From: Candidatus Latescibacterota bacterium
GTDB taxonomy: Bacteria > Krumholzibacteriota > Krumholzibacteriia > WVZY01 > JAKEHA01
Reading direction: 5' to 3'
Length of the DNA stretch: 64,000 nt
Assembly: GCA_963707635.1 (NCBI GenBank)
Contig: OY970173.1
Coordinates: forward strand, 672,001-736,000
The translations under genes were made by a program, and so were the position numbers. Under the pieces are notes generated by a model. That model made no database searches and was not told the DNA's origin. It saw nothing but the letters and a program-made list of their open reading frames with translations. Every line of letters starts with the position of its first letter. Positions within the stretch are counted from its first letter, which is position 1. This document shows, piece after piece, positions 1 to 64,000 of this stretch.

Positions 1-1470
1 ACGCTCCGCGACGGTGGCGCGATTCACCTTTCCGCGCGACGTGCGCGGGATCTCGTCGATGACGTACCAGCGCTGCGGGACCTGGTGGCGCGCGAGGTGC
101 CGGTTCACCCAGCGGTGCAGATCGAGGAGCGTGGCATCCCCGGAGGGGTTGAGGACCACGGCCACGCCGACGTCTTCTCCAAGCAGCGGATCGGGGAACG
201 CAAACGCGCACACGTCCATGACGGCGGGAAAACGCTCGACGACCGCGTCGATGTCAGCCGGATAGACCTTCATCCCACCCTTGTTGATCTCGTCGCGTTC
301 ACGCCCGCGCAGAAACAGCCAGCCGCGATCGTCGATCACGCCGATGTCGCCGGTGGAGAACCAGCCCGCGCTGACCACCTGCATGGTGAGGTCGGGACGA
401 TCGAGGTAGCCGCGCATCAGGGCGGGCGTGCACACCCATACGTGGCCCGATTCGCCGGGCGCGCAGCTGGATCCCGCGTCGAGCGGTGCGGCGGAATCGC
501 GCGACTTGAGCACCCGAAGCACGCCGCCCCACGCGACGCCGACCAGCCCGTCCTGGGGAGTAAACGCGCCCACCGTGGTCCCGGCGAGCCAGCTGGCCGT
601 CTCGGTGATGCCGTACGCGTTCAGTACGGTTGTCTTGCTCCACGCCTGAATGTCGCTCCACAGCGCGGCGGACAGCGGCGCGGACCCGACGAACACGCGC
701 TGGAGCGATTGGCCGTGCGGCGGTTTGGCGACGCGAAGCGCCAGGCGCCACAGGGCGGGCACCGACGATAGAAACGTGATTTCGTGCTCGTCGATGATCG
801 AGCCGAGTTGCGACGTGATGTCGGGGCGAAACGGCGGCATGATGAAAAGGTCGCACCCCGAGAGCCAGGGAAAAAGACTGTTGCAGATGAGCCCGTGACC
901 GAAGTGCGTCGGGAGCAGGCACAGCGTGCGCCGGTAGGCGTCCAGGCCGAGGTGCGCGCGGAGATTGGTCCATTGCGCGCGCAGCGACCCGTGGGTGTGG
1001 ACCACGCCCTTGGGTTGTCCCGTCGTCCCGGACGTGAAGAGAATCAACGCGTCGTCCTCCGGGTTGGGCGCGCGCCGGGGAGCGGTCGCCGGTGAGGACG
1101 TGCCCGGAGGCTGAGCGGCATCGATCACCTGCACGTCGAGCGCCGCCAACGCGCGCGCGAGCCCGGTGTCCGGGTCTCCCAGCCACGCGGAGACCTTCGG
1201 CCGGCTCCATTCCGCGAGGGTTTCGATCTCGAACGCGGTGAAACGAGGGTCGATCGGCACGGCGCACGCGCCGAGTCTCCACAGGGCGAGCAGCTCGGCG
1301 AAGAACTCGTTGCAGTTGCCGAAATGGACGAAGACGCGATCTCCGTCGGAGAGTCCGAGCGCCGCGTAGGCGCGGACGCGGGCCTCGACCTGGCCGGCGA
1401 CTTCGGCAGACGCCCACCGCCGGCCGGTGAGGGGTTCGATCAGACGGCCCGGGTCAAATCCAAGTGGCAT
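1..1470 (-). CDS. AMP-binding (adenylate-forming) acyl-CoA ligase, truncated at window edge
   Basis: Manual translation from ATG at 1470 (MPLGFDPGRL...) gives LILFTSGTTGQPKGV and YGITE motifs; no stop seen before position 1, so absent from the ORF track. Confidence 0.9.
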   Translation of the reverse strand, partial: MPLGFDPGRLIEPLTGRRWASAEVAGQVEARVRAYAALGLSDGDRVFVHFGNCNEFFAELLALWRLGACAVPIDPRFTAFEIETLAEWSRPKVSAWLGDPDTGLARALAALDVQVIDAAQPPGTSSPATAPRRAPNPEDDALILFTSGTTGQPKGVVHTHGSLRAQWTNLRAHLGLDAYRRTLCLLPTHFGHGLICNSLFPWLSGCDLFIMPPFRPDITSQLGSIIDEHEITFLSSVPALWRLALRVAKPPHGQSLQRVFVGSAPLSAALWSDIQAWSKTTVLNAYGITETASWLAGTTVGAFTPQDGLVGVAWGGVLRVLKSRDSAAPLDAGSSCAPGESGHVWVCTPALMRGYLDRPDLTMQVVSAGWFSTGDIGVIDDRGWLFLRGRERDEINKGGMKVYPADIDAVVERFPAVMDVCAFAFPDPLLGEDVGVAVVLNPSGDATLLDLHRWVNRHLARHQVPQRWYVIDEIPRTSRGKVNRATVAER

Positions 1471-1631
1471 AGCGTTTTCACTCTACTGGATTCTCCGGGG
1501 GATGACACGGACTAGGAGAATTAAAAGATTGATTTGTCCGATACTGCCAACTATGCTCCTTCTGTCGATGGCGGTGCCCGGCGGCGGCCTCCGTGGCCGG
1601 CCCGGACCCGGACGATGGGAGGTGCGTGTTC

Positions 1632-2024
1632 ATGTCTATCGGACGTGCTCGGTTTGCGGCGCTGCTCGCATGCGTCGTCTCGCTGTCCGCGTGCGGCGGG
1701 TCCGATATTCAATCGCCCGCGAACGACACCATCGCATCGTCGGTTTCCGGCACGGTCGTGTCGGACGGAACCGGGAACGGCGTGGCGGATGTCGGCGTTC
1801 TCCTGGAACAATGCGAGCCGGGGATGATGCTGCAGCGCCAGTGGCGCCACGCGCAGTCGACGCGGACCGGCGCGGACGGCCAATTCCACTTCGAGTACAT
1901 GCACGAGACCATGCACCGTTATCGAGTGGCCATAGACGGGATGCCGGGGCCACAGGGGCAGTGCTACGTGGGTACGGGCGCGGAAACCGGCGTCGTCCTG
2001 CGCATGACGTCGCCGAATCCGTAG
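1632..2024 (+). CDS. Small lipoprotein with carboxypeptidase-regulatory/prealbumin-like beta domain
   Basis: GGAGG RBS; lipobox LSA-C; VSGTV...TGADGQFHF pattern. Confidence 0.65.
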   Translation: MSIGRARFAALLACVVSLSACGGSDIQSPANDTIASSVSGTVVSDGTGNGVADVGVLLEQCEPGMMLQRQWRHAQSTRTGADGQFHFEYMHETMHRYRVAIDGMPGPQGQCYVGTGAETGVVLRMTSPNP

Positions 2025-2044
2025 CGCGTCCGTGACCCCGGGTA

Positions 2045-2084
2045 GCAAGGAGGGCCCGCCTCACGACGGAGACGGGCCCTTTGC
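2045..2084. terminator. Hairpin between convergent genes, likely bidirectional terminator
   Basis: AGGGCCCG...CGGGCCCT inverted repeat. Confidence 0.6.
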
Positions 2085-2104
2085 GTTTCGGTCAAGTGCC
2101 GTGA

Positions 2105-3913
2105 CTAGAACGCCGGATTTTCCGGCAGCGTGTACGTCCGCCCCTGATTCTGCTGCTGCAGATACGCCGTCAGCGGCTCGAAGTAGCGGAGCATCGGTTG
2201 CGCGGATAGATCCGCCCCGGTGGCCTCGCGCGTCAGCTCGCGCCAGTCGCGGGTCCCGCCGGCGGAGAGAATCGGCTTGAGAAACGTCCCCACTTCCTTG
2301 CTTCCGTAATAGTTGGTCGCGTGCGGGTCCTGGTGCAGGATGTTGCGCGCGATGTGGTCGTGCAGCTGCATGAGCAGCACGTACGAAATCGCGTAGTCGT
2401 AGTACTGCGCCGCGTCGTCGTTGATGTGCGTCTTGGTAGCCGCGTCGCAGTACTCCTCGCCCCGCGGCGACGGGGGCACGATGCCCTGGTACTTCTGCAC
2501 CAGCTCCCACCACTTCGCGTTGTACTGGTCCTTCGGCAGATTCTCGGCGTAGAGGGAGTATTCGAACTCGGTCATCACGCCGGCCGACCACGGGAGGAAG
2601 ATGATGTAATTGAGCGACTCCTTGAGCAGCGTCTGGATCTGATCGGTCTGCTGGCCCTCCGGGAAGAGACCGATGCCTTCGATGAAGGGCTGCTGCATCG
2701 CCGCCAGTCCCATCATGCTCCCGATCCCCTCGTGGAAGGCGCGGTTGGCGCCGCGGCGCAGCAGGATCGGCACCTCGGGCGTCGAGTAGCTCATGTAGTA
2801 GTAGATGTGCCCGAGCTCGTGGTGCGTGGTCTCGTACCAGTCGGCGTTGGGAATGACGCTCATGAGGCTGCGAACGTCCTTGTCGAGATCGAAGTGCCAT
2901 GCGGAGGCGTGGTTGTTCTTCTTGTAGTTCGCGCCTTCGGGCACCGGATACAGATCCGACTTGTCCCAGAACGTCTGCGGCAGCGAATCGAATCCAAGGC
3001 TCACGTAGAAGCTCTCGGCCTGCTTGACCAGCCACTCGGGCTGCTTCTCCTTGAGCTTCGAATCGAGGTCCAGCCCGGCAACCGTGACCAGCGGCGACCA
3101 ATCCTGGCCCCAGCGGTTCGGGAGCCAGTGCGCCGGGATCATGTCGGGGACTTCCTTCTGGCCGTAGCGCCTGGCCAGCTCGTAGCGCGTCCACGTGTGC
3201 AGCTCGCGATACAGCGGCCAGATATCGCGCAGGATCGTCCTCATCTGGTCGCGCAGTTCCGCGCTGGTCATCCCGTAGTCGGACACCTGGTAGTCGAAAT
3301 AGTCCTTGTAGCCGAGCGCCTGCACGGTCTGGTTGCGCAGCGTCTGCATCTCGACCAGGCCGTCCTTGAGGTTCTTGCCGACCTCCTTGCTCTCCTCCCA
3401 CGCGGCGAGGCGCTTGTCGAGGTCGATGTCGCCGCGCAGCAGCTCGTCGATGTCGTTCGTGCTGACCGACTTCCCGTCGAGCTTGAAGTCGAATCCGTAG
3501 AGCTTCTCAACTTGCTCCGTCTCGACCCGGATGCGCCGCTTGACGATGTCGGCGACCGTCTGCGGATTGCTCCCGGCCTCGTAGAGGATGAGCTCGAGCT
3601 GGCGCACGAGCAGCGGTGAGAGCTTGTCGCGCTTCTCGAGGAACTTCCGCGCGGTCGCGATATTCTCGGCGTTGCCGGTGAAGACCGCGTAGGCCTCTTT
3701 GGCGGCCTTCGAGCGGTGGGCGTTGGTGGTGTCGCCTTCGACGATATGCGTGTTCGACGCCCACTCGGCCTCGCTGACTTCGAGGGAGAGCTTCTGCACT
3801 TCCCGGGTATAGGTGTCGACATACGCCTGCGCTTCCTTCTCGGGGTTCTTGGCGCACGAAGCGAGCAGCGCGGTGGCCGTGAGCAGCACGACGGCCGTTG
3901 GTATCTTCCTCAT
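2105..3913 (-). CDS. M2 family metallopeptidase (ACE-like peptidyl-dipeptidase), lipoprotein
   Basis: HHELGH zinc motif, GANRAFHEGIG third-ligand motif, HASAW; lipobox LAS-C; true start MRKIPT at 3913. Confidence 0.92.
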   Translation of the reverse strand: MRKIPTAVVLLTATALLASCAKNPEKEAQAYVDTYTREVQKLSLEVSEAEWASNTHIVEGDTTNAHRSKAAKEAYAVFTGNAENIATARKFLEKRDKLSPLLVRQLELILYEAGSNPQTVADIVKRRIRVETEQVEKLYGFDFKLDGKSVSTNDIDELLRGDIDLDKRLAAWEESKEVGKNLKDGLVEMQTLRNQTVQALGYKDYFDYQVSDYGMTSAELRDQMRTILRDIWPLYRELHTWTRYELARRYGQKEVPDMIPAHWLPNRWGQDWSPLVTVAGLDLDSKLKEKQPEWLVKQAESFYVSLGFDSLPQTFWDKSDLYPVPEGANYKKNNHASAWHFDLDKDVRSLMSVIPNADWYETTHHELGHIYYYMSYSTPEVPILLRRGANRAFHEGIGSMMGLAAMQQPFIEGIGLFPEGQQTDQIQTLLKESLNYIIFLPWSAGVMTEFEYSLYAENLPKDQYNAKWWELVQKYQGIVPPSPRGEEYCDAATKTHINDDAAQYYDYAISYVLLMQLHDHIARNILHQDPHATNYYGSKEVGTFLKPILSAGGTRDWRELTREATGADLSAQPMLRYFEPLTAYLQQQNQGRTYTLPENPAF

Positions 3914-4054
3914 CTTATCCTCCTGGCTGGGAATCGATGCAAACGAGACGCTCGCGGGGTGGGACCCGGGCGGGCAATCCGGACATGGTACCCGATTGCG
4001 CCCCCAAGTCAAGGGGCGGAGGCACGCGCGCGACTTTGCTATAATGACGCCCCT

Positions 4055-5032
4055 ATGACGCCCGACGCGCGCATGCTCACCAACGACAACGGGTCGCTCA
4101 AGCCGGTGACGACTTTCTCTACGCCGAAACTCGAGTTCGAGTTTCCCGGGCTGGAGGTCGGGGTGGCGGAATTCGCGGAAGGCCCCACCGGGTGCACGGT
4201 GTTTCACTTCCCGCGCGGGGCCATCGGCGTGGCCGACGTTCGCGGCGGGGCGCCCGGCACGGTGCTTTCCCACCGCGAAGGGTGGGTCGACGCGATCTGC
4301 TTCGCGGGCGGGTCGGTCTACGGGCTGGAAGCCGCGAGCGGCGTCAACGCCGAGCTGCTTGCGCGCAAGGGCTACGACACCAACTGGAACAACATCGCCA
4401 TCGTCTCCGGCGCGGTGATCTTCGACTTCAACCGCTTTCGCGCCCACAAGTCGGTATATCCCGACAAGACCCTCGGCCGGGCCGCCCTGAGCGCAGCCGC
4501 GGCGGGCGCATTCCCGCTCGGCGCTCGCGGCGCCGGCGTCTGCGCCACGGTGGGCAAGTGGCTTCGGGATCCGTACCAGCTGGAGCGCTCGGGGCAGGGA
4601 GCCGCGATTTACGCGTCGGGCGCGGTGCGCATCGCTGCGTTCGCGGTGGTCAACGCGGTGGGGGCGCTGGTGGACCGGAGCGGGCGCGCGGTGCGCGGGC
4701 ACCTCGACCCCGGCACGGGCAGACGCGTCCGCGTCGGCGAGGTGGTGTCGATCCGGCGCGACGCCGAGCCGATGCCCGAACCACCGCCGGGGAACACGAC
4801 GCTCTCGCTCATCGTCACCAACCAGGCCATGGGCCTGCGCGAGCTGAATCAGATGGCGCGGCAGGTCCACAGCTCGATGGCCCGTGCCATCGATCCGTTC
4901 CACACCATGTACGACGGCGACGTGCTGTACTGCGCGACGACCAACGCAATCGACCCGGCGCCGCTCGCGTACAACGAGGTCAGCTACATCGCGTCGGAGC
5001 TGGCCTGGGACGCGGTGTTGTCGTGCTTCTAA
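4055..5032 (+). CDS. DmpA/P1-family Ntn hydrolase, NylC (6-aminohexanoate-oligomer endohydrolase)-like
   Basis: GPTGCTV, DVRGGAPGT, GGSVYGLEAA, YPDKTLGRAAL, GNTT autocleavage site, PFHTMYDGD. Confidence 0.85.
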   Translation: MTPDARMLTNDNGSLKPVTTFSTPKLEFEFPGLEVGVAEFAEGPTGCTVFHFPRGAIGVADVRGGAPGTVLSHREGWVDAICFAGGSVYGLEAASGVNAELLARKGYDTNWNNIAIVSGAVIFDFNRFRAHKSVYPDKTLGRAALSAAAAGAFPLGARGAGVCATVGKWLRDPYQLERSGQGAAIYASGAVRIAAFAVVNAVGALVDRSGRAVRGHLDPGTGRRVRVGEVVSIRRDAEPMPEPPPGNTTLSLIVTNQAMGLRELNQMARQVHSSMARAIDPFHTMYDGDVLYCATTNAIDPAPLAYNEVSYIASELAWDAVLSCF

Positions 5033-5156
5033 TGGGCGGACGGGGGATGGAGTGTGCTCCCTCGGGCGCCAATCCGCAGTCGCGCATTTCAACCGATTGG
5101 CGCGGGAGGACGGCGGCAGAGGGAGCACGCTCCATCCCCGAAGGCTAGACAGCATC

Positions 5157-5735
5157 ATGGCACCTAGGAAACGCTGCACCTGGGCCGGCACGACCGACCC
5201 GCTCATGATCGCCTACCACGACGAGGAGTGGGGCGTTCCGCTGCACGATGACCGGAGGCTCTTCGAGTTCCTGGTCCTCGAGGGCGCGCAAGCCGGCCTC
5301 TCCTGGCGGACCATTTTACACAAGCGCGAAAACTACCGGCGCGCGTTCCACCGGTTCGACCCCGCGAAGGTGGCGCGCTACGGCGCCCGGGACGTTAATC
5401 GGCTGCTCGCGGATGCGGGAATCGTCCGCAATCGTCTCAAGATCGAGTCCACCATCGACAATGCGCGCGCGTTCCTGAACGTATGCGAGGAATTCGGGAG
5501 CTTCGACGACTACATCTGGCGCTTCGTCGGCGGGAAGCCGATTCGCAACGCGTGGAAGACGACGCGCGACATCCCCGCGAAGACCCAAGAATCCGACACG
5601 ATGAGCAAGGACATGAAGCAGCGCGGATTCCGCTTCGTGGGCTCGACGATCTGTTACGCGCACATGCAGGCGACCGGCATGGTCAACGATCATACGGTGG
5701 ACTGTTTTCGGTACCGGAGCGTCGCACCGCGGTAA
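5157..5735 (+). CDS. tag: DNA-3-methyladenine glycosylase I
   Basis: RCTW...YHDEEWG, LEGAQAGLSW, GMVNDHTVDC motifs. Confidence 0.95.
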   Translation: MAPRKRCTWAGTTDPLMIAYHDEEWGVPLHDDRRLFEFLVLEGAQAGLSWRTILHKRENYRRAFHRFDPAKVARYGARDVNRLLADAGIVRNRLKIESTIDNARAFLNVCEEFGSFDDYIWRFVGGKPIRNAWKTTRDIPAKTQESDTMSKDMKQRGFRFVGSTICYAHMQATGMVNDHTVDCFRYRSVAPR

Positions 5736-5740
5736 CGACA

Positions 5741-5835
5741 GCGGGTCCTGTCGCCGACAGCCCGGTGCGGCTCGCTTCGTCCGCGCCTACGCACTAGACT
5801 CGCTCGCCGCCCGGGCGCCCGTCGGCGCCACCCGC
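5741..5835. repeat. REP/MITE-like palindromic element, copy 1
   Basis: 24 nt GCGGGTCCTGTCGCCGACAGCCCG identical to 47081-47104; imperfect complementary right arm. Confidence 0.6.
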
Positions 5836-5856
5836 GCTGGCAATGAAGTAACCCAC

Positions 5857-5885
5857 TTGCAGCCTTCCGGGTCCGTCGCTATACT
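5857..5885 (+). promoter_or_regulatory. Sigma70 promoter, near-leaderless
   Basis: TTGCAG-N17-TATACT, 9 nt before ATG 5895. Confidence 0.6.
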
Positions 5886-5894
5886 GGCCCCGCC

Positions 5895-6365
5895 ATGCCC
5901 GCCTATACCGTCGAGGTCAAGAAGGTCACCGAGCAGCACGTCGTCAGCATCCGCACCCAGTGTCATGTCGCCGAACTCGGCGCGATTCTCTCGGAGATCC
6001 TGCCCGAAGTGTGGCGCTACATTCGCAAGAACGGGGTCGCTCCCAGCGGGCCCCCGTTCACGCGCTACCACGGGTTCGAAAACGATCGCGTCGACATCGA
6101 GGGTGGCCTTCCGGTTCCGAAGGCGCTTCCGAGCGAAGGTCGCATCAACGCCGGCGTGCTGCCGGGAGGCGAAGTGGCGTCCACCGTCCACCTGGGTCCG
6201 TACGACAAGCTTCCGGACGCGCACGACGCGCTGCACGTGTGGCTCGAGAAGAATCGCAAGGACTCTGCGGGTCCGCAGTGGGAGATGTACCTGACCGACC
6301 CGGGCCTCGAGCCGGACCCGAACAAGTGGAAGACGGAGCTCATGTGGCCGATCAAGTCGGCGTGA
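5895..6365 (+). CDS. GyrI-like small-molecule-binding domain protein
   Basis: GPPFTRYH, HLGPYDKL, WEMYLTDP motifs. Confidence 0.85.
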   Translation: MPAYTVEVKKVTEQHVVSIRTQCHVAELGAILSEILPEVWRYIRKNGVAPSGPPFTRYHGFENDRVDIEGGLPVPKALPSEGRINAGVLPGGEVASTVHLGPYDKLPDAHDALHVWLEKNRKDSAGPQWEMYLTDPGLEPDPNKWKTELMWPIKSA

Positions 6366-6424
6366 GTTCTCGTCCCGCCCGGTACGCCCTCCGCGCCGCG
6401 CGCGCATCTATTCCGCACGATCTC

Positions 6425-7594
6425 ATGAAGAAGAACATCAACACGATCATGCTCCTCGGCGCCGGCGAACTGGGGAAGGAAGTCGTCATCGCCGCCAAAC
6501 GCCTCGGCAAGACGGTGGTGGCGGTCGACCGCTACCCCGGGGCGCCCGCCATGCAGGTCGCGGACGCCTGCGACGTGATCAACATGCTCGACGCGGGTGA
6601 GCTCGAGGCGGTGGTGAAGAAGCACCGACCCGACATGATCGTCCCCGAGATCGAGGCGATTCGCACCGATAAGCTCAAAGACTTCGAGCGCGACGGGGTA
6701 ATCGTGATCCCCACCGCCGAGGCGGTGTACCTGACCATGAACCGCATCGCGATCCGCGAGGTGGCGGCGAAGGAACTGGGACTTCGCACTGCGAAGTACG
6801 CGTATGCGGCCTCGCTCGACGAGCTGCGAGCGGCCGCGCAGCACACCGGGATTCCGTGCATGGTGAAACCCGTGATGTCGTCGTCGGGGAAAGGGCAATC
6901 GATGGTGAAGATGCCCGAAGAGCTCGGCCGCGCGTGGGATTACGCGTGCAGCAACATGCGGGGCGACGAGAAGAAGGTGATCATCGAAGAGTATATCCGC
7001 TTCCACCTCGAGATCACGCTGCTCACGGTCCGCCAGTGGGACGGATCCACGCTCTTCGTGGATCCGGTGGGGCACCGCCAGGAGCGGGGCGACTACATGG
7101 AGTCGTGGATTCCGGCGGCGCTCACGGTGGAGCAGCTGCGCGAGGCCCAGCACATGGCGAGAAAGGTCACGGACCGCCTCGGCGGGGCGGGCATCTTCGG
7201 GGTGGAGTTCTTCATCACCGCCAAGGAAGTGATCTTTTCCGAGTTGTCGCCGCGGCCGCACGACACCGGGATGGTGACGATGATCTCGCAGGACCTCTCC
7301 GAGTTCGACCTGCACGTGCGCGCAATCCTCGGACTCCCGATTCCGACCATCAACTACTACGGTCCCTCGGCGTCGGCGGTGATCCTGGCCGACCGCGAGT
7401 CGCCGCGCGTGGCGGGCTACGACGGCCTCGACCGGGCGCTCGCCCTGACGGACACGCAGGTGCGGATTTTCGGCAAGCCGGACACACGCAAGTTCCGCCG
7501 CATGGGGGTGGCACTCGCTCGCGCACAGTCGACCGACGCGGCGCGCGCGCGGGCGAAACAAGCCGCCGATTGCGTGACCATCCGCTACGAATAG
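6425..7594 (+). CDS. purT: Formate-dependent phosphoribosylglycinamide formyltransferase
   Basis: MLLGAGELGKE, KPVMSSSGKGQS, SPRPHDTGMVT, RRMGVALA. Confidence 0.95.
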   Translation: MKKNINTIMLLGAGELGKEVVIAAKRLGKTVVAVDRYPGAPAMQVADACDVINMLDAGELEAVVKKHRPDMIVPEIEAIRTDKLKDFERDGVIVIPTAEAVYLTMNRIAIREVAAKELGLRTAKYAYAASLDELRAAAQHTGIPCMVKPVMSSSGKGQSMVKMPEELGRAWDYACSNMRGDEKKVIIEEYIRFHLEITLLTVRQWDGSTLFVDPVGHRQERGDYMESWIPAALTVEQLREAQHMARKVTDRLGGAGIFGVEFFITAKEVIFSELSPRPHDTGMVTMISQDLSEFDLHVRAILGLPIPTINYYGPSASAVILADRESPRVAGYDGLDRALALTDTQVRIFGKPDTRKFRRMGVALARAQSTDAARARAKQAADCVTIRYE

Positions 7595-7603
7595 CCCTCC
7601 GCG

Positions 7604-8359
7604 ATGAAATTCACCTGGATCGGTGGCCCGTCGTTTCTGCTCGAGCTGGGGCCGTTTCGAATCGTCGGCGACCCGGTGCTCTCGGACACGTTCGAGCTGG
7701 ACGGCGTGGCTGTGACGCGCCTGGGGTCCCGCCCCGACGTCGACATCACCGGCGCGGACCTGGTTCTGGTGACGTCGCTGCGCGTGGACCACTTCGACGC
7801 GGTGGCGGTTGCGGGGTGCGGCGCCACGCGCGTGCTCCTGCCCGGCGGCGGCGTGGAAGCGGCGCTGCGCGCTGGGATCGAAGGCGCGCGCGATCTTGCC
7901 CACGGGGAGTCGATGCAGATCGAACGGGACGGTTCGGCGCTCGTCGTTCACTCGGTTGCCGCGGGGCCGCCAGCGGGCGCGGCCACGGACAACGGGTACT
8001 TCCTCGCGCTGGAGCGCGGGGAGCGTCCGTTCACCGCGTATGTGAGCGGCGATACCATGTTCTCCGACGCGACGCGCGAGATCCAGCGCACGCACGGATA
8101 CTCGAATCTGCTGGTGCTGTACGTCGGCGCCGAGCGTACCGGCGGGCGCCTGCTCAGCGCCGATGCGAAGGAAGCGATGCAGATCGTCTACCGGATGCAG
8201 CCCAACGCGATCGCGGCCGTGCACCACTCGACGTTTTCGCACTACACGGAGCCAATCGCTCCGTTCCTGGAGAAGATATCGCTCACCATCTACGAGAAAC
8301 GTCTGCGCCGACTCCGCGAAGGCGAAAGTTTCGAGAAGGCGATCGCGCCGGGAGAATGA
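7604..8359 (+). CDS. Metallo-beta-lactamase-fold protein (UlaG-like) with degenerate metal motif
   Basis: DPVLS, SLRVDHFD in place of HxHxDH, SGDT, VHHSTF. Confidence 0.7.
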   Translation: MKFTWIGGPSFLLELGPFRIVGDPVLSDTFELDGVAVTRLGSRPDVDITGADLVLVTSLRVDHFDAVAVAGCGATRVLLPGGGVEAALRAGIEGARDLAHGESMQIERDGSALVVHSVAAGPPAGAATDNGYFLALERGERPFTAYVSGDTMFSDATREIQRTHGYSNLLVLYVGAERTGGRLLSADAKEAMQIVYRMQPNAIAAVHHSTFSHYTEPIAPFLEKISLTIYEKRLRRLREGESFEKAIAPGE

Positions 8360-8372
8360 CGGTCCCGTTCCA

Positions 8373-9875
8373 CTACCACCGAAACGCCGCCTGGCCCGTT
8401 TGCCGGGCGAGGGTCCGAAACACCACACGCGCCTCTTCGGCGCCGAGATAGCGGACCCCGATTCGCTGCCGTCCGCCGCCCGCGGTATCGGCGGCGACCG
8501 ACGCCATGCGCCAGCGTCGATCGAACGGGCTTTGGTTGCTCCGAATCGCCTGCACTTTGGCGAAGCGGGCCATGCACAGGTGCTGCCACAGCCACCCCGC
8601 GCGCGTGGCCACGCGGTCGGCGGCCAGCGCGTACCCGAGTCCGCGCGTGCGTTTCCGGGCGGCGAACCACGTGCCGACGATCAGCAGCGGAAGCAGCGCG
8701 AGCGCAATTCCCGGAAGAACCAACGCGATGGGCAGCAGGAGTCCAAACCCGATTCGAAGCGACTTGCGCCACAGCCGCTGCTGCGCGCGCGGATCGACCG
8801 GGTGCCACGCGAGCGACGCCGTCGGCGCTCCCGGCATTGCGATCGCGAGCAGGCCGTCGACTCGCTCGCGTCGCAGCGCGGGGGCGAGCCACTGGCGGCT
8901 CACGCTGGCGCCCTTCTCGCCGCCGGCCGTTTCCACCCGTACTTCGACACGGCCGAGCAATCGCTGGAGCGGGGCCTGTTTCACGGTCAAGAGTTGGATG
9001 CGGTTCAATGGAATGGTGCCGTTCACGCGGGTAAACAGGCCGCACGAGGTGCGCAACTCGTCGCCGGCGACCGTCAACGTGAAACGGTAGAGCGTAACGA
9101 TCGCCCACCCGATCGACAGCACGCGCAGAGCGATGAACGACCCGAGGAAGACTCCCGCCGCGATCCCGAATTGAACGGCCCCCGGGTCGCTCAGCAGGCG
9201 GCCTTCCGCCCACAGCGCGTTCACGATCCGGCGGGTCGCCGCCGTCGGTGTGGTGATGCCGGTGTTGAATACGTTCATCTCCCACAACGCACCGATGGCG
9301 GTGCCGATCACAATCCCGCCGCGGTTGTGCGCCAGCCCAAATGCCACCAGATCGGAGAGTCCGAGCTTGACCAGGACTCTCGATCCGGCATCGTCGGCGT
9401 CGTCGACGCCGGGCGAGGGGGCAGCGGGCCTCGCAATCGCTCCGCGGCTGTTTCGCTCGAACACCCATTGCTGCATTTCCCGCGCGGCCTCGAGCGAGAG
9501 CACGCGCAGCCTCGCCTCCTGCTCGCTTCCGCCCGCGGTCTCGACGCGAACCTCCGCCACGTGGAGCACGCGGTGCAGCGGCCCCTGCACCACCTCGATG
9601 TTGTGGATGCGAGCGTAGGGAATATGGCGTTCGTTGCGGGACCAGAGCCCGGTGCGAACGATCAGATCGTCGTCGGCGAACGAGTACCAGGTAGTAAAAT
9701 ACCGGAAGATGGCGAAGAAACTGATCGGGATCGACAGCCACAGCGCCAGGATGTCCCACGTTCCGCGCGACGACGCGAACAGAAGAAAGATGGCTGGCAG
9801 CACGAACGCCCTGAGCGAGCCGCCGGCCATGAATAGAAACGACCAGCGGTGGAGTCGACGGTTAGACGGCGTCAT
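8373..9875 (-). CDS. bPH_2 domain membrane protein (YdbT-like)
   Basis: Three repeats of IP..RI...QGPL.R..G...V.VETAGG with TM segments. Confidence 0.85.
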   Translation of the reverse strand: MTPSNRRLHRWSFLFMAGGSLRAFVLPAIFLLFASSRGTWDILALWLSIPISFFAIFRYFTTWYSFADDDLIVRTGLWSRNERHIPYARIHNIEVVQGPLHRVLHVAEVRVETAGGSEQEARLRVLSLEAAREMQQWVFERNSRGAIARPAAPSPGVDDADDAGSRVLVKLGLSDLVAFGLAHNRGGIVIGTAIGALWEMNVFNTGITTPTAATRRIVNALWAEGRLLSDPGAVQFGIAAGVFLGSFIALRVLSIGWAIVTLYRFTLTVAGDELRTSCGLFTRVNGTIPLNRIQLLTVKQAPLQRLLGRVEVRVETAGGEKGASVSRQWLAPALRRERVDGLLAIAMPGAPTASLAWHPVDPRAQQRLWRKSLRIGFGLLLPIALVLPGIALALLPLLIVGTWFAARKRTRGLGYALAADRVATRAGWLWQHLCMARFAKVQAIRSNQSPFDRRWRMASVAADTAGGGRQRIGVRYLGAEEARVVFRTLARQTGQAAFRW

Positions 9876-10386
9876 CGCCGCCGCCTGCCAGAAGATAGTC
9901 ACGTATTTCGATCGCCGTCTCCCGCGCGAGCCCGTGCAGGACGACCTTCGAATGCTCGGTTCCGGCGGTGAACACGTGCAGGGTGGAAAGCTCGAGGTGC
10001 CGCTCGAGCGGCCCTTGCGACACGTCCGTGTGCTGGACGCGCGACCGGGGCACGTTGACGACTCGTCGCCACAGCGCGCCGCTTCGGATCTCGAGCCCTG
10101 CTTCGTCCACACGATAGGACGTGTAGCGATGCTGGAGTTCTGGCCAGCGCCAGAGCAGCACGGCGAGGCCGACGTTCAGCGCCACCACGGCGCACGGAAT
10201 GGCAACCCGCCACGCCACCGGCATCTCGACCAGGGCCGCGACCAGGAACGCGGCGGTCACGGTTGCCGGGGTGACCAACGCCGCGGTGATTCCGCCGGTG
10301 ATGCGGTCGCGCACCATGTGGCGCGGGTCGAGGTGGCGGAATCCGTCCGTCGCTGCCGGAGTCTCGATCGAACGCTCGTTCGCCAT
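9862..10386 (-). CDS. bPH_2 domain membrane protein (YdbS-like)
   Basis: Two TMs; VPRSRVQHTDVSQGPLER...VFTAG; overlaps the YdbT-like start. Confidence 0.85.
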   Translation of the reverse strand: MANERSIETPAATDGFRHLDPRHMVRDRITGGITAALVTPATVTAAFLVAALVEMPVAWRVAIPCAVVALNVGLAVLLWRWPELQHRYTSYRVDEAGLEIRSGALWRRVVNVPRSRVQHTDVSQGPLERHLELSTLHVFTAGTEHSKVVLHGLARETAIEIRDYLLAGGGDDAV

Positions 10387-10396
10387 CGGGCGGAGG

Positions 10397-12992
10397 TTAC
10401 GAACTGACCTTCTGCTCGACCAGCCGCTTGAAGCGGGGGTTGTCGCGCAGCGGGTCGAACCCCGGGTGGAGACGCAGGATGGCTGGTGTCATGGTCGACG
10501 GGATCGACAGGAGGTACTCGAGTTCGCGGATGGCCCGGTCGTAGTCCTTCAGGATGATGTGCAGAATCATCTGGCTGCCGAGGAGGTCGGAGCCGGTGAT
10601 CGCATCCCGCGCGAGCGGCAGCAACTCGACAGCCCGATCCGCGCAGCGGATCGCCTCGTCGTTACGGCCGAGGCAGGCGAGGGTGAGCGCGTAACCCATC
10701 ACGGCCTGCGCATTGTCGGTGTCTCTCACGTGCTGGGACGTCTCCAGGTACACGCGCGCCGAGTCGAAATACGCTTGCGCGAGGTCCCGGTCACCGGAAA
10801 ACCAGTAGGCGGTCCCGCGCTCGGCGTAATACTCGGACGTGTCCTGCCCCGCGTACATCCCCAGCCGGCGATACCGCTGGTGAACCTTCGCATAGTCGCG
10901 CGAGACGATGTCCATCTCGGCGATCACCGACATCAATTGCGGAATCTGCTCGACGATCGGCTCGGCGACGGAGCGCGCGGCGGCGATGTCTCCCGGACCG
11001 AGCATGAGCCTGGCCGCGCGGAGCAGCAGCAATTGCGGTGTATCCGGCGACGCGGCGAGGCCGCGCTGGATGCAGCGCTCCATGTCGTCCCACCGGCGCA
11101 GGTACATGTAGGTCTGAGCGAGGGTCGACAGACGATCGGTGGTCTTGGGGTCCAGCGCGATCGCGCGCTCAAGATTCTTGATGGACTCGTCCCACTTTCC
11201 CTGGCGACGCTGCACGTACGCGAGGGCTTCCAGCATCTCGGCGTTGTTGGGCTGCATCTTCTCGGCTACGGCGAATTCCTTCAGCGCGCTGTCATAGTCG
11301 CGGCTGCCGTAGTAGTGGTAGTAGCCCATCGCGATGTGCCCGTGCGGCTGGTCTGGCGCCAGGCGCAGCGCCGACGTCGAGCCGCCCGTTTGGCCTGCGC
11401 GAGGCGCGGCAGCTCCGGGTGCATATGGTTGAAATACTGATTCGCGTACACGCGAGCCAGATACGCCTGCGCCTGGGTGAACGTGCTGTCGAGGTGCACC
11501 GCCTGTTCGATCAGCGGAAGTGCGGCGTCGAGATCGTTCCGGTTCTTACCCCGCTCGTACTGTCCGCGACCGCGCAGGTAGAGGTCGTAGGCGTCCAGGT
11601 TTTCAGTCGGCCGCAGGGCGAGCGCCGCCTGTTCCGGCTCGAGCAGCGTCACGTTCAGCTCGTCTGCCACCTGGTGGGCGATTTCGCTCTGCAAAGCGAA
11701 GATCTGGCCGTATACCCGGTCGTAGTTCTCGGCCCACAGGTGGGTGTCGTCGGCGATGCGAATGAGCTGCGTGCTGATGCGAACGCTGTTCTGGCCGCCG
11801 GACTTGTCCCAGCGGACGGAGCCCTCGAGCACATAGTCGACGCCGAGCTCCTTGCCGATCTCACGCAGGCTCTTCTGTGAATCCTTGAACTGCATGGCGC
11901 TGGTGCGCGAGATCACGCCGAGGCCTGAGAGCTTGGCGAGCTGGGTCGTGATTTCTTCGGTGATACCGTCGGCGAAGTACTCCTGTTCGCTCGGTCCCAG
12001 ATTCTCGAAGGGGAGGACGGCGAGCATCTTGCGGGTGTCCGCGCCCGCGACGGCGGCCCCCTCCGGCGACCGGCTGCGCAGCGCCCACGTGACGACGGCC
12101 GCCACGACCACCAGCGCGCCGACTCCCCCCACCAGCGCGTAACGGCGCCGGCGTGGGCCCGCCACGCGCCCGCCCGCCTCGACGCGGCGCAGGTCCTCGA
12201 GGACCTCATTGGCGCTCTGGTAGCGATCGCGCGGGTTCTTCTGGAGGAGTTTCGTGACCACGGTCTGCAGCGCCGCCGGCACCGCGCCGTTGTAAGCGCG
12301 AATCTCGGTCGGCGTCTCGTTCACGATCGAATAGGTGAGCGCCGCTTCGTGCTCTCCCTTGAACGGCATCCGCCCCGTGAGCATCTCGTAGAATGCGACG
12401 CCGAACGAAAACAGGTCCGAGCGCTGATCCACTTCGCTCGTCCTGGATCTGCTCGGGCGACATGTAGGCGGGAGTCCCCGCGGACGAGCCCGCGCGGGTC
12501 ACATGCGCGGCCGCGTCGCGTCCCCGGGCGAGCCCGAAGTCCAGCACCTTGGCCTGTCCCGTTCGAGGTCAGAATGATGTTGTCGGACTTGATGTCGCGG
12601 TGCACCACGCCGCGCTCGTGGGCCGCCGCCAGCGCGGAGAGGATCTGCGGGGCCAGCTCGAGGGCCCGTTGCCACGTCATTTCGCGGCGCTTGACGACGG
12701 TGTGGACCGAATCGCCCTGCACGTACTCCATCACGATGAAGATGTGCTCGGTGGTCTCCTCGATCGCATGGATCGAGACGATATTCGGGTGGTTGAGCGC
12801 GGAAGCTGCGCGCGCCTCCCGAATCAGCCGGTCGCGTGCGTCGCGGTCGGTCTGGATGGATTTTGCGACGAACTTGAGCGCCACCTGGCGATGGAGCTTC
12901 TCATCCTCGGCCAGGTAGACGACACCCATGCCGCCGGCGCCGATCTCGGACAGGATCCGGTAGTGAAGAATCTTGCTGCCGACGAGCGTCAT
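10397..12992 (-). CDS. Ser/Thr protein kinase with TM, TolB-like and TPR domains; three apparent frameshifts (~12558, ~12437, ~11375)
   Basis: GAGGMGVVY, HRDIKSDN, DFGLA, GTPAYMSPE, AVLPFENL and TPR repeats spread across four ORF pieces. Confidence 0.85.
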
Positions 12993-13052
12993 GGCGTGGA
13001 AAGTCTACGGAAGTCCGGGAGGTTCCGCAACCGCGGACCTCGTGTATACGGA

Positions 13053-13688
13053 CTAGCGGCGTGGAGAGTTGCCCAGGTGGTCGCGCATCAGGCGCGCGAT
13101 CTCGCGTTCCGACGCGTCGGCTGAGGTCTCCAGGGCCCGGACCACGCCCTCCTGGTCGGCTCTCGACCGGTTCTGGTTGAGCTTGAACTTGCCCTCCAGC
13201 CGGTCGATGGGAATCTCGAAACCGACGATGGCCTGCAAGTCGGCATCCATCACCGACTCGGCCTGGCTCACGTCCCACGGGCGCCCGAGCGGCGCCTCAT
13301 GCGTGTCGACGAGACGCAGCACCATCGCGCGCAGGCGCGCGGTGTCGACGACCAGCCGCGGAGTCCCGGTGGCGTGCACGACCGCGTAATTCCAGGTCGG
13401 CACCGTTGCCTGCTCCTCGTACCACGCCGGCGAAATGTAGGCGTGCGGTCCCATGAATACGACCAGCGACGGCGCGGCGCCCTCGAACGCGCCCCAGTGC
13501 GGGTTGGCCTTCGCCATGTGCGCGATCAGCGTGCCGAAATGCCCGCGCTGCTCGTCGATCATGAAGGGAAGGTGGCTCGCGAAGGACTCGCCGCCCCGGT
13601 GCGTGAACAGCGTCGCGAAATTGTAGCGGCGAATCAGCGCGTGGAGCTCGGCGAGGTCGTCGTTGCGGTATGACCGGGGCGTGTACAT
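13053..13688 (-). CDS. FMN-binding negative transcriptional regulator (PaiB family)
   Basis: MYTP, HMAKANPHW, HAYISPAWY, VPTWNY, KFKLNQNR. Confidence 0.9.
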   Translation of the reverse strand: MYTPRSYRNDDLAELHALIRRYNFATLFTHRGGESFASHLPFMIDEQRGHFGTLIAHMAKANPHWGAFEGAAPSLVVFMGPHAYISPAWYEEQATVPTWNYAVVHATGTPRLVVDTARLRAMVLRLVDTHEAPLGRPWDVSQAESVMDADLQAIVGFEIPIDRLEGKFKLNQNRSRADQEGVVRALETSADASEREIARLMRDHLGNSPRR

Positions 13689-13694
13689 GCGGCG

Positions 13695-13723
13695 AGCATA
13701 GCCGAAGCACTCCGCGCGCGCAA
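13695..13723 (-). promoter_or_regulatory. Sigma70 promoter giving leaderless mRNA
   Basis: TTGCGC-N17-TATGCT-N6-ATG on minus strand. Confidence 0.6.
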
Positions 13724-13807
13724 ACGGCCCCGAAATAGATTGGGCCGGTGCGCGCGCACCGGCCCCGATGAATACCATGGTGAACTCTCGGCCGCGTGAC
13801 GGCGGCG

Positions 13808-14242
13808 CTACATGCCGTTCGAAAGCCGCGTGATCGTGCCCGTCTGGCCGCGGCCCGTGATGATGTAGCCCACGTTGACGCCCAGCGCGTCGACCACCGG
13901 TTCATACCCGGTTTCGCCCACCGCGCCCGCCGGCCCGTCTATGGGCTCGGTTCGCACCCGCGAGAACGGGTTCATGAGCCGCTGGTTCTGGGGAAGCATG
14001 TCGATTATGGTCTCGCCCATCGCGATATCGCTCAAGTCGGTCGCGTATACGCCGTCGGCCCGGACGGCGAAGTCTTCCGCCGCCACCTGCACGGCGTGAC
14101 TGTTCGACTTCACACCCGCTTCCTTCGCGTTGACCTGCATGCGGATGAAGTTGGGGACCGCGATGGCGACCAGTACGCCGATGATCATGACGACGACCAT
14201 CAGCTCGATCAGTGTGAAACCACTCCGGGTCGTATGCTTCAT
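13808..14242 (-). CDS. Type IV pilin/prepilin
   Basis: Class III signal G|FTLIELMVVVMIIGVLVAIAVPNF with E5. Confidence 0.9.
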   Translation of the reverse strand: MKHTTRSGFTLIELMVVVMIIGVLVAIAVPNFIRMQVNAKEAGVKSNSHAVQVAAEDFAVRADGVYATDLSDIAMGETIIDMLPQNQRLMNPFSRVRTEPIDGPAGAVGETGYEPVVDALGVNVGYIITGRGQTGTITRLSNGM

Positions 14243-14314
14243 AGCGCTGTCCAATCCGGCCGCCGGCTGCGCGCGGGTTGCGCGCTGGTCTTTTCCGGCC
14301 GCCACACCTGTCTT

Positions 14315-14330
14315 TGCAACCCGTGTACCA
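14315..14330 (-). promoter_or_regulatory. Sigma54 (-24/-12) promoter of the pilin gene
   Basis: TGGTAC-N5-TTGCA (GG-N10-GC). Confidence 0.7.
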
Positions 14331-14436
14331 GTGCCCTTCGCGGAGGGAGAAGATCGCCGCGTTGTGGAGCAACGCGGTTCATGGCGTATCGGCGCGCCTC
14401 GGCGACCGTGCGCCGGCAAGCCGGAATGGGGGAATT

Positions 14437-15108
14437 TCAGGAGAGGTTGATGGCCGTCTTCAGATAGCGCAGCAGGTCATCGGCAACGGCGGAATCCTCG
14501 GGCGCGATGAGTTTGTAGTGGGTCAGCGAGTCGAACGCCACCTGGTAATCCTCGGAAAGCGCGGTGACCAGGCCGAGGTTGAAGTAGGCGCTGGCGAGGG
14601 CGGGGTCGCACTCGATCGCCTTCTCGTAGTGCAACCGGGCGAGTTTCAGGTCTCCGAATTCGAAGTACAGGTTGCCGATGTTGTAGTGCGACTCGGCGTG
14701 CCGGGGGTCGCACGCGAGCGACTGCGCGAAGCATTCGAAGGCGTGGTCGAGGTCGCGCTTGATCGACTTGAGCACCCCCAGGTTGCACCACGCGTCGGCT
14801 GCGAAGTCGCCCTCGTCGACGGCGCGGCGGTACATGTCCTCGGCGCGGGGGTCGTTGTGGTCGTCCAGCAGGAGCGCGGCTTCGAACGGGCTCATCTGCA
14901 ACGGCAGCGGGACGACATCGCCCAGGCGACCGCCGCCGGCTCCGGGCGCATCCGGCAGGCCGAAGAGGTTCATCTGACCCTCTTCTTCCATCTGGACGGC
15001 GCGGTCGCCGTTCTTGCGCGCCGTCTCGGCGCGCTTGAAGCCGAAGCGCGACACCGCCTCGATGGGGAAGCGGATGATGTTGCTCGGCTTGTCGCTCCTG
15101 GTCGTCAT
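14437..15108 (-). CDS. TPR protein downstream of ku
   Basis: AWCNLG, SHYNIG, AYFNLG TPR repeats; N-terminal QMNLF. Confidence 0.8.
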   Translation of the reverse strand: MTTRSDKPSNIIRFPIEAVSRFGFKRAETARKNGDRAVQMEEEGQMNLFGLPDAPGAGGGRLGDVVPLPLQMSPFEAALLLDDHNDPRAEDMYRRAVDEGDFAADAWCNLGVLKSIKRDLDHAFECFAQSLACDPRHAESHYNIGNLYFEFGDLKLARLHYEKAIECDPALASAYFNLGLVTALSEDYQVAFDSLTHYKLIAPEDSAVADDLLRYLKTAINLS

Positions 15109-15127
15109 GCGTCGTGCGTCGCCGGGC

Positions 15128-16024
15128 CTAGGCAGTCTTGCGCGCCTTTGTCTTGGCCTTCGCGACTGTCTTGCCCTTGGCGGTTTCCTTGCGCGGCGCT
15201 TTCTTTTCGACCTTGTCGGCGGTGACCTTTTCCATCGGCTTCTTCTTGTCCTTCGCCTGCTCGATGCTCTTCTTCAGGGCCGTCATGATGTCGACCACTT
15301 CCGGCTCCACGACCTCGATGGCGACGATCTCCTGGCCGGCGATCTTCGCCTGCACCATCTCGCGCACGGCGTCGTTGTACTGGTTCTCGAGCTTGAGCGA
15401 ACCGAGCTTCGCGCTCATGGAATCAATCAGGCTCTTCGCCAGTTTGAGTTCGTCCTTGTTGGGCTTGTGCTTTTCGACCAGCGGGACGTCCTCGATCTTC
15501 CGGACTTCCTTCGGGTAACGCATCTTGTACAGCACGATCCCGTCGCCCTTGGGCGCGATCATCACCACGTCCTCGCGGTCGCGCAGCACGACCTTGCCCA
15601 CGCCCATCTTCCCGCTCTCGCGCAAAGCCGCCGAGAGCAGCGAGTATGTCTTGGCCGCCACGTCGCCGTCGGGGCCCGCGTAATAGGGAGCGTCGTAAAG
15701 GGTGGGGTCAATCTCGGACGCGTCGACGAAGCCCTCGATGTCGATTACCTTGGTGCTCTTGAGCTTGAGCTTTTCGAGGTCGTCCTTCTCGAAGATGACG
15801 TACTGGTCTGGCTCGTATTGGAAGCCCTTGACGATCTCCTCGTTCTCGACCTGGTTATTGCACTTCTTGCACCGCTTGTCGTAGCCGATGCGGCCGTTGC
15901 ACTCGCGGTGAATCTGGTTGAACGAGATGGACTCCGCCGTGTCGACCGCGTTGTAGACGCGGATGGGAATCGTCACGAGGGAGAAGCGAAGGTGACCCTT
16001 CCAGATGGATCGAAGTTGCGGCAT
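15128..16024 (-). CDS. ku: NHEJ DNA end-binding protein Ku
   Basis: RSIWKGHLRFSLVTIP, IVKGFQYE, VVDIMTALKKS, basic C-tail. Confidence 0.95.
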   Translation of the reverse strand: MPQLRSIWKGHLRFSLVTIPIRVYNAVDTAESISFNQIHRECNGRIGYDKRCKKCNNQVENEEIVKGFQYEPDQYVIFEKDDLEKLKLKSTKVIDIEGFVDASEIDPTLYDAPYYAGPDGDVAAKTYSLLSAALRESGKMGVGKVVLRDREDVVMIAPKGDGIVLYKMRYPKEVRKIEDVPLVEKHKPNKDELKLAKSLIDSMSAKLGSLKLENQYNDAVREMVQAKIAGQEIVAIEVVEPEVVDIMTALKKSIEQAKDKKKPMEKVTADKVEKKAPRKETAKGKTVAKAKTKARKTA

Positions 16025-16313
16025 GGCTCGACTCCTTGGTATGGCCGGTCGCGGGGGCCCCGCCGGGTCCCCAAATCAGCTTCGGGCACGCTTTTCCACT
16101 GTGTCAAGATAAGTTAAGACGCGGGTGCGGCGCCACTTCATATGGGTCCCAGCGACGCGCGCCGGGCAAGATATGGGCCACCCGGCCCGGTCGGTCAGCA
16201 TGGCAGCTCGCCGGCGGCGTCGGGGGAAAGCCCGGCTCCTTTCCAACTCCTGGACGCGCTATCATGTAATAGTAAGGGCTCGGGCTGCAGTGCGGGTGGG
16301 AGGCCCGTCTATC

Positions 16314-16691
16314 ATGGAAGTGACACTACGAGAAAAGCGTGGCGCCAATATCGTCGAGGTCCATGGGAAGCTGGTCGGCGACGTGGAGAACTGCCACCGA
16401 TTCCATGATCTCTTCCAGTCCCTGCTCGACAAGGGACGCAAGAAGTTCGTCCTGGATCTCCAGGACACGCCCTGGGCGAACAGCCTGGGTATCGGCATGA
16501 TCATCGCGGCCTACGCCAGTGTCAAAAACCGCGGCGGAGAGATGGTGCTCGCGGGCGCGACCGAGAGAATACGGGAAGTGTTCAAGGTCACGCACCTGTT
16601 CACGATTTTCAAGATTTTCGACACCGTGGACGCCGCCGTCGACCATCTGATCCCCAGGCCGGGAGGCGGCCAGCCGACCGCCCGGGCGTGA
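16314..16691 (+). CDS. STAS domain anti-sigma-factor antagonist
   Basis: VLDL...NSLGIG phosphoserine motif; STAS size. Confidence 0.85.
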   Translation: MEVTLREKRGANIVEVHGKLVGDVENCHRFHDLFQSLLDKGRKKFVLDLQDTPWANSLGIGMIIAAYASVKNRGGEMVLAGATERIREVFKVTHLFTIFKIFDTVDAAVDHLIPRPGGGQPTARA

Positions 16692-16694
16692 CGT

Positions 16695-17717
16695 TCAGCG
16701 CCGGTCGTCGCCGCAGCTCGCGATCCGCTGCCCGCGCACCGGCTCGGCGCCGTCGACCTTCACGCCGTCGACGCACAGGCGCACGAATCGCGCCGGGAGC
16801 CCTTCGGCCGTCGTGATGTCGGGGCCGTCCTGCAGGTGGTAGTGCAAGTGCGGCTCGGTGGTGTTGCCCGAGTTGCCGCACAGGCCGAGCACAGCGCCCG
16901 TTTCCACCCGATCGCCCACACGGAAGCGCTGCGAGCGCGGCTGCAGGTGGGCGATGAGCGAGAACTCCCCGTTGCCGTGGTCGATCACGACGCCGTTGCC
17001 GACCGGATGTGCCGGGTCCATCTGTCCCGGCGTCTGGTCCGGGAGGCTATCGCACGACCACACGATGGTTCCCCCCGCCGGCGCGAGGATCTCCTGGCCG
17101 TAGCAGTAGTAGTCCGAGAGCTTCTTTCCGTCGCCCGTGTGCGTCGTCGAATCGGGCCTCACCATGAGCAGGTCGTAGGCGAAGCGCTGGCTCTTCGACG
17201 CCGCGTGGTGGTTCTCTTCTAGCGTGCGCCCACCCCAGACCACGAACCACTCGCCCTTGAACGGAAGCTCGAGCTTCGTCTTCGTCTGGTAGTCGAGCCT
17301 GGTGCTCGCGTACTCCTTGCGTTCCTCGGGCCGGACGGACAGACCGGCGACGCGGCCGTCGGGCGCAAACGCGATCAGGAGCAGGAGCGGATCCGGCACC
17401 TTCGCGAACTGGCAGCGCCCCCGGTAGACCCAGACGCCGTGTTCGTGACTGATGGTCTCGCTCAACGTCTCGACGATGGCGCCGACCTGGGCGTGGATGC
17501 CGGTGAGCATCGCGTCGAAGCGCGTCGAATCGCCCATGGCGCCGCGCATCGCGTCGTCGAAGACGCGCCACAGCGGCCCGGACTCTCCGCGGCTCACGTA
17601 CGGACGGAGCTCGCGGGCGCGGGCGAGCGCGGTGGTGGAGTCGATGGGCGCGGCGGCGCGGGCGAGCGACGGTGCGGCCAGGGTCAGGAGCGCAAAGGCG
17701 TAGACGAGAGATCGCAT
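16695..17717 (-). CDS. Secreted M23 peptidase with N-terminal DUF3887-like domain
   Basis: Signal peptide; HH...YD, GNGVVIDHG, GNSGNTTEPHLHYH. Confidence 0.85.
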   Translation of the reverse strand: MRSLVYAFALLTLAAPSLARAAAPIDSTTALARARELRPYVSRGESGPLWRVFDDAMRGAMGDSTRFDAMLTGIHAQVGAIVETLSETISHEHGVWVYRGRCQFAKVPDPLLLLIAFAPDGRVAGLSVRPEERKEYASTRLDYQTKTKLELPFKGEWFVVWGGRTLEENHHAASKSQRFAYDLLMVRPDSTTHTGDGKKLSDYYCYGQEILAPAGGTIVWSCDSLPDQTPGQMDPAHPVGNGVVIDHGNGEFSLIAHLQPRSQRFRVGDRVETGAVLGLCGNSGNTTEPHLHYHLQDGPDITTAEGLPARFVRLCVDGVKVDGAEPVRGQRIASCGDDRR

Positions 17718-20047
17718 CAGGCATCCTCCAGGTCAGGTCTCAACCTCATGAACACCGGCTCGCGCAGCGTGCCGTTCGGCGTGAGTGACGCGTATTGTAC
17801 TTCGCACATCAGTTTCGGCTCCAGCCACACGCTGTCCTTGTCGTCGAGGGGCTTCTCCTTGACCGGGCGCTTGCCGACCCGGAGCTTCTTGAGCTCGGCG
17901 TGCACGGACTGGAGCGTCTTGTCGTCGAAGCCGGTGCCCACCTTGCCCACGTAGGTCAATTCGCCGTCGCGCCGCTGGGCGATGTGCAGGGCGCCGAAGC
18001 TCGACTCGCGATCGCCCTTGCCCGCGGTGTAGCCGATGACGACGCAGTCCGCCGTGTTGCGCGTCTTGACCTTGAGCCATGCGTCGCTGCGCCGGCCGGG
18101 AGTGTAGACGCTCCCTGTTCGCTTCGCCATGATGCCCTCGAGACCGGCCTCGCCGGCGGCGGCGAACAGCGCGACGCCGTCGTCGACGGTCTGGCTCACC
18201 CGGTACGCGGAGTCCCGCTTGATCGCGTCCGCCATCCATTCGCGCCGGCGCTCGATCGGCTCGTTCACCAGCGGGCGGCCGTCGAGATACAGACAGTCGA
18301 ACACATAGCAGACGGCGGGATGTCTGGCGCGCGCGCGCGCGGCGGCGCCCTCGCTGTTCTGCCGCATGCGGTTGATGACGTCTTTGAACATCGGCCGGCC
18401 GGCCGGGTCGAGGCACACGATCTCGCCGTCGAAGAGCCCGCAGGTCGCGCGAAACGATGCGTCGGCGCCGGAGAGCTCCGGGAACGCAACCGTGATGTCG
18501 TTGTGGTTGCGCGAGTGGATGCGGACTATGCCTTCGTCGAGTGCGATCATCGCGCGGATGCCGTCCCACTTGACTTCGTAGCTCCACTCGCCGGTGGCGG
18601 GCACCGTGGGCGAAAGCTCGGCGAGCATGAACTCGACCGGCTCGACCAGCCAGTCGGTCTGCGGCGTGTCGACGCGCTCCAGCAGGTTTTCTTTGCCGCG
18701 CGTCGGGATGATGCGGTACTCGCCGGTGAGCCCGCGGCTGGTGAGGCGCACGTAGGTGCTGTCCTTCTTCTTCTTGGTGACTTCGTAGCGCCCGGAGGCG
18801 TAGACCCACATGTCGCCGCCGCCGTATTCCCCCTTCGGGATGGTCCCTTCGAAACCGAGATACTCGATCGGGTGGTCCTCGGTCTGCACCGCCAGCCGCT
18901 TGATGCCGGGGCGCGGCGGGAGTCCCTTCGGCACGGCCCAGGATTTCAACACGCCGTCTTTCTCCAGCCGCAGGTCGTAGTGCAGCCGCGACGCGTGGTG
19001 GCGGTGCACGACGAAGCGGTTCGTGCCTTCCTCGACCGGTTGCGGCGCGGGCTCGGGCGTCTTCGAGAATTCGCGTTTCTTCGCGTACGTGTCGAGCTGC
19101 TCCGGGGTCTTGTGCTTCGCGGACTTCGGGAGCTTCCTGGCTGCCTTCGGGGCCGAACGGTGCGTGTGCAGCTCCGTCGCATAGGCGTCGATGCCCTGCC
19201 AAGGGTCGCCCTCGCGCTTGACGAGGTCGGGAACGTTGCGCAGCGTGAAGTCGCGCACGCCGGAGATCGTGTGCAGCTGCTCCCAGCGCAGCGGCATCGA
19301 CACGGTGGCGCCGGGGAGTCCGCGCACGCTGTACGCGGACACGATGGTCTGGGACGGGCGGTTGCGATAGATGTCGATCAGGATTTTGTTGTCGCGCTGC
19401 TCTTTGTGGATCTTGAGCGTGCACGTGCCGGAATGGGCGGCGACGAACGGCTTCGCGATCGCTTCACTCGCCTTGAAGACGGTGTCGAAGTCCCACTTGG
19501 GTTCGATCGGGACGACGATGTGTAGTCCCTTTCGCCCGGTCGTCTTGACGAACGCGTGGTAGCCGAACTTCTCGATTTCCACGCGCAGTTCCGCGCCCGT
19601 GTCCGCGATCAGAGACCACGCGGTTCCGTCCGGCGGGTCGATGTCGAACACGAAATAGTCCGGGTGGTCACGGTTGGCGGCGCGGCAGTGCATCTGGTGG
19701 AGCTCGATGCAGGCGAGATTCGCGAGCCACACCAGCGACGCCTCTTCGGAGGCGATCACGTAGTTGATCGTCTTCTTCTCGTCGCCGATTTCTGTGCTCT
19801 CGATCCAGTCCGGCGTCCAGTCGGGGAGGTTCTTCTGAAAGAACTTTTCGCCGTGGATGCCGTCCGGAAACCGGACCAGGGAGAGCGGGCGGCCGCGGAT
19901 GTGGGCCAGGATGGTGGGCGCGATCGCGAGGTAGTACTGGATGAGCTCGGCCTTGACGACGCCGTCTTCGGGCCAGAGCACCTTGCGCAGGTTGGAAAGC
20001 TCCACCTTGCGCTTGCCGACTTGCACGACCTGTGACGAACGCGCCAT
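17717..20047 (-). CDS. ligD: NHEJ ATP-dependent DNA ligase LigD (polymerase-phosphoesterase-ligase order)
   Basis: RFPDGIHGEKFFQK, FDIDP, KTTGRKGLH; HHASRLHYDLRLE; YEVKWDGIRA, EGIMAK. Confidence 0.95.
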   Translation of the reverse strand: MARSSQVVQVGKRKVELSNLRKVLWPEDGVVKAELIQYYLAIAPTILAHIRGRPLSLVRFPDGIHGEKFFQKNLPDWTPDWIESTEIGDEKKTINYVIASEEASLVWLANLACIELHQMHCRAANRDHPDYFVFDIDPPDGTAWSLIADTGAELRVEIEKFGYHAFVKTTGRKGLHIVVPIEPKWDFDTVFKASEAIAKPFVAAHSGTCTLKIHKEQRDNKILIDIYRNRPSQTIVSAYSVRGLPGATVSMPLRWEQLHTISGVRDFTLRNVPDLVKREGDPWQGIDAYATELHTHRSAPKAARKLPKSAKHKTPEQLDTYAKKREFSKTPEPAPQPVEEGTNRFVVHRHHASRLHYDLRLEKDGVLKSWAVPKGLPPRPGIKRLAVQTEDHPIEYLGFEGTIPKGEYGGGDMWVYASGRYEVTKKKKDSTYVRLTSRGLTGEYRIIPTRGKENLLERVDTPQTDWLVEPVEFMLAELSPTVPATGEWSYEVKWDGIRAMIALDEGIVRIHSRNHNDITVAFPELSGADASFRATCGLFDGEIVCLDPAGRPMFKDVINRMRQNSEGAAARARARHPAVCYVFDCLYLDGRPLVNEPIERRREWMADAIKRDSAYRVSQTVDDGVALFAAAGEAGLEGIMAKRTGSVYTPGRRSDAWLKVKTRNTADCVVIGYTAGKGDRESSFGALHIAQRRDGELTYVGKVGTGFDDKTLQSVHAELKKLRVGKRPVKEKPLDDKDSVWLEPKLMCEVQYASLTPNGTLREPVFMRLRPDLEDA

Positions 20048-20073
20048 GACGTATTATAACCTCATGGCCGGCA

Positions 20074-20102
20074 TTGAAAAGCCGCTTCCGCTGGGTCATA
20101 AT
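20074..20102 (+). promoter_or_regulatory. Sigma70 promoter of paralog 1
   Basis: TTGAAA-N17-CATAAT. Confidence 0.6.
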
Positions 20103-20147
20103 GAGAGGTCTACTGCAGTGCATGCCTCAACCTTCGGAGGGTCCCCC

Positions 20148-22312
20148 ATGCCGACGCGATGCCCTGGTATGGTTCTTCTGGCAGCCATTTCAATCCTTCC
20201 GCTCACTGGCTCGTTTGCAAACGCCGCGAAAGTCACCCTCGCGGGCCCACCCACACGGTCGTTCGACCCGGCCACGTTCTCGTCCGTCGCGGGCAGCGTC
20301 GGACCGTCACCCGGCGGGGCCCCGGACGAGGCGCTGACGCCCGGGCTGAGTGGACCGGCGATCGAGTGTTTCAACTTCGACGACAACGGGCCGGCGACGT
20401 TCAATGGGACCTTCCTCAATCCTCCCGATCCGCATTGCGCAGCCGGGTTGTCGCACATCATCAACATTGGCAACTCCTACATCGAGTGGCGGCCGAAGAA
20501 CACGCCGATGGACACGCCGCAGTTCCGGGCATCCTTGAAGGCGTTCTTTGCGGGGGCGCCGGACGTGCTCGGAACGGTCTGTTACGATCCAAAGGTTCTT
20601 TACGATCAGTATTCGGATCGCTTCGTGGTGGTCGCCTTCGAGCTGACGATGACAGCCCAGTTTACCCCTATCGCAACGCGCATTCTGGTTGCGGTATCGA
20701 AAGGCCCGGACCCGAACGGCGGCTGGTGGCTGCACGCCATCAACTCCGCGGTGCCGATTGGCGGTACCGATGACTTCCCGGACTACCCCGGCGTCGCCCT
20801 CGATGACGAGGCGGTGTACGTGTGCGCGAACATGTTCGACTTCGTCACCTTCGCCTTTGGCGGTGTGCGCCTGTGGATCATTCCGAAAACGGGGGCATAT
20901 GCGGGGCCGAACGGGGCCCTCGTGTCCACGGTCTATGACCCGTACGGCCTGGCCGGACAACCCGGCTACGCGGCGACCACGCAGCCGGCGCACATGTACG
21001 GTCCCGAGCCGGCCGGCCTCGGCACGTTTCTCGTTAGCTACGATGGCCTCTCGAATGGTTTCAGCGAGTACGTAAACATCATCCGGGTGGACAACCCGCT
21101 GGGTGTGCCGGTGTTTACGTTCACCCAGCTCGGACCGCTCGGCAATATCGATGACACGACTGTCCAACTTCCGGACGCGTCACAGCCCGGCACGACTCTC
21201 AAGATCGAGGTCAACGACCGCCGCGCGCTCAACGCCGTGTGGCGGAACAACAATCTATACATGTGTGCGACCGTGCTGGCGCCGGCCGGCGCTCCCGACG
21301 CGGGTCAGACCACGGCCTACTGGTGGCGTGTTAGCACGCTGGGTGGGCTCGCGGTGGCGGACCAGGGCCCCGTCGGTGCGAACGATCTCGGCGCGACGAC
21401 GTACACGTTCTTCCCCACGGTCATGGTCGATCAGTGTGACAACATGGCGATCGGTTTCTCCGCGTCGAGCGGACTTGATGTATTGCGGCGCGTACTACGC
21501 GACGCGGTTGGCCGGCGATCCCCCTGGAACCATCGGGGCGACGGGCACGCTGCAGGCGGGCACCGACTACTTCAGACGTTTCTCCAACGGCTCGAGCAGC
21601 CGCTGGGGAGACTACAGCGGTCTCTCGATCTGCCCGGTGGATCAATCGACGTTCTGGATCTACAACGAGTATGCCTGTGCGCGAGGCTCCGGCACGGGGG
21701 GCAATGATGGCCGCTGGTGTACGAAGCTCGGGAAGTTCTTTGTGTGTCAGTCGCTCAGCGTGGCAGTCACCGCGTTCGACGCGGTGGCGAAGGACGGTGC
21801 GGTGGAGCTCCGCGGTCTGTTCCGTTCCGACCTGGGCGTCCAGGCGGTCAATGTGTACCGCTCGGGAGCCGAAGGCGAGTTCCGTCTGATCGAGTCGGTA
21901 GCCACCGGGGGCACGAGCTTCAAGTACACGGACGACACGGTGGCGCCGGGTGCGACGTATCGCTACCAGATCGGCGTGGTCGACAGCGACGGGGAAGTGT
22001 TCTCACCGGTTGCCAGGGTTTCGCTGGCGGGCGTGAGCATCGCGCTCGGGCAGAACAGCCCGAACCCGTTCAACCCGTCGACGACGATCTCGTTCACCTT
22101 GCCCGCGACGGGAACAGGTGACGGTATCGATCTACGACGCGAACGGCCGGCTGGTTCGGACGCTGCTCGACGAATCGCGGGACTACGGCACGCACAGCGT
22201 GACGTGGGATGGCCGCGACGACGCGGGGTCGACGGTCGGCTCGGGCGTGTACTTCTACCGTCTCTCGGCCGGGAAGTACAGCGAGTCGAAGAAGATGGTG
22301 ATGCTGAAGTAG
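20148..22312 (+). CDS. Secreted protein paralog 1 (PPDP...RWGDY domain + Ig-like + FlgD/T9SS-type CTD); +1 frameshifts at ~21475 and 22109
   Basis: Signal peptide; aligns with paralog 3; C-terminal PNPFNPSTTI...GVYFYRL...KKMVMLK. Confidence 0.8.
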
Positions 22313-22351
22313 CGTGGGTTCAATCGGTGTCATCGGGAGCATGAAAAGGAC

Positions 22352-23068
22352 ATGATGACCCTCTACGCCGGCACGAGTGGATACAGCTATAAGGAGTGGA
22401 AGGGCTTCTTCTATCCGGAGAAGATCGCTCCCGACCAGATGCTCGCGTTCTACGCAACCAAGTTGCCCGCGGTCGAAATCAACAACACCTTCTACCGGAT
22501 GCCGAGGCGCGAGCTGCTGGAGTCCTGGGGCGCGCAGGTGCCGGAGAGCTTTCGTTTCGTCATCAAGGCCTCGCAGAAGATCACCCACATCAAGCGCCTG
22601 AAAAACACAGGCGACGAGACCGGCTACCTCATGGACGTCGTCGGGGCGATGGGGAAGAAACTCGGGGTCGTGTTCTTCCAGCTCCCGCCCAACTTCAAGA
22701 AAGACATCGAGCGGTTGGGCGCTTTCCTGGAGACGGTGGCCGGGGAAACCCCGATCGCGTTCGAATTCCGTCACGTGAGCTGGTTCGACGACGAGACCTA
22801 CGCGCTCCTGCGCAACCACAATGTGGCCATGTGCCTGGCCGATACCGACGATGAGATGGAGGTCCCGCTCGTGGGGACGGCAGACTGGGGGTACCTCCGC
22901 CTCCGGCGGCCCGGATATCCGCCCGAAGAGCTGACCCACTGGCGGAACTGGGTCGGCAGCCAGAAGTGGAAAAACGCTTTTGTGTTCTTCAAACACGAAG
23001 ACGAGGCGTCGGGCCCTCGCATGGCGATGGCGTTCCTGGCATCGAGCAGCGACCAAAGTGGCAGTTGA
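22352..23068 (+). CDS. DUF72 (YecE-like) protein
   Basis: GTSGYSYKEW, VEINNTFY, FQLPP, AFEFRHVSW. Confidence 0.92.
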   Translation: MMTLYAGTSGYSYKEWKGFFYPEKIAPDQMLAFYATKLPAVEINNTFYRMPRRELLESWGAQVPESFRFVIKASQKITHIKRLKNTGDETGYLMDVVGAMGKKLGVVFFQLPPNFKKDIERLGAFLETVAGETPIAFEFRHVSWFDDETYALLRNHNVAMCLADTDDEMEVPLVGTADWGYLRLRRPGYPPEELTHWRNWVGSQKWKNAFVFFKHEDEASGPRMAMAFLASSSDQSGS

Positions 23069-23093
23069 AATCCCCGCATTCGAGCGCTATAAT
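23065..23093 (+). promoter_or_regulatory. Sigma70 promoter of paralog 2, -35 overlapping DUF72 stop
   Basis: TTGAAA-N17-TATAAT. Confidence 0.7.
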
Positions 23094-23153
23094 GGCGGCG
23101 CTTCAATCTGTTCCCCTGCAGTGCACTGCCTAACCTTCTGGAGGGGTCCCGCC

Positions 23154-25383
23154 ATGCGGATGCGATACCCTGGGTTAGTGTTTTTCGCGTTAATCTCGAT
23201 CCTCGCCCTCTGCGGCTCCCAAGTTGCCGCGAAGATCTACAGTAATGACGTTCCCACACCGACGCTCACTGCGCAGCAGATGGCGTCGCTCGAGGGCCCG
23301 ATGGGACCGGTACTTCCGGGATTCTCGGAGGTCCCGCTCACACCGGGGCTCATCTCGTCGGCCGAGTGCTTCAACTTCGACGACAACCAGACCTACAACA
23401 AGAATCCGGCCACCGGGGACGGCGTCCGGTTCATTCCCCCGGACCCGCACACCGCGGCCGGACTGCAGCACGTGATCGACATCGGCAACTGCTACGTCGA
23501 GTGGCGCCTTAAGAACGCGCTGGTCAACGCGCCCCAGTATCGAGCCCCGCTTTACAACCCGACACGGTTCAACCCGAACCTCGGCCTGTTCGTGGGAGTT
23601 CCCGGCGGGCTCGGCACCTACGCGTTCGATCCGAAGGTGATCTACGACCAGTATTCGAACCGGTTCATCGTGGCTGACCTGGAGCAGGTCGCCGGTCCGC
23701 CTCTGCAGTCGCGCATCCTGGTCGCGGTGTCGAAGGGCCCGGACCCGAACGGCGGCTGGTGGCTCCATTCCATCAACTCGCTGCTCAACCTCCCTCACCC
23801 CACCACGGGTGTTCTCTCTGACACGTGGGCGGACTACCCCGGCATCGCGGTCGACGACGACGCGGTCTACGTCACCACCAACCAGTTCAGTGCCGCGGGC
23901 AATTTCTATTTCGGTTCCCGCGTGTGGGTCATCCAGAAGGCGCCGACATACGCGGGGCCGGACGGAAGTATCGTCCGGGCGGTGTATGACCCGTATGCGC
24001 TCTCGGGTGCCAGCGTGGATTTGGGAGCCGGAACCACCACGATGCCGACTCATATGTACGGGCCGGAGCCGGCTGGTGTCGGCACCTTCCTGGTGTCGAC
24101 CGGCTGGACCGCCGCGCCAACCGAATACGTCGCGGTCATCCGCCTCGACAACCCGACCGGGGTCGTGGCCTGGAACTATCAGCTGCTCAGCGTGGGCGAC
24201 ATCAGCAGCGGCGGGGTGCCCAATGCGTCGCAATTGGGCTCGGCGCGAACCATCGCGACGGTCGCGCAGCGCTGTATGAACTCCGTCTGGCGCAATAACA
24301 ACCTCTACTGCGTCCATACCATCAAGCCCACCGTGGGCGTCGACTCGCCGCAGGCCACCGCGCACTGGTATCGCCTCGGCACGATGGCGCTGCCTGCCCT
24401 CGTGGTTGCGGACCAGGGCGACGTCGGCGCCGAGGACCTCGGCGCCGGGACCCACACCTTCATGCCGGCGGTCATGGTGGACGTCTGCGACAACATGGCG
24501 ATCGGTTTTGCCGCGTCGGGTCCGGCCATCCACCCTGGGGCGTACTATGCCTCGCGGCTGGCCTCCGATCCGCCGGGAACGATCGGCGGCAGCCATGCCA
24601 CTGGCGGTCGGGACGGATGTCTACATTCGCACCTTTAGTAATAGCCTGACAGCGGCCAGCCGCTGGGGCGACTACAGCGGTCTCTCGATCTGCCCCGTAG
24701 ACCAGGCGACGTTCTGGGTCTACAACGAGTATGCCTGCACGCCCGGCAACCCGTCCACGGTCAGCGGTGTCACCGAGGACGGTCGCTGGTGCACGCGGGT
24801 CGGGTCTTTCTTCCTATGTCAGCCGGTCAGCGTGGCGATCACCGCGTTCGACGCCGTGGCGAAGAACGGGGCGGTGGAACTGCGCAGTCTGTTCCGCTCC
24901 GACCTGGGCGTCCAGGCGGTCAACGTGTACCGCTCGGGAGCCGAGGGCGAGTTCCGTCTGATCGAGACGGTGGCCACCGGCGGCACCAGCTTCGTGTTCA
25001 CGGATGACACGGTGGCTCCGGGTGCGACGTATCGCTATCAGATCGGCGTGGTCGACGGCGACGGCGAGGTCTTCTCTCCGGTCGCCAAGGTGTCGCTGGC
25101 GGGCGTGAGTGTGGCGCTCGGGCAGAACAGTCCGAACCCGTTCAACCCGTCGACGACGATCTCGTTCACCTTGCCCGCGAGGGAACAGGTGACGGTGTCG
25201 ATCTACGACGCGAACGGCCGGCTGGTTCGGACGCTGCTCGACGAATCGCGGGACTACGGGACGCACAGCGTGACGTGGGATGGCCGCGACGACGCGGGGT
25301 CGACGGTCGGCTCGGGCGTGTACTTTTACCGTCTCTCGGCCGGGAAGTACAGCGAGTCGAAGAAGATGGTGATGCTGAAGTAG
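23154..25383 (+). CDS. Secreted protein paralog 2; +1 frameshift at ~24592
   Basis: Signal peptide, PPDPH, FDPKVIYDQY, RWGDYSG, FlgD-type CTD. Confidence 0.8.
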
Positions 25384-25441
25384 CGCGGGCGGCTTTGGCA
25401 GATTGCCTTGCGAGGGGGCGCCCGATGGGGCGCCCTCTCGT
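24817..25441 (+). repeat. ~620 bp near-identical direct repeat (also 27205-27829; slightly more diverged at ~21745-22314)
   Basis: Base-by-base comparison shows only scattered substitutions; copies 2 and 3 also share the downstream terminator. Confidence 0.9.
25411..25441 (+). terminator. Terminator-like hairpin shared by paralogs 2, 3 and 4
   Basis: GGGCGCCC-GAT-(G)GGGCGCCCTCTCG core here, at ~27799-27828 and at ~30199-30226. Confidence 0.7.
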
Positions 25442-25447
25442 ATTTTC

Positions 25448-25519
25448 GGCCCGCGCATGGCGATGGCATTCCTCGAGACCGGGGCGTCGGGAAGCCTCAA
25501 ACGCGAAGACGGAGCTTGA
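25448..25519 (+). pseudogene. 3' relic of a second DUF72 gene
   Basis: Encodes GPRMAMAFL as at the DUF72 C-terminus; in-frame TGA overlaps the TTGAAA -35 box. Confidence 0.75.
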
Positions 25520-25605
25520 AAAAGCCCACACTGTTGGCCTATAATCGATTGCCTACTCAACTGATCTGCTGCAGCGCACGTCAACGTCTGGACGGTCTAC
25601 CTGCT

Positions 25606-27771
25606 ATGCGGATGCGATACCTTCGGTTGGTTTTTCTGGCAGTAGTCTCAATCACCGTCTTCGGCGGCGCGGTCGCCGCGAAGGTCAACGTCGTGGACAC
25701 GCCGACACCGTCGGTCGACCCGGCCTCGTTCGCGGCTCTCCAGGAAGGTGGGCCCGGACCGTCGATGACCACCGATGGAAACGGCGTACTCACGCCCGGG
25801 CTCAGCGGGCCGGCGATCGAGTGTTTCAACTTCAATGACAATCCGCCGCTCAACAGCGGACTCCTGTTCATTCCGCCCGATCCGCACTGCGCGGCCGGGT
25901 TGACCCATGTCATTAACATTGGCAACTGCATCATCGAGTGGCGGCCGAAGAGTGCGCCGTTAGACGTGCCGCAGTACCGGAACTCGCTGAAGGGCTTCTT
26001 TGCGGGTGCCGTCGGCGCCGGAGGCATCGGGACCCTGGGGACGACATGTTTCGACCCGAAGGTCATCTACGACCAGTACCAGGACCGGTTCATCGTGGTA
26101 GCGCTGGAACAGGGCAACCCGCCGCTGCAGTCGCGGATTCTGGTCGCCGTCTCGAAGGGTGCGGACCCGAACGGCGGCTGGTGGCTGCACGCCATCAACT
26201 CGGTGGTGTCGATCGGTGGCGTCGACTGCTACGCCGACTACCCGGGCCTCGCCGTCGATGACGAAGCCGTGTACGTGAACAACAACATGTTCAACGCTGC
26301 GGGTGCCTTTGGCGGCGTGCGTCTGTGGATCATCAACAAGGCGCCGACGTATGCCGGTGGGCTCATCGCCTACACGCTGCACGATCCGTATGGCGAAGTC
26401 GGACAGCCCGGGCTTGCGACCACCACGCAGCCCACGCACATGTACGGTCCGGAGCCGGCCGGGGTCGGCACGTTTCTCGTGAGCTACTCGGGCCTCTCGG
26501 ACGGTCTCAACGAGTACATCGACATCATCCGGGTGGACAACCCGCTCGGCGCCGTGGCCTTCGATTTCCAGCAGCTCGGGCCGCTGGGGAACTTCGACAA
26601 CACTGTGCCCGCACTTCCGGACGCGCCGCAGTTGGGCAACGCCATTCTGATCGAAGTCAATGACCGGCGCGCGCTCAATGCCGTGTGGCGGAACAACAAT
26701 CTGTACATGTGCGCGACCGTGCTGCCGCCGGCCGGCGCCCCCGACGCGGGTCAGACGACGGCGTACTGGTGGCGGGTCAATACAACGGTGCTGCCGGCGC
26801 TCGCGGTGGCAGACCAGGGCTTCGTCGGCGCCAATGATCTGGGTGCCGGGGCGACCTACACGTTCATGGCCTCCGTCATGGTCGATGCGTGCGGCAACAT
26901 GGCGATCGGTTTCGCCGCGTCGAACGGCACGATCTACTGCGGCGCGTACTACGCGACGCGGTTGGCCGCCGACCCGCCGGGGACGATCGGTGGGACGGGC
27001 ACGCTGCAGGCGGGAACCGATTGGTACAACCGCATCTTCAGTGGCACGCGCAACCGTTGGGGTGACTACAGCGGTCTCTCGATCTGCCCGGTGGATCAGT
27101 CGACGTTCTGGGTCTACAACGAGTATGCCTGCACGCGCGGGACGCCCAGCGGCGCCCCGCCCCAGGATGGCCGTTGGTGCACGAAGCTCGGCAAGTTCTT
27201 CGTGTGTCAGCCGGTTAGCGTGGCGATCACCGCGTTCGACGCCGTGGCGAAGAACGGGGCGGTGGAACTGCGCAGTCTGTTCCGCTCCGACCTGGGCGTC
27301 CAGGCGGTCAATGTGTACCGCTCGGGAGCCGAAGGCGAGTTCCGTCTGATCGAGACGGTAGCCACCGGCGGCACCAGCTTCGTGTTCACGGATGACACGG
27401 TGGCCCCGGGTGCGACGTATCGCTATCAGATCGGCGTGGTCGACGGCGACGGCGAGGTCTTCTCTCCGGTCGCCAAGGTGTCGCTGGCGGATGTGAGTGT
27501 CACGCTCGGGCAGAACAGTCCGAACCCGTTCAACCCGTCGACGACGATCTCGTTCACCTTGCCCGCGAGGGAACAGGTGACGGTGTCGATCTACGACGCG
27601 AACGGCCGGCTGGTTCGGACGCTGCTCGACGAATCGCGGGACTACGGGACGCACAGCGTGACGTGGGATGGCCGCGACGACGCGGGGTCGACGGTCGGCT
27701 CGGGCGTGTACTTTTACCGTCTCTCGGCCGGGAAGTACAGCGAGTCGAAGAAGATGGTGATGCTGAAGTAG
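25606..27771 (+). CDS. Secreted protein paralog 3 (intact)
   Basis: Signal peptide; TTGAAA-N18-TATAAT promoter at 25516-25545; same domain architecture. Confidence 0.85.
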   Translation: MRMRYLRLVFLAVVSITVFGGAVAAKVNVVDTPTPSVDPASFAALQEGGPGPSMTTDGNGVLTPGLSGPAIECFNFNDNPPLNSGLLFIPPDPHCAAGLTHVINIGNCIIEWRPKSAPLDVPQYRNSLKGFFAGAVGAGGIGTLGTTCFDPKVIYDQYQDRFIVVALEQGNPPLQSRILVAVSKGADPNGGWWLHAINSVVSIGGVDCYADYPGLAVDDEAVYVNNNMFNAAGAFGGVRLWIINKAPTYAGGLIAYTLHDPYGEVGQPGLATTTQPTHMYGPEPAGVGTFLVSYSGLSDGLNEYIDIIRVDNPLGAVAFDFQQLGPLGNFDNTVPALPDAPQLGNAILIEVNDRRALNAVWRNNNLYMCATVLPPAGAPDAGQTTAYWWRVNTTVLPALAVADQGFVGANDLGAGATYTFMASVMVDACGNMAIGFAASNGTIYCGAYYATRLAADPPGTIGGTGTLQAGTDWYNRIFSGTRNRWGDYSGLSICPVDQSTFWVYNEYACTRGTPSGAPPQDGRWCTKLGKFFVCQPVSVAITAFDAVAKNGAVELRSLFRSDLGVQAVNVYRSGAEGEFRLIETVATGGTSFVFTDDTVAPGATYRYQIGVVDGDGEVFSPVAKVSLADVSVTLGQNSPNPFNPSTTISFTLPAREQVTVSIYDANGRLVRTLLDESRDYGTHSVTWDGRDDAGSTVGSGVYFYRLSAGKYSESKKMVMLK

Positions 27772-27942
27772 CGCGGGCGGCTTTGGCAGATTGCCTTGCG
27801 AGAGGGCGCCCGATGGGGCGCCCTCTCGTGCTTTCGGGGCACACCGCTGCAAACTCCTGGTTGGCGGGGTCGGGGTCCCCCTTGTAGGATCATGCCCGCG
27901 GACCCGCACACTCTCGAACCCTTGATTCGAAGGAGAACCCAC

Positions 27943-30168
27943 ATGCGCATGCGACGTGGCTGGCCGTACGCCCTGGCCTTCCTGGTTACGATGGTGTCCG
28001 TCCGGACGGTCGGCGGTGGCAGGATTCACGCGCCCGACCCGGAACCGTCCATCGGTTCAACGGAATGGACTGGCGCCGTGGCGGCGACGAACGCGCCCGC
28101 CACACCCGCGCTCCCGCTCGTCGCGCCGCCGCCGTCGCCGCTGGCTCCGGCGCCCACCGTGGTGGTCGACTGCTTCAACTTCGATACCAATGCCGCGCTG
28201 AACGGCGGGTCGTTGTTCATTCCGCCGGATCCGCACGGCGCCGTCGGCCCCGATCATGTGATCGTGATTGGCAACTGCATCATCGAGTGGCGGCCGAAGC
28301 TGGGCATCACCAGCACCGCCGAATTCCAGTCCAGCCTGAAGAACTTCTTTTCCGCGCTGCCCGGGTCACCTCCGGGTCCGGCGGCCGGCTCGACACTCTC
28401 GACCTTCACTTTCGATCCCAAGGTGATCTACGACCAGTACGCAGGCCGGTTCGTGGTCGTGGCACTGGAACGCTGGATGACCCTGCTCGGCAACCCGTCC
28501 AACCAGTCGCGCATTCTGCTGGCGGTCTCGAAGACGTCCGACCCGAACGACGGGTGGTGGTTCCACGCCATCGATTCCAAGCTCAACGTCGCCGGCGTGG
28601 ACAGCTGGATCGACTATCCCGGACTCGCGTGCGACAACAAGGCCGTCTACGTCACGGGCAACATGTATTCATTCGGCTCGCCGGCCACCTACGGAGGCTC
28701 GCGGGTTTGGGTCATCAACAAGACTCCTACCTACGCGGGACCGAACAACAGCGTGGCCCAGATCCCCTACGACCTGTTCGCCAGCGGTGGCACGCCCACG
28801 ACTGCGCAGCCCGCCCATATGTTCGGAACACTCCCCAACGGTTCCACCGGCCAGCCGCTCGGGACGTTCCTCGTGAGCTATTCCGGGCTGACCGACGGCA
28901 CCAACGAGTACCTCCAGATCGTCGAGCTGACGGATCCGCTGGGCACGGCGGGCGGTCCGTACTTCGCTCTGCAGCAGATCAACCTCGGGAACATCGAGAA
29001 CACCACCGTCGCCCTGCCCACCGCGCCGCAGCTCGGCTCGGGCGTCCCCATCGCGACCAACGACCGGCGCGCGCAGAACGCCGTCTGGAGGAACAACAAC
29101 CTCTACACGTGCGCGACGTACCGGGCGGCGATCGCGCCGAATGCGAACCAGTCGACGGCGCGCTGGTGGCGCGTCAATACCGCGACCCCGGTGCCGGGCC
29201 TGACGATCGCGGACACCGGGATCGCGGGCGGGGAGGACATCAGTGTCGGCGCGTACACGTTTTTCCCGTCGGTCATGGTCGACAGCGACGGAAACATGGC
29301 GATGAACTTTGCACTCTCCGGCCCGACTGTGTACCCGGGCGCGTACTACGCGACCCGCATGGCCGGCGATCCCGCGGGCACGCTCGGGGCCACCTGCACG
29401 CTCCACGCCGGAACGGACTGGTACTACCGCGTGTTCACAGGGACGTCGAACCGATGGGGTGACTTCAGCGCCCTTGTCATCTGTCCGCTCGACGAGGGTG
29501 ACTTCTGGGCGATCAACGAGTACGCCATGACGCGCGGGACGATCACCAACGGAACCCAGGACGGGCGCTGGCAGATGGTGGTCGGCAAGTTCCGGCTCAA
29601 GCCGCTGGTGAGCGTTGCGATCAGCTCGTTCGACGCGGTCACGAAAGATGGCGCCGTGGTGCTGCGCGCCGCGTTCCGTTCCAACCTCGGCGTCGAGTCC
29701 GTAAGCGTGTATCGCGGTGAGGGGACGTCCGGTGACCTGCGCGTGATCGCGACCGAGTTCGGCGCCGGAGAAACCTTCGAATACACGGACCGGACGACGC
29801 ACCCCGGCTCTCATTACCGCTACCAGATCGGCGTGCGCGACGCAGACGGCGAATTTCTCTCGCCCATCGCGGAGGTCGCGGTGCCGGATCTGGAAGCCGC
29901 GCTCGGGCAGAACAGCCCGAACCCGTTCAACCCATCGACGACCATCTCGTTCACGCTGCCGGCGAACGAGCGGGTGACGATCGTGGTCTACGACGCGAGC
30001 GGGAGGATGGTTCGCACCCTCGTCGACGCGAACCGCGATTTCGGCACGCACGAGGTTGCCTGGGACGGACGCGACGACGAGGGGGCAGTGGTCGGCTCGG
30101 GCGTGTACTTCTATCGCCTGACGGCGGGGAAGCACAGCGAGTCGAAGAAGATGGTGCTCTTGAAGTAG
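27943..30168 (+). CDS. Secreted protein paralog 4 (intact)
   Basis: AGGAG RBS; PPDPH...RWGDF; FlgD-type CTD. Confidence 0.85.
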   Translation: MRMRRGWPYALAFLVTMVSVRTVGGGRIHAPDPEPSIGSTEWTGAVAATNAPATPALPLVAPPPSPLAPAPTVVVDCFNFDTNAALNGGSLFIPPDPHGAVGPDHVIVIGNCIIEWRPKLGITSTAEFQSSLKNFFSALPGSPPGPAAGSTLSTFTFDPKVIYDQYAGRFVVVALERWMTLLGNPSNQSRILLAVSKTSDPNDGWWFHAIDSKLNVAGVDSWIDYPGLACDNKAVYVTGNMYSFGSPATYGGSRVWVINKTPTYAGPNNSVAQIPYDLFASGGTPTTAQPAHMFGTLPNGSTGQPLGTFLVSYSGLTDGTNEYLQIVELTDPLGTAGGPYFALQQINLGNIENTTVALPTAPQLGSGVPIATNDRRAQNAVWRNNNLYTCATYRAAIAPNANQSTARWWRVNTATPVPGLTIADTGIAGGEDISVGAYTFFPSVMVDSDGNMAMNFALSGPTVYPGAYYATRMAGDPAGTLGATCTLHAGTDWYYRVFTGTSNRWGDFSALVICPLDEGDFWAINEYAMTRGTITNGTQDGRWQMVVGKFRLKPLVSVAISSFDAVTKDGAVVLRAAFRSNLGVESVSVYRGEGTSGDLRVIATEFGAGETFEYTDRTTHPGSHYRYQIGVRDADGEFLSPIAEVAVPDLEAALGQNSPNPFNPSTTISFTLPANERVTIVVYDASGRMVRTLVDANRDFGTHEVAWDGRDDEGAVVGSGVYFYRLTAGKHSESKKMVLLK

Positions 30169-30339
30169 CGCGCCGCCGCGAACTAATGGTTCCCATGCAG
30201 AGGGCGCCCGATGGGCGCCCTCTCGTGTTTTCGGGCGTCGGTAAGCCAAAGTCGAGCCTTGGCGCGCGCGCGCGCGTCGGCTACAATCATGGCACAATTG
30301 CTCGATTGCCACGCACCCACCCCAGGAGGTGACCGTCCC

Positions 30340-32298
30340 ATGCGATCCCGAGCACTCTGGTTGAGCGCGCTAGTATTGACGGTCTCGATGCCGCGGCCAG
30401 TCGACGCCGGCGCGCTGCGCGCCGAAACTCCCACGCCATCCGTTGGTTCCGAAGTGCGGACGGGGCCGCTCGCTCCGACCGTCTCGCCGGCGCCGGCGTC
30501 CCCGGTGGCGCCGCCGCCGCCGGTGTTTTCCCCGGCTCCCGCCGCCGTGGTCGATTGCTTCAACTTCGACACCAACGCCGCGCTCACCGCGGGCTCGCTG
30601 TTCATTCCGCCCGACCCGCATGGGGCGGCCGGGCTCGACCACCTGGTCGTGATCGGCAACGTCACCATCGAGTGGCGGCCGAAGGTGGGGATCAACAGCA
30701 CGCCGCAGTTCCAATCGAGCCTCAAGAGTTTCTTCGCCGCACTCCCGGGTTCACCGCCGGGGCCGGCTGCGGGGACGACGCTGTCGACCTTCACCTACGA
30801 CCCGAAAGTCATCTTCGACCAGTACCGGGGCCGCTTCGTCGCCGTGGCGCTCGAGCGCTGGATGACGGTTCTCGGCAACCCGTCCAACCAGTCGCGCATC
30901 CTGCTCGCGATTTCGAAGACGTCGAATCCGAACGACGGGTGGTGGTTTCACGCCATCGATTCCAGGCTCAATATCGGCGGCCTGGATCGCTGGATCGACT
31001 ACCCGGGGCTCGCCTGCGACGACAAGGCGGTGTATGTCACCGGCAACATGTTCTCCTTCGCGGCGTCGCCCGTTTACGGGGGCACACGCGTCTGGATCAT
31101 CCGGAAAACGCCGGCGTACGACGGACCCAACAACAGTGCCATCGCCACGCCCTACGACCCCTTCACCGACCCGCTGGCGGTGGGGACGACGGCGCAGCCG
31201 GCGCACATGTTCGGAGTCCTTCCCAACGGATCCGGCGGACGGCCCCTGGGCACGTTTCTCGTGAGCTATTCCGGCCTGAACGATAACGTGAACGAGTACC
31301 TGCAGATCGTTGAGCTGACCGATCCGCTCGGCGGAGTCGGCGGGCCGTTCTTCACGTTGCAGCAGATCAATATGGGCGACATCGAGAACACGGGCCTCGG
31401 TCTTCCGACGGCGCCCCAATTGGGCTCGGCAACCACCATTGCGACCAACGACCGGCGCGCGCAGAACGCCGTCTGGCGGGATGACAACCTATACACCTGC
31501 GCGACGTACCGCGCGCCGGCGGCGCCCAACCTGAACCAGGCCACGGCGCGCTGGTGGCGTCTCGACACCAGCGTGGTCGTGCCCGCGCTCACCATTGCGG
31601 ACGCCGGCAACGCCGGTGGAGAAGACATCTCCGTGGGCGCGTACACGTTCTTCCCATCGGTCATGGTCGACTGCGACGGCAACATGGCGCTCAACTTCGC
31701 GCTGTCGGGCCCGACGGTCTATCCCGGCGCCTACTACGCGACCCGCCTGGCGGGCGCACCCGCCGGCACGCTGGGACCGACGTGCACGCTCCACGCGGGG
31801 ACGGACTGGTACTATCGCGTCTTCACCGGGACCTCGAATCGCTGGGGGGACTACAGCGGGATCTCGATCTGCCCGCGCGGCGAGGCCGACTTCTGGGTGG
31901 TCAACGAGTACGCGATGACGCGCGGGACCATCACCAACGGGACACAGGACGGTCGCTGGCAGATGGTCGCCGGGAAGTTTCGCGTGAAGGCCCCGACCGG
32001 GGTGGGCGATGCGCCGGTCGCCGCGGCGCGGCTCGAACAGAACATTCCCAACCCCTTCAACCCGACCACGACGATCCGATTCGAGCTGGAATCACGCGAG
32101 CGCGTCACGCTGGCGGTGTACGACGCGGGCGGGCGACTGATACGGACGCTGGTGAACGACACGCGCGGGCCGGGGACTCACGAGGCCCAGTGGGACGGCC
32201 GGAACGGGAGCGGCGCGGCGCAGGCGTCGGGGGTGTACTTCTATCGCATCACGGCCGGGGGTTTCAACGAATCGAAGAAGATGGTGCTGTTGAAGTGA
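30340..32298 (+). CDS. Secreted protein paralog 5 (lacks the middle Ig-like domain)
   Basis: AGGAGG RBS; TTGGCG-N17-TACAAT promoter at 30259-30287; close to paralog 4. Confidence 0.85.
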   Translation: MRSRALWLSALVLTVSMPRPVDAGALRAETPTPSVGSEVRTGPLAPTVSPAPASPVAPPPPVFSPAPAAVVDCFNFDTNAALTAGSLFIPPDPHGAAGLDHLVVIGNVTIEWRPKVGINSTPQFQSSLKSFFAALPGSPPGPAAGTTLSTFTYDPKVIFDQYRGRFVAVALERWMTVLGNPSNQSRILLAISKTSNPNDGWWFHAIDSRLNIGGLDRWIDYPGLACDDKAVYVTGNMFSFAASPVYGGTRVWIIRKTPAYDGPNNSAIATPYDPFTDPLAVGTTAQPAHMFGVLPNGSGGRPLGTFLVSYSGLNDNVNEYLQIVELTDPLGGVGGPFFTLQQINMGDIENTGLGLPTAPQLGSATTIATNDRRAQNAVWRDDNLYTCATYRAPAAPNLNQATARWWRLDTSVVVPALTIADAGNAGGEDISVGAYTFFPSVMVDCDGNMALNFALSGPTVYPGAYYATRLAGAPAGTLGPTCTLHAGTDWYYRVFTGTSNRWGDYSGISICPRGEADFWVVNEYAMTRGTITNGTQDGRWQMVAGKFRVKAPTGVGDAPVAAARLEQNIPNPFNPTTTIRFELESRERVTLAVYDAGGRLIRTLVNDTRGPGTHEAQWDGRNGSGAAQASGVYFYRITAGGFNESKKMVLLK

Positions 32299-32397
32299 TA
32301 TTTCGGAGGGCGTGAGTCGCTCTCCCGCTCAGGTCCTCGCGCGCGACTGTTGAAAGCGCGCTGCGGATTCGCGTCCGAGCGACTCCTCCGTTGGCTC

Positions 32398-35300
32398 TTA
32401 CCCCCGCGTTCCATTCCTAATCGCCGCATCCTCTCCGGCCATGCCATGACGCGTGGCGCTCCGTTCCTTCGACAGGTACGAATACACGGCCGGCACCACG
32501 TACAACGAGAGCCCGGTCGCGAAGAGCATCCCGCCCACGACCGCGATACCCATGCTGACACGGCTCGCGGAGCCGGCGCCGAGGCCGAGTGCGACCGGCA
32601 GAATGCCGAGCATGGTGGAAAAGCTGGTCATCAGGATGGGCCGGAAGCGCGCGACGGATGCCCCGCGGATCGCCTCGGCAACCGAGAGCCCCGCGTGCTT
32701 GCGCTGATTCGCGAACTCGACGATCAGGATGCCGTTCTTCGTCACCAGCCCGATCAGCATGATGATCCCGATCTGGCTGAAGATGTTGATGGTCTGGTTG
32801 AAGTACCACAGCGACAAGAGCGCGCCCGCCAGCGCGAGCGGGACGGTCAGCATGACGATGAAGGGGTCGCGAAAGCTCTCGAACTGGGCGGCGAGCACCA
32901 GGTAGGTGAGCACGAGTGCCAGCAGGAACACGAACACGAGGCTCGACGAGCTCTCTGAGAAATCACGCGCCGCGCCGGCGAGCGAGGTTCGATACGACTC
33001 GTCGAGCACCTGGTGCGCGATCTGATCCATCGCGGCGATGCCGTCGCCCAGCGTGTACCCCGGCGAGAGGCCGGCCGAGACGGTGGCGGAGACGTAGCGG
33101 TCGAACCGGAACAGCTGCGGCGGGTTCGACTGCTCGGAGACGCGGATCACGTTGTCGAGCTGCACCAGCGTGCCGTCGCGTGCGCGCACGAAGATCGAGG
33201 CGAGGTCCTGGGGATCGTCGCGGTTGACGCGCGCGAGCTGGCCGATGACCTGGTACTGCTTGCCGTCCTTGTTGAAGTAGCCGTAGCGCTGGCCGCTCAA
33301 GCCGAGCTGGAGCGTCTGTGCGATGTCGCTCACCGACACGCCCAGCGAACGGGCGCGCTCGCGGTCGATCTCGACCACCAGCTCGGGCTTGTTGAACTTG
33401 AGATTCACGTCGGTCACGTTGAATTCGGGCCGCGCGTCGGCCATCTCCTGGAAACGCGGCAGCACGTCCTTGAGCTTCTGGAGCGTCGGCGCCTGCACGA
33501 CGTACTGCACGGGCAGGCCGAAGCGGGCGATGCCGCCGCCCACGCTGATGGTCTGCTCCTGGGTGACGAACGTGCGCACGTTGGTCAGGCCCCGGAGCGA
33601 GCGCGCGAGTGCAGCCGCGATCTCCTGCTGCGAGCGCTCGCGTTCGTCGGGCGGAATCAGGGTGACGGTGGTGTTGCCGGCGTTGGCGCCGCCGGCAAAA
33701 CCGGAGGTGTTGGCGAGCACGACATCCGCCTCGGGCACCTCGCGCTTCACCAGGTCGATGATCGCGTCCATGTTGCGGTCCATCCGCTCGAACGACGTCC
33801 CCTCCGGGGCGGTCGCCGTGATGCGCAAGCGGCTGCGGTCCTCGAGCGGAGCCAGCTCGCGCGGCATGGTCGAAAGGAAGAGCCACATCAGGCCCACCGC
33901 CGCCACCACGATTACCGGCGCCAGCCAGCGCCGGAGCAGGAATCCGTTCAGCGAGCGGCCGTAGCCGGCGATCATCCGCTCGAAGAATGGCTCGGTCCGG
34001 CGATACAGCCAGCTGTGATGCGCGTGCGGCTTGAGCACGTGCGCGCCCAGCATCGGGGTCAGCGTGAGCGCCACGAACGCGGAGATGGCCACCGCGCCGC
34101 CGATCACGACTCCGAATTCCTTGAAGAGCCGCCCGGTCAGCCCCTGCAGAAACACGATGGGGAGGAAGACGGCGATCAGGGCGACCGTGGTCGAAATTAT
34201 GGCGAAGAAGACTTCGTGCGCGCCTCTCTGTGCCGCCTCGAAAGGGTTCATCCCGTCCTCGATCTTGGCGTAGATGTTCTCGAGCATCACGATGGCGTCG
34301 TCGACCACGATCCCGATCGCGAGCACCAGGCCGAGCAGCGTGAGCACGTTGATCGAAAAACCGGCGAAGTACATGACGACGAACACGCCGATTAGCGAAA
34401 TCGGGATCGCGAGCACCGGGATCATGGTGGTGCGCCAGTCGCGGAGGAACGCGAAGATGATGAGCACGACCAGCGCGAACGCGGTCAGGATGGTCTCGCG
34501 CACCTCGTGGATCGACTTGCGGATGTAGCGCGTCGTGTCCCACGCGATGCCGAGCACGACGTCGTCGGGCAGCTCGCGGTCGATCTGCTCGACGCGCCGG
34601 TTGAACTCGTCCGCGATGGCGATGTGGTTGGAACCGGGCTGCGGGATGATGGCGACGGCGACCCGCGGGCCCGTGCGCCCCTTGGACACCTGGCGTTCGT
34701 TCTCGGGTCCGAGCATCGCTTCGCCCACGTCGCGGAAGCGCAGGATGCGACCGCCGCTCTCGCGCAGAATGAGGTCGTTGAACTGCTCCGGGGTCTCGAG
34801 GCGGCTCAGCGTCCGCACCGGCAGCTCCACATCGTTGCCCTCGATGCGCCCGGAAGGAAGCTCGACGTTCTCCGCATTCAGCGCCGTCCGCACGTCGAGC
34901 GGGGTCACGTCGTGCGCGGCGAGTTTCTGCGGGTCCATCCACAGGCGCATCGCGTAGCGCTTCTCGCCGAAGATGCGCACCTCGCTCGCGCCCGGGATCG
35001 TCTGCAGGCGCTCCTTGAACACCTTGTTGGCGAGGTCGCTGAGCTGGAGCAGGTCGCGCGAGGGGCTGCTCACGTTAAGCACGATGATTGGCGTCGCGTC
35101 CGCGTCCGCCTTGGAGACGACCGGCGGGTCCACGTCGGTGGGGAGCGACCCGATCGCGCCGGCCACCTTGTCGCGCACGTCGTTGGCGGCGGTCTCCAGG
35201 TCGATGCCGAGCTCGAACTCGATCGTGATCTGGCTGCGGCCCTCGCGGCTCACCGAGCTGATCGTGCGAATACCGGCAACGCTGCTGATGTCTTCTTCGA

Positions 35301-35499
35301 GCGGCTGCGTGATCTGGGAGTCGATGACGTCGGCGTTGGTGCCGGTGTAGTTCGTGGTCACCGTAATGACGGCGGGGTCGACGTTCGGGTACTCGCGCAC
35401 GCCCAGGAACGTGAACCCGATGGCTCCGAAGATGAGGATGACGATCGAGAGAACGATCGTGAGAACCGGGCGCTGGATGGAAACGGCGGAGAGGCTCAC
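32398..35499 (-). CDS. RND efflux permease (AcrB/HAE1 family)
   Basis: GTG start; SIQRPV, GIVVDDAIVMLEN, KNGILIVEFA, RFRPILMTS. Confidence 0.95.
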   Translation of the reverse strand: MSLSAVSIQRPVLTIVLSIVILIFGAIGFTFLGVREYPNVDPAVITVTTNYTGTNADVIDSQITQPLEEDISSVAGIRTISSVSREGRSQITIEFELGIDLETAANDVRDKVAGAIGSLPTDVDPPVVSKADADATPIIVLNVSSPSRDLLQLSDLANKVFKERLQTIPGASEVRIFGEKRYAMRLWMDPQKLAAHDVTPLDVRTALNAENVELPSGRIEGNDVELPVRTLSRLETPEQFNDLILRESGGRILRFRDVGEAMLGPENERQVSKGRTGPRVAVAIIPQPGSNHIAIADEFNRRVEQIDRELPDDVVLGIAWDTTRYIRKSIHEVRETILTAFALVVLIIFAFLRDWRTTMIPVLAIPISLIGVFVVMYFAGFSINVLTLLGLVLAIGIVVDDAIVMLENIYAKIEDGMNPFEAAQRGAHEVFFAIISTTVALIAVFLPIVFLQGLTGRLFKEFGVVIGGAVAISAFVALTLTPMLGAHVLKPHAHHSWLYRRTEPFFERMIAGYGRSLNGFLLRRWLAPVIVVAAVGLMWLFLSTMPRELAPLEDRSRLRITATAPEGTSFERMDRNMDAIIDLVKREVPEADVVLANTSGFAGGANAGNTTVTLIPPDERERSQQEIAAALARSLRGLTNVRTFVTQEQTISVGGGIARFGLPVQYVVQAPTLQKLKDVLPRFQEMADARPEFNVTDVNLKFNKPELVVEIDRERARSLGVSVSDIAQTLQLGLSGQRYGYFNKDGKQYQVIGQLARVNRDDPQDLASIFVRARDGTLVQLDNVIRVSEQSNPPQLFRFDRYVSATVSAGLSPGYTLGDGIAAMDQIAHQVLDESYRTSLAGAARDFSESSSSLVFVFLLALVLTYLVLAAQFESFRDPFIVMLTVPLALAGALLSLWYFNQTINIFSQIGIIMLIGLVTKNGILIVEFANQRKHAGLSVAEAIRGASVARFRPILMTSFSTMLGILPVALGLGAGSASRVSMGIAVVGGMLFATGLSLYVVPAVYSYLSKERSATRHGMAGEDAAIRNGTRG

Positions 35500-35510
35500 G
35501 ACCGCCTTCC

Positions 35511-36581
35511 TTACTCCGCCGGGGCGATCGTGACCGCGGCCCCGGACTTGAGCTGCAGGAGCGACGACGTGATCAGGGTATCGCCCACGTCGATGCCGCG
35601 GACGACCTCCACGCGATCCTCCGAGCGGGTCCCGATCTCGACGCTGCGCGATTCCGCCTTGCCCCCGCGATAGAGGAAGACGAGGTGCCCCTTCAACTCG
35701 GGGACGATCGCGAATGACGGGACGGAGATCGCCTCGCGCTCGGCAAACACGACTTCGACGTTGGCGAAGGCACCTGGGATCAGCGCGCCGTCGTCGTTGG
35801 GGCTGGTCGCGCGGATGCGCAGCGCCCGCGTGACCGGGTCGATGGCCGCTTCGCGCGCGTAGATCGTGCCCTGAAAGGCCGTTGGCGATCCCTCCACCGT
35901 AAATGCGATCCGGTCGCCGACCCGGATACGGCCGGCGTAGCGCTCCGGCACCGCGAATTCGATCTTCACCGGCGTGAGGTCCTGGAGCGACGCGATCGGG
36001 GTCGACGGGGAGACGTAGCTGCCCTCGCTCACCGAGCGCAGTCCGATCACGCCGTCGAAGGGCGCGCGAATCTCGGTCTTCTGGAGCTGGGCGCGGATCA
36101 GGTCGGCTTCCGCCCGGGCGATGCCGGCCTCGTTGGCGGCATTGCTGTAGTCGCGCGCGCTGGTCAGGCTGTCGGCGTGGAGGTGCTCCTGCCGGTCCGC
36201 CTCCTCCACGGCGATGGCCAGGCGCGCCTGCGCGCGCGCGAGCTGCGCGCGGAGTTCCGCGTCGTTGATCTTGATGAGGATCTCTCCGCGGGAGACCTTC
36301 GAGCCCTCGCGGAACGCGACCTTTTCGACCTTGCCCGAGACCTCGCTCCGAATCTGGACTTCCTCGTTGGACCGGATGGTCCCGATGGCGGTGATCCGGT
36401 CGGCCAGCGGCGCGGCGCCGACCACATAGATTTCGACCGGCGCGGCCCCCGCCGCCTGCCCGCCGCCGGCGCGCTGGCCGCGCGGCGCGGAATCGCCGCG
36501 CAGGATGGCGACGCGCGCGATCGCGAGCGCCGCGACCGTCAGCACCGTTCCCGCGATGACCCATGCGCGTTTCGAGGTCAT
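35511..36581 (-). CDS. RND periplasmic adaptor (MFP)
   Basis: N-terminal TM, IRSEVSGKV, IRAPFDGVIG. Confidence 0.92.
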   Translation of the reverse strand: MTSKRAWVIAGTVLTVAALAIARVAILRGDSAPRGQRAGGGQAAGAAPVEIYVVGAAPLADRITAIGTIRSNEEVQIRSEVSGKVEKVAFREGSKVSRGEILIKINDAELRAQLARAQARLAIAVEEADRQEHLHADSLTSARDYSNAANEAGIARAEADLIRAQLQKTEIRAPFDGVIGLRSVSEGSYVSPSTPIASLQDLTPVKIEFAVPERYAGRIRVGDRIAFTVEGSPTAFQGTIYAREAAIDPVTRALRIRATSPNDDGALIPGAFANVEVVFAEREAISVPSFAIVPELKGHLVFLYRGGKAESRSVEIGTRSEDRVEVVRGIDVGDTLITSSLLQLKSGAAVTIAPAE

Positions 36582-37642
36582 CCGATCTCCAGCATGCGAT
36601 CGAGCGCGCGCCTGGCGCGAACCCGGGTCTCCTCGGGGACGTCGATCACGTAGCGATTGTGTTTGAGCGCCGCGAGCGTGTCTTCGAGCGTGATCTCGTT
36701 CATGTGCGGGCAGCGGATGCTGCACAGCCGCACGGTCTCCTTGTCGGGATTCTCGGCGATGATGTTGTCCCCCATGCTGCACTCGGTGAGGAGCAGGAAG
36801 CGCGGCGCCTTCGTCTTCTTCACAAACTCGATCATCCGGGTAGTGCTGCCGGAGAAGTCCGACGCCTGCACGACCTCGGCGCTGCACTCGGGGTGGGCAA
36901 GCACGACCACGTCCGGGAACTGCTTGCGCACCGCGACGATGTCGTCGACCGTGAATTTCTCGTGCACCTCGCAGCGCCCCCGCCATCCAATGAGGTGGTA
37001 GTGGAGATTCGCGGGCGCGGCCGCGCGCGCGTCGGAAGACTTCGGCTGCTTGGAAGGAAAGATCACCTGGCGCCCGGTCTCGCGCGCGACGTTCTGCGCC
37101 AGGTACTCGTCGGGCAGGAAGATGACGCAGTCCGACCCCAGCGACTCGACAACGCGCGCGGCGTTGCTCGACGTGCAGCACACGTCGGTCTCCGCCTTGA
37201 CGTCCGCGTAGCAATTGACGTAGGTGACGACCGGCACGCCCGGGTACTGGCGCTTGAGCTCGCGAACGTCTTCCGCGGTGATGCTGGCCGCGAGCGAGCA
37301 GCCGGCGCGAGCGGAGGGGAGCAGCACGGTGCGCGTGGGGTTGAGGATCTTGGCGGTCTCGGCCATGAAGCGCACCCCGCAGAACACGATCGGATCGCGA
37401 TCGGTCTGCGCGGCTTTGCGCGAAAGCTCGAGCGAATCGCCGACCACGTCCGGAACGGTGTGGTACAGCGCCGGCTCCATGTAATTGTGGCCGAGGATGA
37501 TGGCGCCGCGTTCTTCCTTGAGACGGTTGATCTCGAAGACGAGGTCCGCCTTGTAGCGAAGCTCCGCGTCGGGGACGACGCGCGAGAGTTTCTCCACCAT
37601 CAGGTGGTAGGTCTCTTCAACGGTTGCAGCGCGGATGCTCAT
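36578..37642 (-). CDS. nadA: Quinolinate synthase A
   Basis: ILGHNY, FCGVRFMAETAKILNP, GCSLA, CEVH, HPEC, CPHM. Confidence 0.95.
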   Translation of the reverse strand: MSIRAATVEETYHLMVEKLSRVVPDAELRYKADLVFEINRLKEERGAIILGHNYMEPALYHTVPDVVGDSLELSRKAAQTDRDPIVFCGVRFMAETAKILNPTRTVLLPSARAGCSLAASITAEDVRELKRQYPGVPVVTYVNCYADVKAETDVCCTSSNAARVVESLGSDCVIFLPDEYLAQNVARETGRQVIFPSKQPKSSDARAAAPANLHYHLIGWRGRCEVHEKFTVDDIVAVRKQFPDVVVLAHPECSAEVVQASDFSGSTTRMIEFVKKTKAPRFLLLTECSMGDNIIAENPDKETVRLCSIRCPHMNEITLEDTLAALKHNRYVIDVPEETRVRARRALDRMLEIG

Positions 37643-37763
37643 CGGTTTGTTGTGGTGAAGGGCGTGCGGTATGTCGGGCGAAGTGCGATTTCGCGAGTCG
37701 CGCATACCAGCTGATCCGCGCGAGCGCATGAGCGCGGAGCCCGATATGCCGCGCGCCCAGCGG

Positions 37764-38912
37764 CTAAGAATCCAGGTGACCCGGCATTTCCGATTCGGCC
37801 ACCCAGCGGCCCACCGTCGACGCGTGAGTCGTGTCGTCCGACTTTCCGTCGCCCCAGCGAGCCTCGATCTCCTTCATCAGCTCGGCGACCATGTCCTCTT
37901 CCTTGACCTTGCGGCTGATCTTGCCGTCGATATAGATCAGACCCTCGCCGTCGCCGGCCGCGATTCCGATGTCGGCCCCGGCGGCCTCGCCCGGCCCGTT
38001 CACCGCGCACCCCATGACGGCGATGTTCAGCGGTTTGCGCAGGTGCGCCGTGCGCCGCTCGACTTCCTCGGCGATGCGGAAGAGGTCGATGCGGTTGCGC
38101 GCGCAGGTCGGGCACGCGATGATGCGGGGCGTGTTGGATTGTATGTGCAGCGCCTGCAGAATCTTCTGCGCGACTCGCACCTCGTCCACGACGTCGGCGG
38201 CGAGTGAGACGCGCATGGTGTCGCCGATACCTTCGTGGAGCAGGATGCCCAGGCCGACCGACGAGATCACCGACCCGCTGAGTGCGGGGCCCGACTCGGT
38301 GATCCCGATGTGGCGCGGGTACTGCGACTGCCGCGAAAAGAGCCGGTAGGCGGCGAGCGCCAGCGGGACGTGCGAGGCCTTGAGCGAAACGATGATGTCG
38401 GTGAAGTCGTGCTCTTCCAGCACGCGAATGTGGCGGAAGGCGCTCTCCACCATGGCCTCCGGAGTGGGGAAGCCGTACTTCATCAAGAGGTCCTTCTCGA
38501 GCGAACCCGCGTTTACGCCGATCCGCATCGGAAGCCTGTATTCCTTTGCCTTCGCGACCACCGCCGCGACGCGCTCCGGGCTCCCGATGTTGCCCGGGTT
38601 GATGCGCAGCTTGGCGATCCCGGTGCCGGCCACCTCGACCGCCATCCGGTAGTTGAAGTGGATGTCGGCGACCAGGGGCACCCGGATCTGCCGGACGATC
38701 TTCTCGGTCGCGCGCACGCTCTCGATGTCGGGAACGCTCACGCGCGCGATGTCGACGCCCGCCTCCTCCATGCGGTGGATTTCATCGACCGTACGCTGGA
38801 CGTCGGTCGTGGGGGTGGTGGCCATCGACTGGATCGAGATGGGCGCCCCGCCCCCGACGGGGACGCGGCCTACCATTACCTGGCGCGTGGGGAGATAGGT
38901 GTGCTTGCTCAC
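37764..38912 (-). CDS. ispG: 4-hydroxy-3-methylbut-2-en-1-yl diphosphate synthase
   Basis: VADIHF, RINPGNIG, RIGVNAGSL, CPTCAR, GCAVNGPGE. Confidence 0.95.
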   Translation of the reverse strand: MSKHTYLPTRQVMVGRVPVGGGAPISIQSMATTPTTDVQRTVDEIHRMEEAGVDIARVSVPDIESVRATEKIVRQIRVPLVADIHFNYRMAVEVAGTGIAKLRINPGNIGSPERVAAVVAKAKEYRLPMRIGVNAGSLEKDLLMKYGFPTPEAMVESAFRHIRVLEEHDFTDIIVSLKASHVPLALAAYRLFSRQSQYPRHIGITESGPALSGSVISSVGLGILLHEGIGDTMRVSLAADVVDEVRVAQKILQALHIQSNTPRIIACPTCARNRIDLFRIAEEVERRTAHLRKPLNIAVMGCAVNGPGEAAGADIGIAAGDGEGLIYIDGKISRKVKEEDMVAELMKEIEARWGDGKSDDTTHASTVGRWVAESEMPGHLDS

Positions 38913-38952
38913 TGGGTGTCCGGCCCGGAACGTCTGAAGGGACAAGGACAAT

Positions 38953-38985
38953 GCAAAGGTACACTGCCCGTGAAGCGGGACGCAA
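38953..38985 (-). promoter_or_regulatory. Promoter of ispG operon
   Basis: TTGCGT-N18-TACCTTTGC, the same elements as upstream of guaB. Confidence 0.55.
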
Positions 38986-38993
38986 GGGGTGCG

Positions 38994-39288
38994 GAAACAA
39001 AGAAACCCGAAACAGGTCTCGAGGCTGCGCGCTCCCGTCAAAGAGGGAGTGGAAAACGGGTGCGCGCTTTCGAGAAGAGTCTCGGGTTTCTGGAGAAGTT
39101 TTTCCGGCGGGTGGGTCGGGACTCCCGAACCGCAGATCCCGATCCCGGTGTTGCACTTGGGATGTATCCACCCCGCCGGAATATCTCACGAAGTAATTTT
39201 ATTCCGGTGGCCGGCCCCTCATGGACTTTCGCCCCCACCGTCCACTCGGGCAGTACTACACCCGGCCACCGGAACTAGACATTCAGCT
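38994..39288 (-). ncRNA. Candidate structured sRNA with three long stem-loops (strand uncertain)
   Basis: Inverted repeats 39001-39091, 39102-39181, 39202-39274; U-rich tail on minus strand. Confidence 0.45.
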
Positions 39289-39331
39289 CGCGCCTATCAA
39301 ACGGGATTCAAGCCCACACGACAATGAGGCT

Positions 39332-39362
39332 TTATAGGGTACGGATAGGGTATAGTCCGTAT
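39332..39362. promoter_or_regulatory. Candidate LuxR/NarL-type operator repeats
   Basis: ATAGGGTA direct repeat and imperfect palindrome TAGGGTATAGTCCGTA. Confidence 0.35.
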
Positions 39363-39381
39363 CCGCATATGTAGTAATGTG

Positions 39382-40611
39382 TTATCTAGACCGAAGGAAC
39401 GTCGCGAGGTTGATTTCCCGGTGATCGATCTGGAGCTTGCGCCGGATCGACTGACGGTGCTTGTGGATGGTCTGGGAGGAGAGGCCGAGGGCGTCGGCAA
39501 TCTGTTTCGACGAGCGCCCGACGCGGATCATCTCGAGGATGTCCAGCTCGCGCGGCGTGAGCTTGGAGACGTTGTTTCGATACTGGTCGATATGCCGGCC
39601 GGTCACCTCGTCGAGGCTGCGCTGGAGGAATTCGATGTCGCGCCGCTCGAGGCGCCCCTGGTCGCTGAGCTTGCGCAGCATCGGACGAAGGAGATTGTCT
39701 ACGTTGGAGGCGATTTCGTGGCGATAGCCCTGCTTTTCCACTTCGATGTGCTGGAGCACCTCGTTGAGGGCCACGTTCTTGCGCACGAACTCGACCTGGT
39801 CGCGGCGCAGCGTCTCGCTCAATTCGCGCAGCTGCGCCTCCGCTTCGCGCTGCCGGGTGACGTCGCGCGTGACCGCGAGAATACAGCCGCGCCCCCCGAT
39901 CTCGATGCGCTCGGCGGACACCAGGCACGACCGGACCGATCCGTCGCGGACCACCACTTCCACGGCGAAGTCGCGCACACTCCCCGCCGCGGTCAATTCG
40001 CGGTTCAGCTCGTCGCGGCGCGAGGGGTCGCGCCAGAGCCCCATGTCCAGCGACTTTCGGCCGATGACCTCGCTGCGGACGTAACCGGTCATGCGCTCGA
40101 ACCCTTCGTTGGCTTCGATAAACTCGCCGGTGTCTCCCGAGGTGATCGTGATCGAGTCGGGGCTGCTGCGGAACGCCTTCTCGTAGCGCTCCTGGAACAC
40201 GCGCACCCGGCGTTCCGCCTGCACGCGCTCGGTGACGTCGCGGTAGTTCATCACGAACCCGCCCACGTCGGTGTCCTCGCGCAGGTCCTGGACGATGACA
40301 TCCACGTTGCGCCACGAGCCGTCGCGGTGACGGGCGCGCACGGTGGTTCGATTGGTCTCGCCGTCGCGCGCGATGCGCTGGAGGAATTCGGTGGCCTGCT
40401 GGACGTCGTCGGGGTGGACGAAGTCCAGGGGATTGGTGCCGATCAGGTCGCGCGGCTGGTGGCCGAGGACACGCTCCACCGACGGGCTCACGAAGATGGT
40501 GCGGAAGTCGCGGTCGACGACCTTGATGACGTCGAACGCGTTGCGGATGAGCGCCTGGAACAGGAGCGCCATCAAAGCCGCATCGGAAGTCTCTGGGCGT
40601 TGTGTGTTCAC
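39382..40611 (-). CDS. PAS-PAS-LuxR HTH one-component transcriptional regulator
   Basis: VHPDD...RDVTER PAS motifs; LTPRELDILEMIRVGRSSKQIADALGLSSQTIHKHR. Confidence 0.9.
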   Translation of the reverse strand: MNTQRPETSDAALMALLFQALIRNAFDVIKVVDRDFRTIFVSPSVERVLGHQPRDLIGTNPLDFVHPDDVQQATEFLQRIARDGETNRTTVRARHRDGSWRNVDVIVQDLREDTDVGGFVMNYRDVTERVQAERRVRVFQERYEKAFRSSPDSITITSGDTGEFIEANEGFERMTGYVRSEVIGRKSLDMGLWRDPSRRDELNRELTAAGSVRDFAVEVVVRDGSVRSCLVSAERIEIGGRGCILAVTRDVTRQREAEAQLRELSETLRRDQVEFVRKNVALNEVLQHIEVEKQGYRHEIASNVDNLLRPMLRKLSDQGRLERRDIEFLQRSLDEVTGRHIDQYRNNVSKLTPRELDILEMIRVGRSSKQIADALGLSSQTIHKHRQSIRRKLQIDHREINLATFLRSR

Positions 40612-40733
40612 GTGCTCATGGGGGGTTTTGGGTACGGCTCAAGGATAGGCGGTCTGGGCACAGGAATCAAGCACCGGAATAGTCCGCTATGTGCTATCTT
40701 TTTACAGGACCTGATGATACGCGAGGAAACCCG

Positions 40734-42566
40734 ATGAGCGACGGCACCCCGATCGACCGTCTGAAAGCGGCGGCGGACAGTTTTCCCACCGAGCCCGGGG
40801 TCTATCTCTTCAAGGACGAAGTCGGCCGCGTGCTCTACGTGGGCAAGGCGCAGTCGCTTCGAACCCGCGCCCGGAGCTACTTCCGCGAGGGCGGCGACGG
40901 TCGCGCGAGCATCGAATTCCTCCTCCAGAAATCACGCAGCCTCGACTGCATCGTCACCGGAACCGAGCAGGAAGCGCTGATCCTCGAGAACAACCTCATC
41001 AAGAAACACCGGCCGCGCTACAACGTCGTGTTCAAGGACGACAAGACCTACGTCAACCTGCGTCTCAATACCGACCACCCGTTCCCGCGCATCACCGTGG
41101 TGCGCCGCCCCCGGCGCGACGGCGCGCAATACTTCGGACCGTTCGCGTCGGCCGGCTCGGTCCGGCACACGCTGCGCACGCTGGGGCGCATCTTTCCGAT
41201 GCGCACGTGCACCGACGCGGAGCTGGAGAGTCGCACGCGGCCGTGCCTCTATCACTACATCAAGCGCTGTCCGGCGCCGTGCGTTGGAAAGATCGACGCG
41301 CAGGAGTACGCGGAAACGGTCAAGCGCGTGACCATGTTTCTCAAGGGGCGCAACCAGGAGCTGCTAAAGACCCTGCGCGATAAGATGGAGCTGCAGTCGG
41401 CGGAGCGGAGGTACGAAGACGCGGCGCGCACGCGCGATCAGGTGTACTCGATCCAGCGCGTGATGGAAAAGCAGCACATCTCGTCGCCGCGGCGCGCCGA
41501 GCGCGACGTGTTTGCCACCTGCCACCGCCACGAGCGGCTGGTGATCCAGATGCTGGCGGTGCGGGGCGGGGAGGTTTCCGGGGCGGAGACCTTTGCCTTC
41601 TCGAGCGCGGTCCAGCCGACCGGGGAACACCTGGGGTCGTTCCTGAACCAGTACTACCAGAGCGGCGCGACGATTCCCGACGAGGTGCTCACCGCTGACG
41701 AGATACCGGATGCGGCCCCGCTCGAAGCCCTGCTGTCGGAGCGGGCGAAACGCGCGGTGTCGATCACCCGGCCGAAACGCGGCGAACGCGTGACCCTCGT
41801 CGAGCTGGCCCGGCGCAACGCCCGCGTCGCGTTCGACGAGGGCCGCGGGGGTGAACGCAACCGCGAGCTTCTGGAGGACCTGCAGGAGCTCCTCTCGCTC
41901 GAGCATTACCCGCGGCGGATCGAGTGTTTCGACATTTCGAACCTGCAGGGGACGAAGGCGGTCGGGTCGGGGGTCGTGTTCATCGACGGCGCGCCGGCGA
42001 AATCGGCCTACCGGCGCTATCGGATTCGCACCGTCGAGGGTTCCGACGACACCGGGATGATGCGCGAGGTACTGGAGCGGCGGGTGGCCCGCGGCCTCAA
42101 GGAGGGAGACCTTCCGGACCTGCTCATCGTCGACGGCGGGCGCGGGCAGCTGAACGTGGCGCGGGACGTCCTGCACCGCCTCGGGGCCGACGTCGTCGCC
42201 GCCGTCGGGATGGCGAAGGTCCGGGAAGGAGAGGGGCGCAAGGTGCGCGGCAAGGAGCGAATCTACCTCCCCGACGTAGCCGAGCCCCTATTCCTCGAGG
42301 GGGCATCCCCGGCGCTCCATCTCCTGGAACGGGTCCGAGACGAGGCGCACCGATTCGCGATCGCGTACCACCGGGAATTGCGCGGGAAGGCCATGGGGCA
42401 GTCGAAACTCGACTCGGTTCCGGGCATCGGCCGGGTGCTGAAGCAGAGACTCCTGCAGGAGTTCGGAAGCGTCGAACGCATCCGGCGCGCCCCTATCGAG
42501 GTGCTGGCCGCCGTCCCGGGAATGTCCCCACGGCGGGCGTGGGCGGTGAAGGACGCCCTCGGTTGA
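40734..42566 (+). CDS. uvrC: Excinuclease ABC subunit C
   Basis: PGVYLF..YVGKA GIY-YIG, IECFDISN, DGGRGQL, RDEAHRFA, HhH. Confidence 0.95.
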   Translation: MSDGTPIDRLKAAADSFPTEPGVYLFKDEVGRVLYVGKAQSLRTRARSYFREGGDGRASIEFLLQKSRSLDCIVTGTEQEALILENNLIKKHRPRYNVVFKDDKTYVNLRLNTDHPFPRITVVRRPRRDGAQYFGPFASAGSVRHTLRTLGRIFPMRTCTDAELESRTRPCLYHYIKRCPAPCVGKIDAQEYAETVKRVTMFLKGRNQELLKTLRDKMELQSAERRYEDAARTRDQVYSIQRVMEKQHISSPRRAERDVFATCHRHERLVIQMLAVRGGEVSGAETFAFSSAVQPTGEHLGSFLNQYYQSGATIPDEVLTADEIPDAAPLEALLSERAKRAVSITRPKRGERVTLVELARRNARVAFDEGRGGERNRELLEDLQELLSLEHYPRRIECFDISNLQGTKAVGSGVVFIDGAPAKSAYRRYRIRTVEGSDDTGMMREVLERRVARGLKEGDLPDLLIVDGGRGQLNVARDVLHRLGADVVAAVGMAKVREGEGRKVRGKERIYLPDVAEPLFLEGASPALHLLERVRDEAHRFAIAYHRELRGKAMGQSKLDSVPGIGRVLKQRLLQEFGSVERIRRAPIEVLAAVPGMSPRRAWAVKDALG

Positions 42567-42578
42567 CCCCCCGGTGCA

Positions 42579-42607
42579 TTGACTTTCGAGGGGCACCCCC
42601 TTATGAT
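42579..42607 (+). promoter_or_regulatory. Sigma70 promoter
   Basis: TTGACT-N17-TATGAT. Confidence 0.6.
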
Positions 42608-42680
42608 GCGTGTGGCCTGGCAGTTGCGCGAGGCCGCCCCACCACCGTCTTTCAACGCAGCATTTCCGGAGGTTCAGGAG

Positions 42681-43760
42681 TTGAATTCGACACGTGCGTT
42701 CGTCGTTGTGGCGTTGGGTGTGCTCGCAGTCGTTGCGGCCTGTAGCGAAACCACCCTGCCTCCGCCTCCCGGGCTACCCCCCCAGATCGAGACCCTGGCG
42801 TCGTACTCGTATTCGAACACCGGCCTGACCAACAACGACGTGTACGCCTTCCTGGCGGTGAGCAACGGCGAGTTCTGGATTGGCGGCGCGTCCGGCATCG
42901 CCAGGTTCCCCGATGAGAACGCCACCTCGCGCGACCCGGATGCCTACGTGAGCGAGATCACCGGGCTGCCCAACTCGAAGGTCCGCGTGATGGTCGAGTA
43001 CAGCGGCAAGGTCTATGTCGGCACCTGGGGCGGTGGCGTCGGCGTGTACGACGTTGCCGGCGGCACGTGGACGGCGATCCAGCAGAGGACGAACGGGCTG
43101 CGCAACAACAGCATCGCCGACATCGAGGTGTCCGCGGAGTCGGGGGGCCGCATCTACTTCGCCACCAACGACGGGGTGAGTATCTACAACCCGGCCACCC
43201 AGACGTTCACCAGCGTCGTTACGCCGCCGCTCCTCGACAAGCTGGTTTCGAGCATCGAGGTCGTCGACTTCAGCGGGACCATCAATCGCTGGTACGGCCC
43301 CCGCAACGAGGTAAGGTTGACACCCGCCCAGATCCTCGTCCACGGGATCACGGTGACCCGGACCCCCGGGACGACATACACGTACACGCCCGCCAACTCC
43401 GGCATTGCGGAGCCCAATGTGAACGACATCCTCTACGACAGCGACCGCCAGTCGTACTGGGTGGCGTACGGGTCGAAGGGGATCGCCGAGGTCAGCCTGA
43501 CACAGAAGACGTGGACCACGGACACGTTGGTGCAGGGGCTTCCGTCCAATACGGTGTATTCGATCACGCGCGCCAACGGCATCATGTGGGCGGCCACCCT
43601 GAACGGCCTGGCCAAGCGCGTGGGCGAACACAAGTGGCAGGGGTATGATCGCGGCGGCGGGCTCCAGGCGGACCGCGTACGCGCCGTCTATTCGCCAGAC
43701 GGGGATCGCCTCTATGTCGCCTTCATGGACGGTGGCGCCGCACGCGTCCAGACGCACTAG
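42681..43760 (+). CDS. Lipoprotein with Reg_prop-type beta-propeller repeats
   Basis: TTG start after AGGAG; lipobox VAA-C; repeated GL.NN.V...W.GT..G. Confidence 0.75.
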   Translation: MNSTRAFVVVALGVLAVVAACSETTLPPPPGLPPQIETLASYSYSNTGLTNNDVYAFLAVSNGEFWIGGASGIARFPDENATSRDPDAYVSEITGLPNSKVRVMVEYSGKVYVGTWGGGVGVYDVAGGTWTAIQQRTNGLRNNSIADIEVSAESGGRIYFATNDGVSIYNPATQTFTSVVTPPLLDKLVSSIEVVDFSGTINRWYGPRNEVRLTPAQILVHGITVTRTPGTTYTYTPANSGIAEPNVNDILYDSDRQSYWVAYGSKGIAEVSLTQKTWTTDTLVQGLPSNTVYSITRANGIMWAATLNGLAKRVGEHKWQGYDRGGGLQADRVRAVYSPDGDRLYVAFMDGGAARVQTH

Positions 43761-43782
43761 GCTCGAGGCGCGGGCCTGCCGG

Positions 43783-44928
43783 TCAGGCGATTTCGAACGT
43801 CTTCGGGAAGCGCGTCAGGTTGACGATTCCGCGTCTGGTGACCAGGACCGTATCCTCGATACGAACCCCGCCGTGCGGGTGGTAGTACAAGCCCGGCTCG
43901 ACCGTCACCACCATCCCCGATTCCAGCACCACGTCGTTGTCCGCGATCCGCGGAGCCTCGTGAATCTCCAGCCCCAGCCCGTGGCCGGTCCCGTGGAAGA
44001 AACCCTGCATGCGCCCGTCGATCTTGCCGGTTGGAAACCCCCGCGCGTCGAACAGCTTGAGAATACCGCGGTGGATGTCGCGCGCGCGTGCTCCGTGGCG
44101 GATCGAGCGCAGCGCCAGGCGCTGGCCGGCGAGCACCGCATCGTACATGCGGCGAACGCGGTCGCTCGGCGCGCCCTTGACCACGGTGCGGGTGATGTCC
44201 GCGAAGTAGCCGGTCGCCTCGGAGCGCGGGAAGATATCAATGATGATGGGGTCGCCGGCCCGGATGTGTCCGCCGCCCACATCGTGCGGGTCGCACCCGC
44301 GGCGTCCCGCCGCGACGATGGTGTGGGCCGGCATGCACCCGCGCGCGAGGATCTCGAGATTGGCAGTGCGGCGCAGGGACTCGGCCGTGAGCCGCTTGCC
44401 ACCGCTCACCACCCAGCCACCGGCCACGCGCGATTGGCGCAGCACGTCGATCGCCGCGCCCAATCCCGCCTCGGTGGCGCGCATGGCGGCGCGAACCGCG
44501 GCGGTTTCGGCGGGCGACTTGTGCAGTCGTTCCGGGAACAGCGGCCCGTCCGCGATGCGCACGCGCACGCCACGTGAGCGCAGGCGCTCCACCATCCCGG
44601 CCGGAAAGCGCGCCGGCACCAGGACCGCGCGTATGGACAAGTCGCGCAGCACCTCGGCGACGACGTCGGCGGGCGCGGGTTCGGAACCGAGCCGCGCCTT
44701 CGCCCGCTCGACATAGCGCGAGAACGAGAGCACGCGGTGGGCCTTCGCCTGCGCGCGCGTCCGATCGATCTCCAGATCGCTCATCACGAAGATGCGGCGG
44801 CCGCCGGCGCTCCGGATGAACACGAACGGATCCGGGCAGAAGAAACGCGTCGCGTACCACACATCGGCGTCGGATTCGCTGGACGCATAGAGTAGAATGG
44901 TCTGGCCGTTGGCGGCCGCTCGAGGCAT
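43783..44928 (-). CDS. Xaa-Pro aminopeptidase (M24)
   Basis: DIFP, DITRT, HGTGHGLGLEIHE, TVEPGLY, RIED. Confidence 0.92.
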   Translation of the reverse strand: MPRAAANGQTILLYASSESDADVWYATRFFCPDPFVFIRSAGGRRIFVMSDLEIDRTRAQAKAHRVLSFSRYVERAKARLGSEPAPADVVAEVLRDLSIRAVLVPARFPAGMVERLRSRGVRVRIADGPLFPERLHKSPAETAAVRAAMRATEAGLGAAIDVLRQSRVAGGWVVSGGKRLTAESLRRTANLEILARGCMPAHTIVAAGRRGCDPHDVGGGHIRAGDPIIIDIFPRSEATGYFADITRTVVKGAPSDRVRRMYDAVLAGQRLALRSIRHGARARDIHRGILKLFDARGFPTGKIDGRMQGFFHGTGHGLGLEIHEAPRIADNDVVLESGMVVTVEPGLYYHPHGGVRIEDTVLVTRRGIVNLTRFPKTFEIA

Positions 44929-45029
44929 GGACGTCTCCTTTGGTGCGCGGGTTGCCGGGCGTGCGCCCGGTTTCGCGCCGGCGCCGATCATCGCAGCACC
45001 GCGCGGCCGTGTAAAGCCGTGAACTGGTC

Positions 45030-45866
45030 ATGAACGACAAACGCATCGATCTGCACATGCACTCCCACCACTCGGACGGCGTCCACGCGCCCTCCGTGCT
45101 GGTCGACCTCGCGAAGTGGAAGGGGATCTCGGCCATCTCGCTCAGCGATCACGATTCGCTCGAGGGGTATCCGGAGCTCGCGTCGGCCGCGGAAGCGGCC
45201 GGGATAGAAGTGATGACCGGGGTCGAGCTCTCGTGCGAACACGGGGGCCGCGACCTGCACGTGCTGGCCTACGGGGTCGACTTCGACAGCGAAAACCTCC
45301 AGGGGCTGCTGCGCGAGTTTCGCGCCGCGCGCGAGGAGCGCGGGATCCGCATCGTCGAAAAGCTCGCCGAGCAGGGCGTGCGCCTCGACATCGCGAAGGT
45401 AATGGCCAAGGCTGGAGGGGGAGCGCTCGGCCGGCCCCACATCGCGGCCGCGCTGCTCGAGGCTGGCTACGTGGGGGACCACGCGCAGGCGTTCGTGAAG
45501 TACATCGGCGAGGGGTGCCCCGCCTACGTCGAAAAATTCAAGCTCAGCCCGGCCCAGGCGGTCGACTGCATCCAGGCGGCCGGCGGACTCGCGTTCGTCG
45601 CCCACCCCGGGTACTATCTCGACGACCTCGATTCCTTCACCGATCTGCTCGAGCTCGGGTTCGACGGCATCGAGGTCTACCACCCGCACCACACCGCCGC
45701 CGTGACGACGCGCCTGCTCACCATCGCGCGCGACGCCGGCCTGCTGCTCTCCGGCGGCTCCGACTTCCACGGATTCGCGGGGCGCGACAACCTGGGCGAA
45801 CCGCCGGTGCCGTACGCGCTGTTCGAACGCATCCAGGAACATCTCGACGAAACGAGGCGACCATGA
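45030..45866 (+). CDS. PHP domain phosphoesterase (TrpH/YciV-like)
   Basis: DLHMHSHHSDG, SDHD, GRPH, AHP, GGSDFHG. Confidence 0.92.
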   Translation: MNDKRIDLHMHSHHSDGVHAPSVLVDLAKWKGISAISLSDHDSLEGYPELASAAEAAGIEVMTGVELSCEHGGRDLHVLAYGVDFDSENLQGLLREFRAAREERGIRIVEKLAEQGVRLDIAKVMAKAGGGALGRPHIAAALLEAGYVGDHAQAFVKYIGEGCPAYVEKFKLSPAQAVDCIQAAGGLAFVAHPGYYLDDLDSFTDLLELGFDGIEVYHPHHTAAVTTRLLTIARDAGLLLSGGSDFHGFAGRDNLGEPPVPYALFERIQEHLDETRRP

Positions 45867-46315
45867 TCGAAGCAGGAGACTTGGCCCCCGACTTCACGCT
45901 GCTCGCTGACGACGGCTCGCGCGTCACGCTGTCCGCGCTGCGGGGCCGGCCCGTCATTCTGTTCTTCTTCCCCAAGGCCGACACCCCCGGCTGAACGGCC
46001 GAAGCATGCGATTTCCGGGACGAAATCGCCGCATTCCAGCGCAAGCGCAGCGTCGTGCTCGGCGTCAGCAAGGACTCCGTCAAGGCGCAGGCGAAGTTCA
46101 AGGAGAAGTACCAGCTCCCCTTCCCGCTCCTGAGCGATCCCGACGCGACGGTGTGCAACGCCTACGGGGTGATCAACGAGAAGAGCATGTACGGGAAGGT
46201 GGTGAAGGGGATCGAGCGCTCGACCTTCATCGTCGACGCCGAGGGGCGCATCGCGAAGGTGTACCGGAAGGTCAAGGTGGCCGGCCACGCCCGGGCCGTG
46301 CTCGACGACCTCTAG
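45863..46315 (+). CDS. bcp: BCP/PrxQ peroxiredoxin, probable selenoprotein (Sec44)
   Basis: FFPKADTPG-[TGA 45992]-TAEACDFRD in frame with downstream GVSKD...LLSDPD...RSTF. Confidence 0.88.
45995..46034 (+). promoter_or_regulatory. Bacterial SECIS-like hairpin
   Basis: GCGATTTC-CGGGAC-GAAATCGC stem-loop; loop begins 21 nt after the UGA. Confidence 0.7.
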
Positions 46316-47064
46316 CGCCGTCCCGCGACGGCCCGCCGGCGGGGCCTCCCGCCGCGAGAGCGCCGTGGCGGCGAACCCGCCGCGCTCACGACACGATAGT
46401 GCAAGAACACTTCGCTGCCGACGCGCTTGAGCGACACCAGCGCGAGGCGCGGGTGATCTTTCCACAGGAAGCCTTCGCCGTCCAGGAACGACGGAGCCTG
46501 CTTGCCGCCGATCAGCTGCGGTGTCAGCGTGACGTAAATCTCCGCCACCATCCCCGCCTTCGCGAACGCGAAGTGCACCTCGCCACCGCCCTCCAGCAGG
46601 CAGCGCTTGAGCCCGCGCGCGCGCAGCTCGGCCAGCACCCGCACGGGGGACAGCGATCGCCCCGGCAGCACGATCACCTCCGCGACGCGCTGGAAGCGCT
46701 TCACGCGCGCGGGCGGGGCCGAACGCGTGGTAAAGACAAGCTTGCGCGTGGCATCGCTGGCGAAGAAGCGTGACGTGACGGGCAGATCGAGGAGGCGGCT
46801 CAATACGACGTTGACCGGGTGGGGTGAGCGGCCGCGCGCCGAACGCGCCTCGCGCAGGTCCTCGTAGCGCAGCAGGATCGGATACCCGTCGTGACGGACG
46901 GTCCCCGCACCCACGATCACCGCGTCCGCACGCGAGCGCAGTTCGTCCATCAGACGACGGTCGTGCTCGCTGCCGAGCGGAAAGCGCTCGCGTTTGCGCG
47001 TCGTGATGCGGCCGTCGACGCTGACGGCCATGTTGACGATCACTCCGCGAGGAATCGATTTCAT
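46312..47064 (-). CDS. RibD C-terminal/pyrimidine reductase family protein
   Basis: AVSVDGRI, DAVIVGAGTV, LLEGGGE. Confidence 0.88.
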   Translation of the reverse strand: MKSIPRGVIVNMAVSVDGRITTRKRERFPLGSEHDRRLMDELRSRADAVIVGAGTVRHDGYPILLRYEDLREARSARGRSPHPVNVVLSRLLDLPVTSRFFASDATRKLVFTTRSAPPARVKRFQRVAEVIVLPGRSLSPVRVLAELRARGLKRCLLEGGGEVHFAFAKAGMVAEIYVTLTPQLIGGKQAPSFLDGEGFLWKDHPRLALVSLKRVGSEVFLHYRVVSAAGSPPRRSRGGRPRRRAVAGRR

Positions 47065-47080
47065 GATGCCAATTGACGGC

Positions 47081-47228
47081 GCGGGTCCTGTCGCCGACAG
47101 CCCGCGTTCCGAGCGACTGCGCGGGTCCTGTCATCTCGCCACCCCGCGGGCTTCGCCGCGCGGGGCCCCGTCTCGATGCCACCCGCTTGAGCGTGTGACG
47201 CCGCCGGGCGCCTGTCGGCGACACCCGC
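47081..47228. repeat. REP/MITE-like palindromic element, copy 2, with nested related copy (47121-47186)
   Basis: Same arms as 5741-5835; internal GCGGGTCCTGTC...CACCCGC. Confidence 0.6.
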
Positions 47229-47232
47229 GTGT

Positions 47233-48462
47233 CTACCGGAAGATCCGTCGGAACCTCTCGGCCGCTTCCTCGATCACCGGCACCGGCGTGGCCGAGAAGG
47301 AAATGCGGACGTGATCGGTGAAGTGGCGGCCGAAGCACGAGCCGTAAACGGTCGCGATCCCGTTCTCCATCAGCAGATTGTAGATGTAGTGATTCCGTTC
47401 GTCCGCGGACAGGTCGCCCGGTATGACGTCGGCGAAGTTGGGGAACATGTAGAACGCCCCCGCCGGGCGGTCGACGACCACGCCGCGCAGATCCTTGAGC
47501 CCCTCGTGGAGCGCGTCGCGGCGGCGCTCAAACTCCTGCACCATCCCGTCGATCGCGCGCCGGCTTTCCGGCAGGTTGGACAGCGCCTCCGCGGCGGCGT
47601 GCTGGAGAAACGCCGGGACGCCGGCCGTCTGCGTGTAGTTTCCGAGACGCAGAAGCCTGGCGATCCGGGCGTGACGGGTCACGGCGTAGCCGAGCCGCCA
47701 CCCGGTCATCGCGAACGTCTTGGAAAGGGTGAACACCGTGATGATGTTGTCCTGCGGCACGCGAGCGAGCGAATAGTGCCGGCCGCCGTCGTAGACGATC
47801 TTCTCGTACGCCTCGTCGGAGATGACGAACACTCCGTTGCGGGTGCAGATGTCGACGATGCGCAGCAGCTCGTCCTCGGTGAACACCTTCCCGGTCGGGT
47901 TCTGGGGGTTGTTGAGATAAAAGAAATCGCGGCCGCGAATCGCTGCTTCGACGCGCTCGTAGTCGACGGAGAAATCGCGATTGAGCGGCACCTCGGCGAA
48001 GTCGATCTGTGCGAACGGAACGAAGTTTTCGAGCGCGCAGCTCCAGGTCGGGGAAAACCCGGCTCCGCTCGAGAAGAGTTTGAACGAGAGCTCCAGCCCT
48101 TCCTGTCCGCCGCAGGTCGCGACCACGTGCGCGGGTTCGAGGTCGGTGACCTCCTGGTCGGCGCGGAGCCGTCGGATGACCGCCTCTTTGAAGAACTCTT
48201 CGCCGCCGGACTTGGGATACTTGGTGAGGCCCAGGTCGAGCCCGCGCTTGGCGGCGTCGACGATGAACGGCGGGGTCGGAAAGTCGATTTCGCCGCGCTG
48301 GAAGAAAACGAACTTGCGTCCGGACTTCTCGAATTCCACCGCCCGCTGCTTCGCCTCCTCGCTGATGGAGACGATGGGCGACATGCGTATGTCTTCGAGC
48401 GCGTGGTTGAAGGTGGCGCGCAGCGGCGTGCGCGGGGCCGTCGGTTCGGTGGTCGGTTGCAT
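47233..48462 (-). CDS. PLP-dependent class I/II aminotransferase
   Basis: NNPQNPTG, SDEAY, SKTFAMTGWRLG. Confidence 0.92.
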   Translation of the reverse strand: MQPTTEPTAPRTPLRATFNHALEDIRMSPIVSISEEAKQRAVEFEKSGRKFVFFQRGEIDFPTPPFIVDAAKRGLDLGLTKYPKSGGEEFFKEAVIRRLRADQEVTDLEPAHVVATCGGQEGLELSFKLFSSGAGFSPTWSCALENFVPFAQIDFAEVPLNRDFSVDYERVEAAIRGRDFFYLNNPQNPTGKVFTEDELLRIVDICTRNGVFVISDEAYEKIVYDGGRHYSLARVPQDNIITVFTLSKTFAMTGWRLGYAVTRHARIARLLRLGNYTQTAGVPAFLQHAAAEALSNLPESRRAIDGMVQEFERRRDALHEGLKDLRGVVVDRPAGAFYMFPNFADVIPGDLSADERNHYIYNLLMENGIATVYGSCFGRHFTDHVRISFSATPVPVIEEAAERFRRIFR

Positions 48463-48528
48463 CGGGCCTTTCGATGGTCGCCTCTCCGCCCGGCTGCGCT
48501 TGCCGCGCGGCCGATGGGAGAAGCGAGG

Positions 48529-48849
48529 CTAGGGTTTTGCCTTGTGGCGTGCGGCGCGGCGCAGCTTGCGCCGGTAGCGCCGCAGCGCCGTGTTGAACTC
48601 GTCGACTTTCGCTCGCTGTACTTTTTCCGCCGCCGCCGCGCGGTCCTTCTTGAGCGAACGGATTCTCTGCTTCAAGTCGGCGCGGGTGAGCGGGCCGCTC
48701 CTGCCCGACGCACCGCCGGCCGCGCCCCCGGAGAGCAGGGCCACGAGGCCGTCCTTCTTCATCGTGGCGAGACCCTTGACGTCGCCGAGCTTTTTCGCTT
48801 CCTCGCGGAGTTCCGCCACCGTCATCTTCTTCAGAGCATCGGCATCCAT
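48529..48849 (-). CDS. Small basic protein with Rho N-terminal-like helical domain
   Basis: LKKMTVAELREEAKKLG...MKKDGLVALL. Confidence 0.65.
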   Translation of the reverse strand: MDADALKKMTVAELREEAKKLGDVKGLATMKKDGLVALLSGGAAGGASGRSGPLTRADLKQRIRSLKKDRAAAAEKVQRAKVDEFNTALRRYRRKLRRAARHKAKP

Positions 48850-48930
48850 CGCGGTTCCTTTCGAATGGTGTTTTGATCGAGGCGGGCGTATGATACAACA
48901 CCCCAAATCCCGTCAACAAGGGCGGTCACG

Positions 48931-51348
48931 ATGAATCGATTTTTTGCCGCGCGCGCACTCGTCGTCGCGCTCGCACTGGCGGCGTCCTGCGCGCAGCAGG
49001 AACAGGCCCCGACGGCGGAAGCGCCCTCGAAATCGCTCTCCGAGGGCGAGGCGCGCCGCTTCGACCAGCTCACCATCCGGCTGATCATGCAGGGCCCCGG
49101 CCTCGTCGGCACGCCGCCGACCAGCCCGTGCTTCTCGGCCGACGGGTCGAACCTGTTCTTCCAGTGGAACCCGCCGGCGCGGCTCGATTCGCTGAGCGCG
49201 AGCGATCCCGAAAACGCGTACGACCACTACCTGGATCTCGAGCGCGAGGCGGGGACCTATCGGCTCGACGTGGCGACGCGCAAGCTGGAGAAACTCTCGG
49301 ACGCGGTCGCGGACACGACCGTGCCGGACGAATTCGCGTGGGATCGAGCGCGGCGGCGGCGCGCGGAAATACGAAACGGCGACCTCTGGCTGGTCGACCT
49401 CGCGGGGGGGCGCACCCGCCGGATGACCCAGACCGCAGAGGAGGAACGCACGCCGCAGATCTCGGCCGACGGCGCCACCGTCTACTTCGTGCGCGGCGGC
49501 AACGCGTTCGCGCTCCCCTTCGGCGGCGGGACGATCCGGCAACTGACCCAGGTCGAGACCTCCGACGCCCCCGACGAAGGCAAGCCCAACCCGCAGCGGA
49601 AATTCCTGATCGACCAGCAGAAGGCGCTGTTCGTGGAGTTCAAGGACCGCGGCGAAAAGGAGAAAAAAGAGAAGAACATCGCCCACCCACGCAAGCTCTA
49701 CGTCGGCAGCGGATTCACGGTGCAACGGGTGCTGGTGTCGCCGTCCGGCGCCTACGTCGCGATGGCGCTGAGCCGCGAATCGTCGAACGCGCGCAAGCCG
49801 GTCATCCCGGTGGTGGTGACGGAAAGCGGCTACGCCGAGACCGAGGAGGTGCGCACCCTGGTCGGCGACGCCCAGGAAGAGACCCGGATCGTGTTCGTCG
49901 ACGTCGCCGCCGATTCGCTCGTGTGGATGAAGAGCGACGCCACCGCCACCGTCGAAGTGAAGGCGTGGTCGCCGACCGAGGACGTGCTCCTCGTGCGCGA
50001 GTTGCCCGCGCACTGGCACGAGCGCCGTTTTTCGCTGGTCTCGCCGCGACAGCGCGACGTCGAGGGCAAGGCCGTGCCGAGGCTGCTCGACCGTTTCCAC
50101 GACGACGCGTGGGTAGACGGGCCCGACTTCGACGATACCGGCGCCTGGCTTCCGGACGGCAGCGGGGTCTACTTCATCTCCGAGGCGGGCGGGTGGGGGC
50201 ACCTGTATACGGTGTCGGTGACGGGACGGCAGAAGCAGCTCACGCGCGGCGCCTTCGAGGTATACGACGCGATTCTCGACGCAGCGCACGAGCGCTGGTG
50301 GCTCGTGAGCAACGAGGGACGCCCGGGTTCGCACCGGCTCTGGACGATGGACCTGGACGGGGCGAACCGCCGTCTGCTCACGCCGAATGCCGGCAACTAC
50401 GAGGTCGTGCCCGCTCCGTCGATGGCGCTGGCCGCGATCACCTACTCGAGCGCGACACATCCACCCGAACTCTACCTCCTCGACGCGTCCTCGGGTTCAC
50501 TCGACGGCCCGTTCACCGAGTCGACGACGAAGGCGTTTCGCGCCTATCCATGGCTCGAGCCCGAAACCGTCGCGTTCAAGGCCTCTGACGGGGTCGAGGT
50601 GCCCGCGCACCTGTTCCGCCCCGAGCGCTTCGGCGGGACGCCCAACGGCGCGGGTGTGATCTTCGTCCACGGCGCCGGCTATCTTCAGAATGTCATCGAC
50701 GGGTGGAGCTACTACTATCGCGAGTTCATGTTCAACAGCTTTCTGGCCGCGCACGGGTACGCGGTGCTCAACGTGGACTACCGCGGGTCCGCCGGTTACG
50801 GCCGCGATTGCCGCACGGCGATCTACAAACACATGGGCGGGCGCGACCTCGACGACGTGATCGACGGCGCGCGCTACCTCGTGCGCGAACACGGCGTGGG
50901 CGAGAAACAGGTCGGGATGTATGGCGGGTCGTACGGAGGGTTTCTGACCTTGATGGGCATGTTCAAGTACCCGGACGAGATCGCCGCCGGCGCCGCACTG
51001 CGGTCGGTGACCGACTGGGCGCATTACAACCACGGGTACACGGTGCGGATTCTGGGTACACCGGCCGAGGACCCCGAGGCGTATCGCCGCTCGTCGCCGA
51101 TCTATTTTGCCGAGGGTCTGGCGGGGAACCTGGTCATGCTGCACGGGCTTCGCGACGACAACGTGCTGGCCGAGGATGTGCTGCGCTTGAGCCAGCGACT
51201 CATCGAGCTCGGCAAGGAGAACTGGGACCTGGCGCTGTATCCGGTGGAACGGCACGCGTACCGGCGGGCGTCGTCGTGGACGGATCAGATGACGCGCGCC
51301 TACAAGGTATTCGAGCGCACGCTCCCCGCGCGTCCCCCCGCGCCGTAG
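48931..51348 (+). CDS. S9 family (DPP-IV/prolyl oligopeptidase) peptidase, probable lipoprotein
   Basis: GGSYGG, HGLRDDNV, ERH triad; propeller repeats. Confidence 0.92.
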   Translation: MNRFFAARALVVALALAASCAQQEQAPTAEAPSKSLSEGEARRFDQLTIRLIMQGPGLVGTPPTSPCFSADGSNLFFQWNPPARLDSLSASDPENAYDHYLDLEREAGTYRLDVATRKLEKLSDAVADTTVPDEFAWDRARRRRAEIRNGDLWLVDLAGGRTRRMTQTAEEERTPQISADGATVYFVRGGNAFALPFGGGTIRQLTQVETSDAPDEGKPNPQRKFLIDQQKALFVEFKDRGEKEKKEKNIAHPRKLYVGSGFTVQRVLVSPSGAYVAMALSRESSNARKPVIPVVVTESGYAETEEVRTLVGDAQEETRIVFVDVAADSLVWMKSDATATVEVKAWSPTEDVLLVRELPAHWHERRFSLVSPRQRDVEGKAVPRLLDRFHDDAWVDGPDFDDTGAWLPDGSGVYFISEAGGWGHLYTVSVTGRQKQLTRGAFEVYDAILDAAHERWWLVSNEGRPGSHRLWTMDLDGANRRLLTPNAGNYEVVPAPSMALAAITYSSATHPPELYLLDASSGSLDGPFTESTTKAFRAYPWLEPETVAFKASDGVEVPAHLFRPERFGGTPNGAGVIFVHGAGYLQNVIDGWSYYYREFMFNSFLAAHGYAVLNVDYRGSAGYGRDCRTAIYKHMGGRDLDDVIDGARYLVREHGVGEKQVGMYGGSYGGFLTLMGMFKYPDEIAAGAALRSVTDWAHYNHGYTVRILGTPAEDPEAYRRSSPIYFAEGLAGNLVMLHGLRDDNVLAEDVLRLSQRLIELGKENWDLALYPVERHAYRRASSWTDQMTRAYKVFERTLPARPPAP

Positions 51349-51358
51349 GCAACCGCGC

Positions 51359-51394
51359 GCGGCGCCACCGGTCCGGCGAACGCCGCTTTTTTTT
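51359..51394 (+). terminator. Rho-independent terminator of the S9 gene
   Basis: GCGGCG...CGCCGC followed by T8. Confidence 0.7.
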
Positions 51395-51399
51395 GCGGT

Positions 51400-51428
51400 T
51401 TGAAGCCGGCGGACCCAGGTGCTAAGAT
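51400..51428 (+). promoter_or_regulatory. Sigma70 promoter of candidate sRNA
   Basis: TTGAAG-N17-TAAGAT with extended TG. Confidence 0.6.
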
Positions 51429-51433
51429 ATCGC

Positions 51434-51579
51434 GCTGAATATGCAAGGACGACCGCGGACGACCGGCGTGTGGGTCGTTCGCCAAGGGCAGGTCCTTCCC
51501 CTCGTTGCACGGGTTCCACATGAGACACTCTTTCTCCCCGGAGCGTCTCGACCGTCGCAGCGGGGGGAAGGCTTTTTTT
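51434..51579 (+). ncRNA. Candidate ~145 nt sRNA
   Basis: Own promoter, two long hairpins with + strand G-U pairs, T7 terminator. Confidence 0.55.
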
Positions 51580-51594
51580 CGTGCTCGCGGCCGG

Positions 51595-52845
51595 CTACGG
51601 CTGCGGGGGAGCGGGGTCGTAGAGGTCGAGGTCGAGGTCGTTGGGGAGCGACACCAAGAGCCGCGCGACCCGGGCTTCGTCGTCGCTGATGTCGGCCGGG
51701 AGCGGCTGACCCGCGTACATGATGAATCCATCCGGAAGGTGCGAGAGACGGACGGTGTGCCCAAACTCGTGCATCATGATGGAGTAGAGCGTCTGTTCGT
51801 CGGAGAAGTCGTCGACGATCTTGATACGGTCGAGCTGCGGGTGTCCCTCGGCGTCGTTGGAATGCTCCGTGATCCCGTTCTGAATGCCCATCACGCTGCG
51901 GGAAAGAAACTGAACGGTTACGCCCACCGGCGGCGGCGCCGCCGCCGCGACGAAGATCTCCATCCCGGTTCGCTCGTTCCAGCGGGACGCGGCCCGTTCG
52001 GCGATCGCGCGATAGTCGAGACCATTCGAGTTGACGAAGTCCGCGCTGTACCAGGCGATCGGGTAGTTCGCCCACCGCTTGACCGTGTTCCCCGGCCCCG
52101 CGCGGACCAGCGCGTCGAGCAGGATCTCCAGGACGCTCTGGTAGAGCGGGGAGGCGGGACGGGCGTACTCGATCATCGGGTACGCGACCGAGCGGTCGCC
52201 GTCGATCACGAACGCGTCGGCGACGGAGTGATAGGAGGCCGCCGCGCTGCCGCGCTCGATGCGCACACCGATCGCCCCCTCGGTCACGTCGAAGAGTGAC
52301 ACGCGCCCGGCGCCGTCGGTGGTGAGCCGCTGCGACGAGCGCGACGTCACCAGCACGGCGAGCCCCGGCACGGGCGTCTGCGAGATCGCCTCGATACACG
52401 TGGCCTCGAGCGTCACCCCGGGGATGCGCACGTGCGCAACGTTCGAGAACGGCGAGGCGTTGCCCGCCGGGTCGTAGGCGCGAACGGCGGCGTAGAGGTC
52501 TCGTCCCCGGGTCGCGCCGGTGAGCGTGTAGAGCTGCGGCGACCCGGCCGCCAGCGGGTCCGGGCTCGACGGTGTCGCGGTCGAACGATCCCACGAGAAC
52601 GGTTCCGCGTAGGCGATGCGAATCTCGTAGCGGCCGACGCGGTCGCGCGCGAGTCCGTCGCGCGGAGCCGTCCAGGTGAATTCGACCTCATCCGTCGCGT
52701 CGTGGTACGCGAGGACGAGGTCGAGCACGGGGTCGGGCGGGAGACGATCCTGACCTCCCGGGTGCGGCGCCGAAACGTCGTCGTCGCACGCCGCGACGAG
52801 CACGAGCGAAACGGCCAGCGACTGCAGGAGACGTAATCTCACCAT
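51595..52845 (-). CDS. Lipoprotein with FN3-like domain and metzincin (matrixin-like) domain
   Basis: Lipobox VAA-C; WTAP...Y; HEFGHTVRLSH + IMY Met-turn. Confidence 0.75.
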   Translation of the reverse strand: MVRLRLLQSLAVSLVLVAACDDDVSAPHPGGQDRLPPDPVLDLVLAYHDATDEVEFTWTAPRDGLARDRVGRYEIRIAYAEPFSWDRSTATPSSPDPLAAGSPQLYTLTGATRGRDLYAAVRAYDPAGNASPFSNVAHVRIPGVTLEATCIEAISQTPVPGLAVLVTSRSSQRLTTDGAGRVSLFDVTEGAIGVRIERGSAAASYHSVADAFVIDGDRSVAYPMIEYARPASPLYQSVLEILLDALVRAGPGNTVKRWANYPIAWYSADFVNSNGLDYRAIAERAASRWNERTGMEIFVAAAAPPPVGVTVQFLSRSVMGIQNGITEHSNDAEGHPQLDRIKIVDDFSDEQTLYSIMMHEFGHTVRLSHLPDGFIMYAGQPLPADISDDEARVARLLVSLPNDLDLDLYDPAPPQP

Positions 52846-52963
52846 GGATCACCCGTCGAAGGAGCGGAGAGGGGACGCGACACGCCGGGCGCGCGGGGCC
52901 GGCCCCTTGACTTCCGCGCAAACCAGAGTATAGTCAACGGCTTACTGATCCGAAAGGGTGTTC

Positions 52964-53887
52964 ATGGAGGGTGTCAGAGACATCATCATTCTGGGCTCGG
53001 GGCCGGCTGGATTGACGGCCGCCATCTACGCCGCGCGGGCCGACCTGAAACCGCTCGTCATCGAAGGAACCCAGCCGGGCGGACAGCTCACCATCACTAC
53101 CGACGTCGAGAACTACCCGGGATTCGAGCAACCGGTGATGGGGCCGGAGCTCATGGACATCATGAAACGGCAGGCGGCGCGCTTCGGGACCGAGTTCGAG
53201 TTCGAGTCGATCGATCGCGTCGAGCTGGACGGTCCGGTCAAGACGCTTCACGCCGGCGGGAAGACGTATCGTTGTCGCGCGCTCGTCATTTCGACCGGCG
53301 CGACCGCGCGCTGGCTCGATCTCCCCAGCGAAGAACGGCTCAAGGGTCACGGCGTCTCCGCCTGCGCGACCTGCGATGGATTCTTCTTCAAAGGGCAGGT
53401 GATCGTCGTCGTCGGCGGCGGTGACACCGCGATCGAGGAAGCGACGTACCTCACCAAGTTCGGGTCGAAAGTCTTAGTCGTCCACCGCCGCCACGAGCTG
53501 CGCGCCTCGAAGGCGATGCAGGACCGCGCCCTCAAGAATCCGAAGATCGAGTTCATCTGGAACTCGGTCGTGAGCGAGGTCATCGGGGACGGCAAGGTCG
53601 CCGGCGTGCGGCTCAAAGACGTGACGACGGGCAAGGAGCGCACGCTCGACTGCGGCGGCCTGTTCGTCGCCATCGGCCACACTCCGAATACGTCGCTGTT
53701 CAAGGGCATGGTGAAAATGGACGAGAACGGGTACCTGATCGTCGAGCCCGGAACGAGCCGTACCAACGTCGCCGGCGTCTTCGCGGCCGGCGACGTCGCC
53801 GACCACGTGTACCGGCAGGCGGTCACCGCCGCCGGCATGGGCTGCATGGCGGCGCTCGACGCGGAGCGGTTCCTGGTGGGGCACTAG
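52964..53887 (+). CDS. trxB: Thioredoxin reductase
   Basis: GSGPAG, GGQL, CATCDG, GGGDTA; TTGACT-N16-TATAGT promoter at 52907-52934. Confidence 0.95.
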
Positions 53888-53926
53888 CCGGAGGGTGCGG
53901 TTGCTCTGGACCGCGGAAAGGACGCC

Positions 53927-54628
53927 ATGCGCAAGTACGGGTTCGCACTGGTCGTGTTCGCGTGTCTGGCCGGGAGTTCCTCGCGCGCCCGCGCGCAGGA
54001 GAGTTTCGGCTGGGATGGCGTCCTCTACGGAGGATGGAGTCATGCCCGGTTGAGCGGGAGCAGCCAGCCGTTCGAAAGCTCGGACGCGCGCGACGCAGGG
54101 ACCGGTGGGGTGGGGTTTGTCCTGCGGGTTGAGGACGAGTTCGGCATCGAATTCGGAATTCGCGCCACGCAGAAAGGCGCCTCGGGGGAAGTCGATCTCA
54201 CCGATTACACCGCGGACGTCAACACGTCGACGCCACGAATCCTCGGCGAAGGCACCACCGCGCTCACCTATCTCGAACTCCCGCTCACCTTCGCCGGCTA
54301 TATGAGCGCCGGTCAGAAGGCGTACCTGCGCGGTTATCTCGGCGTCTCGCCGAATTTCCTCCTGAAGGCGAACTTCACCGGCACTCTCGAAGGCAGCAGC
54401 GCCGACGTGGACATCAAGGACGCGCTCAAGGGGTTCGACTTCGCGTGGGTGATCGGAGCCAGCGCGACGCTCGACAAGACGAGCTACAGCCTGTGGCTGG
54501 ATGGGCGCTACGTGGGTGGGGTGCGCTCGATCGACAATTCCGGATCGGACTACGACGTGAAGACGAACGCGTTCGAAATGGCCCTGGGCGTGGGAATCCC
54601 GCTCGTGCGGGAAGTCGAAGCACAATGA
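53927..54628 (+). CDS. Outer-membrane beta-barrel protein (PorT/OMP_b-brl_2-like)
   Basis: Signal peptide, YLELPL motif, alternating beta strands. Confidence 0.7.
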   Translation: MRKYGFALVVFACLAGSSSRARAQESFGWDGVLYGGWSHARLSGSSQPFESSDARDAGTGGVGFVLRVEDEFGIEFGIRATQKGASGEVDLTDYTADVNTSTPRILGEGTTALTYLELPLTFAGYMSAGQKAYLRGYLGVSPNFLLKANFTGTLEGSSADVDIKDALKGFDFAWVIGASATLDKTSYSLWLDGRYVGGVRSIDNSGSDYDVKTNAFEMALGVGIPLVREVEAQ

Positions 54629-55200
54629 CGACACGCCGAGCGAAACCTCCCCGGGACAAGCTGGTCGAAGCCGCCCGCGGCTTTCTCGCCGCGCTCGAGG
54701 TCGACCCGGCCGGGCTCGAGGCGACGCCCGAGCGCGTCGCCGAGGCGTGGCGCGTGTTCACGCGCGGCTACGCGGGCAGTGCGCGCGACGTGTTCGCGGA
54801 GGGTGTGTTCGAAGAGACGCACGACGGCATGGTGCTGGTGCGGGACATCGACTTTTTCAGTGTGTGCGAGCACCATCTGGTCCCGTTCTACGGCCGTTGC
54901 CACGTGGCGTACCTCCCCGCGGGACGGATCGCGGGCTTGAGCAAGCTCTCGCGTCTGGTCGACCTCCATGCCCGGCGGCTGCAGGTGCAGGAACGAATGA
55001 CGCGCGACATCGCGCGCGACCTCCAGACCCACCTCAAGCCGCGCGGCGTCGCCGTGCAGGTCGAGGGCCGCCACCTGTGCATGGCGATGCGCGGGGTGGA
55101 GCAGCGCAACGCCGACGTGGTGACGACGAGTTTTCTGGGGTCGTTCCGATCCGACCCGGCCATGGCCATGGAGTTCCGGGCGGCGATCGCGCGCCGGTAG
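54625..55200 (+). CDS. folE: GTP cyclohydrolase I
   Basis: [37 protein letters not shown]. Confidence 0.95.
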
Positions 55201-55228
55201 CCACAACCAACGAAACGGAGAAGAGGCA

Positions 55229-55786
55229 ATGTCGATCAAGCCCGACAAGTGGATCGCGCGGATGGTCAAGGAATACCGGATGATCGAGCCGTACGTCGAT
55301 TCGCAGGTGAAGGACAACACGGTCTCCTTCGGGGTGTCGTCCTACGGCTACGACATCCGCATCGCGGACGAGTTCAAGATCTTCACCAACATCAACTCCA
55401 CCGTGGTGGATCCGAAAAACTTCGACCCGAGGTCGTTCTTCGACTTCAAGGGCGACATCTGCATCATTCCGCCCAACTCGTTCGCGCTCGGGCGCAGCGT
55501 CGAGTACTTCCGCATCCCGCGCAACGTGATGACGATCTGCGTGGGCAAGTCCACGTACGCCCGCTGCGGCATCATCACCAACGTGACCCCCTTCGAACCG
55601 GAGTGGGAGGGGTTCGTGACGCTGGAGATCTCGAACACGACGCCGCTGCCGGCGAAGATCTACGCCAATGAGGGCATCGCCCAGGTGCTCTTCTTCCAGA
55701 GCGACGAGGACTGCCTGATCTCGTACGGCGACAAGAAGGGCAAGTACCAGAAGCAGACCGGGATCACGCTGCCCAAGGTGCCGTAG
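55229..55786 (+). CDS. dcd: dCTP deaminase
   Basis: [30 protein letters not shown]. Confidence 0.95.
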
Positions 55787-55857
55787 GCGTGCGGCCCGGG
55801 GCCGGGCCCGGATCGGCCCGGGAAGCCCGACGCCGGGGGTCTCAGGCGATTTTGTGT

Positions 55858-55886
55858 TTGACAGCCCCCCGCCTTCCTGTTAGACC
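55858..55886 (+). promoter_or_regulatory. Sigma70 promoter of histone gene
   Basis: TTGACA-N17-TAGACC; 5'UTR hairpin at 55898-55915. Confidence 0.65.
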
Positions 55887-55954
55887 CACACCGTAACGAG
55901 GCTCTCTGGAGCCTCATTCTGGCAAAGGTTCACACTACTGGGAGGAACGTAGAA

Positions 55955-56152
55955 ATGGCAAAAGCTGCGAAGAAGGCTGCCGGTGCCGAGCTGATCATCT
56001 CCAAGTCTCGCACCAAGGCCGCCGCGAAGGGCTACAACGTGTCGGGCGACTTCTACGGCGCGCTCGACAAAGCGGTCCGTATGATCGTCAAGGAAGCGGG
56101 CGAGCGCGCCAAGGCGAACAAGCGCAAGACGCTCAAGCCCAGCGACATTTAG
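55955..56152 (+). CDS. Bacterial histone-fold protein
   Basis: 65 aa; LIISKSRTK...NVSGDFYGAL...ERAKANKRKTLKPSDI (RKT..D signature); GGGAGG RBS. Confidence 0.85.
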   Translation: MAKAAKKAAGAELIISKSRTKAAAKGYNVSGDFYGALDKAVRMIVKEAGERAKANKRKTLKPSDI

Positions 56153-56187
56153 TCGAATTGCCGGGTGACTGTCACCCGCGCGCCAGA

Positions 56188-56220
56188 GGGCCCGGCCTGC
56201 CGGCCGGGCCTTTTGTTTTC
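56188..56220 (+). terminator. Rho-independent terminator of histone gene
   Basis: GGCCCGGCC-TGCC-GGCCGGGCC-TTTTGTTTT. Confidence 0.8.
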
Positions 56221-56352
56221 ACACCGAACCGGACGCGGGCGGCGTTGGCGCCGTCCACGGGCCTCGCGGGCGCCCCCCGCGCCGATTACGCGCCTTGCGT
56301 CATCGGGAGCGGCGTGTTACCTTTGCTCAATTAACCCGGAGGATCTCCCGCG

Positions 56353-57816
56353 ATGCCCGATAAGATCATCGGGACAGGAATCACGTTCGACGACGTGCTC
56401 CTCGTGCCCGCCCGCTCCTCATTTCTGCCCGCAGATACCGACGTCTCCACGCGACTGACCAAGAAGATCCGGCTCAACATCCCGATCGTTTCCGCCGCCA
56501 TGGATACGGTGACCGAGGCGGGGTTTGCCATCGCGATGGCGCGCGCGGGCGGCATCGGCTTCGTGCACAAGAACATGACGCCCGAGCGCCAGGCCGAGCA
56601 CGTGGACATGGTGAAGCGAAGCGAGAGCGGCGTCATCTCCAGCCCGATCACCCTTGGGCCCGGGGCGCTGGTGCGCGACGCGCAGGCGCTCATGAAAAAG
56701 TACGGCGTCTCGGGGGTGCCGATCACCGACAAGAACGGCGTGCTGGTCGGGATTCTCACCGCGCGCGACCTGCGCTTCAACGAAGACGACACGCTTCTCA
56801 TTCGGGAAGTAATGACGTCGAAGGGACTGGTCACCGCACCGGTCGGCATCAAGATGGAAGAGGCCAAGCGGCTGCTGCACGAGCACCGCATCGAGAAGCT
56901 CCCGGTGGTCGATTCGAAGCAGCGCCTTCGCGGCCTGATCACGGTCAAGGACATCCAGAAGAAGCTGGATTTCCCGCTGGCGTGCAAGGACGCGCAGGGG
57001 CGTCTGCGGGTGGGCGCCGCGGTCGGCATCGGCAAGGACGCGCTGCACCGCGTGGATCTGCTGGTGGACGCGGGCGCCGACGTGATCGCCATCGACACGG
57101 CGCACGGGCACACCACCAACGTCATCGATACGCTCGCGCGGGTGAAGAAGCGCCACCGCTCGACTCCGGTGGTGGTGGGCAACGTCGCCACCGCGCAGGC
57201 CACCCGCGACCTGGCGAAGGCTGGCGCCGACGCGATCAAGGTCGGCATGGGTCCGGGCGCGATCTGCACGACACGCGTGGTCGCGGGAGCCGGGGTTCCG
57301 CAGGTCACCGCCATCATGAACTGCGCACCGGTCGCCGCCCAGGCCGGTATCCCGCTGATCGCCGACGGGGGCATCAAGTACAGCGGCGACATCGTCAAGG
57401 CGATCGCTGCCGGCGCCGACGTGGTGATGATCGGGAGCCTTTTCGCCGGCACCGACGAAACCCCAGGGGAAATCGTCCTCTACGAGGGTCGCAGCTTCAA
57501 ATCCTACCGGGGCATGGGGTCGATCGAAGCCATGAAGGAAGGCAGCAAGGACCGCTACGCGCAGGCGGACGTCGAGGAATCGAAACTCGTCGCCGAAGGG
57601 ATCGAAGGACGCGTGCCCTACAAGGGGCGCCTGGCGGATTCGATCTTCCAGCTGGTTGGCGGGCTCCGGTCCGGGCTCGGCTACTGCGGGGCGCGCACAG
57701 TAGGGGAACTCCAGGAACGCGGGCGCTTCATGCTGATTACCGCCGCCGGGTTGCGCGAGAGTCATCCGCACGACGTCATCATCACCAAGGAAGCCCCCAA
57801 CTACCGCTTGAGCTGA
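56353..57816 (+). CDS. guaB: IMP dehydrogenase
   Basis: [11 protein letters not shown] pair, [23 protein letters not shown]. Confidence 0.95.
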
Positions 57817-57818
57817 CG

Positions 57819-58730
57819 ATGCGCGCGAGCAACGAATCCGGCATGACGTGGCACGGTCAGATCAACCGGACCATCTGGGAGATCAACGAGGCGATCAAGA
57901 AGGCGCCCGACAATCCGCGCCTGCGCCGCGAGCTGCTGCGCGCGCAGTTTCTGCAGCACTTCGAGTTCGACAAGGCCTACCACGTTCCCCGGGACGATCG
58001 GACCTTCCTGTTTCTGCACGACGCCGACGCGCCGATCGTGCTGTTGCTGCACGGATCGCAGGGAACGCCGGCCGAGATGCGGGAGCTGGGCAACCATCTC
58101 CACTCCCGGGGGATTTCCGCGTACTGCCCGCGCTTCACGCGCACGAGCGGCAAGGACGAGCCGGTGTCGTGGGAGTCGTGGGTGACGCAGGCGCAGATCG
58201 CGCTGGAGAGCGTATGCACGTGCTCGCCGGCCGCGTTCGTGTGCGGCTTGAGCCTGGGCGGGACGGTCGCGCTGATCCTGGCGGAGCACGCGCCGCTGGC
58301 CGGGATGATACTGCTCGCGCCGGCGCTCTATCCGCGCATGGGTCTGAAGGCCCGTTGCCTGCAGCTGACCCGGGTGGTCACGCCCACCGTCTTCTATCAC
58401 TTCGCGGGCTGGACGGGCGAGGTCCTGAAGGCGATGGACCACGCGCGCAAGCAAACCCGTGAGCTCAAACTGCCCGTGCTGGCGCTGCAGTCGGCGGACG
58501 ACCGGCACCTGTCGCCGCGCGGACTCAAGTTCCTCCGCCGCCGTGGGGGCCACCCGGGCAGCGACTTCCGCCTGCTGGCGGAGGGTTCGCACGCGATCAT
58601 GCGCGGCGCCGCGAAGGCCGAGGTGTTCGAGGCGGTGTCCGGGTTCGTCGAGCGCAACGCGCGCGGGGTCAAGGTGGTGGCGGCGGTCCCCGACGCGCCG
58701 GCCGCGGAGTCTATATCTGATCCATCGTGA
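57819..58730 (+). CDS. Alpha/beta hydrolase (carboxylesterase-like) with N-terminal extension
   Basis: LLLHG, GLSLGG nucleophile elbow, SADD, SH. Confidence 0.8.
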   Translation: MRASNESGMTWHGQINRTIWEINEAIKKAPDNPRLRRELLRAQFLQHFEFDKAYHVPRDDRTFLFLHDADAPIVLLLHGSQGTPAEMRELGNHLHSRGISAYCPRFTRTSGKDEPVSWESWVTQAQIALESVCTCSPAAFVCGLSLGGTVALILAEHAPLAGMILLAPALYPRMGLKARCLQLTRVVTPTVFYHFAGWTGEVLKAMDHARKQTRELKLPVLALQSADDRHLSPRGLKFLRRRGGHPGSDFRLLAEGSHAIMRGAAKAEVFEAVSGFVERNARGVKVVAAVPDAPAAESISDPS

Positions 58731-59484
58731 AGCGGAACGATTCGTCGAGACGCTGAATCTTCTTCACCAGTTCGCGCAGTTTTTCCCTCAGCTCCGGGTC
58801 TTTCCCCTTCATGTACGACGAATAGAGGTCCAGGAACTCGTCCTGGAGGGCGCGCAGCTCGCGATCGGATTCGATGCGATCGATCGAGCGCTCCAGGTGA
58901 TACACGTCGCCCGACGATAGTCGCTCGAGGATGTTGAAGTACTCCCCGCGCATGTGGCTCAGGATCTGGACGTACTGCTCGAACCCGCGCGAGAGCTTCT
59001 CGAGAACCTCGCTGATGGCGGTCGCCTTGCGGAACATCGCCTGGCTGTACGAGTAGGCGAACTGGTAGTAGGCTTTCGCCCGCCCCACGTAGACCTCTTC
59101 GTTGTCCTTCATGAACGCATCCTTCGACCCCGGCCGCGAGACGTCCGGGTTGCGGAAGATGCCGATTGATATGAGCAGGAAGTCCGCGTTGGTCTTGTAG
59201 ATCGTGTACTTCAGGCGCACGTCCGGCGAATTGCGGATCTTCTCGAAGAGGTCGCTGTCATAGCGCGACAGGAACTTGCGGGTGCGCTCGTGGTAGTCCG
59301 GATTCATGAAGGACGTGAGCAGATTGGCGAGGTAGACGTTCACGTCCTCGTCGTAGTAGGTCTGGTTCGAGGGGTTTCCGGACTCGAGCCGGCTGTAGAG
59401 CAGACAGTTCATCATGAAGAAGAACGTCGGCTCGAGGTCGCGACCGCCGCCCGGCCCGATGGTGATATGGGTTCCGCCGTCCAT
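58711..59484 (-). CDS. Helical hypothetical protein
   Basis: Strong coding-like composition (VYLANLL...NADFLLISIGIF...GRAKAYY); sigma54 promoter upstream. Confidence 0.7.
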   Translation of the reverse strand: MDGGTHITIGPGGGRDLEPTFFFMMNCLLYSRLESGNPSNQTYYDEDVNVYLANLLTSFMNPDYHERTRKFLSRYDSDLFEKIRNSPDVRLKYTIYKTNADFLLISIGIFRNPDVSRPGSKDAFMKDNEEVYVGRAKAYYQFAYSYSQAMFRKATAISEVLEKLSRGFEQYVQILSHMRGEYFNILERLSSGDVYHLERSIDRIESDRELRALQDEFLDLYSSYMKGKDPELREKLRELVKKIQRLDESFRFTMDQI

Positions 59485-59572
59485 CTCGCGTCCGTTTTGT
59501 CTCCGTCGCTGTCGGTGTGCCGCGACCGATGAGTCCCACCGGTCCGCCGCGATTGCCGGCAGGGGCGAAATC

Positions 59573-64000: not shown

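Follow-up and report, generated by a model that had tools for sequence, protein, structure and literature searches.

A BCP/PrxQ peroxiredoxin gene with an in-frame UGA that is very likely decoded as selenocysteine in a Krumholzibacteriota genome

The bcp locus and its reading frame

Here, we examined a 64,000-nt stretch of DNA (the window) from contig OY970173.1 of Candidatus Latescibacterota bacterium, in which a BCP/PrxQ peroxiredoxin gene (bcp) is located between a PHP-domain phosphoesterase gene and a convergent gene for a RibD C-terminal-like reductase (Table 1). The bcp frame begins with ATG at 45863, contains an in-frame TGA at 45992-45994 (codon 44) and ends with TAG at 46313-46315. 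A first-pass annotation had placed this TGA, which lies between PKADTPG and TAEAC, on the peroxidatic Cys of a PxxxTxxC motif, and had claimed that the rest of BCP continues in frame and that the start of bcp overlaps the stop of the PHP gene. The sequence agrees: the frame stays open from the TGA to the TAG, and the overlap is an ATGA at 45863-45866. The stop of the RibD-like gene overlaps that of bcp, and the two TAG codons form the palindrome CTAG (46312-46315), so that the genes have no space between them for a terminator. An Rfam search of 45800-46500 with E-values up to 5 gave just two chance matches, below the gathering scores.

Table 1. Features of the bcp locus and further TGA-containing genes of the source genome (window positions unless genome, contig or locus handles are given)
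Feature	Position	Strand	Details
PHP-domain phosphoesterase gene, upstream of bcp	45030..45866	+	NF041577 181 bits, cut-off of 400 not reached
BCP/PrxQ peroxiredoxin gene (bcp)	45863..46315	+	150 aa with TGA read as Sec
Active-site motif P37-x-x-x-T41-x-x-U44 (PKADTPGU)	45971..45994	+	Sequence; solved-BCP alignment
TGA at peroxidatic Cys position, inferred Sec44 codon	45992..45994	+	TGA in 22/38 matched relatives
Extended candidate SECIS fold with lower stem	46001..46036	+	GAAGC pairs with 46031-46036; MFE/centroid
Cys49, predicted resolving Cys in helix alpha2 (UxxxxC)	46007..46009	+	Cys in 20/23 TGA orthologs
Candidate SECIS upper hairpin	46008..46029	+	8-bp stem; loop CGGGAC 46016-46021
Cys98	46154..46156	+	Invariant, 23/23 in TGA clade; also in solved BCPs
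Arg119, conserved catalytic Arg of peroxiredoxins (ERSTF)	46217..46219	+	23/23 (codon +75); aligns with solved-BCP Arg
RibD C-terminal-like reductase gene, convergent	46312..47064	-	TIGR00227 142 bits, below cut-off
MerB-like alkylmercury lyase gene (PF03243)	G000:C1:1323399-1324091 (L061:400-1092)	+	TGA C1:1323852, WWDDIIYT-U-ATM
Candidate DUF1573/OS_HP2 selenoprotein gene (PG-U-GC)	G000:C1:1152578-1153612 (L060:779-1813)	+	TGA C1:1152806
Short SelW/Rdx-family gene, CIP-U (CxxU)	L062:617-841, TGA G000:C1:431407	-	Strong hairpin

Protein family and active site

With the TGA read as Sec, the 150-aa product matched the BCP model NF006960 with 152.6 bits (cut-off 140) and PF00578 with an E-value of 1e-40. 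The best PDB matches were the BCP proteins 5enu, 5iph and 3gkk (phmmer E-values of 5e-41 to 1e-38), which aligned over the whole length, and in the alignment to solved BCPs the TGA falls on the peroxidatic Cys. PrxQ proteins have been defined, in the account given in PMC4749874, by a Pxxx(T/S)xxC/U motif plus a distal conserved Arg; both are present here, in addition to a score above the curated BCP cut-off. The product resembles the Cys-containing BCP/PrxQ peroxiredoxins (NF006960/PRK09437) in its whole-length match, its Pro/Thr/Arg site and its Cys98, but differs from them in that a Sec codon replaces the peroxidatic Cys, and the top three PDB matches lack the Cys at +5. Among the nine AhpC-TSA matches in the source genome, bcp was the sole one with an internal TGA.

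PrxU, a selenoprotein of the AhpC type, originates from Eubacterium acidaminophilum. The product of bcp shares with it the Prx fold and a TGA-encoded residue at the peroxidatic position, but belongs to another subfamily: an AhpC-type or PrxU identity was rejected because both cut-offs were missed (NF040737, 42.6 bits against 270; TIGR03137, 39.8 against 272), and the PrxU model spans 233 positions as compared with 150 aa here.

From its spacing alone, Cys49 is predicted to be the resolving Cys in alpha2, the location reported for about 60% of PrxQ proteins in PMC4749874. On the other hand, Cys98 is kept in all 23 TGA orthologs and Cys49 is lost in three of them, which suggests another reading, in which the oxidized Se of the Sec-PrxQ clade would be resolved by, or relayed to, the distal Cys98 instead of Cys49. 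If true, Cys98 would be a resolving position beyond the alpha2 and alpha3 ones described for PrxQ. We consider this reading improbable, and a catalytic role for Cys98 appears unlikely because this residue also occurs in Cys-type BCP structures and a Cys near its position is found in just 10 of 120 listed TGA loci from GTDB (see below).

Selenocysteine machinery of the genome

The source genome (G000) is a single contig and 96.4% complete. It contains selA (E-value of 4e-115 for the SelA match), a selB that scores over the cut-off and has EF-Tu, beta-barrel and winged-helix (SelB-wing_2 and wing_3) domains, a selD with its own single in-frame TGA (context CAG, then the TGA), and a tRNA-Sec with a UCA anticodon (71.2 bits). 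The earlier supposition that this lineage uses Sec, for which absence of the machinery had been named as the refuting observation, is therefore supported: selA, selB, selD and tRNA-Sec(UCA) are all present.

SelB-type insertion of Cys at UGA has been reported in a few bacteria, and a Cys inserted at codon 44 would yield a working BCP. It is thus conceivable that the UGA is read as Cys or Trp, by suppression or by SelB-dependent Cys insertion, and not as Sec. We regard this as highly improbable. No UCA tRNA other than tRNA-Sec was called in the genome, and this one is canonical, while the tRNA-Cys and tRNA-Trp have GCA and CCA anticodons, respectively. SelA and a Sec-type SelD are encoded as well. 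In addition, TGA is the stop codon of 217 of 522 long training ORFs; since it ends many ordinary genes, there is no genome-wide reassignment.

All 22 relatives that have the TGA (described below) contained at least one machinery gene (selB in 21, selA in 19 and tRNA-Sec in 17 of 22). Such co-occurrence in close relatives is non-discriminating because the Sec machinery is nearly universal in the class, in which selB was found in 59 of 61 genomes.

Conservation of the TGA codon in relatives

We searched 60 related genomes for bcp, 38 of which gave a match at an E-value of up to 1e-30. One internal TGA per gene was observed in 14 of 15 same-genus and all eight sister-family matches, and in none of the four matches from other genera of the family or the 11 genomes of other families. 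In all 22 genes the TGA sits on the peroxidatic codon, with the flanking frame open on both sides. The TGA-bearing orthologous proteins are 52-82% identical and their loci are syntenic: in 30 loci, some of which end at contig edges, the PHP gene was found next to bcp in 20 and the RibD-like gene in 21, and neither neighbor was present at any of the six Cys outgroup loci.

These data bear on the possibility that the TGA is a true stop, created by a nonsense mutation (in which case bcp is a pseudogene) or by an assembly error, so that translation would yield a 43-aa stub and possibly a GTG-started fragment of 86 aa. TGA does serve, as noted, as a frequent true stop in this genome, and a GTG-started ORF does occur downstream at 46055-46315. 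Moreover, no contig assembled from four DNA runs spans the stretch or covers the codon at high identity, the codon-covering pieces listed being short and divergent. Against a true stop, the TGA lies precisely on the catalytic residue, the identical codon is TGA in 22 relatives that span two families and whose frames are open before and after it, and at least 120 GTDB loci carry it, with 119 of the 120 listed open for at least 90 codons. The chance that translation of bcp truly ends at this codon therefore seems very small.

The alternation of TGA and TGC among aligned orthologs, proposed at the outset as a check, was seen precisely at codon 44. When the catalytic site was masked, a midpoint-rooted tree grouped the 23 TGA rows with one TGC row (G006) on a single branch (support 98/95), within which G006 adjoins a TGA row (95/90). 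Because of this nesting beside a TGA row, the TGC of G006 (L036:1630) is likely a Sec-to-Cys reversion inside the TGA clade. The G006 ortholog is syntenic and retains the stem of the hairpin discussed below, with the loop now CGCGAC. Its genome has kept selB and tRNA-Sec; no selA match was obtained from the 85%-complete assembly.

The candidate SECIS element

The first-pass annotation had also described a perfect 8-bp stem with a G-rich loop shortly after the TGA. We recovered this hairpin, in which GCGATTTC (46008-46015) forms Watson-Crick pairs with GAAATCGC (46022-46029) and the UGA-to-loop distance is 21 nt; pair probabilities were 0.98-1.0 in a 100-nt context. The bSECIS model, as outlined in PMC13188914, describes a loop of 3-9 nt, a stem of 4-16 bp, a spacing of 16-37 nt, a G in the first two loop bases and an energy of at most -7.5 kcal/mol. 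The values here lie within every one of these constraints (loop 6, stem 8, spacing 21, G second, -9.2 kcal/mol).

However, the bSECIS model by itself is permissive: among 581 long ORFs ending in TGA, 397 had some model hairpin downstream and 52 had one of equal stability. The hairpin is also unremarkable within a single sequence (fold z-score 0.63). In 5000 trials of synonymous resampling, with Thr codon frequencies that were an estimate, a stem of at least 8 bp arose in 16%, a perfect Watson-Crick stem with a G[G/U] loop in 1.1%, and the MFE was equalled or beaten in 84%. Given the z-score, the resampling and the hairpins of ordinary TGA-ending ORFs, folding energy was rejected as evidence for a SECIS. 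Since the hairpin is not statistically unusual in one sequence, the case for a SECIS rests on conservation, in relatives that are not independent of one another.

Across 22 aligned TGA rows, the 13 pairs of the fold were formed in 96.5% of cells and two pairs had two-sided changes; none of 500 shuffles matched the observed pairing and covariation. One compensatory change, from U-A to C-G, couples an Ile-to-Val substitution with GAT-to-GAC in five rows, corresponding to about two events on the tree. The +21 hairpin was present in all 23 TGA rows and disrupted in each of the six Cys outgroups, and was the sole 5-bp hairpin common to at least 60% of the TGA rows between 120 nt upstream and 318 nt downstream. 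Its loop reads CG[T/G]GA[C/T] in 23 of 23 TGA orthologs. The Arg codon of the loop is CGT in 21 of these, CGG in two and never CGC, the codon used for 59.5% of Arg in the source genome. Synonymous excess identity was 0.24 over codons +3 to +14 as compared with 0.08 elsewhere (p = 0.004, with columns and genomes that are non-independent).

It might be argued that Sec is inserted but that the +21 hairpin is a by-product of the conserved peptide C-D-F-R-D-E-I, and that the working SECIS lies at another place, such as some 72-85 nt downstream. The peptide does favor pairing, as seen in the 16% of resamplings with a stem of eight or more, and the Cys-coding G006 retains the stem. A weak hairpin with an AGCAAG loop also folds at about +72 in some rows. 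Yet the loop retains rare codons, the Ile-to-Val change is matched by GAT-to-GAC, and the loop of G006 has been altered. For the TGA clade, a second SECIS displaced to about +72 was rejected, as the hairpin there is disrupted in most rows and falls short of the 60% sharing threshold. We judge it very unlikely that the signal lies anywhere other than in the +21 hairpin.

Other TGA-containing genes in the same genome

A motif-only scan of the source genome retained 164 of 65,585 TGA sites, most of which were noise; among the matches listed, bcp and selD were at the top of the sites with coding-like sequence well past the TGA. A de novo scan, in which 219 candidate sites were inspected by eye, gave three further TGA genes, which match families already known to include selenoproteins, namely SelW/Rdx, OS_HP2/DUF1573 and MerB-like (Table 1). 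Five candidate selenoproteins were found in this genome: SelD, and otherwise small proteins related to redox reactions or metals. Model hairpins follow the TGA of the SelD, SelW-like and MerB-like genes at 19-22 nt. No TGA was present inside the two weak molybdopterin and seven thioredoxin matches, and a Sec-containing formate dehydrogenase was not found with the molybdopterin query.

The hairpin of the SelW/Rdx-family gene has the loop (A)GTT(T) at 21-22 nt. The DUF1573 gene lies in tandem with a stop-free paralog, and across the order such tandem paralogs alternate between TGA-containing and stop-free forms; the scan found no model SECIS hairpin after its TGA. In the MerB-like gene, the 7-bp hairpin has a GGTC loop at 19 nt, and one TGA is also present in six further same-genus matches. 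The 'CU' motif listed for SaoL differs from the Sec context of this gene, which scored just 39 of 140 bits against SaoL; the gene may therefore encode a distinct MerB-like selenoprotein. In addition, an XRE-family HTH frame (G000:C1:1780871, minus strand) has an in-frame TGA between VLETGGG and RRARNEADL, followed by about 190 coding-like codons and lacking a model SECIS; the frame may have acquired a nonsense mutation or may represent two neighboring genes.

TGA-containing PrxQ genes in other phyla

The TGA-PrxQ motif pattern was found at no fewer than 120 loci of many phyla in GTDB, and the matches listed included Acidobacteriota, Acidimicrobiia, Chloroflexota, Planctomycetota, delta- and alphaproteobacteria and others. 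All but one of the 120 listed loci were open for 90 codons, and a Cys at +5 was present in 28. For the first 50 of the 120, selA was found in 47, selB in 45 and at least one of them in 49, in comparison with selA in one of 14 named control genomes at the same threshold. Neither gene was found in one carrier of a TGA-containing PrxQ gene (G072, L076), which is probably an incomplete assembly. In another genome (G077), the SelA match (C2:680847-681950) itself has one in-frame TGA.

By a rough script rule, the hairpins of the 120 listed loci showed two registers that mostly exclude each other: CG[T/G]GA at +21 in 31 loci and a GTT type at about +17 in 37, with both in five and neither in 47. It seems that a SECIS has arisen from one PrxQ peptide stretch along two routes.

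Discussion

Because the genome has a full Sec machinery and its relatives have conserved the codon together with a hairpin that resembles the signal, the in-frame UGA of this intact BCP/PrxQ gene is very likely decoded as Sec at the catalytic position by means of the predicted SECIS. Established Sec and peroxiredoxin biochemistry suggests how the protein would be made and would act. SelB-GTP-Sec-tRNA(UCA) would bind the G-U/G-G loop of the coding-region hairpin and insert Sec44, whose selenolate, in a pocket of Pro37, Thr41 and Arg119, would reduce H2O2 or organic hydroperoxides. The resulting selenenic acid would then form a selenenylsulfide with Cys49 of the same helix, from which thioredoxin or a similar thiol reductant would regenerate the selenolate.

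Catalogues have included selenocysteine-containing peroxiredoxins (TxxU, COG1225) from 2005 onward; 43 Sargasso Sea genes are described in PMC1088965. A Prx selenoprotein family of 12 genes with five Cys-to-Sec events was given in PMC1794560, and PMC13188914 tabulates the Prx family under PF00578/COG1225 with the motif (Pxxx)TxxU. The protein reported here is like these in its PF00578 domain, its PxxxTxxU motif with predicted Sec at the peroxidatic position, and its candidate coding-region SECIS within 16-37 nt with a G at one of the loop's first two bases. Nothing categorical sets it apart; its UxxxxC arrangement is shared by 28 of the 120 listed GTDB loci. Our literature search found no paper devoted to Sec-containing BCP/PrxQ, and the supplements of PMC13326102 and PMC12013277 as well as BSepDB may list the family or lineage.

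By each feature that could be tested here, the gene is very likely an ordinary member of a selenoprotein family with a canonical SECIS, and it leaves knowledge of Sec decoding and of peroxiredoxins unchanged. For annotation, it calls for a correction, as translation table 11 gives a 43-aa stub plus fragments in place of what is very likely the organism's working BCP. For the family, the clade may serve as a natural experiment, with 23 predicted Sec copies, one conserved candidate SECIS and one likely Sec-to-Cys revertant.

Follow-up and report, generated by a model that had tools for sequence, protein, structure and literature searches.

Bacterial histones that belong to the face-to-face (FtF) class and carry tails were catalogued in 2024 (PMC11390915), and one bacterial FtF histone has been solved. 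HLp from Leptospira perolatii (PDB 9QT0-9QT2) wraps about 60 bp of DNA and introduces supercoils, and its residues R49, N53 and R55, which are conserved in FtF histones, build the tetramer interface (Hu 2025; PMC12701072). In the Thermococcus kodakarensis protein HTkC (PDB 9F2C) the interface arginine was reported to pair with the C-terminal carboxylate, and mutation of this arginine to result in dimer-like behavior (bioRxiv 10.64898/2025.12.06.692711). HBb, also termed Bd0055, from Bdellovibrio bacteriovorus (PDB 8CMP, 8FVX, 9EZZ; PMC10627809) is the type of the bacterial dimer histones, and according to Schwab 2024 an arginine and an asparagine at the interface between dimers tell FtF histones from this class (PMC11390915). 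The same source describes basic tails in most bacterial FtF histones. Archaeal FtF histones are described as mostly tail-less (PMC11390915; bioRxiv 10.64898/2025.12.06.692711), and bacterial singlet histones as mostly without long tails (PMC10627809).

The window analyzed here is a stretch of 64,000 nucleotides, in which dcd (55229-55786) and guaB (56353-57816), both recognized with Pfam, flank a histone gene. The following features were found at the gene:

55858..55863, plus strand: -35 hexamer TTGACA with a T-rich tract in front of it; the exact hexamer is found upstream in 31/31 same-order loci.
55878..55886, plus strand: predicted extended -10, TG at -15/-14 followed by TAGACC, 17 nt past the -35; T at -12 and A at -11 present, T at -7 absent.
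55898..55915, plus strand: leader inverted repeat with a 7-bp stem and a 4-nt loop; a genus-specific 5' RNA hairpin or DNA site.
55941..55945, plus strand: Shine-Dalgarno sequence GGAGG, 9 nt upstream of the ATG; 5-6 of 6 positions match AGGAGG in all 30 loci.
55955-56152, plus strand: histone open reading frame of 65 aa, N-terminus MAKAAKKAAG, C-terminus RKTLKPSDI.
55955..55987, plus strand: N-terminal tail, residues 1-11 (K3, K6, K7), predicted to be disordered.
55988..56152, plus strand: alpha3-type histone fold, residues 12-65 and the stop codon, with the SK motif S16-K17, a 24-residue alpha2, the FtF residues R51 and N55, the clamp R57-K58-T59...D64 and a C-terminus one residue past D64.
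56162..56178, plus strand: inverted repeat of two perfect 8-bp arms separated by 1 nt, past the stop codon and ahead of the terminator, sequence unconserved.
56189..56219, plus strand: intrinsic terminator-like stem-loop from a stem-loop scan, 9-bp GC stem, 4-nt loop and T run.

The encoded protein has a computed mass of 6.9 kDa and a pI of 10.25, which together with the reading frame and the C-terminal RKT..D bears out the preliminary description of a 65-aa basic stand-alone histone. An AlphaFold monomer, built from an alignment of 98 sequences that comprises the query plus 97 of the 120 homologs listed, had a mean pLDDT of 84, with helices at residues 17-23 and 31-54 and a single turn at 62-64. 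Residues 1-10 of the tail had a pLDDT of 46 and are predicted to be disordered. This model has a histone fold, as had been proposed from the sequence. Family profiles matched below threshold, with 17.6 bits for the Pfam histone family PF00808 (cut-off 21.4) and 17.8 bits for NCBIfam NF043032 (cut-off 50).

A sequence search of the PDB ranked HLp first (9QT0, E 2.5e-5), followed by HTkC (9F2C, E 7.4e-4) and HBb (E 0.066). The top match in Foldseek was also 9QT0 (TM 0.74/0.85, rmsd 1.7), although none of the matches was as good as E 0.001. In VIA the model aligned to HLp (9QT1) with Z 7.4 and an rmsd of 1.3 A over 55 residues; the Z scores for HLp (7.4), HBb (7.2) and HTkC (7.0) were tied. The top seven rows were all alpha3 histones (Z 6.9-7.4) and the remainder, nucleosomal histones included, reached at most 5.3. 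Because the scores for HLp, HBb and HTkC exceed those of the nucleosomal histones, the modeled 65-aa protein is an alpha3 histone, with a truncated alpha3 and a shortened alpha2. The relatedness to Leptospira histones pointed out earlier was also recovered, HLp being the closest solved relative both by sequence search and by structure comparison.

R51, N55 and R57 align without gaps to the interface residues of HLp. They are, like T59, D64 and S16-K17 (the SK motif with the alpha1 lysine), invariant in the 98 aligned sequences, among which 22 core columns do not vary. The pattern RxxxNxRKTxxxxD was present in 120/120 homologs listed (of 913 found), and in the same 120 the chain ends one residue after the clamp aspartate; here I65 follows D64. 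An end at this position is needed for the bridge from the arginine to the C-terminus described in the HTkC preprint. The RxTxxxxD clamp is present as R57-K-T59-LKPS-D64. By the R51/N55/R57 set, the clamp and the chain end, the protein likely belongs to the FtF class, which gives it the place among the prokaryotic histone classes that the preliminary description had sought.

HLp resembles this histone in the alpha3 fold, length (63 vs 65 aa), SK motif, R/N/R tetramer residues, RD clamp, chain end and an N-terminus that is unresolved or disordered. The two share about 33% identity and differ in the Lys/Ala tail present here and in K58 of the RKT motif, which is a threonine in HLp. Two DNA-contact positions also differ, HLp K21 corresponding to A23 and HLp T27 to V29. 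HLp is flanked by smc and map, whereas the neighbors here are dcd and usually guaB. HU is reported to be absent in Leptospira (PMC12701072), whereas HU/IHF proteins are present here. HTkC is similar in fold (Z 7.0, rmsd 1.4 A, 54 residues), in the tetramer arginine and in its short alpha3, but has a histidine where the clamp aspartate stands here (bioRxiv 10.64898/2025.12.06.692711).

Our main reading, which we hold at a probability of about 0.82, is that of a 65-residue alpha3 histone of the FtF class with a lysine tail, forming a tetramer ring around which about 60 bp of DNA would wrap non-specifically, and acting beside HU/IHF. A one-gene transcript likely starts at a sigma70-type promoter whose -35 is perfect and whose -10 is weakened. 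The small basic protein would dimerize via alpha2 and close into an FtF tetramer, in which, by comparison with HLp and HTkC, the dimers would join via alpha2, L2 and alpha3, with R51 reaching the opposite C-terminal carboxylate and N55 reaching R57. The ring tetramer and the wrapping of DNA are likely by analogy with the same two proteins. DNA would follow the rim of the tetramer through residues of the SK motif, L1 and L2, and the backbone contacts expected from HLp and HTkC are S16, K17, R19, G31, K56, T59 and K61. Four tails and four cores would provide eight basic surfaces that add affinity. From its composition, the tail would be a charge appendage that raises DNA affinity or touches neighboring DNA, and not a sequence-coded signal. 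The histone would share the packing of the chromosome with HU/IHF.

Close homologs among those listed are named Candidatus Krumholzibacteria, which makes this uncultured group the likely host. A histone match was found in 35 of 41 related genomes and, by profile search, in 125 of 181 genomes of the phylum. By family, matches were found in 17/20 genomes of f1, 12/12 of f2, 75/78 of f3, 4/5 of f4, 6/35 of f5, 1/11 of f6, 9/10 of f7, 0/1 of f8 and 0/8 of f9. Three of 16 other genomes of the same genus, which are 87-91% complete, gave no match. Nearly all genomes of the order carry the gene once. The genome that carries the window holds no convincing second histone: one profile match was obtained, plus a PF00808 match with E 0.5 in a frame of 875 aa. 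Relatives with 63-75% identity stand in records labeled Planctomycetota, Methylomirabilota, Eisenbacteria, Myxococcota and others (best 80 of 500). The dcd gene lies upstream in 31/31 loci of the same order (families f1 and f2) and in 0/4 loci of f4. The adjacency in all 31 loci indicates, on gene order, that the histone gene is resident and vertically inherited. In the literature searched no paper was found that joins Krumholzibacteria and histones, and the names Krumholzibacter, Latescibacter and Eisenbacter are absent from the text supplements of PMC11390915, where the genes may stand under accession numbers.

Some genomes deviated in copy number or type. A second, divergent histone was observed in family f7, where 8 of the 9 matching genomes have two matches. 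One of these second histones (L069; G040:C10:8700-9900) is 96 aa long. Its tail, of about 38 residues, is rich in Lys/Arg, its C-terminus continues past the clamp aspartate, and it occurs beside the tail-less ortholog. In family f5 a divergent tail-less histone of 58 aa (L068; G038:C8:71300-72500) keeps the R/N/RKT..D residues, has a full-consensus promoter and sits on a long branch; it is possibly a separate acquisition. Genome G032 carries two close histone copies (L029, G032:C403, and G032:C368). Two loci of one named record set (L135 and L150) have near-identical promoters, which suggests a recent duplication.

The TTGACA hexamer was found 79-135 nt upstream of the start used in all 31 same-order loci. 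A consensus promoter scan gave 0 promoters, since TAGACC, which stands 17 nt past TTGACA, is without the final T. The promoter proposed in the preliminary description stood with respect to the -35 (55858-55863, kept in 31/31) but not as a full-consensus promoter. With the -10 register set by the spacing after the -35, and the loci being kin and not independent, the 31 f1/f2 loci had A at -11 in 31, T at -12 in 30 and G at -14 in 27, while none had T at -7, the base found there being C in 18, G in 9 and A in 4. An alternative register was rejected, as no TAnnnT occurs at spacers of 14-21 in any of these loci.

The T at -7 is otherwise the norm. Among 354 TTGACA sites in the genome that carries the window, a TA followed at spacers 17 and 18 in 55 and 49 cases, compared to 2-16 at other spacers, and 45 of these 55 and 38 of these 49 sites had T at -7. 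Of its 189 intergenic TTGACA sites, 75 were followed by TAnnnT and 14, the histone gene among them, by TA without the last T; the latter number is at the off-register background of 7-17. TTGACA-N17-TAnnnT was enriched in 5/5 related genomes (89, 44, 44, 36 and 40 sites vs 13, 0, 7, 6 and 1 in controls), whereas the form without the last T was at control level (41, 7, 15, 10 and 8 vs 42, 5, 20, 15 and 9). The strong enrichment of TAnnnT rules out a lineage-wide loss of T at -7 as in alpha-proteobacteria.

Other families deviate at other bases. In f3 and f7, all 17 loci with TTGACA had T at -7 but lacked T at -12; this is a fairly common promoter class and hence weaker evidence of an anomaly. 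Both Ts were present in 4/4 f4 loci and in the divergent f5 locus, which speaks against a general rule. Outside the order 56 loci were examined from the best 80 of 500, with 24 Krumholzibacteria-order-looking records left out; 3 of them yielded no match, and in 22 TTGAC was absent from the 300 nt searched. Of the 31 loci with TTGAC(A/T), 3 had all three key bases. T at -12 was absent in 12/12 Planctomycetota loci and A at -11 in 3/4 Eisenbacteria loci. Three loci labeled Eisenbacteria (L090, L111 and L115) have a perfect TTGACA and a T-rich -10 region that lacks the near-universal A at -11 in the register chosen.

Promoters without T at -7 are known from Rhodobacter sphaeroides, where they are weak and activated by CarD (PMC7703639), and for wild-type rrnB P1 both CarD and negative supercoiling were required in vitro (PMC12976309). 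These promoters resemble the one described here in having a -10 without the final T (PMC7703639, PMC12976309), but in Rhodobacter they are the majority type and served by CarD, whereas here T at -7 is the norm and the order yielded no gene of CarD size. CarD was rejected as the activator: the PF02559 match present in 38 of 41 genomes sits in a frame of at least 679 aa, consistent with Mfd, and no CarD-sized PF02559 frame was found in the profile-searched genomes of the order. The only frame of that size (175 aa) is in genome G039, which has no histone match.

The conserved absence of T at -7 suggests a selected restraint of the histone promoter and points to selection on dosage. The codon bias of the histone gene is moderate, at the 72nd percentile of 2675 crudely called genes, compared to a median at the 93rd percentile (leave-one-out) for 32 ribosomal-protein and translation-factor genes. 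The high expression suggested in the preliminary description does not follow from a promoter without the final T of the -10. Nine public RNA runs contained only 5-9% of the words of 54600-57800, and contigs of four were examined. In run X1 a contig of 478 nt, about 95% alike, covers 55657-56134 at a depth of 50.7, compared to 3-5 for the contigs listed on folE and guaB. It was not counted as evidence, since it comes from a relative and extends upstream across the promoter as far as dcd, and since genes cannot be ranked by contig depth. Runs X2 and X3 had no cover over the histone gene.

HU/IHF-family matches were present in all 41 related genomes, with three in the genome that carries the window, so the histone need not be the main organizer, and its suggested role as a major chromatin protein is left with the analogy to L. 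interrogans. The histone could instead be a minor or condition-specific protein, kept low by the weakened -10 unless an activator is present, with HU/IHF doing most of the packing. We consider this unlikely, although it is the most probable of the alternatives. It agrees with the absence of T at -7 in 31/31 same-order loci, with the weakness of such promoters in Rhodobacter (PMC7703639), with one of the HU/IHF genes being at the 96th codon percentile compared to the 72nd for the histone, and with expression of FtF histones differing among organisms (PMC11390915). The perfect -35, the G at -14 and the strong Shine-Dalgarno sequence are nevertheless conserved, the core is highly conserved with its 22 invariant columns in 98 sequences, and the gene is kept as a single copy in nearly all genomes of the order. 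This alternative is about abundance alone and can coexist with the FtF mechanism. One of the three HU/IHF genes (G000:C1:1009059-1009352) has a TTGACA promoter of its own and contains an inserted stretch of several residues that the other two lack.

A more speculative idea, to which we give little credence, is that the histone gene tunes itself via DNA topology, the perfect -35 bringing in the polymerase and the -10 without T at -7 needing free negative supercoiling to open. Tetramers that wrap DNA would absorb supercoils and transcription of the gene would drop, a homeostat free of factors and without rescue by CarD that we regard as distinctly doubtful. On this idea, sister lineages would have arrived at a like design by losing T at -12 (f3/f7 and Planctomycetota) or A at -11 (Eisenbacteria). 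As rrnB P1 requires both factors, supercoiling alone may fall short (PMC12976309). For histones together with promoters, supercoiling or autoregulation in bacteria, the literature searched yielded, by title, only general reviews of nucleoid-associated proteins.

The 5' hairpin, ribosome binding site and terminator-like stem-loop noted in the preliminary description were all recovered. GGCT-N6-AGCC is present in the leader of 14/14 same-genus loci and 0/17 other same-order loci, and as the core arms are invariant there is no compensatory change. The repeat was rejected as a regulon operator, since it is not enriched in the genome (34 copies, 8 of them intergenic, vs 37-58 and 4-7 for other spacers). 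The motif CTCTGGAG has 65 copies in the genome, 13 of them intergenic. The -35 stands farther from the gene in the leader of locus L012 (G003:C217), where part of the hairpin sequence is duplicated in tandem. The repeat at 56162-56178 was absent at this sequence in the other ortholog loci viewed, several relatives carrying different short inverted repeats, and stem-loops of differing sequence were seen by eye after the stop codon in ortholog loci.

The preliminary description had taken short prokaryotic histones to be usually tail-less, an expectation that probably traces to the general statement on singlet histones in PMC10627809. Schwab 2024 says otherwise for bacterial FtF histones (PMC11390915), and a tail with at least two K/R was found in 120/120 homologs listed (of 913). 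The lysine tail is thus genuine but ordinary for the FtF class. The 120 homologs listed have 101 distinct tails, mostly of 7-19 aa and without a fixed motif, and KK occurs in 106 of the 120. In the same order the tail is 7-13 aa with 2-5 K/R (31/31 orthologs), and the 14/14 same-genus loci keep MAK(A/S)AKKA. All 35 loci of f1, f2 and f4 are tailed (7-16 aa, 2-5 K/R) and have a core net charge of +7 to +8, while the 18/18 fetched loci of f3 and f7 are tail-less, with 53-56 aa and a core charge of +1 to +6. The tail-less set comprises 14 f3 and 4 f7 loci, out of 75 and 9 matching genomes, with start codons picked by Shine-Dalgarno score; several f3 open frames have just 58-60 codons and leave no room for a tail. 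Conservation of the tail across orthologs therefore extends to charge, in the same order and in the 120 homologs listed, but not to sequence or length, nor to f3 and f7. In a tree of tail-trimmed cores (52 columns, long-branch outgroup) the 35 tailed rows group together with a support of 92/91, not starred. Tail presence and core charge covary, over few independent events, which fits a tail that adds DNA affinity.

New in this respect, next to the conserved promoter without T at -7, are the pairs of tailed (f1/f2/f4) and tail-less (f3/f7) orthologs in one phylum, which offer a natural comparison with and without a tail. These close orthologs are small enough for expression in E. coli, so that what the tail contributes to DNA affinity and compaction can be tested directly. 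In the literature searched no experimental test of the role of a bacterial histone tail was found.

It is very unlikely that the tail is regulatory in a eukaryote-like manner, with enzymes that acetylate or methylate K3, K6 and K7 at fixed positions and so control chromatin and transcription. The conserved MAK(A/S)AKKA of the genus and the frequent KK could be taken for such positions, and the genome encodes one HDAC-family protein and one sirtuin. However, deacetylase families are common in histone-free bacteria (HDAC in 9/14 and sirtuin in 10/14 control genomes), no SET-domain writer was matched in the genome, the 101 distinct tails share no fixed motif, and the sister families have no tail at all. 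Incidental acetylation is common on bacterial DNA-binding proteins and would not amount to a code.

That the protein acts like HBb/Bd0055, as a dimer that bends or coats DNA without a stable tetramer, is the least probable reading, since, despite the tied monomer fold scores for HBb and HLp and an RKT motif that dimer histones also carry (PMC11390915), R51 and N55, absent by definition in the dimer class, are invariant here, the chain stops at D64 + 1 whereas HBb chains run on, and the sequence is nearer HLp than HBb. HBb shares the alpha3 fold and the SK and RKT..D motifs with the protein, but lacks equivalents of R51 and N55, having S and D in these columns of the PDB sequence alignment; its C-terminus is longer, and its aligned chains show no Lys-rich tail. 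Two further classes were rejected. The pseudodimeric DUF1931 histones (PF09123) have two folds per chain over 138 positions, compared to a single fold in 65 aa here, and PF09123 had no match in the genome; the database name DUF1931, given to two relatives and to 9QT0, is a loose label. In archaeal nucleosomal histones of the HMf type alpha3 spans about 10 residues and alpha2 is long, whereas alpha3 is one turn here and NF043032 stayed below its cut-off.

Two observations were made downstream of guaB. An alpha/beta-hydrolase (Hydrolase_4) gene at 57813-58730 overlaps the guaB stop codon; about 70 aa at the N-terminus of its product precede the domain as an extension. On the minus strand, a frame of about 257 aa from an internal start (58711-59484, within the open reading frame 58711..59724) is rich in Tyr, Phe, Leu and Ser and overlaps the end of the hydrolase gene.
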